A DNA stretch of 64,000 nt. It comes from an uncultured Candidatus Babeliaceae bacterium (GTDB taxonomy: Bacteria; Babelota; Babeliae; Babelales; Babelaceae). How positions within the stretch are numbered: position 1 is the first letter of the stretch; each line of letters starts with the position of its first letter. Both the position numbers and the translations under genes were made by a program. The notes under the pieces are model-generated. The model made no database searches and had not been told where the DNA came from. It saw only the letters and a program-made list of their open reading frames with translations. Below, piece after piece: positions 1 to 64,000 of the stretch. Location of the stretch: positions 384,001-448,000 of the forward strand of contig OY969927.1 in the NCBI GenBank assembly GCA_963704655.1, in the 5' to 3' direction.

Positions 1-2
1 GC

Positions 3-1361
3 AGTGTATTTTTTCAACATCTTTATTCACAAGAGCCAAATACGGTTTTAGGTATCGTTTCAGACCCCAATGCTACAATTGCTTATCCAGATGCTATAAC
101 TATAACACCCGATGGGCTCTATGCCTATGTCGCTAATGAGAAGCCAACACTAAGCATAGTTGATCTAAATCCTTTAAATCCGACTTATAACTCAGTAATT
201 GGTGTAGTATCTGGTCTTAATTCCCCTAGCGCTTTAGCAGCAACATTTGATAACAAATACCTGTATGTTGCTAATTATTATGACGGTGTGAGTATAGTAG
301 ATAGAGCAACCAACACGGTAACCGGTGCTGTTGAAGATACAGGTTTTCCTTTTCTTGGTCCATATAGCGTGGCAATAACACCTAATAATCTCTATGCCTA
401 TGTCGCTAATTATGGTATTAACTTCACTGCCGGTACCACAGTAAATATTGTTGATTTAGATCCATTATCTACCAACTACAACAAAGTTATTGGTATTGTA
501 TCAGATCCTAGTGATACTTTTAATGGCCCTAGCGCAATAGCGATAACACCAGATGGGCTTCATGCCTACGTTGCTAATTATGGCTTTCCAGACGGTGGTA
601 CCACAGTAAGTATTGTTGATCTAGATCCATTATCAACCGACTACAACAAAGTTATTGGTATTGTATCAGATGCTGGCAATACTATACAAACACCAAATGC
701 AATAACAATAACGCCCGATGGAACGCGTGCCTATGTTGCAAATAATAATGGAAACACTGTCAGTATTATTGATTTAGATCCACTATCTGACAATTACAAT
801 AGAGTTATTGGCACAGTATTAGACCCTCTTTCTACCATCAATGCTCCTACTGATGTGGCAATAACACCTGATAATCTTTATGCCTATGTTGCAAATAATA
901 ATGGAAACACTGTAAGTATAGTAAGTTTAGAAAACAATACGGTAATAGGGACGGCGATAGATCCAAATTTCACTCTTAATGGACCATACTGGCTTGATGT
1001 AACACCTAATGGCAGCTATGTATATGTGGCTAATATTAGTGGCAGCAGTGTGAGTATTATAGGTTCAGATATAGTAAATAATTTCAGCGGATGTAAACGA
1101 AAGAATCTTTTTCTGAATCAAGTTGATAATTACAATCATCTTACCTGGTCTGCTCCAAATAACTTTATTGCAGTGAGTTACCAAATATATCGAGATGCAG
1201 CCCTTACGCAGCTTGTCGCTACAGTTCCTGCTTCGGGAATATTGCAATACGATGACCATAATAGAAACCCAAATGTGAATTATGGTTATTATATAGTTGG
1301 TGTAAATGCTTTAGGTGCTCAATCAGGTTTTGCAGCAACCACTGTTACACAATCTTGTTAA
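3..1361 (+). CDS. YVTN/YncE-type beta-propeller repeat surface protein with C-terminal FN3-like domain (5'-truncated by window edge)
   Basis: Frame is open from nt 3 (SVFFQHLYSQEPNT...), upstream of the listed GTG at 288. Repeated AITPDG-x-AYVAN-x-TVSIVD units; C-terminal LTWSAP...YQIYRD...YYIVGVN. Confidence 0.85.
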   Translation, partial: SVFFQHLYSQEPNTVLGIVSDPNATIAYPDAITITPDGLYAYVANEKPTLSIVDLNPLNPTYNSVIGVVSGLNSPSALAATFDNKYLYVANYYDGVSIVDRATNTVTGAVEDTGFPFLGPYSVAITPNNLYAYVANYGINFTAGTTVNIVDLDPLSTNYNKVIGIVSDPSDTFNGPSAIAITPDGLHAYVANYGFPDGGTTVSIVDLDPLSTDYNKVIGIVSDAGNTIQTPNAITITPDGTRAYVANNNGNTVSIIDLDPLSDNYNRVIGTVLDPLSTINAPTDVAITPDNLYAYVANNNGNTVSIVSLENNTVIGTAIDPNFTLNGPYWLDVTPNGSYVYVANISGSSVSIIGSDIVNNFSGCKRKNLFLNQVDNYNHLTWSAPNNFIAVSYQIYRDAALTQLVATVPASGILQYDDHNRNPNVNYGYYIVGVNALGAQSGFAATTVTQSC

Positions 1362-1410
1362 CTCTGGGAAAAGACTTTAATGTCTGATAATTAAACTTCT
1401 GTTTTTCATA

Positions 1411-1434
1411 AAGGGGCTCTTTTTCGAGCCCCTT
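1411..1434. terminator. Bidirectional intrinsic terminator
   Basis: AAGGGGCTC/GAGCCCCTT stem between convergent genes. Confidence 0.7.
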
Positions 1435-1478
1435 ACTTTCTTTATCTTTTATTAATCATATTTTTTCTCATTTATATC

Positions 1479-1524
1479 CCCAACCCTTCGACTTCGCTAC
1501 GCTCCGCTCTGGGTGAGCGGTGGG
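1479..1524. repeat. REP-like palindromic element (CCCTTCGAC...GGTGAGCGG family)
   Basis: Shares CCCTTCGAC and GA/GTGAGCGG motifs with copies at 3088, 4576, 4670 and 43568. Confidence 0.75.
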
Positions 1525-1588
1525 TGATATCAACCGAATTTATCGAGATAGAGTAACATTTAAAGAAAGCTTATCTATCAATTAATCA

Positions 1589-3055
1589 CTAATATGACTT
1601 TGCAACCATAACATCGCTTGGGCTTTCTAAGTCACAATTAAAACAGGTTAAAAACTGTTTCTCTTCAATAATACAGCGTGTTGTTGCTTGATATTCTTTG
1701 AGCTTAGCTTCACATTCACGTGAGCGGCACCAGCCCGTTTGATAAAAGCCACCTTTGTCTTTAAGATCTTCTGCAAATTCAGCAAGTTTTGCTCGCTTGT
1801 GCCACTGGCTCGCGCGGCGTTCGCGCGCACGCTCAAAAAGCATTGTTTGAACTTCAGAAAGGGTTGTCTCAACTGTTTTTGATAAATCCTGCCATGCAAC
1901 AGTTTGCTTAATTCCCGTTACACGGTTGGTTATTACCGCAACCTGTTGTGCTATATCACGCGGGCCAACTTCGATGCGTAGTGGCACACCCTTAAGCTCC
2001 CACTGATAAAACTTAGCGCCCGGAGTAGTGTGTGTTTCGGCATCAACTTTAACTCTAAACTGTTTGCCTAAATTGTCCTTAAGTGCACAAGCCGCAGCTT
2101 CAACTTCGTTATTGGGCATATTTTTATTATAAATAGGAATAATGATAATCTGAATAGGCGCAATGCGTGGCGGCATTATAAGACCTTTTTGGTCACCATG
2201 CGTCATAATAAGCGCGCCAATAAGGCGGGTAGTAACTGCCCAACTAGTAAGATATGGGTATGATTCGCCACCATTACGGTCCTGGTACTTCATGCCAAAT
2301 GCGTGAGCAAAGCCTTGGGAGATCATATGTGATGTTCCCATTTGTAATGCCTTACCATCTTGCATTAATGCTTCAAAGGTAAGCGTCATATCCGCACCGG
2401 CAAACTTTTCTGATTCAGATTTTTTACCTGCAATTACTGGTATTGCAAGATAGTTTTCTGCAAGATCGACATATTCAAGCAGCATAGTATGTGTTTCTAA
2501 AAGCGCTTCTTCCTGTGTTTCATGCGCCGTGTGTCCCTCTTGCCACCAAAATTCTGTAGTGCGTAAAAAGGGGCGCGAGCGCATTTCCCAGCGGACAACA
2601 CTGGCCCACTGATTTATCTTTAATGGTAAATCGCGCCATGAGCGGATCCATTGTGCAAACATATAATGAATAATAGTTTCAGAAGTAGGGCGCACCACTA
2701 ACGGTTCATCGAGTTTTTTGCCGCCTGCGTGGGTTACCACCGCAAGCTCAGGAGCAAAGCCCTCTATATGTTCAGCTTCGCGCTTTAAAAAGGATTCTGG
2801 AATCAACAGCGGAAACTGGGCATTTTGGTGACCGGTATCTTTAATTTTTTTATCTACAACTTTTACAATCTCTTCCCATAGGGCATACCCATAAGGTCGA
2901 ATAACGATGCAGCCACGCACGGGCGCTTGATCTGCCAATTCTGCCTGGAAAACCACTTCGTGGTACCATTCAGCAAATGAACTGTTAATATCTGGCAATG
3001 CTGTCGTTGTCTGTTTGGTGCGTTCTTGCGCACCACTTTTATTCTGATCACTCAT
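1589..3055 (-). CDS. proS: Proline--tRNA ligase, archaeal/eukaryotic type
   Basis: VRPTSET, RWE...PFLRTTEFWWQEGHTAH, ALQMGTSH, GVPLRIEVGPRD; C-terminal Cys4 domain ending in Tyr. Confidence 0.97.
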   Translation of the reverse strand: MSDQNKSGAQERTKQTTTALPDINSSFAEWYHEVVFQAELADQAPVRGCIVIRPYGYALWEEIVKVVDKKIKDTGHQNAQFPLLIPESFLKREAEHIEGFAPELAVVTHAGGKKLDEPLVVRPTSETIIHYMFAQWIRSWRDLPLKINQWASVVRWEMRSRPFLRTTEFWWQEGHTAHETQEEALLETHTMLLEYVDLAENYLAIPVIAGKKSESEKFAGADMTLTFEALMQDGKALQMGTSHMISQGFAHAFGMKYQDRNGGESYPYLTSWAVTTRLIGALIMTHGDQKGLIMPPRIAPIQIIIIPIYNKNMPNNEVEAAACALKDNLGKQFRVKVDAETHTTPGAKFYQWELKGVPLRIEVGPRDIAQQVAVITNRVTGIKQTVAWQDLSKTVETTLSEVQTMLFERARERRASQWHKRAKLAEFAEDLKDKGGFYQTGWCRSRECEAKLKEYQATTRCIIEEKQFLTCFNCDLESPSDVMVAKSY

Positions 3056-3087
3056 CTTATTAGACCTTATTACGCTCTTAAAAACGA

Positions 3088-3115
3088 CCGCTCATCCTGA
3101 GCCTGTCGAAGGGTT
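3088..3115. repeat. REP-like element
   Basis: CCGCTCATCCTGAGCCTGTCGAAGGGTT, nearly the reverse complement of the core of the 4670-4708 copy. Confidence 0.75.
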
Positions 3116-3288
3116 AGCGAATTTAAAAAATATAAATTTCTTATCTTATTAGTTTACACAAACATCGTTTAATAATTAAGGGGCATTAAAGAATTTTTAA
3201 GATATATCTATAAGAATTGTAGTAAAACTTTATATACTTATATTAAGTAAGAAAAATTAGAGAAATATTATGCGACGCAAAAGGGGTA

Positions 3289-3687
3289 GTGAAATTGAAA
3301 AAGTTTCTTTATTTTATGGTTTTTTTTGGCTGGTTCCCAAGTTATGCACAATTGGTGCAGTCACAACCTTCGGTGAAATTGGAAAGAGCGTTACATCTGG
3401 CGCGTAAGGAAATTAACCGGCTTTTTTTAACACGTAGTGAACTTGAGCATCTTACAGAATATTTAGAATTTTATGCCTCGTGGTATGCGGCAGTTACACC
3501 AGCCAGTGCTGAGCTGAGAAATTCATTATCAAAACAGGCATTAGATTTTATCGCCAAAATTAAAAAGATAGCAAAACCGCTTGAGCGCAAACCGGACCGC
3601 CGACTTATGGGCGCAAGTAGACTTTCTGATGATGGCAAGAAATTCTATCAAAAAATTATTGAAGAGCTACAAAAGAAACTTTTATGA
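3289..3687 (+). CDS. Hypothetical secreted protein
   Basis: AAGGGG RBS, GTG start, basic/hydrophobic signal peptide ending SYA. Confidence 0.65.
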   Translation: MKLKKFLYFMVFFGWFPSYAQLVQSQPSVKLERALHLARKEINRLFLTRSELEHLTEYLEFYASWYAAVTPASAELRNSLSKQALDFIAKIKKIAKPLERKPDRRLMGASRLSDDGKKFYQKIIEELQKKLL

Positions 3688-3864
3688 AAATTAAAATTAG
3701 CTCAAGCATTGAAGGGCTGATTGGCAACAAAGATTTGGCCGAGGGTACTAATAGGCGCTATACAGCCGGCTATATTATGGAGCAACTAGCTATTTGGGTA
3801 TACGAAAGATAAATAAATAGAATTAGATATAGATAGTGGCGGGTTATGAGAGGAAGCATGTGAT

Positions 3865-4386
3865 ATGGCAAATGTTGAGAAAAAACAAAAGAATACTTCT
3901 GCGTTCCAAAAGCGTAATCTTCTAAAAGAAATTTATGAAAAAAAGATTACTGAAAAAGAAGCTGAAGATATTTGGCTTAATGTAGAGGGATCAAATGCTT
4001 ATGCCCAAATTGGTATAAATACCTATAAAGAACGTTTAGCTGTGGATGCCATACCCTTTAAGATATTGGCAAAATGGCGCTACGAAGGCTGGCCAACTGT
4101 TTGTGCCATATGCAATAAACCTTGCGATATGGATAAAAATGAAGGGTATCCTGTAAAGAAATGGCGCGTGAATAATAAAATTAAAAGAAATTTTATTATT
4201 CATAAAGAATGTGAACCCTTGCCTTATGCAGATTATAGAGAACTAGAAGCCTGGCATATTATTGAAAAAGCGATAGATGATTTAGAAAAGTTGCAAGAAA
4301 TACGGATAACTACTGTAAAGGATAACGTCGTTGGTTATATAGTGAGTCGTTTGGCAAGAAATAAGAAGACTAAGGAGCCGTTATGA
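3865..4386 (+). CDS. Hypothetical protein with possible Zn-binding CxxC...HxxC motif
   Basis: 173-aa ORF with GAGG RBS; CAIC and HKEC motifs. Confidence 0.6.
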   Translation: MANVEKKQKNTSAFQKRNLLKEIYEKKITEKEAEDIWLNVEGSNAYAQIGINTYKERLAVDAIPFKILAKWRYEGWPTVCAICNKPCDMDKNEGYPVKKWRVNNKIKRNFIIHKECEPLPYADYRELEAWHIIEKAIDDLEKLQEIRITTVKDNVVGYIVSRLARNKKTKEPL

Positions 4387-4575
4387 AAGAAAATAGGGCA
4401 ATTTCAGGGAAAATTCATAAAAAAGTTATGCGACGCTTATAAGATCGATTAAATCTGCATTTAGAAACGGGCGAACCAGGATTAACGATAACGCGTCTTT
4501 TGGTGGCGGCTAAATAGATGGGCAGTAGCGAGCGTGATTAAAAAATAATTTTTTATTCCCCGCAAACCCTTTCCA

Positions 4576-4708
4576 GCCGTCCCTCGATACTAAACTTCGA
4601 CTTCGCTCAGTTTCACTCGGGATGAGCGGCGGCAGACAGGCGACTGTTGTAAATAACAATCACTTTCAATTCCCAACCCTTCGACGGGCTCAGGATGAGC
4701 GGTGGGAA
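4576..4708. repeat. Two REP-like elements upstream of the recombinase
   Basis: 4576-4630 (CCCTCGATAC...CTTCGACTTCGCTCAG...GGGATGAGCGG, nested) and 4670-4708 (CCCTTCGACGGGCTCAGGATGAGCGG). Confidence 0.75.
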
Positions 4709-4880
4709 AATTGGTCAATAAAGACCAGAAAAAGTATAAAACTTTAAAGAATGCGATTGATTAGCGATAAAATCGATCTGTGGCTGCAAATCTTTTAAAA
4801 TGGCACCCCAATTGTGTATAATGCTACTTATATACAATATGCGTCAATTTTGACGATCTAGACAGTTTAAAGGAGCTGTA

Positions 4881-5846
4881 ATGAAGAATAATACTATTGC
4901 GTTAACAAGTAGCCGTGAACTTACTCACGAGCAGGCGTTATTTTTAAAAAAGGAAGCCGTTTGGAAAAACTTGGCCGACATCACCGTCGCGCAAGCGGTC
5001 AAGCAATGGCTGGCTACCCTCAAAAGTATAACAGCAAAAAATTACACAAGTGGCATTAAACAACTTGCCAAGTGTAAGCTGATAGACATGAAACTTTCCC
5101 TACAGCTTTTTTCACTTATTAACCATGATGCCATTATAGACCAGATAAAAATTTTACCCGAACTTTCTGAATGCTCCAAGCAAGCGCGCGCGGCGTGTTA
5201 TATTTCGTTCACCCGTTTTTTATCCAGAAGAACGCAGGGAGTTATACCAAAAGCAACCCCAAGTCGCGAAGGTGTTTCAAAGACTTTTTATAGGGTACGG
5301 GATAAAGTGGCTACCGAGGCAATGACCCGTGCGCAATGGACAGACTTTTTGGATGAACTCCACAAAATCAATCCACGGGATTGCCTTATTGCAAAGGTTA
5401 TTTTACAAGGGGGCAAAAGGTTATCAGAAGTTTTAAGCCTGACAACTGATAAAATTGATTTTATTAAACGTGAGATTACTTTTAGACAATCAAAGACAAA
5501 GGGCTATGAAAAAGAGACGGTAATAACGTATCCACAAACTATACTTGATGAACTGAAAAGTTATCTTGATGGTCGGCAAGGTCTTGTCTTTGTAACCAAT
5601 AAATTTAAACCGATTATGCCTAACCAACTTGCCGTTACCTTTGAAAGAGCCGGTGTCGCTGCCGGAGCACCCTTTAAGGTTACCCCGCACGTCCTGCGCG
5701 CATCGGCAATCACCTATTTAAAATTGTCCGGATATTCTGATAGTGATATCATGAAAATTTCAGGGCATGCCAACTCAGCCATGGTTAATGCTTACGACAA
5801 AAGCGACCGTGCACTTAATATTAGTAAAAAAGTGAGTTTAGTATAA
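4881..5846 (+). CDS. Tyrosine recombinase/integrase, chlamydial plasmid Pgp8 (pGP8-D)-like
   Basis: Catalytic R (GGKR), HxLR (TPHVLRA), GH and Y (AYDKS). Motifs QARAACYISFTRFL, LQGGKRxSEVLSL, ITYPQ and SDSDIMKxxGHA match my recollection of Chlamydia pGP8-D. AAGGAG RBS. Confidence 0.9.
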   Translation: MKNNTIALTSSRELTHEQALFLKKEAVWKNLADITVAQAVKQWLATLKSITAKNYTSGIKQLAKCKLIDMKLSLQLFSLINHDAIIDQIKILPELSECSKQARAACYISFTRFLSRRTQGVIPKATPSREGVSKTFYRVRDKVATEAMTRAQWTDFLDELHKINPRDCLIAKVILQGGKRLSEVLSLTTDKIDFIKREITFRQSKTKGYEKETVITYPQTILDELKSYLDGRQGLVFVTNKFKPIMPNQLAVTFERAGVAAGAPFKVTPHVLRASAITYLKLSGYSDSDIMKISGHANSAMVNAYDKSDRALNISKKVSLV

Positions 5847-5888
5847 ATTAATTACACGACGCATAAAATATAGATTGGAACATATTTT

Positions 5889-5927
5889 TAAAAGTGGCGC
5901 ACGAGGATCGACCCAGCGCCACTTTTA
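5889..5927. terminator. Hairpin/terminator after the recombinase
   Basis: 12-bp inverted repeat TAAAAGTGGCGC/GCGCCACTTTTA. Confidence 0.6.
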
Positions 5928-6058
5928 TATTGCGGCCCGACCTGCAAATAGCTAAAATGATGTAAATTATTAAAAATTTTTCTCAAAAAACTCTATCTTC
6001 TCATAGGTCACCCTTGCTATAATTATTAATAGGAAATAAATTTTATAAGGGGGATATC

Positions 6059-7783
6059 ATGAAAATAAAATTACTTTCACTACTTACGTTACTTGCAGCG
6101 CTGCAGATTCATGCGACAGAAGTTGCACCGCAAGCTGCAATTCCAGCAATTACTTTTACTGCATATCTCCATACTCCCCTTTTTACTCTTAAGGGCCATA
6201 CACAGAGTGAAAACTCGAGTGAAAACCCGAGTGTAAACTCTATCGTATTTTCACCTGATGGTACAAAAGTTGTTACTGCTTCAGATGATAAAACTGCAAA
6301 AATCTGGGATGTTGCAACGGGTGAATTACTGCACACGCTTAAAGGTCATACAGGCTATGTGTGGTCAGCCGCATTTTCACCTAATGGCAACTATATTGTT
6401 ACTGCTTCAGCAGACGGTACTGTAAAAATCTGGGATGTTGCAAATGGTACATTAATAAGAACTCTTGAGGGTCATACAGATTGGGTGATATCAGCCGCAT
6501 TTTCACCCGATAGCAGTAAATTAGTGACTGCATCCAATGATAGAACTGCAAGAATTTGGGATGCTTCAACTGGTCAAATACTACACATTCTTAAAGGGCT
6601 TGTATTATCTGCTGCATTTTCTCCTGATGGCACCAAAGTGGTGACTACATCACTAGATGGATCAACAGGAGTTTGGGATGCACGAGTTTGGGATGCACAA
6701 ACCGGTACATCCATCTTTTCACTTGCAGGTGCTTCTTGGGCAAATGATGCCGCTTTTTCACCAGATGGCACTAAAATAGTTACCGCTGTTGGAGATAACG
6801 CAAAAATCTGGGAAGTGGAAACTGGTGCTTTAATCCGCACTCTTGTAGGGCATACGCAAGGGGTAAGCTTTGCCGCCTTTTCGCCAGATGGCAGGTATGT
6901 TGTTACTGCTTCTTGGGATAATACAGCAAGAATCTGGGATGTTGAAACTGGTCAACTACAACACACACTTAAAGGACATACATATAAGTTAATATTCGCG
7001 ACATTTTCAGCCGATGGGAACTATGTTGTTACTGCTTCTTGGGATAATACTGTACGTCTCTGGGATGCTTCAAATGGACAAGAAGTATTACGAATTAGCA
7101 CACGTTCATATGGTAATGAAGAGATTATTTGGAAACCAATAGACAAAAATCATGTAATAAGTAAACCAGGAAATGATTTATCCTCCGCTGCATTTTCACC
7201 TGATGGCACCAAAGTAGCTACTGGTTGTTATAATGGCACGATAAAAATTTGGGATATTACTCAAGCGCTATTTCAGTATGAAAAATTTATAACTATAAAA
7301 TCTATTACTGATTTAAAAGAAAAATTTGAAAACATAAAAGATAAAATCTACAAGAAATTGCGCGTATTAAACACAATGTTTGCTGATCCATTATTAACTG
7401 AAAGTGAAAAGAAAAATATACATACTTTTGCTCAGAGACTGAATGGATTAAACATTTTGGGAACACAAAAGAGTAGAGAAGGTGGTATTAGAGGCGCCAT
7501 AGATACTCGGCTTATAGCTTTAAATAACTTACCAATGGAATTAGAAAAAGCCAATAATGCCCGACAGTTTGCTGATTTTAAAAAGAAGATGCTTGATATC
7601 AACAGTGATTTACAAAAAATTGAAACCCGAATGCGCGAAATCTTTCAAGATTCTCAAGTAGTTGAGCAACGCTACCAAGATGCTCTCAAGCAGAGAAGAT
7701 TTAAGGGGACCGCATATTTAGGAATGAGAAAACCCAAATCAGCTCAGGCTCAGGCGGCTCAAGAAGAACCGGAAATAGATTAA
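6059..7783 (+). CDS. Secreted WD40 protein 1 (8 repeats, coiled-coil C-terminus)
   Basis: Signal peptide MKIKLLSLLTLLAALQIHA; GH...FSPDG...TAS.D.TAKIWD repeats. Confidence 0.92.
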   Translation: MKIKLLSLLTLLAALQIHATEVAPQAAIPAITFTAYLHTPLFTLKGHTQSENSSENPSVNSIVFSPDGTKVVTASDDKTAKIWDVATGELLHTLKGHTGYVWSAAFSPNGNYIVTASADGTVKIWDVANGTLIRTLEGHTDWVISAAFSPDSSKLVTASNDRTARIWDASTGQILHILKGLVLSAAFSPDGTKVVTTSLDGSTGVWDARVWDAQTGTSIFSLAGASWANDAAFSPDGTKIVTAVGDNAKIWEVETGALIRTLVGHTQGVSFAAFSPDGRYVVTASWDNTARIWDVETGQLQHTLKGHTYKLIFATFSADGNYVVTASWDNTVRLWDASNGQEVLRISTRSYGNEEIIWKPIDKNHVISKPGNDLSSAAFSPDGTKVATGCYNGTIKIWDITQALFQYEKFITIKSITDLKEKFENIKDKIYKKLRVLNTMFADPLLTESEKKNIHTFAQRLNGLNILGTQKSREGGIRGAIDTRLIALNNLPMELEKANNARQFADFKKKMLDINSDLQKIETRMREIFQDSQVVEQRYQDALKQRRFKGTAYLGMRKPKSAQAQAAQEEPEID

Positions 7784-9300
7784 AGGGACACTATGAAGAT
7801 ACAATTACTTTCACTACTTACGCTACTTGCAGTGCAGCAGATTCATGCGACAGAAGTTGCACCGCAAGCTGCAATTCCAGCAAGTACTTTTACCGCGTAT
7901 ATCGATATTCCCCTTTTGACCCTTAAAGGACATGCCCAAAGTCTACGTTCAGCAGCTTTTTCACCAGATGGCACTAAAATAGTGACTGCTTCAGCTGATG
8001 CAACTGCAAAAATCTGGGATGCAAAAAATGGCGCATTACTCTTTACTCTTGAAGGGCATACAGCTTCTGTAAACGCAGCGCAATTTTCACCTGATGGTAA
8101 GTATATAGTCACGGCTTCAGCTGATAATACTGCAAAAATTTGGAGTGTTGAAACTGGCCAATTACTGCACACGCTTGAAGGGCATACAAAGCCGGTATCA
8201 TCAGCCTCATTTTCACCTGATGGTACCAAAGTCGTTACTGCTTCACTAGATGGATCAACAAGAGTTTGGAATGTTGCAACTTGGCAATTACAATACACTC
8301 TTCAGGGCCATACAAAGAGGGTATCCTCAGCACAATTTTCACCAGATGGCACTAAAATAGTTACAGCTTCTGCTGATGAAACTGCAAAAATCTGGGATGC
8401 TTCAACTGGTCAAGTACTACACATTCTTAAAGGTCATCCAGATGGGGTCTATTCTGCTTCATTTTCACCTGATGGCAAATTTATTGTTACTATCTTCCAT
8501 AAAGCGGCAAAAATCTGGGATGCCCAAACTGGTGCTTTAATAAGAGATCTTATAGGTCATACAGAATTTGTACTTTCAGCAGCTTTTTCACCTGATGGCA
8601 GGTATGTTGTTACTGCTTCATGGGATACTACTGCAAAAATCTGGGATGTCCAAACTGGTAGATTTATAATAACTCTTCACCATACAGGTTGGGTAAACTC
8701 TGCCTCTTTTTCTCCTGATGGCACAAAAGTTGTTACTACTTCAACGGATGGTACTGCAAAAATCTGGGATGTTACCCAAGAGCTATTTTATTATGAAAAA
8801 TTAATAACTTCAAAATCTATTGATGCTTTAAAAGCAAAATTTGAAAATATTAGAAATGAAATTTATGAAAAACTGCACGTATTGAACGCAATGTTTGGTG
8901 ATCCTGTATTAACTGAAGATTTTGACAAGAAAAGAATACACGAACTTGCTCAAGAACTTTATAAATTAAACATTTTGGGAACACAAAAGAGTAGAGAAGG
9001 TGGTATTAGAGGCGCCATAGATACACGGGTTATAGCTATAAATAACTTACCAATGGAATTGGAAAAAACTAATAATGCCCGCCAGTTTGCTGATTTTAAA
9101 AAGAAGATGCTTGATATCAACAGTGATTTACAAAAAATTGAAACCCGAATGCGCGAAATCTTTCAAGATTCTCAAGTAGTTGAGCAACGCTACCAAGATG
9201 CTCTCAAGCAGAGAAGATTTAAGGGGCCGCATATTTAGGAATGAGAAAACCCAAATCAACTCAAGCTCAGGCGGCTCAAGAAGAACCGGAAATAGATTAA
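7447..9300 (+). repeat. Near-identical ~337-bp direct repeat (7447-7783 and 8965-9300) encoding the C-terminal module of WD40 genes 1 and 2
   Basis: Sequence aligns base for base with a few substitutions and one 1-bp deletion. Confidence 0.95.
7793..9238 (+). CDS. Secreted WD40 protein 2 (7 repeats, coiled-coil C-terminus); tail frameshifted, would otherwise end at 9300
   Basis: Same signal peptide; 1-bp loss at GGGG 9223-9226 relative to gene 1. Confidence 0.9.
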   Translation: MKIQLLSLLTLLAVQQIHATEVAPQAAIPASTFTAYIDIPLLTLKGHAQSLRSAAFSPDGTKIVTASADATAKIWDAKNGALLFTLEGHTASVNAAQFSPDGKYIVTASADNTAKIWSVETGQLLHTLEGHTKPVSSASFSPDGTKVVTASLDGSTRVWNVATWQLQYTLQGHTKRVSSAQFSPDGTKIVTASADETAKIWDASTGQVLHILKGHPDGVYSASFSPDGKFIVTIFHKAAKIWDAQTGALIRDLIGHTEFVLSAAFSPDGRYVVTASWDTTAKIWDVQTGRFIITLHHTGWVNSASFSPDGTKVVTTSTDGTAKIWDVTQELFYYEKLITSKSIDALKAKFENIRNEIYEKLHVLNAMFGDPVLTEDFDKKRIHELAQELYKLNILGTQKSREGGIRGAIDTRVIAINNLPMELEKTNNARQFADFKKKMLDINSDLQKIETRMREIFQDSQVVEQRYQDALKQRRFKGPHI

Positions 9301-9314
9301 AAAAAATGGACAGT

Positions 9315-10949
9315 ATGAAGATAAAATTACTTTCACTACTTGTACTATTCGCGGTGCAGCAGATTAATGCGACAGAAGTTGCACCGCAAGCTACAATTCC
9401 AGCAATTACTTTTACTGCATATCTCCATACTCCCCTTTTTAACCTTAAAGGCCATACAAGTTTGATATTCTCAGTAGCCTTTTCACCAGATGGTAAATAC
9501 ATAGCCACAGCTTCAGCAGATGGAACTGCAAAAATATGGGATGCTCAAACAGGTGCTTTAATAATAACTCTTGCTCGTGAAGGAAATACAGAAAGTGTAT
9601 ACTCAGCAGCTTTTTCACCAGATAGCACCAAAGTAGTTACTGCAGAATGGGATGATACTGCAAAAATATGGGACATTACCCAAACGCTCATCAAGTATGA
9701 AAAAATTAAAAGAGAAGCTGCTACTTCAAAGGGTAGTACTACAAAAACTTGGGTTGCAGTGACGGGAAATCCGCTCTATATTCTGCAACACAAAGGCTCG
9801 GTAAACTCAGCACAATTTTCACCTGATGGGACCAAAGTTGTGACTGCTTCATGGGATAACACCGCAAAAATCTGGAATGCTCAAACTGGTGCTTTAATAA
9901 TAACTCTTGAGGGTCATACAGCTTTGTTAGACATTGCCATATTCTCACCAGATGGTACAAAAATTGTTACTGTTTCACGGGATAAAACGGCAAAAATCTG
10001 GGATGTTGCAACTTGGCAATTACAATACACTCTTGAAGGTCATACAGATTGGGTGAATTCAGGCTCATTTTCACCCGATAGCAGTAAATTAGTGACTGCG
10101 TCCAATGATAAAACAGCAATGATTTGGGATGTTACAACGGGTGAACATTTAAACATCCTTAAAGGGCATACAGATTCTGTAAACTCTGCTTTATTTTCAC
10201 CAGATGGCAAATACATAGCAACAGCTTCAGTAGATGGCACTGCAAAAATCTGGGATGTTGCAACTTATGCTTTAGTCTGCACATTTAAGGGGCATAAAGA
10301 TCATGTAAGCTTTGCACACTTTTCACCCGATGGAAAATATATTGTTACTGCATCCAATGATGGAACTGCAAAAATTTGGGATGCCGCAACGGGAACTTTA
10401 ATCTGGACGCTTAAGGGGCATACAAATAGAGTTATAGAAGCACTATTTTCACCTGATGGGACAAAAGTAATGACTGCTTCATGGGATAATACTGCCAAAG
10501 TTTGGGATGTTACCCAAGCGTTATTTCAGCATGAAAAAATTAAAACACTAAAAACTATTGATAATTTACAAAAAATATTTGAAGGAATCAGATATCTGAT
10601 TCATAAGAAATTAGCTATACTCAGCAACTTATTTGCCGATGAATCGGTATCCCCAGAGCTTAAAAAGAAGTTAATGGAAATTGGTAAAAGACTTAATGGA
10701 TTAAACATTAATGGTGCCAAGAATGCAAGAGGCAATGCGATAAATAAAGAATTAGAAGCACATTTAGAAAAAACCAATAACGCGCAACAACTTGCTGTTA
10801 TTAAAAAACGCATAAACACTCTAGACCAAGAATTACAACGCATTCAAACCAGACTGGAAGCAATTAATCAAGAATCTCAGGCTATTGAAGAAACTATACC
10901 AGAAGATGTTAGACAGCGGGCTGCGAAAGCATATGGACAGCGCACTTAG
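9315..10949 (+). CDS. Secreted WD40 protein 3 (8 repeats, coiled-coil C-terminus)
   Basis: Probable start is the in-frame ATG at 9315 (MKIKLLSLLVLFAVQQINA) with GGA RBS, matching the paralogues. Confidence 0.9.
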   Translation: MKIKLLSLLVLFAVQQINATEVAPQATIPAITFTAYLHTPLFNLKGHTSLIFSVAFSPDGKYIATASADGTAKIWDAQTGALIITLAREGNTESVYSAAFSPDSTKVVTAEWDDTAKIWDITQTLIKYEKIKREAATSKGSTTKTWVAVTGNPLYILQHKGSVNSAQFSPDGTKVVTASWDNTAKIWNAQTGALIITLEGHTALLDIAIFSPDGTKIVTVSRDKTAKIWDVATWQLQYTLEGHTDWVNSGSFSPDSSKLVTASNDKTAMIWDVTTGEHLNILKGHTDSVNSALFSPDGKYIATASVDGTAKIWDVATYALVCTFKGHKDHVSFAHFSPDGKYIVTASNDGTAKIWDAATGTLIWTLKGHTNRVIEALFSPDGTKVMTASWDNTAKVWDVTQALFQHEKIKTLKTIDNLQKIFEGIRYLIHKKLAILSNLFADESVSPELKKKLMEIGKRLNGLNINGAKNARGNAINKELEAHLEKTNNAQQLAVIKKRINTLDQELQRIQTRLEAINQESQAIEETIPEDVRQRAAKAYGQRT

Positions 10950-10967
10950 AGAATTAAAAGGACACTT

Positions 10968-12590
10968 ATGAAAATAAAATTATTTTTACTACTTACAATA
11001 CTGGCAGTGCAGCATGCACATGCAGCAGAAGTTGCGCCGCAGGTTGAAGCACCACAGGTGATTATAGTAAACACCCCTGTTCTTACTCTGAATGATCCAA
11101 ACAATTTTGAAACAGCCTCATTTTCACCTGATGGTAGATATTTTGTTGCTACTGCAGGTTTGGCTGCACAAATTTGGAGCGTTGAAAATCGTGCATTAGT
11201 ACGCACTCTTGAAGGCCAGACAAAGATGGTCACATCGGCTCGATTCTCTCCCGATAGCAGATATATTGTTACTACATACTGGGATGGCGCTACTAAAATC
11301 TGGGATGCTGCAACTGACAAAGAAATAAGACCTCTTATAGGTCATACATTTTGGGTATGGAGAGCGGCATTTTCACGCGATGGAAGATTTATAGTTACCG
11401 CTAGCATGGATGGCACTGCAATTATTTGGGAAGTTGCTACTGGTAAGAAGATTCGCACAATAACAATCGATCGAGATATTGCTTATTCAGCCACGTTCTC
11501 ACCTGATGGTACAAAAGTTGCTATTGCTTTAAGTAATAATATCGCACAAATTTGGGATATCAAAACAGGTCAACAACTTACCACACTTATCGGCCATACA
11601 AGCGAGGTAGTAGATGTTGCATTTTCACCTGATGGCACTAAAATTGCTACTGGTTCAGCAGATCACACGATAAAAATTTGGAATCCGCAGACTGGTCAAA
11701 TAATCCGTACACTTAATGGCCATACCGGAGCTATAAACTCTATTGAGTTTTCACCATATGGCAACTATGTGCTTTCTGCATCTTATGATGGCACTGCAAG
11801 AATCTGGGATGTTGAAACTGGTCAAGAAGAAATTCGAATCACTGGCCATACTGACCACGTGAATTCGGCCTCATTTTCACCTGATGCAAACAAAGTAATC
11901 ACAGCCTCAAATGATAAAACCGCAAAAATGTGGGACATCAGAAACTTGCTCATTAATGAAAAAAAAGGACCGTTTAAAAATCTGATTTCCTATTTAAAAC
12001 AAACACTTGATAATCTCAAAAAAGAATTTTTTAACGAAGTTAATAAAGGTGCACGTACAGAGTTGCCGGGCACAAACCCGGAAGAAACTGCACATATACC
12101 TGAAATGCCATCGTCACATGCTTGGCGAGTTTGGCAGGCGGATCCAAACAACAAAGGCTCGATGCCTGCGCAAGAAGTGATACCATTCCTATGGAAAAAA
12201 AGAAAAAGTTTAGTTCAACAGTTTAATGCTTTAAAAGTGAGAATCGATGATTTTGAAAGAGCAGTTGATGCGGCTCAAATGGTAAATGAGCTTGAAACTA
12301 TCAGAAATACGGGCAAACAAATTATGACCGATTTAGAGCACGTTAAAAATATAGGTGTCGCTCAGTTTATAAAAGTTGTGCGTATTAAACATATGATTAA
12401 TGAGCTACAAAACCAGTTAGCCGGTTTGCCAGATTTACAAGAAAGAATTAATGGACTTGATGATGCTATTGAGCACTCTCAAACTGAAGGTGAGATTATA
12501 AGAGTCACTCAAGAATTAGAAATAATTAAAAACCAGATCCCCCAAGTACGAACAAGTACAAAGCGTAAAGCAGAGGAGATTTCTCAATGA
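10968..12590 (+). CDS. Secreted WD40 protein 4 (7 repeats, distinct helical C-terminal domain, KRK tail)
   Basis: Signal peptide MKIKLFLLLTILAVQHAHA; WD40 repeats. Confidence 0.92.
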   Translation: MKIKLFLLLTILAVQHAHAAEVAPQVEAPQVIIVNTPVLTLNDPNNFETASFSPDGRYFVATAGLAAQIWSVENRALVRTLEGQTKMVTSARFSPDSRYIVTTYWDGATKIWDAATDKEIRPLIGHTFWVWRAAFSRDGRFIVTASMDGTAIIWEVATGKKIRTITIDRDIAYSATFSPDGTKVAIALSNNIAQIWDIKTGQQLTTLIGHTSEVVDVAFSPDGTKIATGSADHTIKIWNPQTGQIIRTLNGHTGAINSIEFSPYGNYVLSASYDGTARIWDVETGQEEIRITGHTDHVNSASFSPDANKVITASNDKTAKMWDIRNLLINEKKGPFKNLISYLKQTLDNLKKEFFNEVNKGARTELPGTNPEETAHIPEMPSSHAWRVWQADPNNKGSMPAQEVIPFLWKKRKSLVQQFNALKVRIDDFERAVDAAQMVNELETIRNTGKQIMTDLEHVKNIGVAQFIKVVRIKHMINELQNQLAGLPDLQERINGLDDAIEHSQTEGEIIRVTQELEIIKNQIPQVRTSTKRKAEEISQ

Positions 12591-13897
12591 AAATAAAATT
12601 GCTTTCATTACTTATACTTGCGGTAATAACCGCAAAGCACATACACGCGTCTGAAAAATTGGAAGAGTTAAAAGAGAAAGCGGTGTATGGGAATATGATG
12701 TCGCTTGAAATCCCCACTATATCACTTATAGGTAACCAGGGTGCGGTCTTTCCTGCCTCTTTTTCACTTGATGGCATGCAAATAGTTACCGCTGGAGATG
12801 ATGGGATCGTAAGAATCTGGGACGCGCAAACGGGAAAATTACTCCAAACGCTTACTGGCCATACAATGGCAATAGGTTCGGCGGTCTTTTCACCAGATGG
12901 TGATCAAGTAGTCTCTGTTTCGCTTGATGGTACAGTACGTATATGGAACGCTCAAACGGGCACATTACTACAGGAAATTATAGTTTCTGCTGGGGCATTA
13001 TTTTCGGTAGCATTTTCACCTGATGGCACAAAAATAGCTGCTGCAGGTGCTGATGGAAATGTAAGAATCTTTAATGCAAAAAATGGTGAATTATTACAAG
13101 TAATTACTGGCAATACCAAAGAGGTAACTTCAGTGGCCTTTTCAGCAGATGGTGAATGTATACTCACTGCAGGCGCTGATGGCAGCATAAGAATGTGGAA
13201 TATTGAAACGGGTGAAGAAAGACTCACGCTTACGGGACGAGATACGAGCCCAGTATATTCGGCCTCTTTTTCATCTGATGATGCGTACATAGTTTTTGCT
13301 GGCGCAGATGGAATTGTAAGAATCTGGGATGTTGCCAAGCACACATTAGTAGGAAAACTTATTGGCCATGCCAAAGCAATATCTTCAGTGGCATTTTCAG
13401 ATGATAGCCGATTAATTGTTTCGGCTTCAAAGGATAATACAGCAAAAATCTGGGATGTCCAAACAGGGCAATTAATCCGCACCCTTAATCTTCAAGACAA
13501 CGTCAACTCAGCCTCTTTCTCGCCTGATGGCACGAGCATCGTTACTGCGTGCCAAGATGGTAGCGTAACGATTTGGGATATCAGCAAAACTGTTAACTGG
13601 GTAGAGGATGGAAAACTTGTTTGCCCGATATGCACCATGCGATTCCCTTTTAGAAATAATTTTAATTCACACATGTTCTTTGAGCATCCACTAGCTTCTG
13701 CTAAAAACCCTGAGGGAAAGCCTAAGTTGGCGCGCGCGAAAAAAAAGAAGGCTACGCCCAAGTTAAAAACAATTGGCAAAAAGAAACCTGCGCCCGCTGC
13801 ACCCATAACAGAACCGGTAATAGAGCCGATAGTTCAAGAAGCACCTGCATTAACTCCAGAGCAAGAGGAAGAACTCATTAAAGAGCTTCTTATATAA
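12587..13897 (+). CDS. Secreted WD40 protein 5 with C2H2 zinc finger and Lys-rich tail
   Basis: 7 WD40 repeats; CPICTMRFPFRNNFNSHMFFEH (C-x2-C-x12-H-x4-H); KKKK...KKKP. Confidence 0.9.
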   Translation: MKIKLLSLLILAVITAKHIHASEKLEELKEKAVYGNMMSLEIPTISLIGNQGAVFPASFSLDGMQIVTAGDDGIVRIWDAQTGKLLQTLTGHTMAIGSAVFSPDGDQVVSVSLDGTVRIWNAQTGTLLQEIIVSAGALFSVAFSPDGTKIAAAGADGNVRIFNAKNGELLQVITGNTKEVTSVAFSADGECILTAGADGSIRMWNIETGEERLTLTGRDTSPVYSASFSSDDAYIVFAGADGIVRIWDVAKHTLVGKLIGHAKAISSVAFSDDSRLIVSASKDNTAKIWDVQTGQLIRTLNLQDNVNSASFSPDGTSIVTACQDGSVTIWDISKTVNWVEDGKLVCPICTMRFPFRNNFNSHMFFEHPLASAKNPEGKPKLARAKKKKATPKLKTIGKKKPAPAAPITEPVIEPIVQEAPALTPEQEEELIKELLI

Positions 13898-13928
13898 ATA
13901 GAATAAGTTTTATTAAAAAAGGGACAGT

Positions 13929-15212
13929 ATGAAGATAAAATTACTTTCACTACTTTCGTTACTGGCAGTTCAGCAGATTCATGCGGCAGAAGTTGCACAA
14001 GTGTCACAAGGCACTTCAGCGTATGCCATTGCGCAGGCGCTGCGGCCATTAGCTATCATTAATAACAATGGTGAAATCAATAGCGCAGCAATTTCACCCG
14101 ATGGCAAATACATAGTTACCACGTCTCTTAATACAGCACCAAAAATTTGGAATGCTCAAACTGGTGAATTCATCAGGGAGCTTTCTGCCCGGAACACAAT
14201 GCAAGCAAGATTTTCACCTGATGGCAAAAAAGTTGCTGTTATCAGTAGCGATATAATAATTTTTGATACCGAAACAGGAAATGTAGAAATGCGCTTAGCT
14301 TTCAGATTTTCTCACCCAGGCGCTGGCATTAGTACAAAAAGTTTGGCATTTTCAGCCGATGGAACTAAAATTATCAGCGGTGAAGAATATGGTACAAAAA
14401 TTTGGAATACCGCAAATGGTAAAGAAATTATACATATACTGTCAGGAGATACAGACGCTGTAGCATTTTCACCTGATAGTAATCAAGTTCTGACTTCTTC
14501 TAAAAAAAGCGAACGCCAAAAGCGGGGGATTGAAAAAACAGTGATGCTTTGGGATGCTTCAAATGGCCAATTAATACATACTTTTGATGGTCAACATTGG
14601 GGCGCTTCATTTTCTCCTGATGGAAGTCAAATAATTATGTGCTCAGATAGTAATGTTGCCGAAGTTTTTAATACCCAGGCGCTCAATAGAACTCATTGGC
14701 TTAAAGTGGTACCTCCCAGCAATATTTTCACTCCTGAGGAAATGCAATCAGCCGCCTTTTCTCCTGACGGTGAGATAGTTACTGTATCTTTAGCAGAGCA
14801 TGCGCGATTGTGGGATGCTCAAACTCGCAAGATAAAATCAACATTTGATACTTCAACCCCCAATGCTGAAATGAGCTCTATACATCCAGATTCATTTGCA
14901 CGTGATGGTAAGTTTGTTCCTCTTTTAAGGATAAAACCTCATTATGACTTAGCAAATATAGTAGAAGTTTTTAATATCGGTCAACTAGAAATTAAAGAAT
15001 ATTTCAAGAATAAATTATTACCTCTTAAGCAACAATCACTTTTAGTAACGTTGGACGCGCTTTCACGCCAAAAAAATGGCCGGCCCATTAAAAAAAGTGA
15101 TCTTGTTGCCGACCCAAGACAAGATACATCAGCATTATTCAAAGGAATGCCACAACGCGTTATAGATGCCTTAAAGCGTGTATATAAAATTGATGAGGAT
15201 GTTTTTATATAA
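13929..15212 (+). CDS. Secreted WD40 protein 6 (divergent repeats) with C-terminal helical module shared with the 61851-63335 protein
   Basis: Signal peptide; about 7 degenerate FSPDG blades; PLKQQSLLV...LFKGMP...YKID. Confidence 0.9.
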   Translation: MKIKLLSLLSLLAVQQIHAAEVAQVSQGTSAYAIAQALRPLAIINNNGEINSAAISPDGKYIVTTSLNTAPKIWNAQTGEFIRELSARNTMQARFSPDGKKVAVISSDIIIFDTETGNVEMRLAFRFSHPGAGISTKSLAFSADGTKIISGEEYGTKIWNTANGKEIIHILSGDTDAVAFSPDSNQVLTSSKKSERQKRGIEKTVMLWDASNGQLIHTFDGQHWGASFSPDGSQIIMCSDSNVAEVFNTQALNRTHWLKVVPPSNIFTPEEMQSAAFSPDGEIVTVSLAEHARLWDAQTRKIKSTFDTSTPNAEMSSIHPDSFARDGKFVPLLRIKPHYDLANIVEVFNIGQLEIKEYFKNKLLPLKQQSLLVTLDALSRQKNGRPIKKSDLVADPRQDTSALFKGMPQRVIDALKRVYKIDEDVFI

Positions 15213-15320
15213 AAACTGATTTCTTATCCTCAATAGCTTTGAAACTCTTTCTTTTTAATAGTTGCCCATACTATAATTATAATAACAATAGGAAATTATT
15301 TTTTTTAAAGAGGGCGACTT

Positions 15321-16664
15321 ATGAAGTTAAAATCACTTTCACTACTTATATTACTAGCGTTTCAACATGCACATGCAGATGTGGTTATAGTAACAACACC
15401 TGCTCTTACCCTGAATAGCCGAACAACATTGCAAGCAGCATCATTTTCTCCTGGTTCTCCTGGTGGCACTCAAATAGTCACAGCTGGCGGTAAATTCGCC
15501 GAAACATGGGACGCTGCAACTGGTAAGTTATTGGATACTTTTATAGGACATGCTGATACTATTACTTCAGCACAGTTTGCACCTTATGGCACTGAAGTTA
15601 TTACTGCGTCCAATGATAAAAAAGCAATGATTTGGGATGTTAATTCCCCTCTAGGACTGCCAATGGAGCTTAATCATAAAGCCGCGGTAAGATCAGCAAC
15701 ATTTTCAAACCATGGCTACACAGTTCTTACTGCTTCAGGCAACGATGTTATACTTTGGCAGGCTGGAAGAGGTAAAGAAATCTATAAATTTTCGCCTTCT
15801 CCTCATCGAATAAATTCAGCGTCATTGTCACCTGATAGATACAAAGTCGCTATTGCCTTAGAGGATAATTCGGTACAAATTTGGAATATGGATACCGATC
15901 GACTATTTCAAGTATTTCAAGGTCGTTCTGACGCCGAAGCATTTTCACCTCAACTATTTAAAACATTAACCGGCCATACAAGCGCGGTCCTCTCTGTTGC
16001 ATTTTCACGCGATGGTAAATACATAGTTACTGCTTCAGCAGACGGTACTGCAAAAATCTGGGAGGTGGAAACTGGTGCTTTAATCCGCACTCTTGTAGGG
16101 CATACGCAAGGGGTAACCTCAGCAGAATTTTCACCGAATGGCAAGTATGTGCTTTCTGCTTGCGGTGATGGCGAAGTAAGAATCTGGGACATTGAAACTG
16201 GTCAAGACGTAATTCAAATCATGGCGCATGCTGGCCGGGTGAATTCGGCACAATTTTCACCTGATGGTACTAAAATTGTTACTGCATCTAATGATAAAAC
16301 CGCAAAAATTTGGGATGTTGGCCAAATACTCAAAGATTATGAAGCAAAGCCAAAAGAACTCAAAAAGCCTCAGGCGGTTCCCCAAGTATTAACACCACAA
16401 CAAGAAATTGATCGCATTTTAACTCTACAAGCTAACTTTGATAAACTAAATTTTTCCAATTTTTCAAAAGATGAAATCCAAAGAAAAAAAGAGGATTTAG
16501 CATATAAAATTTTTAATCTTGTACCAGGTTCATCGCAGGATGAAATAAAAAAAGTTTACAAGAAATTAGCCCTCCAACTTCATCCTGATAAAAATCCAGA
16601 TCCTCAAGCAAAGCCTGCATTTCAGATAGTTAATAATGCTTACTCAGCACTTACTGTTAAATAA
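15321..16664 (+). CDS. Secreted WD40 protein 7 with C-terminal DnaJ (J) domain
   Basis: WD40 repeats; EIKKVYKKLALQLHPDKN...AFQIVNNAY. Confidence 0.92.
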   Translation: MKLKSLSLLILLAFQHAHADVVIVTTPALTLNSRTTLQAASFSPGSPGGTQIVTAGGKFAETWDAATGKLLDTFIGHADTITSAQFAPYGTEVITASNDKKAMIWDVNSPLGLPMELNHKAAVRSATFSNHGYTVLTASGNDVILWQAGRGKEIYKFSPSPHRINSASLSPDRYKVAIALEDNSVQIWNMDTDRLFQVFQGRSDAEAFSPQLFKTLTGHTSAVLSVAFSRDGKYIVTASADGTAKIWEVETGALIRTLVGHTQGVTSAEFSPNGKYVLSACGDGEVRIWDIETGQDVIQIMAHAGRVNSAQFSPDGTKIVTASNDKTAKIWDVGQILKDYEAKPKELKKPQAVPQVLTPQQEIDRILTLQANFDKLNFSNFSKDEIQRKKEDLAYKIFNLVPGSSQDEIKKVYKKLALQLHPDKNPDPQAKPAFQIVNNAYSALTVK

Positions 16665-16676
16665 GAATAAGTAAAT

Positions 16677-16710
16677 AAAGAAGGGAGAGTTTTTAAACTC
16701 TCCCTTCTTT
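16677..16710. terminator. Bidirectional intrinsic terminator
   Basis: 16-bp perfect inverted repeat AAAGAAGGGAGAGTTT/AAACTCTCCCTTCTTT between convergent genes. Confidence 0.85.
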
Positions 16711-17545
16711 ATTTGTCTTTTAATTCCGGATCAGATAAATCTAGATGATCATCTATAACTTTAAAACGCTCAATTGCAAGCGCTTTGCCCGATTTTTTAT
16801 CGATAGTAAGTATAATGCCGTGCATATGATACGGGCCTTCAAGCTCGACTTCAAACTTAACCGGCATTTGGGTTAATAAGTTGTGCAAGATCGCATGGCG
16901 TTTCATGCCGATCATAGAATTAATCGCGCCGCCCATGCCAATATCAGAAATATAGGCTGTGCCTAACGGAAAAATTCGTTCATCTGCAGTTTGCACATGC
17001 GTGTGCGTGCCATAAACGCAACTTACTTGTCCATCAAGAAAATAGCCCAGCCCCATCTTTTCTGAGGTAACTTCAGCATGCATATCAACAATGATACAGT
17101 TTGTTTGCGGCTTTAAAAACATTATAGCAGATTCTGCAGCTTTAAAAGGGCAACTTAAAAGCTCGCGCATAAATACGCGCCCCTGAACATTAATAACGCC
17201 GACCGTTACACCGGCAACCGTAAAGGTGGTAACCCCAACCCCCGGCGTTGACGCAGGAAAGTTTGCCGGACGCAACAGATCTTTATGACTCGAAAGGTAA
17301 CTATAAATATCACGTTTTGCAAAAATATGGTTTCCACTGGTAACAACGTTAGCGCCGTAGTGCTTTAAAAAATCAACAATGGCCGGAGTGATCCCGCGGC
17401 CATCACTTGCGGTATTTTCACCATTAACGATAACACCATCAATTGCATATTTTTGTTTTAATGCAGAAAGGTGTTTTTTGAACATTGCACGACCTGGTGT
17501 TCCCATAAGGTCGCCAATACAGAGTATCTTTAAATTATCGTGCAT
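16709..17545 (-). CDS. ymdB: YmdB/TIGR00282 family metallophosphoesterase
   Basis: IGD, NGEN, TSGNH, LLRPAN, DMHAEVTSEK, GTHTHVQTAD; follows rny. Start chosen at ATG 17545. Confidence 0.93.
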   Translation of the reverse strand: MHDNLKILCIGDLMGTPGRAMFKKHLSALKQKYAIDGVIVNGENTASDGRGITPAIVDFLKHYGANVVTSGNHIFAKRDIYSYLSSHKDLLRPANFPASTPGVGVTTFTVAGVTVGVINVQGRVFMRELLSCPFKAAESAIMFLKPQTNCIIVDMHAEVTSEKMGLGYFLDGQVSCVYGTHTHVQTADERIFPLGTAYISDIGMGGAINSMIGMKRHAILHNLLTQMPVKFEVELEGPYHMHGIILTIDKKSGKALAIERFKVIDDHLDLSDPELKDK

Positions 17546-37493: not shown

Positions 37494-38137
37494 TTTTTAA
37501 AAAAATCTAATTTCTTCAGGGCCTGGCGCACTTCAAAAAGTGGCAGACCGATAACTGAAGAATAAGACCCATTAAGCGCTTTAAGATATTGTTCGCCAAA
37601 GCCATCAATGGCGATTGCACCTGCACAAGAAAGTGCACCAACAACCGTGATATATTCATCGATTTCAGCATCTTCTATCGAGAAAAAAATCTGCGAAATC
37701 ACTGTCTGTGAAATTCGTTCTTGCGTGTGCCATGTACCGGCCTTAAAAGCCTTGCGCTCTAAACAAAAGCCCGTTGCAACACGCACCCATTGGTCACGTT
37801 GATTTTTAAGTTGCCTAACAGCATCAGCATAATCACTCGGCTTTGCATACAAATGACCCTGATTATCTGCACCCAGTGTATCGGCGGTTAACACCCACCG
37901 GGTATTCATCAACGGGGTTTCATGCGGGCCCTTGGTATAGTTTTCTGATTCATGAGGGATTACCAATGATTCCATTTTATGAATAGCTATAGATTCAACA
38001 AGCTGCTCTAACGGCAATGTCCAATCGCAAGCATATTCGTCAGCCGACTGGTCAAGAACTTGAAATGGTATACCCATTTCTTGTAAAAGACGTTTGCGTG
38101 ATGGTGATTGTGAAGCAAGATAGAGAATATGTTTCAT
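37490..38137 (-). CDS. maf: Maf family nucleotide pyrophosphatase
   Basis: LASQSPSRKRLL, TADT, KP, AGAIAIDG, GSYSSVIGLPL. Confidence 0.93.
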   Translation of the reverse strand: MKHILYLASQSPSRKRLLQEMGIPFQVLDQSADEYACDWTLPLEQLVESIAIHKMESLVIPHESENYTKGPHETPLMNTRWVLTADTLGADNQGHLYAKPSDYADAVRQLKNQRDQWVRVATGFCLERKAFKAGTWHTQERISQTVISQIFFSIEDAEIDEYITVVGALSCAGAIAIDGFGEQYLKALNGSYSSVIGLPLFEVRQALKKLDFFKN

Positions 38138-38152
38138 ATTTATTTTTCTCAG

Positions 38153-39262
38153 TTATTTTTCCCATGGCGCTGGATCTGGATAATTTCTTTCTAAAAATTC
38201 ATGTAATAATGCTTGAGCCTGTACACTTTTTTCATCCATAAGATCTTGAAGACAAAAAGTAACCGGCCAATTATTTTTAAGCACTTCTAATTGCTCTATG
38301 GTTCGGTGTAAAGCATCGTCAGTTCTAAATGATATCATCATGGAACTTACTGGTCTACTTGTTAATGGCCGAGAAACAATTTTATCATGGTATGACCAAT
38401 AATACTGCAACAGGCCATTAGTTACATTAAAGTCTTGCTCTGACCGAAACCTATGGCACGAATTACCAGCAAAGATTTCGGGAAACTGCTGTTCAAACTG
38501 CTCTATATATGATTTTCTTAATGCAAAAGGCGTATGACACAACCGGTGGCGCCGTTCAATTTTAAAATGCAAATCAAGAAATGCATTAGTGTTACGCCAT
38601 GCCTTGCGATATGCCGTTTCGCCATCAATCGGTTGCCCTGAAGGGCTTAAGCCCTGTTCGAAAAATACATTAAGCTTATCATCAACAAAAAAATCTTCTG
38701 GCGCAACTGGCGCACCTAAAAAGACATCATCATTAAAATAAATAAAATACTCACTTAAACCCGGAATTCTATGGAGATTACTTTCTAGCGCATGAGAATT
38801 AAAGGTCGGCAAATCATCTTGGTTTTTAAAAATCTGTGTGTGGTCAATAATAGTAATCTTTGGATGCGACGCGAGCCAAGCAGGCCGTTGATTCATAGTA
38901 ATAATGTAAATATGGTTAACAAACGGTGCGTACTTAAAGACAGAACGCAAGGAATAACGTAATTCATCATTATCAACAAATCGGTTTTGTGTTGCACCAT
39001 CAAGCAGCACCACCATCTTTGCCCAACTTTTTGACCATGCCACAGATCTATTTTTTTTAATAGCCGCAGCTAGATAAGACTCTTTTATAGCCTGCCATGC
39101 TGGGTCATTTCCATCAACCCAGGTGTAAACAATATCTATAGGCTCATGAAAAATTTCAGGACTAACACCATGCCTGCCAATAAGACCTATAGAGAAAAAA
39201 ATAACAAAAAGAATACGTAAAGAGTTAATGGATCTCATTACCACACACCACCCCATAAACAT
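38153..39262 (-). CDS. Stealth family hexose-1-phosphotransferase
   Basis: CR1 IDIVYTWVDGND; CR2 ELRYSLRSV...PTFNSHALE...YFNDD; CR3 HTP...FR; CR4 FCLQD...YPDPAPWE. Confidence 0.92.
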   Translation of the reverse strand: MFMGWCVVMRSINSLRILFVIFFSIGLIGRHGVSPEIFHEPIDIVYTWVDGNDPAWQAIKESYLAAAIKKNRSVAWSKSWAKMVVLLDGATQNRFVDNDELRYSLRSVFKYAPFVNHIYIITMNQRPAWLASHPKITIIDHTQIFKNQDDLPTFNSHALESNLHRIPGLSEYFIYFNDDVFLGAPVAPEDFFVDDKLNVFFEQGLSPSGQPIDGETAYRKAWRNTNAFLDLHFKIERRHRLCHTPFALRKSYIEQFEQQFPEIFAGNSCHRFRSEQDFNVTNGLLQYYWSYHDKIVSRPLTSRPVSSMMISFRTDDALHRTIEQLEVLKNNWPVTFCLQDLMDEKSVQAQALLHEFLERNYPDPAPWEK

Positions 39263-39395
39263 TATTATTGTTATAAAATAAAATATAAGCCCTATCTTTG
39301 TCTATACATATCCCATTATAAAATATTAATTGATTTTTAAGTGCCAAAAAGTTTATCCTTAAATATATAGTATTATCAGTTAAGGTTCTCGCGCT

Positions 39396-40940
39396 ATGAT
39401 TCTTTGGAATAAAAAAATCTTTATCGCCGGTTGCGGCAGCGTAGTGCAATGTACCCTCCCTATCTTATTTAAACTTATTAACGTCTCACCAAAGAACGTA
39501 ACCATAATGGATTTTGCAGACCATAAAGCCCGGGTAAAAGAGTTTCTAGATAAAGGCGTTACCTATATACAACAACGAATAACCCCAGAAAATTACTCTG
39601 AAGTATTACAAAAACATCTCAACCCGGGCGATATCTTTATCGACCTTGCATGGAACATCGAAACCTGCACATTGCTTGAGTGGTGCCATGATAATAATGT
39701 TATATACATCAACACATCAGTAGAAGAATGGGACCCTTACCGTGATATTGAGAATGTAAAGCCTTCTCAATTAACACTGTATCATCGTCAGATGAACATT
39801 AAAAAACTTACCTCGGGCTGGCAAACACCAGGAAGCACTGCTATTGTCGATCATGGTGCCAATCCAGGACTCGTATCCCATTTTGTCAAACAAGCGCTCA
39901 TGGATATCGCACAAAAAATTATTGAAGAATCACCTCTGTGTCATCCCCGACTTGATCGGGGATCTCCCTCGGTTATTAATGGTCCGCATAAGATTCCCGC
40001 TTTCGCTGGGAATGACACCGCCGAACAAGATCGTTTAAATAAACTTGAAATAGCTTTGAAAAATAAAAACTTTGGACAACTTGCCTTTTTAACCGGCACA
40101 AAAGTTATCCATATCTCAGAACGTGATAGCCAAATAACAAGTAAGCCTAAGCTTGTAAATGAATTTGTAAATACCTGGAGTATTGAAGGTTTTATCGAAG
40201 AGGGAATGGCTCCTGCAGAATTAGGCTGGGGAACTCATGAAAAAGCGATCCCACACAATGGCATGCAGCATGAATCGGGGCCCAAGAACCAAATATTTTT
40301 ATCATCGCGAGGCATAGATACGTGGGTACGCTCATGGGTACCATCGGGCCCTATTATCGGCATGGTGATTCGTCATGGCGAAGCATTTGGCATTTCAGAT
40401 CGTTTAACCGTAACCGAAAATAACAAAGTTCTTTATCGCCCTACTGTTCATTACGCCTACTGCCCTACTGATTCAGCGCTTAATTCATTGCATGAACTTA
40501 AAATGCGCAACTTTGACCCTCAACCAAAAGAACGTATCCTTAATGATGAAATTATAGATGGCAAAGATGAACTTGGTTGTCTTGTAATGGGCCATGATTT
40601 TGGTGCATGGTGGATTGGTTCTCTTTTGAATATACATGAAGCACGCAAACTCGTTCCTGGGCAAAATGCTACAACGGTTCAAGTTGCAATCAGCGTCGTT
40701 GCAGCTGTTATCTATGCGATTAACCACCCAAATTTAGGCGTTTGTCTGCCAGATGATATTGATCATACTGAAATATTAAAGATAACAAAACCATATCTTG
40801 GTGAATTTGTCTCAAAGCCAACAGACTGGACACCATTTTCTGGCCCGAATACCTTTTTAGTCTTTGACAACGATAAACCAAATGAACAAGATATGTGGCA
40901 GTTTTCTACTCTTTTAGTAAAAACTGATTTTTACAAATAA
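39396..40940 (+). CDS. hss: Homospermidine synthase (carries an in-frame REP insertion)
   Basis: GCGSV Rossmann motif, HGANPGLVSHF, IHISERD, NTWSIEG, RPTVHYAY, NATTVQV. Confidence 0.92.
   Translation: MILWNKKIFIAGCGSVVQCTLPILFKLINVSPKNVTIMDFADHKARVKEFLDKGVTYIQQRITPENYSEVLQKHLNPGDIFIDLAWNIETCTLLEWCHDNNVIYINTSVEEWDPYRDIENVKPSQLTLYHRQMNIKKLTSGWQTPGSTAIVDHGANPGLVSHFVKQALMDIAQKIIEESPLCHPRLDRGSPSVINGPHKIPAFAGNDTAEQDRLNKLEIALKNKNFGQLAFLTGTKVIHISERDSQITSKPKLVNEFVNTWSIEGFIEEGMAPAELGWGTHEKAIPHNGMQHESGPKNQIFLSSRGIDTWVRSWVPSGPIIGMVIRHGEAFGISDRLTVTENNKVLYRPTVHYAYCPTDSALNSLHELKMRNFDPQPKERILNDEIIDGKDELGCLVMGHDFGAWWIGSLLNIHEARKLVPGQNATTVQVAISVVAAVIYAINHPNLGVCLPDDIDHTEILKITKPYLGEFVSKPTDWTPFSGPNTFLVFDNDKPNEQDMWQFSTLLVKTDFYK
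39938..40018. mobile_element. Intragenic palindromic element (RPE/REPIN-like), 81 bp, in frame
   Basis: GTGTCATCCCCGACTTGATCGGGGATCT ... AGATTCCCGCTTTCGCTGGGAATGACAC; terminal inverted repeat GTGTCAT/ATGACAC. Confidence 0.85.
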
Positions 40941-41145
40941 CCACCCATGCAACCCACATTGATTTTTATTTTTGAATTTGAAAAAAACCCTAATACCCCA
41001 GACAACAATACAATTTCCAAGCTTACGGTCGATGCCAAAGGTGAAGATAAAAAAGCAGAACTAACTTTAACGTTGCCACAGGGATAGGAAACATAAAAGA
41101 ATTAGATTCACTTATAGCTCAAAAAAGCCAGGAATTCGCAAACAG

Positions 41146-41802
41146 TCAGATACAAATCACCTGTGAACTATCTGAAGATTGCTGATGCTTAAGAATAGTT
41201 TCCTTAATAATTTTACATTCATACGTCAGATATTTTGCAGGTTTAGCACTTTTTTCAATCATTTCAATCTTATCAAGTATCGTCTGCTTGAACATATCCT
41301 TTAAGGTGATATCACACCCACATGCAAGTAGCGTCTTTAATTTATCTAACCACCCAGCATTATTTTCCTTTTCAATGTATGAGGCCATAAAGTGCAATGG
41401 CGTAGCCATATAATCATTTTTTTGATCATTTATATCCAGGCCTAAATCAGTATAATAACGTATAAGCGCCGCCTCATGTCCTCCATGATTTACAGCATTA
41501 TGTAAGAGTGTTAATCCATTGGGCGAACGATCTTTTACGAAAACTTTGCATTTATCAACTAAAATACGCGCAAAAGCAACCGTATGAGCACCCCATAAAA
41601 TTTCGTTTTTAAATTCCATACTTTTATTTTCAAGAGCCAAAGGGACACTTTCCAGAGGGATATCCTCTTTAGAAATAACATTTAAAAAATTCTTCGGATG
41701 CTCAATCGCACTCAAGCGCACTGCAATATCAGCACGTCCCATTGAAAAAATTGATGATGCTATTAAGCAGAAAAATAAATAATATTTTTTAAAAAAATTC
41801 AT
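41146..41802 (-). CDS. Secreted ankyrin-repeat protein
   Basis: GLTLLHNAV, ATPLHFMA, GCDITLKD; signal peptide from ATG 41802 with GGGAG RBS. Confidence 0.85.
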   Translation of the reverse strand: MNFFKKYYLFFCLIASSIFSMGRADIAVRLSAIEHPKNFLNVISKEDIPLESVPLALENKSMEFKNEILWGAHTVAFARILVDKCKVFVKDRSPNGLTLLHNAVNHGGHEAALIRYYTDLGLDINDQKNDYMATPLHFMASYIEKENNAGWLDKLKTLLACGCDITLKDMFKQTILDKIEMIEKSAKPAKYLTYECKIIKETILKHQQSSDSSQVICI

Positions 41803-41892
41803 CTTAAATAACTCCCAAAGAAATCGATTCATAATTTCTCTTTTTTTATAGTATTATCAAAAATAACAAAAAATAACATCTTAAGGATAAGT

Positions 41893-42750
41893 ATGATATT
41901 AAAAAATTCAGGAACAATAATAATCGATGGCTTTGAACTTCGTTATACCATTGAAGGCACGGGCAAAACGGCATTAGTTATTGGTAGTGCAGTATATTAC
42001 CCAAGAACTTTTTCACAAAATCTCCGTGAACATCTCAAGCTTATCTTTATGGACCACCGCGGCTTTGCAGCATCAAACAAAACAACTGATACTACAAAAT
42101 TTAACCTAGAGCTGTTATTGCAAGATATCGAACATGTTCGCTCTACGCTCAATTTAGGGCAAATTATTATTATCGGCCATTCTGGACATGGGTACATGGC
42201 TCTTGAATATGCAAAAAAATATCCGCAGCATGTCAGCCACGTAGTACTTATCGGCATGGGCCCTGATCAAAGTGCCGCTAGTCATGTCCAATCAGAAGAA
42301 TATTTTAATGATTCAGTAAATCCAGAGCGAAAAGCATGGTTACAAAAAAATCTTGAAAAACTTCCTGCTGAAATTCAAGCGCACCCAGAAAACCGGTTTA
42401 TAACCTTTTGTATCAGATTAGGCGCAAAAAGCTGGTATAACTTTACATTTGATGCCACACCACTTTGGCAAGGGGTTGAAGTTAATAACGCCATGTTTGA
42501 TTACGTCTGGGGAGCAGTATTTCGCGATATCGATATAACCAAAGGGCTAGAAAACTTTAACAAACCAGTCTTTCTTGCATTGGGTCATTTTGATTTTCTG
42601 GTGGCGCCATTTTTTTCATGGAACTCCATACGCTCAAAATTTAAAAATTTAACGATAAAGATATTTGAAAAAAGTGCCCACACTCCTCAGTATGAAGAGC
42701 CCGAGATTTTCGATCAGGAGCTCTTAACATGGTTAAATAAAATATCTTAA
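41893..42750 (+). CDS. Alpha/beta hydrolase (proline iminopeptidase-like)
   Basis: DHRGF, GHSGHG nucleophile elbow, SAHTPQYEEP. Confidence 0.88.
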   Translation: MILKNSGTIIIDGFELRYTIEGTGKTALVIGSAVYYPRTFSQNLREHLKLIFMDHRGFAASNKTTDTTKFNLELLLQDIEHVRSTLNLGQIIIIGHSGHGYMALEYAKKYPQHVSHVVLIGMGPDQSAASHVQSEEYFNDSVNPERKAWLQKNLEKLPAEIQAHPENRFITFCIRLGAKSWYNFTFDATPLWQGVEVNNAMFDYVWGAVFRDIDITKGLENFNKPVFLALGHFDFLVAPFFSWNSIRSKFKNLTIKIFEKSAHTPQYEEPEIFDQELLTWLNKIS

Positions 42751-42759
42751 AAAAATTAA

Positions 42760-43545
42760 TTATACATAATCTAGGCGCTTTTTTAAGTTTCGCATGCCCA
42801 CAACAAGACACACTACAGAAAAGAATGCGATAGCCAGCAAGCATGCCCAAAAATTAAGATACTCTTGCTGCCCAAGCATAGCCGCACGAGTGCTTTCTGT
42901 AATATAGATCATGGGGTTTATTAAATTAATCCAGGCAACAACGGGCAGTACATAATACAGCGACATCCATGAAAATGAATAGCCGCCCATAAACCACATC
43001 GGGAAAATAAATCGTGCCCACACACTACCCAATTTTGACATGTTTTCAATAACACTCGACGCCCAAATAACAAAGCATGCAAAAAAAATACTTTGAAAAA
43101 TAAGTGCCAACAATAATTGAAAATAATTAATCTGTAAAAGATCTAACTGGTTCCACAATGATAATTTACCTACGGGCAGCATGCATACAGTAAGCGTAAA
43201 ATAGACAATAAAATAATATGCAGCCTTACTGACAATCGCAAGCCACGAAGGTATCGGCAAGGTTAGACGATAGTCTATGCCGCGGTCCCCTTCAAAATCT
43301 ACAACAAGATCAACAACACTTGAGTACAGTTCAAATAGCCCTACTGCGGCTAAAACGCCACCAAGCTGAACTGCGCCAAAGCTTGCTGCCAAACCAAAAT
43401 AGGGCATAATATACCCAGCAACAAAGATGGTTAAAACAACCCAAATGGTCACATCGATAAGTTTATTAAAAAATGTTTGCTTAAAGACAATAAGGTCGCT
43501 CAAAATAAGATTTTTACACACCGTGAAATATAAATTTTTCTTCAT
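42760..43545 (-). CDS. ABC-2 type transporter permease
   Basis: About six TM helices; INPMIYITESTRA motif; downstream of the ABC ATPase. Confidence 0.88.
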   Translation of the reverse strand: MKKNLYFTVCKNLILSDLIVFKQTFFNKLIDVTIWVVLTIFVAGYIMPYFGLAASFGAVQLGGVLAAVGLFELYSSVVDLVVDFEGDRGIDYRLTLPIPSWLAIVSKAAYYFIVYFTLTVCMLPVGKLSLWNQLDLLQINYFQLLLALIFQSIFFACFVIWASSVIENMSKLGSVWARFIFPMWFMGGYSFSWMSLYYVLPVVAWINLINPMIYITESTRAAMLGQQEYLNFWACLLAIAFFSVVCLVVGMRNLKKRLDYV

Positions 43546-43567
43546 AAAATTCTTTCGTAAATATTAA

Positions 43568-43648
43568 TCCCTCGATACATTCTACTTCGTAGAACACTCG
43601 GGATGCACGGCGTGGCCGTTCATCCTGAGCCTACGCAAGGGTTAGCGG
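43568..43648. repeat. Inverted REP doublet between the ABC ATPase and permease genes
   Basis: CCCTCGATAC...CTCGGGATGCACGG followed by CCGTTCATCCTGAGCC...AAGGGTTAGCG. Confidence 0.75.
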
Positions 43649-43651
43649 CTA

Positions 43652-44395
43652 TTAATTTTGCCCAGCCCTTAAAAGCTCAATAAACATATCTTCCAGATTT
43701 TTCTGCTTAAAATCCGCAATAAGCTTGTCAGGAGTATCGATAAGCACTATCTGCCCTTTATCCAAAATACAGACGCGGTCAGAAAGTTTTTCAGCTTCAT
43801 CTAGATAATGCGTCGTAAGTAACACCGTAATCCCCTGCTTTTTAAGGCTGGTAATGACATCCCATAAATTTCTCCTGATATGCGGATCAAGGCCAACCGT
43901 TGGCTCATCTAAGATGATCAACTCTGGGTTATGAATTAAACTACGCGCAATCATAAAGCGCTGTTTATACCCGCCAGAAAGAATCGAAGCAGATTCTTGC
44001 AGATATTTTTCGAGCTCAAACTGCGCAGCTAAGCTTTTAATGCGATCTTTTATAACAGGCTCTGTGAGCCCATAAAATCTACCGGCAAAAAGAAGATTCT
44101 CTTCTAGCGTAAGCATGGGGTTGAGATTCGGCTTTTGTGGGCAATATCCAATTTTGGATCTAAAGTTTTCGATGTTTTTGTAAATCGATTCGCCTTTAAA
44201 AAGAATATCACCCGATGTTGCCGGATGCAGCGTTGCAATAATGCCAGACAAGGTCGACTTGCCCGCGCCATTGACGCCCAGCAAACTTAAGATTTCGCCC
44301 TTATTAATAGTAAGAAAAACGCCCTTCAGTGCCTCTGATTCACCACGATTGGTGATATATTTTTTTCGGATATTGTTAACTTCGAGTAATGACAT
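43652..44395 (-). CDS. ABC transporter ATP-binding protein (DrrA/NodI-like)
   Basis: GVNGAGKS, LSGGYKQR, LDEPTVGLD, TTHYLDEA. Confidence 0.95.
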   Translation of the reverse strand: MSLLEVNNIRKKYITNRGESEALKGVFLTINKGEILSLLGVNGAGKSTLSGIIATLHPATSGDILFKGESIYKNIENFRSKIGYCPQKPNLNPMLTLEENLLFAGRFYGLTEPVIKDRIKSLAAQFELEKYLQESASILSGGYKQRFMIARSLIHNPELIILDEPTVGLDPHIRRNLWDVITSLKKQGITVLLTTHYLDEAEKLSDRVCILDKGQIVLIDTPDKLIADFKQKNLEDMFIELLRAGQN

Positions 44396-44689
44396 AGAAT
44401 AACCTTATGCTTAAATGGTAAGCACACAGGCGCGCGTAAGAAAACATGCTAGAAGCGTACTATGAAGTTTTTATGAAAATGAAAAGGCTGAAAGATCTAA
44501 ACACAGTTTTCGTACAAAGCGCACTATATGCACAATGAACTAATTTTTTTAAATGGTGTTTAGATGTTCATGATGGCCGACTCACTTGTTTTTGATGTGA
44601 AGCAAAAAATTACTTACAATCTATAATTTAAATATATTTTTTTAAAAAAGTCAATTTTTGAAAAAAACTGTTTTTTTAAATACACAAAA

Positions 44690-45340
44690 TTAATCCTCAA
44701 CAAGCCTGATTTCAATGCGTTCTATCCCTTTGCCCGGGCGGTCCCTTTTAAGTGTCACAAAACCAACTTCAGCCGTTGAATTAACATGCGTGCCTCCGCA
44801 GGGCACTTGCGCAAAGCCTTCAATTTTCCAAAAGCGCCGCTGGTTTTCAACGTCAGAATAGCCCTTCTGAATTTCCAAATCGCTAGAGATTATCTTATTA
44901 TATTCTTGTAAAATATCCGGAAAGTGCACTGAAATATTCGTGTCGGATTTAAAGTCTATACGAGATTTAGTTTCAGCAATATGCGCACCGACTTTTTCTA
45001 GATTAAACTTTTGTGTAACAATCTCGAGTATCAATTCAGCTGCAAAATGTAAACGCATGAGCCTCAATCTACGCGGCCAATCGATGTGCATGGCAACTGT
45101 GTCTCCGACTTTGAGATTATGCCCATCTTGAAGCGTATAGTAAATCAAGTTGCCTTCACGCACAGAATCGATAATGGGGATTCCATTAACGGTTGCTTTG
45201 TCACTTTCTTGGCCACCAGCAAATGAATAAACTACTGTTTCATCAAAGAGAATCTTATCGCCATCAACTGATGCAACTTTGGTTGTGAGAGTCTGTTGAT
45301 AGGGATTATCCCAGAATACCTTACGCACGCTATCTTCCAA
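44690..45340 (-). CDS. AlaX-type alanyl-tRNA editing protein
   Basis: GGQESD, MRLHFAAE, VPCGGTHV. Confidence 0.9.
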   Translation of the reverse strand: MEDSVRKVFWDNPYQQTLTTKVASVDGDKILFDETVVYSFAGGQESDKATVNGIPIIDSVREGNLIYYTLQDGHNLKVGDTVAMHIDWPRRLRLMRLHFAAELILEIVTQKFNLEKVGAHIAETKSRIDFKSDTNISVHFPDILQEYNKIISSDLEIQKGYSDVENQRRFWKIEGFAQVPCGGTHVNSTAEVGFVTLKRDRPGKGIERIEIRLVED

Positions 45341-45477
45341 TTATTATATATTAAAACCTGTTAACATCATTTTATTTAGAAAAACTATAAAGCGCCAGAG
45401 CTTGACATATATATAGTAAATAACAGACTCTAAAATAGAATTAAGTTTTTATACCAATCAGCTTAAGGAGTACACGT

Positions 45478-46023
45478 ATGAAAACAGAAAGATGCTTTTT
45501 CATTGCCCTTTTTTTGATCGTATTAAACATGTATCTTAATGCGTCCGATATTGTCCCTCTTGATAGTCTGTTAGCAGAACGACGCACGGCCTTTACCTAT
45601 GCAGCACACCGTGCAATACCACAATGGTTTACCGGCAGATTAAAACCAGTAGCACTTGCCACCATATTATGCGCGCCATTTTTTTTAGAATTAATAGAAA
45701 GCCCACCTGCAGCAACATCTATTTTGCTGCCGATTACGGCAGGGATTATGGCCCGCCAATTTCTTTTAACAGCACGTGATGTTCAACTGTATAATAATGT
45801 TAGCTTATCAAGAACCCATCTGCTTCTTTATGACTTTCCATCAACAGACGAGCTTAATGCGATGGATAACCATCACCAGATTTTACAAGAATTGGCCGAA
45901 TATACGAAAAATAATGGTACTTACTTTGAAAAAGCTTTACTTTTAACACCCGGCTTGCGCGGATATAAAAAGCTACAGAAATTAGATAACTCGGTTATAA
46001 AATTCAATAAAAAAGGCCCATAA
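45478..46023 (+). CDS. Hypothetical secreted/membrane protein
   Basis: AAGGAG RBS, signal peptide, hydrophobic segments. Confidence 0.7.
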   Translation: MKTERCFFIALFLIVLNMYLNASDIVPLDSLLAERRTAFTYAAHRAIPQWFTGRLKPVALATILCAPFFLELIESPPAATSILLPITAGIMARQFLLTARDVQLYNNVSLSRTHLLLYDFPSTDELNAMDNHHQILQELAEYTKNNGTYFEKALLLTPGLRGYKKLQKLDNSVIKFNKKGP

Positions 46024-46026
46024 AAT

Positions 46027-46350
46027 TTACAGGCATGATGCAATGTAATCTTTTTTTAAAAGTGAGAGCATTATTCTGTCGCAGAATTCATCTCTTAAAT
46101 AATAGTATTCTCGTAAAAAGCCTTCATTCTGAAAGCCTAATTTCTCTAACACTCGCCTACTTGCCACATTACGTGGATCAAAAGTTGCTTGAATGCGATT
46201 AAAACCAAGTGTATTAAAACCATATTCTATTACCGCCTGCCCCGCTTCTGTTGCGATCCCTGTTGAAAAAAGATTGCAAAAAAAACTTAGTGCGAAAAAG
46301 AAATATAACATGGTATTTTTCAAAGTTTGGTGCATAGTAAACATCTGCAA
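46027..46350 (-). pseudogene. RimJ/RimL GNAT acetyltransferase, C-terminal half only, fused to a signal-like peptide
   Basis: GIATEAG...NRIQA...RNVASRRVLEKLGF..EG.LR present; the N-terminal GNAT half is missing. Confidence 0.65.
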
Positions 46351-46362
46351 CCTTATTAAGTT

Positions 46363-46920
46363 TTAATTATAATCACAATTTTCACCATGAAATCCTTTTT
46401 GTTTTTTAGATCTCTTAGCTTCAAGATATATTTCTTCAATCGAATCAAAATCATGAGCCTTAGCTAATTTTTTTTGCTGTAACTGTTTAACATCAGCCGC
46501 ATGCTTTTTAGCCAAAGCTATTCGTTGTTCTTTGGTAGGCTTATGCTGCGCTAACCATGCCTGTAAATGGCTTTCACCAGTAACGGGAAAAATAGTAATT
46601 ACTCTATTTGTGATACGATTTATAACTACGCCCAATTTTTTATCAATATCAACGCAGAATTGTCTACAATCTAAAGTCTGAACACAGTCTATAGCGTTAT
46701 AACGATTACCATGACCTATCACCCAAGCAACATCATCAACTGTTACCCCACGCTCATCCATTCTTTTCCGCGCATGACTCGTATAATAATAACGGCCTAT
46801 AAATTTCCCCGGCTTAACAATCGAAGACAATAATATCGCTTCTTCACTAGCATATACAACAGATGAACATGCCAAAGATATCAATAGTAATGATATTAGT
46901 AAGTGTACTTTTTTAAACAT
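46363..46920 (-). CDS. Secreted DUF4258-like protein
   Basis: Signal peptide; TSHARKRMDERGVTVDDV...VIGHG...VITIF. Confidence 0.75.
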   Translation of the reverse strand: MFKKVHLLISLLLISLACSSVVYASEEAILLSSIVKPGKFIGRYYYTSHARKRMDERGVTVDDVAWVIGHGNRYNAIDCVQTLDCRQFCVDIDKKLGVVINRITNRVITIFPVTGESHLQAWLAQHKPTKEQRIALAKKHAADVKQLQQKKLAKAHDFDSIEEIYLEAKRSKKQKGFHGENCDYN

Positions 46921-47114
46921 ATTTTTTCCTATAATAGCTACTCATGTGCCATAAACAAATAATAATTCAATATAATTTATTTTACAAATGTTGCACGAGT
47001 TGTTGCAACAGCTTTAAACCCCTGCGCATGACCAAAATAATAAGGGTGGTACATTTTTAGCAATTTGGGGAGAGAAGATTCTCTTATATGATTAAACGCA
47101 GCGCTGAAAGAAAA

Positions 47115-47783
47115 CTAACAAATGGGCAAAACGTTTTTATTCTGGCGCTGGTTTTCTGAAATAAGTTGATTGAGGCGATCTTGAAAATCTTTGAATTCTT
47201 TTTTATTCAGCAAGCTTTTTAGTAGATCAAATAATTCTGAATCTTCAATAAAATAAACCTGAACACCAAAATCTACCATTGCTTCAAGCGCAGAATCAAA
47301 ATAAAATATATGCAACGGCTTTGCAGTTTCACGACTTACCCATTCATTTGGCCCCATACCCTTAGAAGGGGTAAAATAGAAGCCGTCGCTCGATAAACAG
47401 TAAATAGCGCCACCATTATCTTGTCGCATAAAATCTGCTTTACTACCGTTGTAAACAAAGTGAAATGATTTACCATTAAAGTTTCCCTTGATAACTTTGC
47501 CGGGCTGCTTACTCATTAACCACATAGAAGCAACATCAATGTTTGGAGTTGCAAAAACAACAGCCCCTTCTTCTTTGTCACGCACATGCTCTGCTCGCGG
47601 CTGAAGCACTTCTATTTCTTTATTTGATGACCCGTGAAATAAGATACGGGGCTTTGTTTCTACATCAAGATGAGTCTTATGAACTTCTCCTGCACCTTTG
47701 TGTGGCTGACCAAGCCTTAAGCCTGCATACACGGCAAGAGACATAGTTACCAAAAGAGCAGTTATCGTTAATTCTTTTTTCAT
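47115..47783 (-). CDS. Secreted protein with possible ADP-ribosyltransferase-like fold
   Basis: LFHGS, VFAT, GAIY and EWVSRE motifs; signal peptide. Confidence 0.55.
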   Translation of the reverse strand: MKKELTITALLVTMSLAVYAGLRLGQPHKGAGEVHKTHLDVETKPRILFHGSSNKEIEVLQPRAEHVRDKEEGAVVFATPNIDVASMWLMSKQPGKVIKGNFNGKSFHFVYNGSKADFMRQDNGGAIYCLSSDGFYFTPSKGMGPNEWVSRETAKPLHIFYFDSALEAMVDFGVQVYFIEDSELFDLLKSLLNKKEFKDFQDRLNQLISENQRQNKNVLPIC

Positions 47784-47925
47784 ACCTAATCCTTTAACCC
47801 GTCAATATGGTTCATCAATGCTATCTCTACAAGCACAAAAAAAGCCTTACTCATGTGATCTGCAAAAATAGTAAGCGTGCAATACGATACTATAACGTGA
47901 AAATAACATCACACTGCTATAAAAA

Positions 47926-48399
47926 TCAAGTTAAAATAGTCTCTAAAATAGAAACTAAATTTTTTGGAAATATAATCTCATTACTTGTTTTTAAATCATG
48001 AATATTCCACCAAAAACTTCCTGCTATTATCGATTTTTCTTCATCATTAAAATTGTCATGTGATATTATACTATCGTTAACACGCGCTAGAAAAAAATGC
48101 TCTTTAAAGAGTGTCAAAACGCCTCTTAAGATTAATTCATTTTCGCTATATAAAATCGGTACATGATTAAACTCAGCATCAATAATACCTGCTTCTTCAT
48201 AGAGCTCACGCCGCGCAGCAGCTAATAACGTCTCACCCTCTTCAACGCCGCCACCGGGAGTTATCCAAAAAGGAACAGTTCTTGAATATTTAGGATCAAC
48301 AACTATCGTGTTTGGTAAAACCTTAAGAAGGAAAATATGGTTTTTTTCATTTAAAAGTATAATGCGGGCAGTAAGCCGCTCCTGAATGCGAATGCTCAT
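47926..48399 (-). CDS. Nudix hydrolase
   Basis: Nudix box GGGVEEGETLLAAARRELYEEAG. Confidence 0.93.
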   Translation of the reverse strand: MSIRIQERLTARIILLNEKNHIFLLKVLPNTIVVDPKYSRTVPFWITPGGGVEEGETLLAAARRELYEEAGIIDAEFNHVPILYSENELILRGVLTLFKEHFFLARVNDSIISHDNFNDEEKSIIAGSFWWNIHDLKTSNEIIFPKNLVSILETILT

Positions 48400-48414
48400 A
48401 AAAAAACTTTCTTA

Positions 48415-48825
48415 TTAAATTTTATCTGCTTGTACTTGTATATTAAAAAAGTTGACTTTATGACCATCCCTTAAGGTGCTCATTTCAGTTGACGCCGGAT
48501 TACCATAGCGAACAACCAATACAGGTTGTTGTATTTTTTCATATTCATCCCCATCTTTTTTAAAGTGAATGCATACTTCAACAACAGCAGTTTCATCATC
48601 TATTGATGTCCATTTTGTCGCAATTTTCATTCTATCTTGATTATATTCGTCTACAAGCTCTCTTTTTATACTAGCAGACTCATCAATAATAAAAATGTGA
48701 TCACTGATAAAGTCTCCACATGGCTCATAGTTTTTAGAACTCACTTGAACTTGCACTTGAACACGCGCAAATGCACATGATGAAATGAAAAATAACCCGA
48801 GCTTAAAGAATTTAGTATTAATCAT
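48415..48825 (-). CDS. Hypothetical secreted protein
   Basis: Signal peptide ending AFA; beta-rich. Confidence 0.7.
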   Translation of the reverse strand: MINTKFFKLGLFFISSCAFARVQVQVQVSSKNYEPCGDFISDHIFIIDESASIKRELVDEYNQDRMKIATKWTSIDDETAVVEVCIHFKKDGDEYEKIQQPVLVVRYGNPASTEMSTLRDGHKVNFFNIQVQADKI

Positions 48826-49079
48826 AAAGAGCCTCTGCTGATTAAATAGAGAAAAAATTCCACACCATTATACCATTAGATAGATTGCAGATCAAAAGGT
48901 ATCTTTTCGCGAGAGATCTGCCAGATTTTAAAAAAAGCCTCTTTTGATCATCAAAGATAGTTGATAAATAGAATAGACACAAAGGGAAGCACCCAATATC
49001 TTGTTTATTTTACGAGCAAACTCAAAAGATTCTTTTTTATCATCTTCACTAATTTTTCTATTCGCTAATAGTTGTTTTC

Positions 49080-49802
49080 TTATTTTTTAAAAAACTTTAT
49101 GATATTTATCACCATTTTTTTGTTTGTGATAGATCTATATAATTGTTTAAAATAATTATGCTCTTGTGTCTCTGCATAAAGCTCTGCAACAAGATTCTGT
49201 ATACGTCCCTCTATTGAAGGAATAGTGTGCTCGTTTTCCAATTTTTTTAATTCTTGTGGGGAAATAGATACAACCTGAGCAATAGGACCTCTTTTTACTT
49301 TACGCAGCACCCTGCCAAATGAATGGATCATATCTGAAAAATTTTCTTGTGAACTTGAATAGGCCACAAAGCCGATTGGTTTATAAAACCACTGTTCCCA
49401 AAGCTTATCAATCGCATTTTTGATACCAGCTGGATAACCGTTGTTATAGTTTGGCACCAGAAATATGATAGCGTCTGATTCTACAACTTGGGAGCCCCAC
49501 TTTTTAACCAGAGGATCGTCAATTGGTTCTCTCGCTGGCAATTCGTCACCAGCAATGAATGAAAAGCCTAAATTGCTCACGTCAACTAAAAATATCGATA
49601 ATCTGTTATTTTCGACGGCAACTTCTTCAATTAATTGAATTAATTTTTTCAAAGCAGAGTCAGGCTCTATCCGCTCAGAAACAACAAGAATTTTTTTTAT
49701 TGCACTCCGCTTTAATACAAATAATGTATAATCATAGGCAAGATATGCAAAAGGTATTCCTAAAATAAAAAATAAAATTAAAATGATTTTTTTCATAGTC
49801 AA
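49080..49802 (-). CDS. NADPH-dependent FMN reductase-like protein with N-terminal TM (degenerate FMN loop)
   Basis: DAIIFLVPNYNNGYPAGIKNAID, KPIGFVAYS. Confidence 0.8.
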   Translation of the reverse strand: MTMKKIILILFFILGIPFAYLAYDYTLFVLKRSAIKKILVVSERIEPDSALKKLIQLIEEVAVENNRLSIFLVDVSNLGFSFIAGDELPAREPIDDPLVKKWGSQVVESDAIIFLVPNYNNGYPAGIKNAIDKLWEQWFYKPIGFVAYSSSQENFSDMIHSFGRVLRKVKRGPIAQVVSISPQELKKLENEHTIPSIEGRIQNLVAELYAETQEHNYFKQLYRSITNKKMVINIIKFFKK

Positions 49803-49805
49803 TTC

Positions 49806-50417
49806 TTAATTTTTTATTGCTTTACAGACTCGGTCAAGTAAGTTAGTGATGTCTTCTTTTGCTTCAGGCTTTTTAAAATCACCCGATTCGGTAAAAGCGC
49901 TATCTGCAATTCCAATTAAAATAGGATTATCAACAATCTTCATCTGCAGTGTTTTAAGAACCGGCTTCAGCGCATCGACAGCTTCCCAAGCAAAAGCAGC
50001 ATCACGCCCTGAATAAGCAATCAAAGCAACTGGTTTATTTTTAGCTGAAGAACCAAGTGCATCTATTCCATTTTTTAATATCCCGGAATATCCAGCATTA
50101 TAATTAGGCACCAAAAAGACAACTGCTAATGCCTGTTCAAATTTATTTCTCCACGCATTAATCCCAGGATCTGAATTTTCTTTATCCGGATTTACTAACG
50201 GTAAATTGTAATCTTGCAAATCAATAATTTCATATATTATCGATTTGTCGCCCATCTTCTGAATAATATGTGCAATTTTTCTTGATACACTATCTTTCCG
50301 GGCGCTGCCTAAAACTACTAATACGGTAGATTTATTTTCTAACATTATCGCATTAATGAAGGTTATCGAAAAAGCAACTAATAACCAAGAAATCATTACT
50401 TTAAAGTTATAAGCCAT
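49806..50417 (-). CDS. NADPH-dependent FMN reductase with signal peptide
   Basis: LGSARKDSVS, PNYNAGYSGILKNGID, KPVALIAYS. Confidence 0.88.
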   Translation of the reverse strand: MAYNFKVMISWLLVAFSITFINAIMLENKSTVLVVLGSARKDSVSRKIAHIIQKMGDKSIIYEIIDLQDYNLPLVNPDKENSDPGINAWRNKFEQALAVVFLVPNYNAGYSGILKNGIDALGSSAKNKPVALIAYSGRDAAFAWEAVDALKPVLKTLQMKIVDNPILIGIADSAFTESGDFKKPEAKEDITNLLDRVCKAIKN

Positions 50418-50461
50418 AATACTAAATTTCTAAACCAATTAAAAAAAAACTTTACAGACTC

Positions 50462-50490
50462 ATAATAGCAGTACTGCAGAATAATGTCAA
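50462..50490 (-). promoter_or_regulatory. sigma70-type promoter for the FMN reductase pair
   Basis: TTGACA-N17-TATTAT with extended -10 TG on the minus strand. Confidence 0.65.
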
Positions 50491-50733
50491 ATAGAATAAA
50501 GCAAGGTGGTTTTAGCGCTTACAGATTACCATAATCTTCTTTGTGCCCTCCTTCACTTTAAAGAGTTACTAGCCTACGTCAAGCTACGGCTGAGCAGGCG
50601 CCTAGGCAAGCCCTCTGCAAATAATGATGGTACAAAATTTATTTGTAGCTACTTATTTTATTTAAAAATTATTTTGGATATACACTTCGACTTTTGCTGC
50701 AGAATCATAAGCGAACACTTTAAAAAGCAGTTT

Positions 50734-51519
50734 TTATTTCGTAATGAGCGGTTCAATTTTAGCCAACAGAGGCGCAACAATGGGCGAAAAAACTTCATCC
50801 AATCTTCTGATATTTTCCTCATCAAAAAATCTTTGATCGCGAATATAAACATATGAGTCAAAGACATATTTGACTGTAATTGCCAACATCAACTCGTTAT
50901 TCAAAGTAAATACAGGGAAAAGACCAGTCTCTGAACGTCGCACGAAAGAAGAAATGTGAACAAATTGACATAATTTACCATAGTTTTTTGAATGCACTTT
51001 ATTATCAGGCAGTTTTTCAAACAATTTTTCAATATTGCAATTTCCTCTCCAACTTTCCATTGTAAGCAGCTCATCCTTGTTCTTTTTATTGAAAATTTCA
51101 AGAAGGTCGTCATTTAACTCAGCATATTTTTTAAAGTATTTTTCTAAAATCTCACTATTTAGATCAAGAACTGAATCCTCATGCCGATGATATATTTTGT
51201 AAAACTCAATTTCTGGAAATCGAATAAATCTTTCTAAATAACGTTTTTTGTTATTCTTATCTGAACTTATAAGAACTACTGTAGCAAATAACTCACTCAA
51301 AGCTCGTGTATGATGATTAGATGCAAAAAATGCACCCTCTCTAAAATCTGCTAAATAGCCTAACGACTCCTCATATAGCCGAAAAATCACCTCTTTAGCA
51401 AAAATACCCTCAGGTGAATTTAAAAAAACTATTTCTTGCTTATGTAATAACACACCTAATGTATCGATGACATTCTCGAATGCTAAAAACAACTCATTTT
51501 CTTTTAGATTTTTTTTCAT
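50734..51519 (-). CDS. Hypothetical helical protein (DUF5677-like)
   Basis: RALSE and YGKLCQFVH motifs; AT-rich. Confidence 0.55.
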   Translation of the reverse strand: MKKNLKENELFLAFENVIDTLGVLLHKQEIVFLNSPEGIFAKEVIFRLYEESLGYLADFREGAFFASNHHTRALSELFATVVLISSDKNNKKRYLERFIRFPEIEFYKIYHRHEDSVLDLNSEILEKYFKKYAELNDDLLEIFNKKNKDELLTMESWRGNCNIEKLFEKLPDNKVHSKNYGKLCQFVHISSFVRRSETGLFPVFTLNNELMLAITVKYVFDSYVYIRDQRFFDEENIRRLDEVFSPIVAPLLAKIEPLITK

Positions 51520-51589
51520 ATCTTTTTAATTTCCTATATCAAATTTGGATCATTTAATTGAATATTATAACTCAAAAAAATAGTATATA

Positions 51590-51624
51590 AAAAAAGAGGA
51601 CACAAAATTAATTGTATCCTCTTT
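51590..51624. terminator. Terminator homologous to 55698-55733
   Basis: AAAGAGGA(C)ACAA...TTGTATCCTCTTT hairpin. Confidence 0.65.
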
Positions 51625-52001
51625 ATATTTTTTTTGACTTCTGAACATATTCGCACCCTCGCCATAGCCTTGGCGACGGCTGGGAGCTGCCGATTTGAAT
51701 ATTAATTTATAATTTTAAGTATTTCGTTAAAGAAGATGGCCAGCCATACTACGCTAAAGCTTCGTATGGCTGAGCAGACTAGTTACACTTCGAACTTTTA
51801 ACTGGAAAAGTTTGCAACCTAGCCTAAAATTATTTAATCACGACAATTTGCTTTTGAAGGAAAGACAATTTTAATTAATTCTGTGGATAACAATACTCGG
51901 ATGCAATAAAGTTTATCATTGGCTCGCGACAGAGTGTTGCTTCGCAAAAAAATCTGCTCTTTTCATATAAGTCGCTCTTATACCTGTTGTATTTATCTAC
52001 T

Positions 52002-52226
52002 TTAAACATCTATTAACATACCTAATATTTTTTTGATCTTATAAAAAATAGCAATTATAGAACTTAAAACAATTAGCCCAAAAGTAATTAGAATTCTTTC
52101 GCTTAAGGCCCCAAGTTTTCTCTGTCTTCCAGATCTCGTTAATGGGATTCCTATGGTCCGAGAAATTTTCGCTAAGGCTGCAGAAATACCAAAAAATCGT
52201 CTCCATGAAAATCCGCCCTTATTCAT
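52002..52226 (-). CDS. Small basic membrane protein
   Basis: AAGGAAG RBS; MNKGGFSWRRFFGISAALAKISRTIGIPLTRSGRQRKLG plus TM. Confidence 0.7.
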   Translation of the reverse strand: MNKGGFSWRRFFGISAALAKISRTIGIPLTRSGRQRKLGALSERILITFGLIVLSSIIAIFYKIKKILGMLIDV

Positions 52227-52249
52227 CTCAGCTTCCTTTGAACCATAAG

Positions 52250-52759
52250 TTAAATTATTAAATACCAGTACAATGACAAAAGGCTTATAATTATCAACGG
52301 ACCTAAAAAGGATGGTATAAAGCAAAGTATTCTGGTGATCATTAAGGTCGATCTGCTAGCTCCTAGATGTGTTAAAGAATCAAGCAAAGAATTCACATCC
52401 GTATCGCTTGGCGAAGCATGCCACCCAAAAGAAATCCCTACCCACATAAGAAATCCCAGCAGCAAAGATGGTCCTGCTGACAAAACAAAAAAATATAAAA
52501 TGCCAGGTAAGATCAACATGATGCACAATGCGGTATTTATGATTAATGGGCCTAGACTAATCAAAAAAGCACTATGAATATTTTTTGATGGCTCGTGAAG
52601 CACGTAACCAACGGTATTGGTACCATCCAATTTAAAATAACAGGCTTTATAGACTGAATGTTTTGTCACGTCACAAAAAAATCGATGTGCAAATTCGTGA
52701 AGAACTACCCCAGGAAACGTCAGTAAGGCTACTAGCTCTTTAGGAATATATATGAACAT
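52250..52759 (-). CDS. Membrane zinc metalloprotease-like protein (HExxH)
   Basis: PGVVLHEFAH, GYVLH, LGP, PSDTD; multiple TMs. Confidence 0.8.
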   Translation of the reverse strand: MFIYIPKELVALLTFPGVVLHEFAHRFFCDVTKHSVYKACYFKLDGTNTVGYVLHEPSKNIHSAFLISLGPLIINTALCIMLILPGILYFFVLSAGPSLLLGFLMWVGISFGWHASPSDTDVNSLLDSLTHLGASRSTLMITRILCFIPSFLGPLIIISLLSLYWYLII

Positions 52760-52760
52760 T

Positions 52761-53246
52761 TTATGACCCCTTGTCCGTAAAATAATCTTGCAATTCTTGC
52801 GGCATCGTCTTTTTTATATTTTTCCACTCTTCATCACTTAACCCATCAGCTACGCTCATTAGATGACTTAGACCTTTTTGATAATCGCCAAAATTTTCAT
52901 CCATAAATTCAGCTTTTACTGAACCAATGTGCGCAGTTCGAGAGTTTGGGAATTCTTTTAAAACTGCCGCGTAATTTCGCTTAGTCGATAAATAATCGCC
53001 ATTTTTAAAAGAAATTTGAGCAGCGCGAACAAGGCTTGCCCCTCTCAATAATTGTGGTAATAGTGATGTCGAATATAAAAATAACGCAATAGTAAAAAGA
53101 GCTATTAAATTTACCCACACAGGATAACTATGAGGCGATAGTGTTTCTGTATCTACTTCGGGCTCTTGTACTTCACCAATGTCGACTAAATTTTGATTAT
53201 CGTAATTCATATATATCATCCTGTATATTATTGCATCTCGGTCCAA
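52761..53246 (-). CDS. Membrane-anchored TPR-like protein
   Basis: TM followed by AQISFKNGDY...Y..VLKEFPNS..AH. Confidence 0.65.
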   Translation of the reverse strand: MDRDAIIYRMIYMNYDNQNLVDIGEVQEPEVDTETLSPHSYPVWVNLIALFTIALFLYSTSLLPQLLRGASLVRAAQISFKNGDYLSTKRNYAAVLKEFPNSRTAHIGSVKAEFMDENFGDYQKGLSHLMSVADGLSDEEWKNIKKTMPQELQDYFTDKGS

Positions 53247-54025
53247 AAGGAATCATCTGATAACATTTTTTCATCGATTAAGTTTTTGGAAATCATGTCA
53301 TGAACAAATTCTTTTTTATCTAACGCTTGTAACATCTCTTCTTTGTTTTTATCTGCTTTTGAAAGCTTTTCCATGGATATGTTTTCAATTTTTTCCCATA
53401 CCTTCTTTCCATAGAGGTAAATCATGCGTTCTTTTGTTTGAAGAACACAATTGGATAAATTGTTCTTTTCTGCCCAACAAAGATAATAAACAGCACTTAA
53501 ACACTCAGTGGCCATGCAGGATTCTATCCACTCAGCATAGATTAGATGCATTAAATAATACCCTGAGGAATAGCCTAATGAAGCGGATACGTCTGCAAAC
53601 CAAAGAATCAACCCTGCTGCTTCCTCTGAGTCCTCAGAATCTGCTTCACAGTTTTCATCATCCCTTAATTTTGCAAGTATTACCTGATTGCGTCCATTAA
53701 CTCTATTTTTAAAACTCATCGCACCTGATAAATAGGCGGCACAACGGTTTCCCGAAAGAGCCATTTGTATAATAATATCTGCGTCACCAATACCGTACAA
53801 CTGCGATAATTCACAAACCTCTTCTTCAATTATGGGCGTTAAGACCCCTGAATTTTTACCAGCATAAAGAGGTTTGCGCTCTATAAAAATGCTGCTGCTA
53901 GGCGCTTTAAAGAGCATTGCCAAGAATAGACTTATACCGCACATATAAATTGCGTAGATTAATTTATGCCATTTTATCTGCAAAAACGTTGTTTTTATCA
54001 AGTTCATCATGAGTAGCACCATCAA
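53228..54025 (-). CDS. Hypothetical membrane-anchored helical protein (Sel1-like traces)
   Basis: 265-aa ORF; ALSGN.AAY.L and WFADVSASLG patterns. Confidence 0.55.
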   Translation of the reverse strand: MMVLLMMNLIKTTFLQIKWHKLIYAIYMCGISLFLAMLFKAPSSSIFIERKPLYAGKNSGVLTPIIEEEVCELSQLYGIGDADIIIQMALSGNRCAAYLSGAMSFKNRVNGRNQVILAKLRDDENCEADSEDSEEAAGLILWFADVSASLGYSSGYYLMHLIYAEWIESCMATECLSAVYYLCWAEKNNLSNCVLQTKERMIYLYGKKVWEKIENISMEKLSKADKNKEEMLQALDKKEFVHDMISKNLIDEKMLSDDSFWTEMQ

Positions 54026-54039
54026 TTTGATTATTTTGA

Positions 54040-54234
54040 TTAATATTTATGCTTGCCTTCTAACTTCTCTTCTAGATAATTTAGATCAGCTCGCATTTCG
54101 TCAATCTGTTCTTCTTCCCACGATGAATAAACTTCAGAATGGTACGGCTTCGAAGATTTTTTTGTAGCTGCGAGCAATAAAATTCCCGCAAGTATTAGAT
54201 AAAAAACTTTGTTATTTTCCATCACGAATTCCAT
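54040..54234 (-). CDS. Small membrane protein
   Basis: Single TM plus short coiled coil. Confidence 0.55.
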   Translation of the reverse strand: MEFVMENNKVFYLILAGILLLAATKKSSKPYHSEVYSSWEEEQIDEMRADLNYLEEKLEGKHKY

Positions 54235-54446
54235 TTATTTTAATTATATTTATCATTAGCTATAACTAAGAGTTTTTTATAATATTCCCAAACCGCCTTT
54301 AAGTAACTTTTATTAAGCCTGCCTCTTGCCAGCAATAGGATCGGACCCAACAATAAAAACCATAAAACATAAAGACTTATTTAACAATACTTAATATTTC
54401 AGATTAGATTATTGCAAAAAATGTCAATTTGAACAATTTGAAGCCC

Positions 54447-54689
54447 TTATTTACTTTTCGCATAAGGATTAACAAACTTATAGCCATTGCTTGGCTTGAA
54501 ATAACCAGAGGCGCGCTTAGTTTTTATCTTCCCATTGACCGTACTTTTTTGACCATAGCCTGCATAAGGTGCTTTTTTTACGTAAGTCTTTGTGGAACCG
54601 AACCTGCGCGTTCTTGCGCCATAAACTTCATTAAAATTTACTAAAAATAACAATGCTGATAAAAAGATAAATATATTTTTTCTATACAT
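54447..54689 (-). CDS. Small secreted highly basic protein
   Basis: AGGA RBS, signal peptide, SGYFKPSNGYKFVNPYAKS. Confidence 0.65.
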   Translation of the reverse strand: MYRKNIFIFLSALLFLVNFNEVYGARTRRFGSTKTYVKKAPYAGYGQKSTVNGKIKTKRASGYFKPSNGYKFVNPYAKSK

Positions 54690-54713
54690 TAGTTTAATCC
54701 TAAACTACTTTAC

Positions 54714-55460
54714 TTAGGTATACATATATAGGTTTACAATCGGCCATTCGTGCGGATACATGCAAATCTTATCGAAGTCATCAACCTTGGAATATTCATC
54801 CCAATATTTCTCGATTTCTTTTTTAAATTTTTCTTCGATATTCGCTTTAAAGCCTTCTTTCTCTTTTTCAGTCACAAATGATTTAAACTTAATAACAATT
54901 TCACGAACTACATAACCAAATGTACTAACTTCTTTACGAATGCTAGCCAAAAGCTGTTGCAGCAAAAAGCTGTCATACGTTTTTCTATTGAGCCAGAGAT
55001 CCTCGGCCTTAGCAGATTCGTTACAATAATCAGATAATAATTGGGATAAATAAATTAATTTTTCAATGCCAATATCGGGATTTTTTGACTTGATATCTGC
55101 AAATTGCTCATGTATATCCTTGAATTGCAAATGTAAATCGCACATTTTTCTAATGCGAAAATAAGCAACATCCTTTTGTTCCTTCCATGTGCCATTTGGT
55201 ATAAGAATACTTTTATGAATGGCATTAAGGCGTCTGCCTATTTCATCTTGCGCTTCATAATAATCCTTAATAACCTCTACAAAAAACATTGTATTTGCTA
55301 ATACAGCCTTTGCATCTTCTTTATCAACTTTCTTGTGGAATGCGTATTTTATAAGTTGATTATCCTGAATGCGTTCCTTAAAAACAAAAATAGTTACTAC
55401 AAGCAAAATGCTCACTAATCCAAATAATAAATAACGTTTTATATTAATCTTCTCTTTCAT
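54714..55460 (-). CDS. Hypothetical membrane-anchored helical protein
   Basis: 248-aa ORF, N-terminal TM. Confidence 0.7.
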   Translation of the reverse strand: MKEKINIKRYLLFGLVSILLVVTIFVFKERIQDNQLIKYAFHKKVDKEDAKAVLANTMFFVEVIKDYYEAQDEIGRRLNAIHKSILIPNGTWKEQKDVAYFRIRKMCDLHLQFKDIHEQFADIKSKNPDIGIEKLIYLSQLLSDYCNESAKAEDLWLNRKTYDSFLLQQLLASIRKEVSTFGYVVREIVIKFKSFVTEKEKEGFKANIEEKFKKEIEKYWDEYSKVDDFDKICMYPHEWPIVNLYMYT

Positions 55461-55973
55461 ATCTTACATACCCTTATTAGTTTTAAATGCCTATATGTTT
55501 AATATTTACAAATATAGATATATATGTCAAATGGCGCGCCATATAGTGCATTAAAAGCGCTTATTTGTTATTTTCTATTTGAGACAAAATGATGGATTTA
55601 CGAGCAAATTCAACCATTAAATATAGCCAATACGCACTCTAGCAAGCGCTATTCAAAGCCTAATATCATAAAAAGGGATAAAGAGAATGTTTTTCTAAAA
55701 AAAATAGGATACAAACTTAATTGTATCCTATTTATAAACTTTAATACTGAATAAATAGCCTGCCACTTCGTGCTTCGAAGAACACTCAGGGTGAGCGGGA
55801 TGGTAATGAATGGCCGCATGGATGGAGCAAAACGCACTGATTTGACTTCGCTCACTACAGCCTGCCCGCCATAGCCTTGGCGACGGCTGGGAGCTGCCGA
55901 TTTGAATATTAATTTATAATTTTAGGTATTTCGTTAAAGAAGATGGCCTGCCATACGAAGCTTTAGCGTAGTA

Positions 55974-56048
55974 TGGCTGGGGCGGAAGGATTCGAACCTC
56001 CGGATGCCAGGACCAAAACCTGGTGCCTTACCGCTTGGCGACGCCCCA
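55974..56048 (-). tRNA. tRNA-Gln(TTG), CCA encoded
   Basis: TGGGGCG/CGCCCCA acceptor stem, CCAGG-TT-TTG-GT-CCTGG anticodon arm, GGTTCGAATCC T-arm. Confidence 0.97.
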
Positions 56049-56091
56049 ACAAAATTTAGATGACTCTTGATTTTCGCTAACCCTTTATACC

Positions 56092-56130
56092 CGGCCTGCA
56101 TGGATTCGACTTCGCTCACCACGAGCGGCC
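56092..56130. repeat. REP-like element
   Basis: GGCCTGCATGGATTCGACTTCGCTCACCACGAGCGGCC. Confidence 0.65.
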
Positions 56131-56198
56131 TGGGAAAGTATTATTGAGCACTAGATTATCAAGATAACAGTGATCTGATTTCAATTGAATTTTTTGAA

Positions 56199-56489
56199 CT
56201 ATTCCTGGCCTTCTGCGTCTTGCGCGAAACCAAACTGAACAGCTTTATTATACTCTAAAATAACTGAATCTTCAATCATTTTTCGCATTTCTGAATTCAA
56301 AGGATGAACTATGTCTCTAAAAGTACCGTCTTTACGTCTTCTAGAGGGCATTGAAACAAATAAACCTTTGTTTCCTTCAATCACTTTGAGATCTCTCACG
56401 ATAAAACAATTTTCAAAGACAATTGTTGCATATGCTTTAAGTCTGCCACTCTCTTGAGCAGGATAGACTTTTACTTCTGTAATCTTCAT
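56199..56489 (-). CDS. spoVG: SpoVG family nucleic-acid-binding protein
   Basis: MKITEVKV...LKAYATIVF...GLFVSMPSRR...FRDIVHP. Confidence 0.96.
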   Translation of the reverse strand: MKITEVKVYPAQESGRLKAYATIVFENCFIVRDLKVIEGNKGLFVSMPSRRRKDGTFRDIVHPLNSEMRKMIEDSVILEYNKAVQFGFAQDAEGQE

Positions 56490-56580
56490 TACCAGTGGCC
56501 TTTTTTTGCGTAATTACTCTTATTGTGTGTAACAACTGACAATAGTTTACGATACTCGTAATCTTTGTCAACACCTTTTA

Positions 56581-57453
56581 TCAAATCTTCTGAGCTGCTC
56601 GCAGTTTAGCGCTGCGTGATGACGGATTTTGTGCTATTTCTGCGTCTGTTGGAACAATAACTTTAGGTGTCACTATCTCTAAAACACCAGTTTGCTCTTT
56701 AAATGCCTGTTTAACCAATCTATCTTCCAAAGAATGGAAGCTGATACAGACAATACGTCCACCAGGTTTTAATACAACAGGAGCTTGCTTTAACAGCCCT
56801 TCAATATGCTCTAATTCATGATTTACCACAATACGAAGCGCCTGAAAAACACGCGTTGCTGGATGCACCGCGGATTTGCTTCTGACAACCTTTTTAACAA
56901 TGTCTGCTAATTGAATCGTTGTAGTAATTTTTTGCTGAGAACGAGCCTCTACAATGGCGCGCGCAATCTGCTTACCAAAACGTTCTTCGCCATAGCGCCA
57001 AAAGATAGTTGCCAATTCAAGCTCACTTGCATTATTAACAATATCTGCTGCAGTAAGCATGCCATGGGCGGCTGACATGCGCATATCAAGGCGTTTGTCT
57101 CGAGCAAAACTAAAGCCTGCCTTATGCAAAATCTGATGACCAGAAGTGCCAAAGTCGGCCAAAATGCCATCAACTTCAGTTACCCCGATCTTTTTTAATG
57201 CTAAACGAAGCGTAACGAAGTTCGCCCAAATGAAGCGAATTCTATCGGGAAATTCTTGCTCAAGCGCATCACGATTATGCTCAAAGGCCTCAGGGTCAAC
57301 ATCCAAGGCGATTACTTTAACGGTTGGGTCAGCTTGCAATATCGCTCGACTATGACCGCCACCACCAAAGGTGCAGTCGACATAAAGGCCATGTGGCTTA
57401 AGGGCTAAATAATGTATAACCTCTTGGGTCATTACTGAAATATGATAGGTCAT
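56581..57453 (-). CDS. rsmH: 16S rRNA m4C1402 methyltransferase
   Basis: DCTFGGGGHS, LDMRM, YGEE, FQALRI.VN.EL, SFHSLEDR, SRSAKLR. Confidence 0.97.
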   Translation of the reverse strand: MTYHISVMTQEVIHYLALKPHGLYVDCTFGGGGHSRAILQADPTVKVIALDVDPEAFEHNRDALEQEFPDRIRFIWANFVTLRLALKKIGVTEVDGILADFGTSGHQILHKAGFSFARDKRLDMRMSAAHGMLTAADIVNNASELELATIFWRYGEERFGKQIARAIVEARSQQKITTTIQLADIVKKVVRSKSAVHPATRVFQALRIVVNHELEHIEGLLKQAPVVLKPGGRIVCISFHSLEDRLVKQAFKEQTGVLEIVTPKVIVPTDAEIAQNPSSRSAKLRAAQKI

Positions 57454-58829
57454 TACGAATTCTTTTGTAAAACGTCTACTAAATTATTGAGGGCAATACC
57501 GCGAGAAGCCTTTACCAGAATGGCCGTATCCGGTTCCATTGCTAATGCTGTAAGCGGGGCAACTGCCTCTTTCCATGTAGGTACTAGTATACACGATAAT
57601 CCTAAAGGTGCAGTTTTTTGTATATTACTCACCTGGTTACCGACCAAAATAAGATGCGTTAACGAAGGAACTTTTTTCAAAAAGCGGCCGATTTGGCGGT
57701 GCCAAAAGCTGCTCACATCACCAAGCTCTAACATATCACCAAGAACGGCGATCTTATGTTTAGCTCTGGTTTTTTCAAAGGCTAATAATGCAGCCTTCAT
57801 GCTCTCTGGACTTGCGTTATAGGCATCATGAATGATAACGCCCCTATTACCCGGTAATAGTTTTTTTTCATAACGGCCAGCAACAACTAATGGCTTTTGA
57901 ACCGTATCAACAATAACCTGGTGAGGAATGCCTACTATATGAGCCGCTGCTGTTGCTGCAAGCATACAGTTTAAAAAGCCCATATTGGTTGTGGGAACCG
58001 TAAGATTATACTTTTGGTTATATATTTTAATGGTACACGTAATATGGTCATGATATACCACCACTTTACGAAGTTGTACCTGATGTGACATCTTTTTACC
58101 AAACTTAATAATCGGGTGGTTATAAGCAACATGCGTAAGCGCCGTTTGATCACCCTGAATAATGCCAATAGAGCTTTCGGTAAAATAAGAAAAAATTTCA
58201 CGCTTTTCAGCTGCGATATCGGCACATGAGCCAAGGCCAAGCATATGGCTATGGCCAATATAAGTGATTATCCCCAATGTCGGCCGCACGATATCTGCCA
58301 TGCGTGCCATTTCACCCTTTTTGCTAATGCCCATTTCAAAGATAGCAACATCGTCATCTTTGCGCAGGCGCCACAAATTTAATGTGATACCCAAAGCGGT
58401 ATTTTGGTTACCCTGAGAGATAAGAACATGCTTACCTGAAGCTTTTACAATCTCACCCAGGAGTTGCTTGGTTGATGTTTTCCCCACAGAGCCTGTTATG
58501 CCTACAACGGGTATGGTTATCTGTTTGCGCCATGCTTGCGCAACGGCAATAACTGCGTCTAAAACTTTTTTTACAATAATTAATGTAATTGCAGGATCGA
58601 TAACGACACCAGCGGGTATACGTTCAGCGATTATGCCTCGCGCTCCGCGTATTAACGCGTCTTGAATAAAATCATGGCCATCATGATGTTGGCCCTTAAG
58701 TGCTAGAAAAATATCGCCCGGCATAACTGCGCGTGAATCGACTACGAGATTAGGATGTTCTGGTAAATCGGGACCATACCATTGTGCATCTGGCACAACT
58801 GAAATAAAAAAACTTTTTTGTATATACAT
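57453..58829 (-). CDS. murF: UDP-MurNAc-tripeptide--D-Ala-D-Ala ligase
   Basis: DSR, DGHDF, GITGSVGKTSTK, DAYNASPESM, LGDMLELG, VKASRG. Confidence 0.96.
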   Translation of the reverse strand: MYIQKSFFISVVPDAQWYGPDLPEHPNLVVDSRAVMPGDIFLALKGQHHDGHDFIQDALIRGARGIIAERIPAGVVIDPAITLIIVKKVLDAVIAVAQAWRKQITIPVVGITGSVGKTSTKQLLGEIVKASGKHVLISQGNQNTALGITLNLWRLRKDDDVAIFEMGISKKGEMARMADIVRPTLGIITYIGHSHMLGLGSCADIAAEKREIFSYFTESSIGIIQGDQTALTHVAYNHPIIKFGKKMSHQVQLRKVVVYHDHITCTIKIYNQKYNLTVPTTNMGFLNCMLAATAAAHIVGIPHQVIVDTVQKPLVVAGRYEKKLLPGNRGVIIHDAYNASPESMKAALLAFEKTRAKHKIAVLGDMLELGDVSSFWHRQIGRFLKKVPSLTHLILVGNQVSNIQKTAPLGLSCILVPTWKEAVAPLTALAMEPDTAILVKASRGIALNNLVDVLQKNS

Positions 58830-58873
58830 ACTTTTTTATGCCTTGATGTGATTATTTTTTAGTGTACTTATAA

Positions 58874-60790
58874 TTAATGTAAAACTTTTCGCATTTTTCC
58901 GCCATCAGATGGTAAAATAATACCACGAGATTCAAGCGTGTCTATCATGCGCGCAGAACGGTTATACCCAATTCTAAATTTTCTTTGCAAAAGTGATATT
59001 GAAATTTCATCACACTGACGAACATAGTCTACAATTTCTTCAAACATTTGCCTATCTGCTTCGTCAATATCGCCATCTTTTTCTTGTGCAACTTCAGTTA
59101 TTGTTTCATAGATCGGTTCACCATATTTTTTTATCTGCGCAACAACACTGGCAATTTCAGCGTCACTGATATACGCACCATGTATTCTATTAAGACCGCC
59201 CTGGTTATCTAAAAAGAGCATGTCCCCTTTGCCCAATAACTTATCTGCGCCCATGGTATCGATAATAGTACGCGAATCGATTTTAGAGGTAACTTTAAAA
59301 GCAATACGTGCAGGAAAGTTAACTTTAATAAGTCCGGTAATAACATCAACTGACGGCCGCTGTGTTGCTAATATAATATGTATGCCGGCAGCGCGTGCCA
59401 TTTGCGCAAGCCGCACAATAAGCTCTTCAACCTCTTTGCCCGTAGTGATCATCAAATCTGCAAATTCATCGATCACAATAACAATGGGCGGCATATCATG
59501 ATAAATGGCATGATATTCTTTTGCCTGGCGCACCCCAACTTTTGACATGCGTTCATACCGCTCGTTCATAGTTTTAATCGCCCAACGCAATACGGCAACG
59601 GCACGTTCCGGTTCTGTAACAATGGGAAACAGTAAATGTGGTAAATCGGCATACACGGCAAACTCTAATTTTTTTGGATCGATTAAAATCAGTTTAAGCT
59701 CTTCCGGTTTACTATGGCATATTAAACTTATTAACATCGTATTAAGCGCAACAGATTTTCCTGAACCGGTTGACCCTGCAACAAGTAAATGCGGCATATA
59801 CAAAAGATCCACAACCACAGTGGCACCGATAGTATTTTGCCCCAGCATAAGCGGCAGGTGCCCTTTAAACTTTTTTAAACTTGGTTCATACAGCGAACTA
59901 AAATAAACGGCAGTTCTTTCTGAATGGGCGACCTCAAAACCAACAACCGATTTGCCGGGAATCGGCGCAATAATACGCAAGCTTATTGCCTGCAACGCTA
60001 AAGCAAGATCATCTTCTCGCGCAATAATTTTACTAATTTTTGTCTCGATATGTGGCTGATATTCATATAATATTACAAGTGGCCCTACCGTAATTGAAGT
60101 GACCGTACCCTTAATATTAAAACGTAATAACTTCTCTTCAAGAATATGTGCTTTGCTTTGTGCATGCTGTGCGTTTTTATCATTTTGTTGCTGGTCAACT
60201 GTCGGTTTTGCAAGTTCTGGAAAAGGGTATGGAATTGCATCTTCTTCTAGTTCTACTTTTACCCGTTTTGGTTTTGTTTTTACAATAAGTTCTTCAATTT
60301 CATCTTCAGCATGTTCTTGTTCTAATTCAGGCTGGATCTCATGTGCTGCCTGATACATCTGCGGCTCGCCTAAAACAACTTCTTGCGATTTAAAGAGTTG
60401 CATAAGATAGTTCACCCAACTATACCCAACCAGTAACAAAACACCCACAGTTAACAAGATCCAACAAACGCACCATATAAGAACAGGCGGCAGTATATAC
60501 GCAAGTAATGCATATAAACCCTCACCCAGCAACCCGCCAGAATATAACGGGTTTATGTCATATGCGCCTGCGTGCATCAAGATACTATAACCAAGCGCGA
60601 TACAGACAAAGCCCCATGCAGGTGCAAAGAAATCATAGTGCAAGCTGATGCTTTTTCTTATAAAAACATGCGCAACAAAACATGCACACGCTGCTAACAA
60701 TAGCCAAAATGCGCCACCGAAAATTTGATAAAATATCTGCATCATACGATTTAACCCCATCTGTATATAGTTGTTATAGAGAGTAACCAA
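58874..60790 (-). CDS. ftsK: DNA translocase FtsK/SpoIIIE
   Basis: PIPGKS, PHLLVAGSTGSGKS, IDEFADL, ATQRPSVDVITG, gamma domain SISLLQRKFRIGYNR; start uncertain. Confidence 0.97.
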   Translation of the reverse strand: MVTLYNNYIQMGLNRMMQIFYQIFGGAFWLLLAACACFVAHVFIRKSISLHYDFFAPAWGFVCIALGYSILMHAGAYDINPLYSGGLLGEGLYALLAYILPPVLIWCVCWILLTVGVLLLVGYSWVNYLMQLFKSQEVVLGEPQMYQAAHEIQPELEQEHAEDEIEELIVKTKPKRVKVELEEDAIPYPFPELAKPTVDQQQNDKNAQHAQSKAHILEEKLLRFNIKGTVTSITVGPLVILYEYQPHIETKISKIIAREDDLALALQAISLRIIAPIPGKSVVGFEVAHSERTAVYFSSLYEPSLKKFKGHLPLMLGQNTIGATVVVDLLYMPHLLVAGSTGSGKSVALNTMLISLICHSKPEELKLILIDPKKLEFAVYADLPHLLFPIVTEPERAVAVLRWAIKTMNERYERMSKVGVRQAKEYHAIYHDMPPIVIVIDEFADLMITTGKEVEELIVRLAQMARAAGIHIILATQRPSVDVITGLIKVNFPARIAFKVTSKIDSRTIIDTMGADKLLGKGDMLFLDNQGGLNRIHGAYISDAEIASVVAQIKKYGEPIYETITEVAQEKDGDIDEADRQMFEEIVDYVRQCDEISISLLQRKFRIGYNRSARMIDTLESRGIILPSDGGKMRKVLH

Positions 60791-60852
60791 AACCGCTATA
60801 ATTTCTCAAGAATTTAGTCATACTAGGTACAAAACAGTACGCAAGGAATGAA

Positions 60853-61827
60853 ATGGAAAAAATATCTACACTATTTTCGCCACATCTTATGATGATGCTA
60901 CTCATATGCATAAACTATAATGCTCATACCCAAGCAATGGCAGATGCAACAGATAAATATGCACTTTTTATGGTAGATGATCAGATTAATAGAGAAAAAA
61001 CACTTTCAACACTCTATCCACATGAAGTTCTTGAATTGTATAAGAAATTTGAAAACGACCGGGTAAAGATCACCTATGATAAAAAAGATAAAAAATACCA
61101 GATAATCTTTGATGGCAAAGTGAGTACTTCCAAACGAGTAACGCTGAACCCAGATGCAACATTACTTGCTTATGAGTATAAAGATGACCGCTGGAATTAC
61201 CCTGCAATAACATTACTAGGATTACTAACAAAAAAGCGTAAATCGTATCACAACTTATTTGATAACAATCTTGAAGCCATTCGTTTTTCACCAGATGGAA
61301 AGTTTCTTGGCCTTGTTTCACCTACGCAAGTTTCAATCTTAGAGATAGATAATGAAAAAAATTCGAAATTAAAATTTAACCTATTCAGTAACAATGCAGT
61401 TGGAAAGTTATATTTTTTTGATATACAATTTGACCAAAATAGTACTCAAGCAGCAGTTGCCACACCTGACAAAACGGTTATTTTTGATGTTAAAAATTAC
61501 ATAGGTAAACGAAGATATATAGAAACATTAGATTCCATAGATACAAGAATTTATCCGCTGCTTGCCTTTAGTTCAGATAACGGTAAAAGTATAATTACTA
61601 ATACCGAAACGTTCTTGATTGTTGACCATGCACATGCTGATTTTAAATATAGTTCAATACGCGATATATTACGTTCTTTAGAAAGGCCCATAGATTTGCA
61701 GTATATTTTTGCAACGGCTACCCCTTTTGAATTTCTAGGAGTAAGAAAATCTATAGATGAGCAGCCTGAAGAATTTGTATACCTAACTGTAAGCACAATA
61801 GATGATCCATTGCTTCTACCAGATTAG
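60853..61827 (+). CDS. Secreted degenerate beta-propeller protein
   Basis: AAGGA RBS, signal peptide, LNPDA/FSPDG/FDQNS/FSSDN blades. Confidence 0.75.
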   Translation: MEKISTLFSPHLMMMLLICINYNAHTQAMADATDKYALFMVDDQINREKTLSTLYPHEVLELYKKFENDRVKITYDKKDKKYQIIFDGKVSTSKRVTLNPDATLLAYEYKDDRWNYPAITLLGLLTKKRKSYHNLFDNNLEAIRFSPDGKFLGLVSPTQVSILEIDNEKNSKLKFNLFSNNAVGKLYFFDIQFDQNSTQAAVATPDKTVIFDVKNYIGKRRYIETLDSIDTRIYPLLAFSSDNGKSIITNTETFLIVDHAHADFKYSSIRDILRSLERPIDLQYIFATATPFEFLGVRKSIDEQPEEFVYLTVSTIDDPLLLPD

Positions 61828-61850
61828 ACGTATATCAAATTTAATAAAGA

Positions 61851-63335
61851 CTATACGCATATTTTTTTATCAATCTTATATAGTGAAATCATAGCTTTAA
61901 TAAGATATTCTGGCATGTCTTTAAAAAGCTCTTTAATATCAACATCTTCATCAAGATAACCATTAAGATATCTTTTATCAATTATTTTTCCAGCACGTTC
62001 TGCAGCTAGCTGTTCAAAGACAGTAAATAAGCAACGTTGTTTAAGAGATAAAAAATTATTTTTTTTATAATACGCTACTATTAATGCTGCAAAGTTGAAT
62101 ATGCTTACCTTAAAATCTTGAGTATCCTGAGAGTCTTTTGGTAAAATGACAAGTTGATTATTTTCCCCATTGGTAAATGAAATAAATTTTTTAGCCTCAA
62201 CAAAAGGGATTTCGAAAATTTTTCTTGCCGTTGAAATATCAAAACCTTGTATCCCATTAGTAACACATACATGAAAAACATACGAATTATCGCGGCTTAG
62301 ATCTACATAATAATCCCCATTTTTCTTTCCTAACGGAAACATTTTTTTCACTTTACTCGTTTGAGTCTCAACTAATAGAGCGAACGGCATACGCGGCACA
62401 AGAAAAAATTTACCATCAGGAGAAAAAAGTCTATCCCCTGAATAACGTGCTTGCTCAATCATTTCTAAATCGTGCACTAGTGTCCTATTTTCAATATTCC
62501 ATAATCGAAAAAAATCTAAGCCATTAGGATCTAAACCAAGCGAAATCAAATATTTTCCACAAGAACTAAATTCGATCTGTGAGGTGCACGTGTCAGGCTT
62601 ATCTACAAAAAGCATATCAGATCTGTCTTTAGATCGTTCTAAAGTGCATACCAGATTTTTCGTTATAGTATCATATATAAAAATTTTTCTTTCACCTGAG
62701 TAAGTAAGTGCAAAGCGAAACCCTTTTGGGCTATACTGCGCACAATTAATAATCCGACTAATTTCATCTTTCTTGCGCTTAACAAAAGGCAATTGTTTAC
62801 CAGACCATTGATCAAAAAAACCACTTGTATCTGGATGATGAGACCTCGGAATATCTGAACCAATTTCATGAGATGTAGGTGAAATAAAAACCTCAGATTT
62901 AGTTGGATGAAAAGCGATTATTTGGGGAACACATCCCCAATAATATGGGTTTATCATCTTTTCATAAAGTATTTCATGAGATCTTGTATTTACACAATGA
63001 ATTTGATCAACACCAGACTTCCTAGTTGATATATATAATAAAGAACCCGTTGGATTTAATACTATATCTTCTATATCAAAGCGTTCTTTACCGTTAAACT
63101 TCAAAAATCCTTCAGTTGGTGTCAAACGCTTTCCCGTATCACTATCAAACCTCCACACCTCATTGTGAGCAGCAACAATGTGCTCTTGAGCATTTTTAAC
63201 CGCTAGTATTTTTTTTATTGAGCTTGCATCAAAAGTATATAAGGGCTTAGTATCTAAATTATTTAAAGAATAGCTGTTTTGTATACAAGCAAAACCACCT
63301 AACAAAAAATTAAAAAAATATTTAAGCATTTTCAT
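61851..63335 (-). CDS. Secreted degenerate WD40 protein with C-terminal BC-box-like module
   Basis: Signal peptide from ATG 63335; LNPTG/FHPT/YSPKG/FSSCG/FSPDG blades; SLKQRCLFTV. Confidence 0.8.
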   Translation of the reverse strand: MKMLKYFFNFLLGGFACIQNSYSLNNLDTKPLYTFDASSIKKILAVKNAQEHIVAAHNEVWRFDSDTGKRLTPTEGFLKFNGKERFDIEDIVLNPTGSLLYISTRKSGVDQIHCVNTRSHEILYEKMINPYYWGCVPQIIAFHPTKSEVFISPTSHEIGSDIPRSHHPDTSGFFDQWSGKQLPFVKRKKDEISRIINCAQYSPKGFRFALTYSGERKIFIYDTITKNLVCTLERSKDRSDMLFVDKPDTCTSQIEFSSCGKYLISLGLDPNGLDFFRLWNIENRTLVHDLEMIEQARYSGDRLFSPDGKFFLVPRMPFALLVETQTSKVKKMFPLGKKNGDYYVDLSRDNSYVFHVCVTNGIQGFDISTARKIFEIPFVEAKKFISFTNGENNQLVILPKDSQDTQDFKVSIFNFAALIVAYYKKNNFLSLKQRCLFTVFEQLAAERAGKIIDKRYLNGYLDEDVDIKELFKDMPEYLIKAMISLYKIDKKICV

Positions 63336-63488
63336 TTTTCCACCCACCATTAAAATACCCTTTTCAGTACCATTTTGGCTATGTTTATTTTTTTTTATCT
63401 GCATACTCTCACAAAACACTGTACGCATAATTTTTTTTATTCTATCTTATGACGCATAAGCGCATCATGCGTATCATAAGGAGAGCTC

Positions 63489-64000
63489 ATGAAAGTAACA
63501 TGTACGTACCACGTAATATTAGTATTGTTAGCAACTATCTGCACAAGCTTACATGCCGTAAAAACAGTTTATATTCCACGTTCACAGGGCCATGCACCGT
63601 CAATGATCTGCATGCCGGCCTACGAGCTTACGGTAATCACCACATTAAATTATGCGCAATCATATAAAGGCAAAAATATTGCGCGTGATCTTTTTGGCAG
63701 CGATTGCCTGACTATTTCAGGCAGCCAAGTCGCAAACCGTGGGACAAAAGATCTTTTAGCAGACAACTTTGGCTTAGCACCAGATTTTCAAAGCACACTC
63801 ACTTTTGATCCAAAAATCGAAAATGTTCTTCTAGCATTTTATTTTAATAAACCACTTGATCAAGTTCTTCCAGGATTATATGTTAACTTTATGCTCCCGG
63901 TAAATTATACACGATGGGCGTTAAACCCCTGTGAAAATGTTATTAACCGCGGTTCGCCAGTTTTCCAAAATGGATATATGGGCGATACACTGGTTACCTT
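63489..64000 (+). CDS. Secreted/outer-membrane protein (3'-truncated by window edge)
   Basis: AAGGAG RBS, ATG 63489; open to the window end: MKVTCTYHVILVLLATICTSLHA|VKTVYIPRSQG...LLADNFGL... Confidence 0.8.
   Translation, partial: MKVTCTYHVILVLLATICTSLHAVKTVYIPRSQGHAPSMICMPAYELTVITTLNYAQSYKGKNIARDLFGSDCLTISGSQVANRGTKDLLADNFGLAPDFQSTLTFDPKIENVLLAFYFNKPLDQVLPGLYVNFMLPVNYTRWALNPCENVINRGSPVFQNGYMGDTLVT

Follow-up and report, generated by a model that had tools for sequence, protein, structure and literature searches.

The WD40 gene array

The analysed window comprised 64,000 nucleotides of the genome of a Babeliaceae bacterium, and all positions below refer to it unless the genome is named. ORF calling revealed seven signal-peptide-bearing WD40 genes (g1–g7), all on the + strand between positions 6059 and 16664, behind a dif-like site and a tyrosine recombinase gene, which confirmed the array of seven co-oriented genes recognized in an earlier sequence-only reading. 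The first gene, g1 (6059..7783), encodes a signal peptide, eight WD40 repeats, and a helical (coiled-coil) tail of approximately 175 aa, and it is followed by g2 (7793..9238), which has a signal peptide, seven repeats, a helical tail, and a 3′-end nearly identical to that of g1. The true start of g3 (9315..10949) is the ATG at 9315, the TTG at 9180 having been discarded; its signal peptide and eight repeats are joined to a more distant copy of the g1/g2 tail (approximately 40%). Both g4 (10968..12590) and g5 (12587..13897) have a signal peptide and seven repeats, followed in g4 by a unique helical-looking tail of 216 aa with KRKAEE at its end and in g5 by a single C2H2-like finger and a Lys-rich, then Pro/Glu-rich tail. 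The signal peptide of g6 (13929..15212) precedes a short N-terminal helix, a diverged seven-bladed propeller, and a helical domain of approximately 75 aa, and g7 (15321..16664) consists of a signal peptide, seven repeats, and a C-terminal J-domain with an intact HPD motif. A dispersed paralogue on the − strand (61851..63428) combines a diverged propeller with the same tail domain as that of g6. The spacers from g1 to g7 are 9, 76, 18, −4, 31, and 108 bp long, and the GC content of the array is that of the chromosome.

The proteins of the array consist only of signal, propeller, and short tail. Motif search among 2427 six-frame ORFs found the signal-peptide pattern exclusively in these seven genes (g2 begins with MKIQ), hence the proposed common signal peptide was borne out. 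The signal peptides are tripartite, no membrane segment occurs later in the proteins, and neither a lipobox cysteine nor a membrane anchor was found in them. The Pfam WD40 profile (PF00400) scored above its cut-off in 7/7 genes, while a home-made repeat HMM counted 8, 7, 8, 7, 7, 6, and 7 repeats in g1–g7. The prediction of 7–8 blades held; the HMM gave six repeats for g6, and the predicted structure of this protein fitted seven-bladed WD40 structures (Z 32.2, rmsd 2.4, 273 aligned residues). Besides g6, g2 was also modelled as a WD40 propeller.

Tail modules

The tails of g1–g3 proved to be mutually homologous and helical, as expected of the related coiled coils proposed for them. Protein search, limited to lengths of 264–842 aa, found no relatives of the g1/g2 tail outside its own genome, and the g1 tail was absent from 200 other genomes of the order. 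Compared with g1, g2 has a one-base deletion near 9227 and its frame ends early, which may be an assembly error; the four DNA sequencing runs yielded only short, low-depth contigs.

The KRK motif noted earlier is present in the g4 tail, but across the genome, signal-peptide proteins show no enrichment of basic motifs at the C-terminus (20/532 vs. 15/557 in the others, p 0.39). Two motif patterns detected no nuclear-targeting enrichment among exported proteins, and a third, narrow pattern occurred in 4/532 vs. 0/557 (p 0.057). Nuclear recruitment by the tails, which had been deduced from such motifs, was not supported. The g5 finger fits C-x2-C-x12-H-x4-H and the Lys-rich stretch is there, but the PF00096 score of 17.5 bits is below the cut-off of 25.2, so the finger is a weak one. 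The J-domain of g7 was confirmed by PF00226 (E 8.8e-17, 61.4 bits vs. the cut-off of 27.8) along with its HPD; it covers profile positions 2–54 of 63, and the protein stops after helix III.

The g6 tail is a helical, uncharacterised domain common to many WD40 proteins of the genus. It had been described as BC-box-like and hence as a possible recruiter of ubiquitin ligase. The BC-box consensus is [APST]Lxxx[CAS]xxx[AILV], and in neither relaxed nor strict form did it match any of the tails compared (0/10); none of the 12 family members had a SOCS, F-box, or VHL Pfam match at E ≤ 1. The BC-box was rejected, and the ubiquitin-ligase recruitment based on it was not supported. The tail had no match among the sequences of solved structures (best E 0.21) and none in the ESM Atlas, and the matches of fold searches with the g6 model were dominated by the propeller, the tail not being picked up. 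It may represent a new, genus-wide adaptor to host machinery or an export tag.

Propellers and tails have separate histories

Several gene pairs showed that the two parts of these proteins diverged separately. Between g6 and its metagenomic relative P0002, the tails are 86–89% identical and the propellers 32%. The dS between g1 and g2 is 0.23 in the tail and 0.81 in the propeller (Fisher p 2e-6); their tails share a 144-bp exact match, and the best g1–g2 repeat pair reaches ≤79% nucleotide identity. The propellers of g2 and g3 are 57–63% identical to three propellers of congeners that bear g6-type tails, and orphan tail fragments lie downstream of WD40 genes in the genomes G004 and G002. In relatives, the number of WD40 repeats that separate the g6-type tail from the conserved N-terminal helix ranges from 0 to 8. 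The exchange points lie inside coding sequence and identity is graded around them, as expected of homologous recombination. Comparison of the locus across genomes showed that array content varies among congeners. The 3′-ends of proS, the recombinase gene, and ymdB have no duplicates around the array. A literature search covering main texts outside subscription papers returned no relevant description of such a WD40 array.

Substitution rates were compared at the four top-face codons of the repeats that form the set diversifying in fungal HET-E repeats, the mapping being anchored on the invariant Asp. Omega was 2.03 at these codons vs. 0.17 elsewhere (p 0.003), a value to be read knowing that the four-codon set was applied after the per-site values were known and that tests of this kind can be inflated by recombination between repeats. 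The 24 repeats carried 24 distinct four-residue combinations. The signal came from this published set only, since an alternative top-face set of six sites had an omega of 0.95. The same four codons gave 0.89 in the array of G004, which was not significant, and the second WD40 array of our genome has only four usable repeats, too few to count. The binding-face residues vary fastest in this array, probably under diversifying selection, which the array of G004 did not reproduce. Considering the decoupled identities in several pairs, the repeat number of relatives, and the hypervariable top-face codons, the idea of a variable propeller with a swappable tail was supported.

The recombinase and the dif-like site

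The gene preceding the array (4881..5846, + strand) encodes a Pgp8-like tyrosine recombinase of 321 aa (PF00589), whose end is 212 bp from the start of g1, in agreement with the recombinase noticed about 210 bp before the array. The catalytic residues R180, H270, R273, H296, and Y305 were read from motifs. The enzyme is 50–58% identical to chlamydial plasmid integrases including pGP8-D, with which it also grouped in a quick tree. Upstream of it, the dif-like site (4811..4838, + strand) is 28 bp long and consists of two 11-bp arms around a 6-bp spacer, with 10/11 arm positions symmetric and the core ATAA-N6-TTAT; it is the sole 10/11-symmetric palindrome of its kind in 1.3 Mb. A cluster of eight DnaA boxes marks oriC at the GC-skew minimum; the dif-like site lies 6.2 kb from the antipode of oriC and 9.8 kb from the GC-skew maximum. 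Neither this palindrome nor the terminus location featured in the earlier sequence-only reading.

A homologue of the recombinase is syntenic in 5/5 congeners. The site is conserved upstream of homologues in congeners, on mobile elements, on a Parachlamydiaceae contig, and on two of the three chlamydial plasmids examined; it was not found at the C29 copy of G001, at L058, or on the Simkania plasmid. Around the terminus, a loose scan did not produce a convincing canonical dif, and an FtsK motif is present in the genome. In other genera, the terminus recombinase belongs to a different clade and is situated at 0.86–0.97 of the ori–ter distance (4/4 single-contig relatives checked), and no shared palindrome was found upstream of it. 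Judging from these sequence features, the recombinase and the palindrome most likely act as a one-subunit Xer/dif system of chromosome-dimer resolution. The Pgp8-like enzyme is not the sole Xer, as a second, XerC-like recombinase is encoded at 530 kb of the genome and might act as its partner or be the true resolvase itself. Furthermore, close homologues are found on integrated mobile elements in G004 and G009, thus the recombinase may still be mobile. A search of literature listings returned nothing relevant on dimer resolution by Pgp8.

Discussion

On balance, we favor the interpretation that the locus is the meeting point of two neighbours with different jobs: a terminus-located effector family that evolves by birth and death and is reshuffled homologously, and a one-subunit dimer-resolution module. 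The seven genes would represent a tandem family peculiar to this lineage and coding for WD40 proteins that a protist-dwelling bacterium exports via Sec; the family expands and contracts by unequal crossing-over and gene conversion between repeats and near-identical gene junctions. The divergence observed is mosaic, and a RecA-type mechanism is the presumed source; recombination puts different tails on related propellers and rebuilds the propellers between conserved ends. The recombinase with its single palindromic site may have been acquired from chlamydial-type plasmids or integrative elements and have become established at the terminus of this genus, a position occupied in other genera of the family by a single recombinase of another kind. 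Its most likely task is to resolve chromosome dimers, and not to rearrange the array. A bolder version, which we consider less likely than not, takes the array for a combinatorial effector library whose propellers are rebuilt repeat-wise and selected on the four surface codons that also diversify in fungal NLRs and whose tails (J-domain, zinc finger, coiled coils, and the g6-type domain) are exchanged by recombination, beside a Pgp8 recombinase domesticated as dimer resolvase.

The lineage lives inside protists, and Sec signals alone deliver proteins to the periplasm only. An alternative, which we find unlikely, is that the exported proteins remain associated with the bacterium (in the periplasm, on the surface, or in vesicles) as adhesins or scaffolds, the faces of which bind prey, host-surface, or competitor molecules, the tails being structural. 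This would agree with the reach of the Sec signal, with the lack of enrichment of NLS-like tails, and with the occurrence of WD40 and J-domain fusions in free-living bacteria, too. Moreover, 532/1089 genes (approximately 49%) passed a crude signal-peptide rule, so the signal is not specific to effectors. On the other hand, a J-domain with an intact HPD finds no Hsp70 and ATP to work with in the periplasm, and J proteins with signal peptides occur repeatedly in the genus; the array proteins lack the lipobox cysteine or membrane anchor; and the same locus of a congener encodes exported proteins with tandem C2H2 zinc fingers, for which a eukaryotic cell is the main conceivable place of use. Considering the intracellular lineage, the two secretins encoded in the genome, and an exported J-domain that needs Hsp70 and ATP, host delivery is plausible. 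In the effector family that we favor, the proteins would leave the periplasm most likely via type II/secretin machinery or vesicles and serve in the host as adaptors, where the propeller binds the target and the tail supplies the function, the clearest case being Hsp70 recruitment by g7.

It appears improbable that the dif-like site was an integration hotspot where the recombinase imported the founding cargo from a plasmid or integrative element (IMEX-like), followed by local expansion. Each congener examined has its own set of genes flanking the recombinase, exported-protein genes among them, and homologues with the same site reside on the integrated elements of G004 and G009 and on chlamydial plasmids, as such a history would predict. 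However, a circle that integrates is expected to leave a pair of sites, or hybrids, on either side of its cargo, and only one site was found, no WD40 genes occurred at the mobile-element or chlamydial loci examined, close WD40 paralogues occupy unrelated chromosomal positions in congeners, and the array does not deviate from the chromosome in GC content.

Active shuffling or excision of array genes by the recombinase, as in an integron- or shufflon-like cassette system, is very improbable despite the 212-bp adjacency, the co-orientation, the five-gene WD40 array at the same spot behind the recombinase of G004, and the single WD40 gene adjoining an unrelated terminus recombinase in G023, because the 28-bp site has one copy only, upstream of the recombinase, with none in the short spacers listed above, within, or after the array; the enzyme is kept at the terminus in the 3/4 assessable congeners without WD40 neighbours; the integron-integrase and invertase models (NCBIfam) scored 36.7 vs. 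the cut-off of 265 bits and 21.2 vs. 221 bits; the exchange points are those expected of homologous recombination; and no tyrosine recombinase lies beside the two other WD40 arrays and approximately 50 other tandem clusters of the genome. A mechanistic role of the recombinase in the array is thereby largely refuted and its cassette version not supported, and the association of Pgp8-like recombinases with such arrays dwindled to 1/4 assessable congeners.

We know of no established mechanism by which Dependentiae manipulate their protist hosts, and their exported repeat proteins have usually just been counted. At the level of sequence, this locus presents binder and tail evolving apart, with the binding face as the variable part, comparably to fungal immune receptors. 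It also singles out concrete proteins for testing: g7, with regard to the recruitment of Hsp70, and g6, whose tail is an undescribed domain. At the terminus, the Pgp8-type recombinase is accompanied by a conserved dif-like site that is also present on chlamydial plasmids, so that the role predicted for Pgp8 becomes directly testable; if true, the domesticated-resolvase reading would supply the first site and the first function assignable to Pgp8.

Comparison with known systems

The comparison made here draws on the accessible parts of the cited reports. For Babela massiliensis and other Dependentiae, an action on the protist host was proposed for WD40, ankyrin, and propeller proteins with signal peptides, and many tandem duplications, lineage-specific DnaJ-domain proteins, and type II secretion components were described (PMC4378268, PMC4776705, PMC6561590). 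These reports concern the same lineage; their accessible texts contain no mixed-tail WD40 array, propeller/tail decoupling, or site-level selection, although supplements may list domain architectures. The NEX/PEX families of Parachlamydiaceae combine LRR or TPR binders with N-terminal ubiquitin-ligase adaptors (F-box, BTB, RING) in amoeba-associated bacteria and use type III secretion (PMC4209131). As far as described there, they share with our array the amoeba-associated bacteria, the tandem arrays of repeat binder plus module, and the birth-and-death evolution, whereas our proteins have a WD40 binder and a C-terminal module, rely on a Sec signal for export, and showed no E3 adaptor. Highly repetitive prokaryotic WD40 proteins are young propellers arising by repeat-level duplication (PMC5587647), and those treated in the accessible text serve mainly in cytoplasmic signalling, in Cyanobacteria and Planctomycetes; repeat-level building of the propeller is common to both, and the string "secret" is absent from the accessible text of that report.

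Single-recombinase Xer/dif systems include XerS/difSL, XerH/difH, and XerL/dif of Legionellales, and a plasmid-type Xer serving the chromosome has precedent (PMC5357621, PMC9765430). Our module likewise has one tyrosine recombinase and an adjacent palindrome near the GC-skew maximum; unlike XerS, XerH, and XerL as portrayed in these sources, its putative resolvase belongs to the Pgp8 family of chlamydial plasmids and coexists with a retained XerC-like gene. In the fungal HNWD/NWD NLRs, such as HET-D and HET-E of Podospora, WD40 repeats of high identity are exchanged among paralogues (PMC1805685). Judged by the accessible part of that report, the array proteins differ in having no NACHT domain, in being exported bacterial proteins and not cytosolic immune receptors, and in repeats that are approximately 60–70% identical in DNA and consequently far less homogenised than those of HNWD; nevertheless, according to our own mapping, the same four top-face codons are the most variable in both.

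The array genes and their tails

The seven genes of the array (g1–g7; 6059–7783, 7793–9238, 9315–10949, 10968–12590, 12587–13897, 13929–15212, and 15321–16664, + strand) were borne out as the sequence-only reading had described them, with the start of g3 at the ATG at 9315, and each product matched WD40. An HMM derived from the array's own repeats found 8, 7, 8, 7, 7, 6, and 7 of them in g1 to g7, respectively, and the AlphaFold models were confident propellers (mean pLDDT 85.8 for g6 and 81.8 for g2). Among the 2427 six-frame ORFs of the genome, g1–g7 were the sole matches to the proposed signal-peptide motif. Their N-termini, predicted signal peptides, run from a basic start through a hydrophobic core to an AxA-like end; neither a cysteine in the first 30 residues nor a membrane segment downstream of the signal peptide was found in g1–g7. 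A similar promoter-like stretch (TATAAT, then AATAGGAAAT; 6011–6058 and 15266–15320) precedes g1 and g7, which suggests either two transcription units or the duplication of g7 along with its promoter. Two more exported propeller-like genes lie in the window (60853–61827, + strand, and 61851–63428, − strand), the latter with the helical C-terminal domain first seen in g6 (g6-type tail).

The g1–g3 tails proved homologous to each other and helical, as proposed, and were found only in the source genome among 201 genomes searched; the g4 tail is unique. The C2H2 finger assigned to g5 is weak, and NLS-like tails showed no enrichment. The supposed BC-box of g6 was rejected on a motif test and a Pfam search. 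The AlphaFold model gives this tail as a confident helical domain of ~75 aa (pLDDT >90), and it had zero matches in Pfam, PDB sequences, and the ESM Atlas. The g6-type tail occurs in 6 of the 41 family genomes searched (the source genome, four of the five congeners, and one other); 24 cluster representatives have it as well, a count that takes in some weak repeat matches. The related protein P0022 (1178 aa) contains two WD40-plus-tail units linked by a segment that is SKP1/BTB-like by eye, a hint that this tail family may be coupled to ubiquitin-ligase adaptors in distant relatives.

The g7 tail is indeed a J-domain with its HPD. Signal-peptide J-domain proteins recur across the genus, a second WD40-J protein is encoded elsewhere in the source genome, and WD40-J fusions are present in other bacteria and algae too. 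Since the periplasm is known to be devoid of Hsp70 and ATP, the export of an intact J-domain argues that it would act in a host compartment.

Diversification of propellers and tails

The idea of a variable propeller with a swappable tail was upheld by comparisons in which propellers were decoupled from tails. Between g6 and its metagenomic relative P0002, the tails are 86–89% identical and the propellers 32%. Between g1 and g2, dS was 0.14 over the opening 40 codons, rose to 0.81 across the propeller, and fell back to 0.23 for the tail (tail versus propeller, p = 2e-6), and nucleotide identity climbs to 98–100% in the last 45 codons; this propeller alignment depends on register, but even the best canonical repeat pair is at most 79% identical. 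The g2 propeller is 63% identical to that of g3 and 59% to that of g1, whereas its tail resembles that of g1 at 81% and that of g3 at 40%. The g2 and g3 propellers are also 57–63% identical to three congener propellers with g6-type tails. In relatives, 0 to 8 repeats separate the conserved N-terminal helix from the g6-type tail; L125 (a locus of congener G003) and the protein P0015 have the signal peptide, this helix, and the tail with zero WD40 repeats between. Orphan tail fragments lie downstream of WD40 genes in congeners G004 and G002. As identity is graded within coding sequence, we infer that the array diversifies by unequal crossing-over and conversion.

g2 has a one-base deletion relative to g1. 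In the same assembly a frameshift divides rny (17535–19084, − strand) into two ORFs, and this is probably an assembly indel, since a single contig is recorded with the split products, against three for most array genes. The g2 deletion may thus also be an assembly error.

The binding face was analysed in 24 ungapped canonical repeats of 50, none from g6. Framework positions are almost invariant, variation being concentrated at GH+2, +3, +5, and +8 and around the invariant Asp; constraint on this face is certainly relaxed. Four codons of fungal HET-E/D repeats are reported to be under diversifying selection (PMC1805685). When these were mapped onto the 24 repeats, omega in a home-made codon model was 2.03 for them versus 0.17 for the rest (p = 0.003), although the four-site test was chosen after per-site values had been inspected and recombination can inflate such a test; all 24 residue combinations at these codons were different. 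Contrary to this signal, omega was 0.95 for a six-site set in the array and 0.89 for the four codons in the G004 array. Positive selection is likely, though not firmly established.

The recombinase and the terminus

The Pgp8-like tyrosine recombinase (4881–5846, + strand) is 50–58% identical to chlamydial plasmid integrases, pGP8-D among them. The dif-like palindrome at 4811–4838 is an 11-6-11 site (core ATAA-N6-TTAT), the only such site of the genome with 10 of 11 symmetric positions (two have at least 9). A second look-alike outside the window (genome 726,146; three mismatches, broken core) is possibly due to chance. oriC is marked by eight DnaA boxes (1,043,955–1,044,178) at the GC-skew minimum; the antipode of oriC is inside the WD40 array, 6.2 kb away from the dif-like site. 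No copies of the site were found within or after the array.

The recombinase is present in 7 of 41 genomes searched: the source, all five congeners, one of the 19 further members of the family, and none of the 16 from other families. Congener genes lie close to proS and/or ymdB–rny. The dif-like site also occurs upstream of six homologues in kin, on loci L056 and L057, and on two of three plasmids examined; it was not found at the G001 copy (43% identical), at L058, on the Simkania plasmid, or in G005, where the contig begins within the recombinase gene. WD40 genes adjoin the recombinase in one of the four assessable congeners: five of them follow it in G004, unrelated exported genes follow it in G001 and G002, and none in G005; the G003 contig stops 1.2 kb past it. 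Additional copies lie on integrated elements without WD40 genes. Upstream of the G002 recombinase (L014), two tandem signal-peptide proteins are arrays of eukaryote-like C2H2 zinc fingers joined by TGEKP-type linkers. In other genera the recombinase belongs to a different clade (by a quick tree); its gene often has the same neighbours and lies at 0.86–0.97 of the ori–ter distance in the four single-contig genomes checked. A clade of single tyrosine recombinases with an HSLRHT motif (L061–L079), separate from the Pgp8-like one, is found close to the terminus across many genera of the Babeliaceae and is the sole integrase-family match in five genomes; no cognate site was identified for it.

The genome (1.298 Mb, single contig) contains 51 tandem paralogue clusters by the rule set for this analysis, the WD40 array being the largest; among them are two further WD40 arrays, each with its own signal peptides. 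As it has only two tyrosine recombinases, tandem arrays form without one. Four of the seven clusters of at least four genes lie at ≥0.9 of the ori–ter distance, so the adjacency would arise because recombinase and array both favour the terminus. A five-gene cluster of exported YVTN/lactonase-type propellers (genome 378,860–385,361; last gene 288–1361, + strand) lies just left of proS, likewise at the terminus. A REP-like hairpin repeat at 3089–3118 and about 4672–4701 has 40 genome-wide copies at ≤3 mismatches. The recombinase is most likely a housekeeping module of the terminus.

Comparison with known systems

A literature search, with supplements and subscription papers outside its scope, found no published description of such an array and no report of Pgp8-mediated dimer resolution. 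The recombinase with a dif-like site near the terminus is a candidate single-recombinase Xer/dif system, its anatomy agreeing with that of such systems in PMC5357621 and PMC9765430, but an XerC-like gene still present at genome 530 kb counts against this reading. The lineage is described in PMC4378268, PMC4776705, and PMC6561590 as intracellular in protists, with many signal-peptide repeat proteins, tandem duplications, and type II secretion parts; the genome encodes two secretins. The array is a real, modular, fast-evolving family of probable effectors. Repeat-protein expansions of Dependentiae and Parachlamydiaceae (for the latter, PMC4209131) are of a known kind, of which the WD40 array is a new variant.

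Follow-up and report, generated by a model that had tools for sequence, protein, structure and literature searches.

The stretch of DNA analysed here (64,000 nucleotides, hereafter the window) carries seven genes, g1 to g7, arranged head to tail, each encoding a signal-peptide-like start, a WD40 region and a variable tail (Table 1). PF00400 matched all seven proteins in the profile search, and every N-terminus shows the basic start and hydrophobic core of a putative signal peptide, as judged by residue composition. This peptide spans about 20 aa, the first repeat begins within the next 45-65 aa, and with tails of 83-216 aa these three parts account for each protein. The AF2 model of g2 is a seven-bladed propeller plus helices that superposes on the seven-bladed WRAP-T with an rmsd of 1.0 and a target TM of 0.97, which supports a WD40 beta-propeller fold. 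The g2 reading frame stops prematurely, since g2 lacks one base relative to g1 near 9226. In g3 a tail-like stretch directly follows unit 2, as though a last blade had stayed inside the gene. The g6 tail was not linked to tails of congeners by BLAST at E 1e-3; a likeness can be seen by eye.

Table 1 Coordinates of the WD40 genes, shared tracts and neighbouring features in the window
Feature	Position	Strand	Description
Tyrosine recombinase	4881..5846	+	212 bp upstream of array; context, without evidence of action on array
g1	6059..7783	+	574 aa; 8 WD40 units between signal-like N-terminus and helical tail
g1 5' region	6103..6185	+	Two overlapping exact matches: 47 bp with g2 (7837) and 48 bp with g3 (9394)
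Patch 2, g1 copy	6461..6542	+	Crosses blade boundary; partner 10029-10110
Patch 1, g1 copy	6800..6866	+	Spans AKIW core, strand d and d-a loop
g1 tail tract	7447..7783	+	327/336 identical to 8965-9301; preceding part 158/207
g2	7793..9238	+	7 WD40 units after signal-like N-terminus; helical tail, homologue of g1 tail
Patch 3, g2 copy	8271..8302	+	Partner 10003-10034
g2 tail tract and downstream spacer	8965..9301	+	Partner of 7447-7783
g3	9315..10949	+	8 WD40 units; tail 36-38% identical to g1/g2 tails
g3 blade 4/5	10003..10110	+	Patch 3 (10003-10034) abuts patch 2 (10029-10110)
g4	10968..12590	+	7 WD40 units; tail unrelated, without Pfam match
g5	12587..13897	+	7 WD40 units; zinc-finger-like (C2H2) motif in tail, weak and below Pfam cut-off
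g6	13929..15212	+	7 WD40 units, strongly diverged (26% aa identity)
g7	15321..16664	+	7 WD40 units; C-terminal DnaJ (J) domain, HPD motif (PF00226, E 8.8e-17)
g7 blade 5, left half	16026..16063	+	37/38 identical to g1 blade 2 (6398-6435)
Patch 1, g7 copy	16050..16116	+	Right half of chimeric blade 5
Hairpin, 20 pairs	16671..16716	.	Long, closes array; terminator-like on both strands (consensus scan only)
recA	21041..22108	-	TIGR02012 over cut-off; general recombination present (context)

The host genome is a single 1.3-Mb contig, 96% complete. Its RecA has its best match (70%) and another (66%) in Babeliales, while some other top matches carry other labels; together with the 1.3-Mb size, this points to a Babeliales genome. 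The host bacterium has a small genome and is related to parasites of amoebae. Families of recA, RuvB, MutS and MutL are all present in the genome. Rfam gave one tRNA and nothing else, and the promoter scan stayed at chance level (37 vs 31.2).

The earlier note on this DNA had pointed out three patches shared between different genes, and all of them were recovered: patch 1, between g1 and g7, with one mismatch (66/67), patch 2, between g1 and g3, with six (76/82), and patch 3, between g2 and g3, identical over its whole length (32/32). The two genes sharing patch 1 are otherwise divergent, as had been stated, their blades averaging 60% nucleotide identity and the two fifth blades agreeing at 34/56 positions outside the patch. 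The statement that the patches sit at different blade numbers holds for patches 2 and 3 but fails for patch 1, which lies in the fifth FSPD unit from the N-terminus in both g1 and g7. Taken singly, patch 1 alone is significant, with a global p of 0.001-0.002 by codon-column permutation and 0.003-0.010 in single-tree simulations, and with 20 of 21 degenerate codons identical where 8.7 were expected (a post hoc count). Patches 2 (global p 0.08) and 3 (0.2-0.5) are not, and because of its p value patch 3 counts solely within the overall excess of tracts.

That excess was seen for tracts of at least 20 bits, which numbered 14 vs 3.5 and 12 vs 3.6 expected (p 0.001; codon permutation over 1275 blade pairs, a test without power for whole-blade identity), and it also held over single-tree simulation at three rate scales (p 0.003-0.013). 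A triplet test found 24 mosaic blades against a permutation mean of 14.1 (maximum 22) and 36 against 18.9 (maximum 33), with 40 permutations each; in phase 0, 20% of permutations reached a triplet p as small as the lowest one observed. Two further tests lent no support to recombination. The PHI-like incompatibility test gave p 0.89-1.0 in 4/4 runs, in the direction opposite to recombination and probably confounded by the clustering of variable sites, and the correlation-decay (LD-decay) test gave p 0.07-0.13 in one phase and 0.088 in a separate run for the window, as compared with p <0.05 in 6/9 other groups. Across ten groups, the tract tests reached p<0.05 for the maximum in five (one at the 0.05 edge) and for the count in six.

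Could chance and constraint suffice, with WD40 motifs, AT-rich codon bias and common ancestry giving runs of identity among the 1275 blade pairs? Background synonymous identity is 58%, the FSPDG and AKIWD cores hold many of the short exact matches, neither patch 2 nor patch 3 exceeds the null by itself, and the PHI-like result agrees with it. However, the tract scores were weighted by column conservation, patch 1 (global p 0.001-0.01) reaches across variable sequence in strand d and the d-a loop, and such effects are unable to yield the long tail tract of g1 and g2 or a 219-bp match in a second array. This explanation was rejected for patch 1 and the tail and would stand for single short patches; as a general account we regard it as very improbable.

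The fifth blade of g7 is a chimera. Its left half, which resembles g1 blade 2, has the AKIW core (16050-16063) in common with patch 1; codons 8-15 match g1 blade 2 at 24/24 positions and g1 blade 5 at 12/21, and codons 21-37 match them at 35/51 and 51/51, respectively. The longest shared DNA is not in blades, being 144 identical bp in the tails of g1 and g2, where identity jumps from 76% to 97% at a sharp breakpoint (p 0.0005). Tracts cover 42-49% of the WD40 DNA in g1-g3, 21% in g7, 11% in g4 and 0% in g5 and g6, for which the tract search within the array found no shared tract. What remains of the exchange of blades across the whole array proposed in the earlier note is therefore an exchange of DNA among paralogous repeats that is concentrated in g1-g3 and whose unit is mostly part of a blade (15-82 bp). 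Genes elsewhere were also considered as partners of exchange and rejected, the BLAST search giving no more than five short hits.

Blade order is collinear in none of the 21 gene pairs (best g4/g7, p 0.07), and therefore whole-gene duplication, the alternative named in the earlier note, fails to explain the patches. Re-amplification with birth and death is a subtler alternative, in which blades or gene segments were duplicated from neighbours while the array grew and the patches are frozen one-off junctions. It would fit the g1/g2 identity, which does not stop at the junction of the genes but extends into the signal peptide that follows, as expected of a tandem duplication, and the 15 of 26 tracts whose two copies sit in one gene or in neighbouring genes; single blades amplified independently are described in PMC9218822. 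The nearest-neighbour blade lies in the same array for 31/34 window units and 434/444 overall, such that repeats group by genome rather than by orthologue, but lineage-specific amplification predicts the same pattern. On the other hand, 11/26 tracts connect genes 2-6 places apart, and patch 1, with one difference in 67 bp between blades that are about 60% alike, must be far younger than the array. Sub-blade chimeras require crossovers within repeats anyway, so that this alternative, which we consider unlikely, differs mainly in the frequency of exchange.

An error of assembly or polishing, in which one paralogue was overwritten by reads from another, deserves attention as the genome is metagenome-derived, the sequences compared with it were contigs at about 3x depth, and the one-base difference in the g2 tail depends on assembled sequence. 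Yet the patches contain mismatches and keep the frame intact, the whole genome is one 1.3-Mb contig, and short-read contigs of two studies showed no differences at 6483-6794, 7477-7747 and 10070-10277 and ran past the tract ends into gene-specific flanks. For the g1 copy of patch 2, the 3' part and its flank equal an independent short-read contig without differences; among the matches listed (32 of 82 pieces), no contig spanned patch 1. Uncovered bins carry no meaning in this comparison, the small word shares of runs X3 and X4 give no evidence on habitat, and three joints that appeared in it were dismissed, having short sides and probably originating from other organisms. The g1, g3, g4 and g7 proteins are identical on three database contigs (the longest 1,307,222 bp; possibly the same sample), and other genomes show the same pattern. 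We find an artefact hardly credible.

Of the conserved motifs that had been named as possible crossover cores, AKIWD contains 8/20 junctions of overlapping tracts and FSPDG 0/20 (descriptive counts that are not independent), and the junctions as a whole are scattered over many codons without a common site. This scatter speaks against a dedicated diversifier, namely the adjacent tyrosine recombinase or a retroelement, although the recombinase gene lies close upstream and the array coincides with the cumulative GC-skew peak of the genome (genome position 398,657). The whole 96%-complete genome gave 0 matches to RVT_1 (PF00078), the second array, in which exchange seems fresher, is distant, and a congener (G002) suggests that exchange persists without a recombinase nearby, making such a device the least probable explanation of all.

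Some 385 kb separate the second array of this genome from that of the window; in it, 219 identical bp sit at codon 100 in one gene but at codon 186 in the gene that follows. In G002, the blades of two genes are 88% identical (pS 0.16) while their termini are 73-81% identical (pS 0.31-0.42), identical loop codons reassort, within-gene repeat identity is 0.87 at the nucleotide level and average repeat identity is 79%. The second array and the congener arrays show fresher shuffling than that of the window, and their variation falls at positions matching the fungal HNWD hotspots; little weight was given to the arrays of G044, where many frameshifted fragments may be assembly errors. The claim that exchange is ongoing found no support in the window, the synonymous difference among g1-g3 blades being 0.48 and no second strain being found. 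The g1 tail matched itself alone among 493 candidates, the g7 search gave no close relative among the 120 matches listed, and searching metagenome contigs with a pattern of 36 patch bases gave 0 matches.

Five of the seven most variable codons are among six positions equivalent to the hotspots of the fungal HNWD proteins, as mapped by motif and spacing rather than by alignment to HET-E. At the six hotspot codons, dN/dS by crude counting is 0.80 in the window array, where the sites are saturated and positive selection was not detected, 0.98 in the second array, and 2.7, 2.1 and 1.5 in three relatives (five groups tested).

Taken together, we think it probable that ectopic recombination remixes exported WD40 binding surfaces, a process like that of HNWD in proteins that are not NLRs. 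The exported propellers are probably host-directed adaptors of a protist parasite, in which the propeller would bind and the tail (J domain, zinc finger or helical bundles) would act; delivery to the protist host and action in it are suggested by what the available text of PMC4378268 describes for the lineage. The propellers would have been built from one pool of repeats of about 126 bp, and since then the g1-g3 copies, and to a lesser extent g7 and g4, have probably swapped pieces of 15-340 bp by ectopic homologous recombination, both conversion and unequal crossing-over. Such exchange would occur in register, with conserved cores such as the AKIWD codons serving as homology, so that the b-c turn and the d-a loop, the two loops that vary on the binding face, get recombined and the frame is kept. 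The tracts, the lack of collinear order, the chimeric junctions, the positions that vary and the fold are observed; the RecA pathway, any direction of transfer, export to a host and binding-face selection in the window array are inferred. The presence of MutS and MutL should disfavour exchange at 60-70% identity.

More tentatively, Babeliales may have arrived at the HNWD strategy by convergence and turned it to offence, with a blade pool that families of exported WD40 proteins share and recombine, AKIWD crossovers that reassort the two binding loops and positive selection diversifying the same top-face codons as in the fungi. If so, the parasite would own a renewable set of surfaces for binding its host, joined to tails that can be exchanged, the window would hold an ageing array still exchanging at 60-70% identity, and congeners like G002 would represent the active state. 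Ectopic recombination among repeats is an ordinary process in itself, and remixing of binding surfaces by DNA swapping is well known from fungal immune receptors. Repetitive WD40 proteins of bacteria are usually explained by one-off blade amplification followed by decay; in the window array and its relatives, sub-blade DNA moves between paralogous propellers and the variation falls on the binding face. If this is true across strains, an obligate protist parasite shares the diversification logic of fungal immune receptors but in exported proteins, crossovers are predicted between the two binding loops, and natural blade-swap libraries could be used for propeller engineering.

Several known systems share parts of this picture. 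Parachlamydiaceae PEX/NEX genes (Domman 2014 PMC4209131) likewise form tandem arrays of eukaryote-like effectors in amoeba symbionts, but evolve by birth and death with little recombination, whereas the window has an excess of recombination tracts. Wolbachia ankyrin genes (Siozios 2013 PMC3563639) are also repeat genes of an intracellular bacterium and acquire chimeric repeats via recombination at short direct repeats, mostly within genes or between strains; here WD40 repeats are exchanged between paralogues of one array. In the same lineage, the available texts on Babela massiliensis and Dependentiae (PMC4378268, PMC4776705) report tandem duplications, predicted secretion and proteins with WD40 and DnaJ domains, listing domains while being silent on repeat exchange or hotspot variation, and our literature search, which covered main texts and mostly freely available papers, turned up no study of repeats exchanged among WD40 genes of Dependentiae. 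Diversity-generating retroelements differ by their reverse transcriptase, which was not found in this genome.

Repetitive prokaryotic WD40 proteins (Hu 2017 PMC5587647; Pereira and Lupas 2022 PMC9218822) similarly show recent blade amplification and diverse hotspot residues. With mean repeat aa identities of 0.26-0.61, the window genes stay below the highly repetitive class of Hu 2017 (at least 0.7; 0.4 for moderately repetitive), and g1-g3 and g5, averaging 45-61%, fall roughly into the moderate class by their mean and not by Hu's six-repeat rule. As far as their available main texts go, these papers explain repeat similarity by internal duplication, and the words 'conversion', 'recombination' and 'concerted' are absent from them; unlike those systems, the window has sub-blade pieces common to different genes.

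The closest parallel drawn is with the fungal HNWD/NWD NLRs, het-d and het-e (Paoletti 2007 PMC1805685; Ament-Velasquez 2025 PMC12222747). The window proteins are not HNWD NLRs: the NACHT NTPase is absent (tails scanned to E 0.1), signal-like N-termini stand in place of the HET (cell-death) domain, and a signal peptide, a variable C-terminal tail and a bacterial tandem array set the window proteins apart. HNWD repeats are 80-100% identical as compared with 50-70% in the window (nucleotide identity within genes 0.45-0.70), G002 (0.87) does reach the fungal range, and positive selection is not demonstrable in the window array. In both, however, WD40 repeats are swapped within and between paralogues and group by genome, and variability flanks the conserved Val (d-a loop) and Asp (b-c turn). 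Because the variable positions are equivalent, the HNWD analogy is stronger than the earlier note could show.

The WD40 array (g1-g7) consists of seven genes, each starting with a basic and hydrophobic N-terminus, carrying seven or eight WD40 units (51 altogether) and ending in a tail that differs from gene to gene: those of g1-g3 are helical and mutually related, that of g5 shows a weak C2H2 motif, and g7 ends in a DnaJ domain. For g2, AlphaFold run on the single sequence gave a model (pLDDT 75.6) that fits the seven-bladed WRAP-T with an rmsd of 1.0. The window occupies positions 384,001-448,000 of one 1,298,077-bp contig (GC 38%), whose RecA is closest to Babeliales-named records (70% and 66%), further top matches being partly labelled otherwise. 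The array is flanked by a tyrosine recombinase on one side and ymdB on the other. Because this recombinase lies upstream and the cumulative GC-skew peak of the genome falls inside the array (about window 14,657), we place the array in the replication terminus region.

Coordinates of the array, shared patches, related loci and neighbouring observations (window positions unless a genome or locus is named)
Feature	Location	Strand	Remarks
WD40 array g1-g7	6059-16664	+	Seven genes head to tail
Tyrosine recombinase	4811-5846		Upstream of array
Patch 1 (g1/g7)	6800-6866/16050-16116
Patch 2 (g1/g3)	6461-6542/10029-10110
Patch 3 (g2/g3)	8271-8302/10003-10034
Second array	G000:C1:1970-6716, outside window		Four signal-peptide WD40 genes
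Congener G002, gene pair	L011:9876-12318 (G002:C9)		14 near-identical blades, 79% aa
Congener G004, five WD40 genes	L012:7574-14449		Beside ymdB, syntenic site; tails and blades differ
Congener G004, further pair	L013:1169-3797		Near-identical blades shuffled, blade number 5 vs 6
J-domain WD40 proteins	g7, 15321-16664; G000:C1:760804-762309		Signal peptide, terminal J domain with HPD motif (g7 by Pfam match, the second protein by visual inspection); possibly recruiters of host Hsp70
g2 end	9223-9227		One base shorter than g1, stop 27 codons earlier; putative frameshift or sequencing error
g3 after unit 2	9612-9815		Unit 2, then stretch resembling start of C-terminal tail; suggests fused remnant of another gene's end
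Short repeated element	3090-3125; 4670-4710		Both intergenic; contigs of other organisms also match
RNase Y	17535-19084		Apparently split, overlapping ORFs 18650-19084 and 17535-18653; may reflect a frameshift or an error of sequencing

The three patches that the earlier note had described between WD40 genes are present exactly as claimed. When the 51 units were aligned on a 42-codon frame and identity runs were scored with column-conservation weights in two phases, patch 1 reached 59 and 58 bits against mean null maxima of 27 and 32 (p 0.001 and 0.002), and the same score gave p 0.08 for patch 2 and p 0.2-0.5 for patch 3. Among the 1275 blade pairs, tracts of at least 20 bits numbered 14 against 3.5 expected and 12 against 3.6 (p 0.001); when sequences were simulated on a single ML tree, using site rates and site base profiles, p was 0.003-0.013 across three rate scales. 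In a triplet test each of the two phases had more mosaic blades than every one of 40 permutations, though the lowest p of phase 0 lay within the ordinary permutation range. A PHI-like test spoke against recombination (p 0.89-1.0), and only one of the two phases showed significant correlation decay.

Blade 5 of g7 is a chimera, in which codons 8-15 equal blade 2 of g1 (24/24) and codons 21-37 equal blade 5 of g1 (51/51), the switch falling in AKIW codons common to both partners (16050-16063). This blade and the tract excess establish exchange among the WD40 repeats; beyond it we infer the recombination pathway, the direction of transfer, a host-directed role and present activity, which the earlier note too had put forward as an inference in calling the shuffling ongoing. 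Five of the 26 tracts are intragenic, 10 link neighbours and 11 span genes two to six apart. They cover 42-49% of the WD40 DNA in g1-g3, 21% in g7 and 11% in g4, and none was found in that of g5 and g6: the exchange is not array-wide. Collinear blade similarity was absent in all 21 gene pairs tested (best g4/g7, p 0.07); even in g1/g2 the blades are not collinear although both ends are common to the pair. The clearest breakpoint lies outside the propeller, in the g1/g2 tails, where identity rises from 158/207 to 327/336 at 7447/8965 (p 0.0005) and runs on through the gene junction into the following signal peptide. As for the two proposed crossover cores, 8 of 20 overlapping-tract junctions fell in codons 14-22, the AKIWD region, and none of the 20 in the FSPDG core, descriptive counts that include low-scoring tracts.

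The patches are unlikely to be an artefact rather than real DNA: short-read contigs of two studies match 6483-6794, 7477-7747 and 10070-10277 with 0 differences, past the tract ends, and the g1, g3, g4 and g7 proteins recur identically on three database contigs, possibly of the same sample, of which the longest differs in length. No short-read contig spanning patch 1 was among the matches listed (32 of 82). At about 3x depth, contigs from one soil and one marine study show 0 differences from the window. The WD40 mosaic is a real feature, and the relatives and the second array make a stronger case than the three patches alone.

In the second array, whose blades are only 52% alike to those of g1-g7, exchange is fresher: two adjacent genes have 219 bp in common without a mismatch, at codon 100 in one and codon 186 in the other and at different blade positions, and repeats of 124 and 114 bp lie inside genes. 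Of the 41 genomes of the family, 36 have WD40 matches, and several of them show large expansions. The G002 pair is the best case for a possible recombining, diversifying library of WD40 binding surfaces: its blades are 88% alike between genes (pS 0.16) and 87% within, the termini are less alike between the two genes (73-81%, pS 0.31-0.42), the same d-a loop codons are combined with different b-c loops, and variation is almost restricted to codons equivalent to the variable positions of fungal HNWD genes. Among units with at least 36 codons, 434/444 had their nearest neighbour in their own array, kin not being independent and amplification predicting likewise. G006 (L014-L018), G033 (L131-L136) and G044 (L137-L141) also carry large WD40 families, which have long N-terminal extensions and the same variable codons; in G006 they are interleaved with ankyrin-like repeat genes, and in G044 frames are often broken.

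In Podospora HNWD, diversifying selection acts on two codon pairs, in the d-a loop and b-c turn (PMC1805685), with positions 10, 11, 12, 14, 30, 32 and 39 given in PMC12222747; we mapped the sites by motif and spacing onto codons 34, 35, 36, 38, 12 and 14 here. Five of the seven most variable codons in the window are HNWD-equivalent, as are six of seven in four relatives (range 3-6 over 10 groups). Counted dN/dS at these codons was 2.7 in G002 (p 0.0002), 2.1 and 1.5 in two other relatives, and 0.98 and 0.80, with saturated counts, in the two arrays of this genome. Variability by itself is not new, because diverse hotspot residues have been noted before in repetitive WD40 proteins (PMC5587647).

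Quite probably the mechanism is ectopic homologous recombination, which would act between repeats in register. The genome holds recA, RuvB, MutS and MutL families, and its search found no reverse transcriptase. A crossover near AKIWD would part the b-c turn from the next d-a loop and would therefore reshuffle the binding face and leave the fold intact, given the WD40 anatomy described in PMC1805685.

Among intracellular bacteria, Wolbachia ankyrins are a known case of repeat shuffling (PMC3563639). The comparison also drew on PMC9218822 and PMC4986451; in the literature searched, subscription papers and supplements apart, no description of exchange among WD40 repeats of Dependentiae came to light. 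The array resembles the HNWD repeat system in its working, but its proteins have no NACHT or HET domain and lower repeat identity, and are not NLRs. Chlamydial effector arrays, unlike this one, evolve by birth and death with little recombination (PMC4209131). The array groups both with bacterial WD40 proteins of the moderately repetitive kind and with the repeat proteins that Dependentiae secrete (PMC4378268 and PMC4776705).
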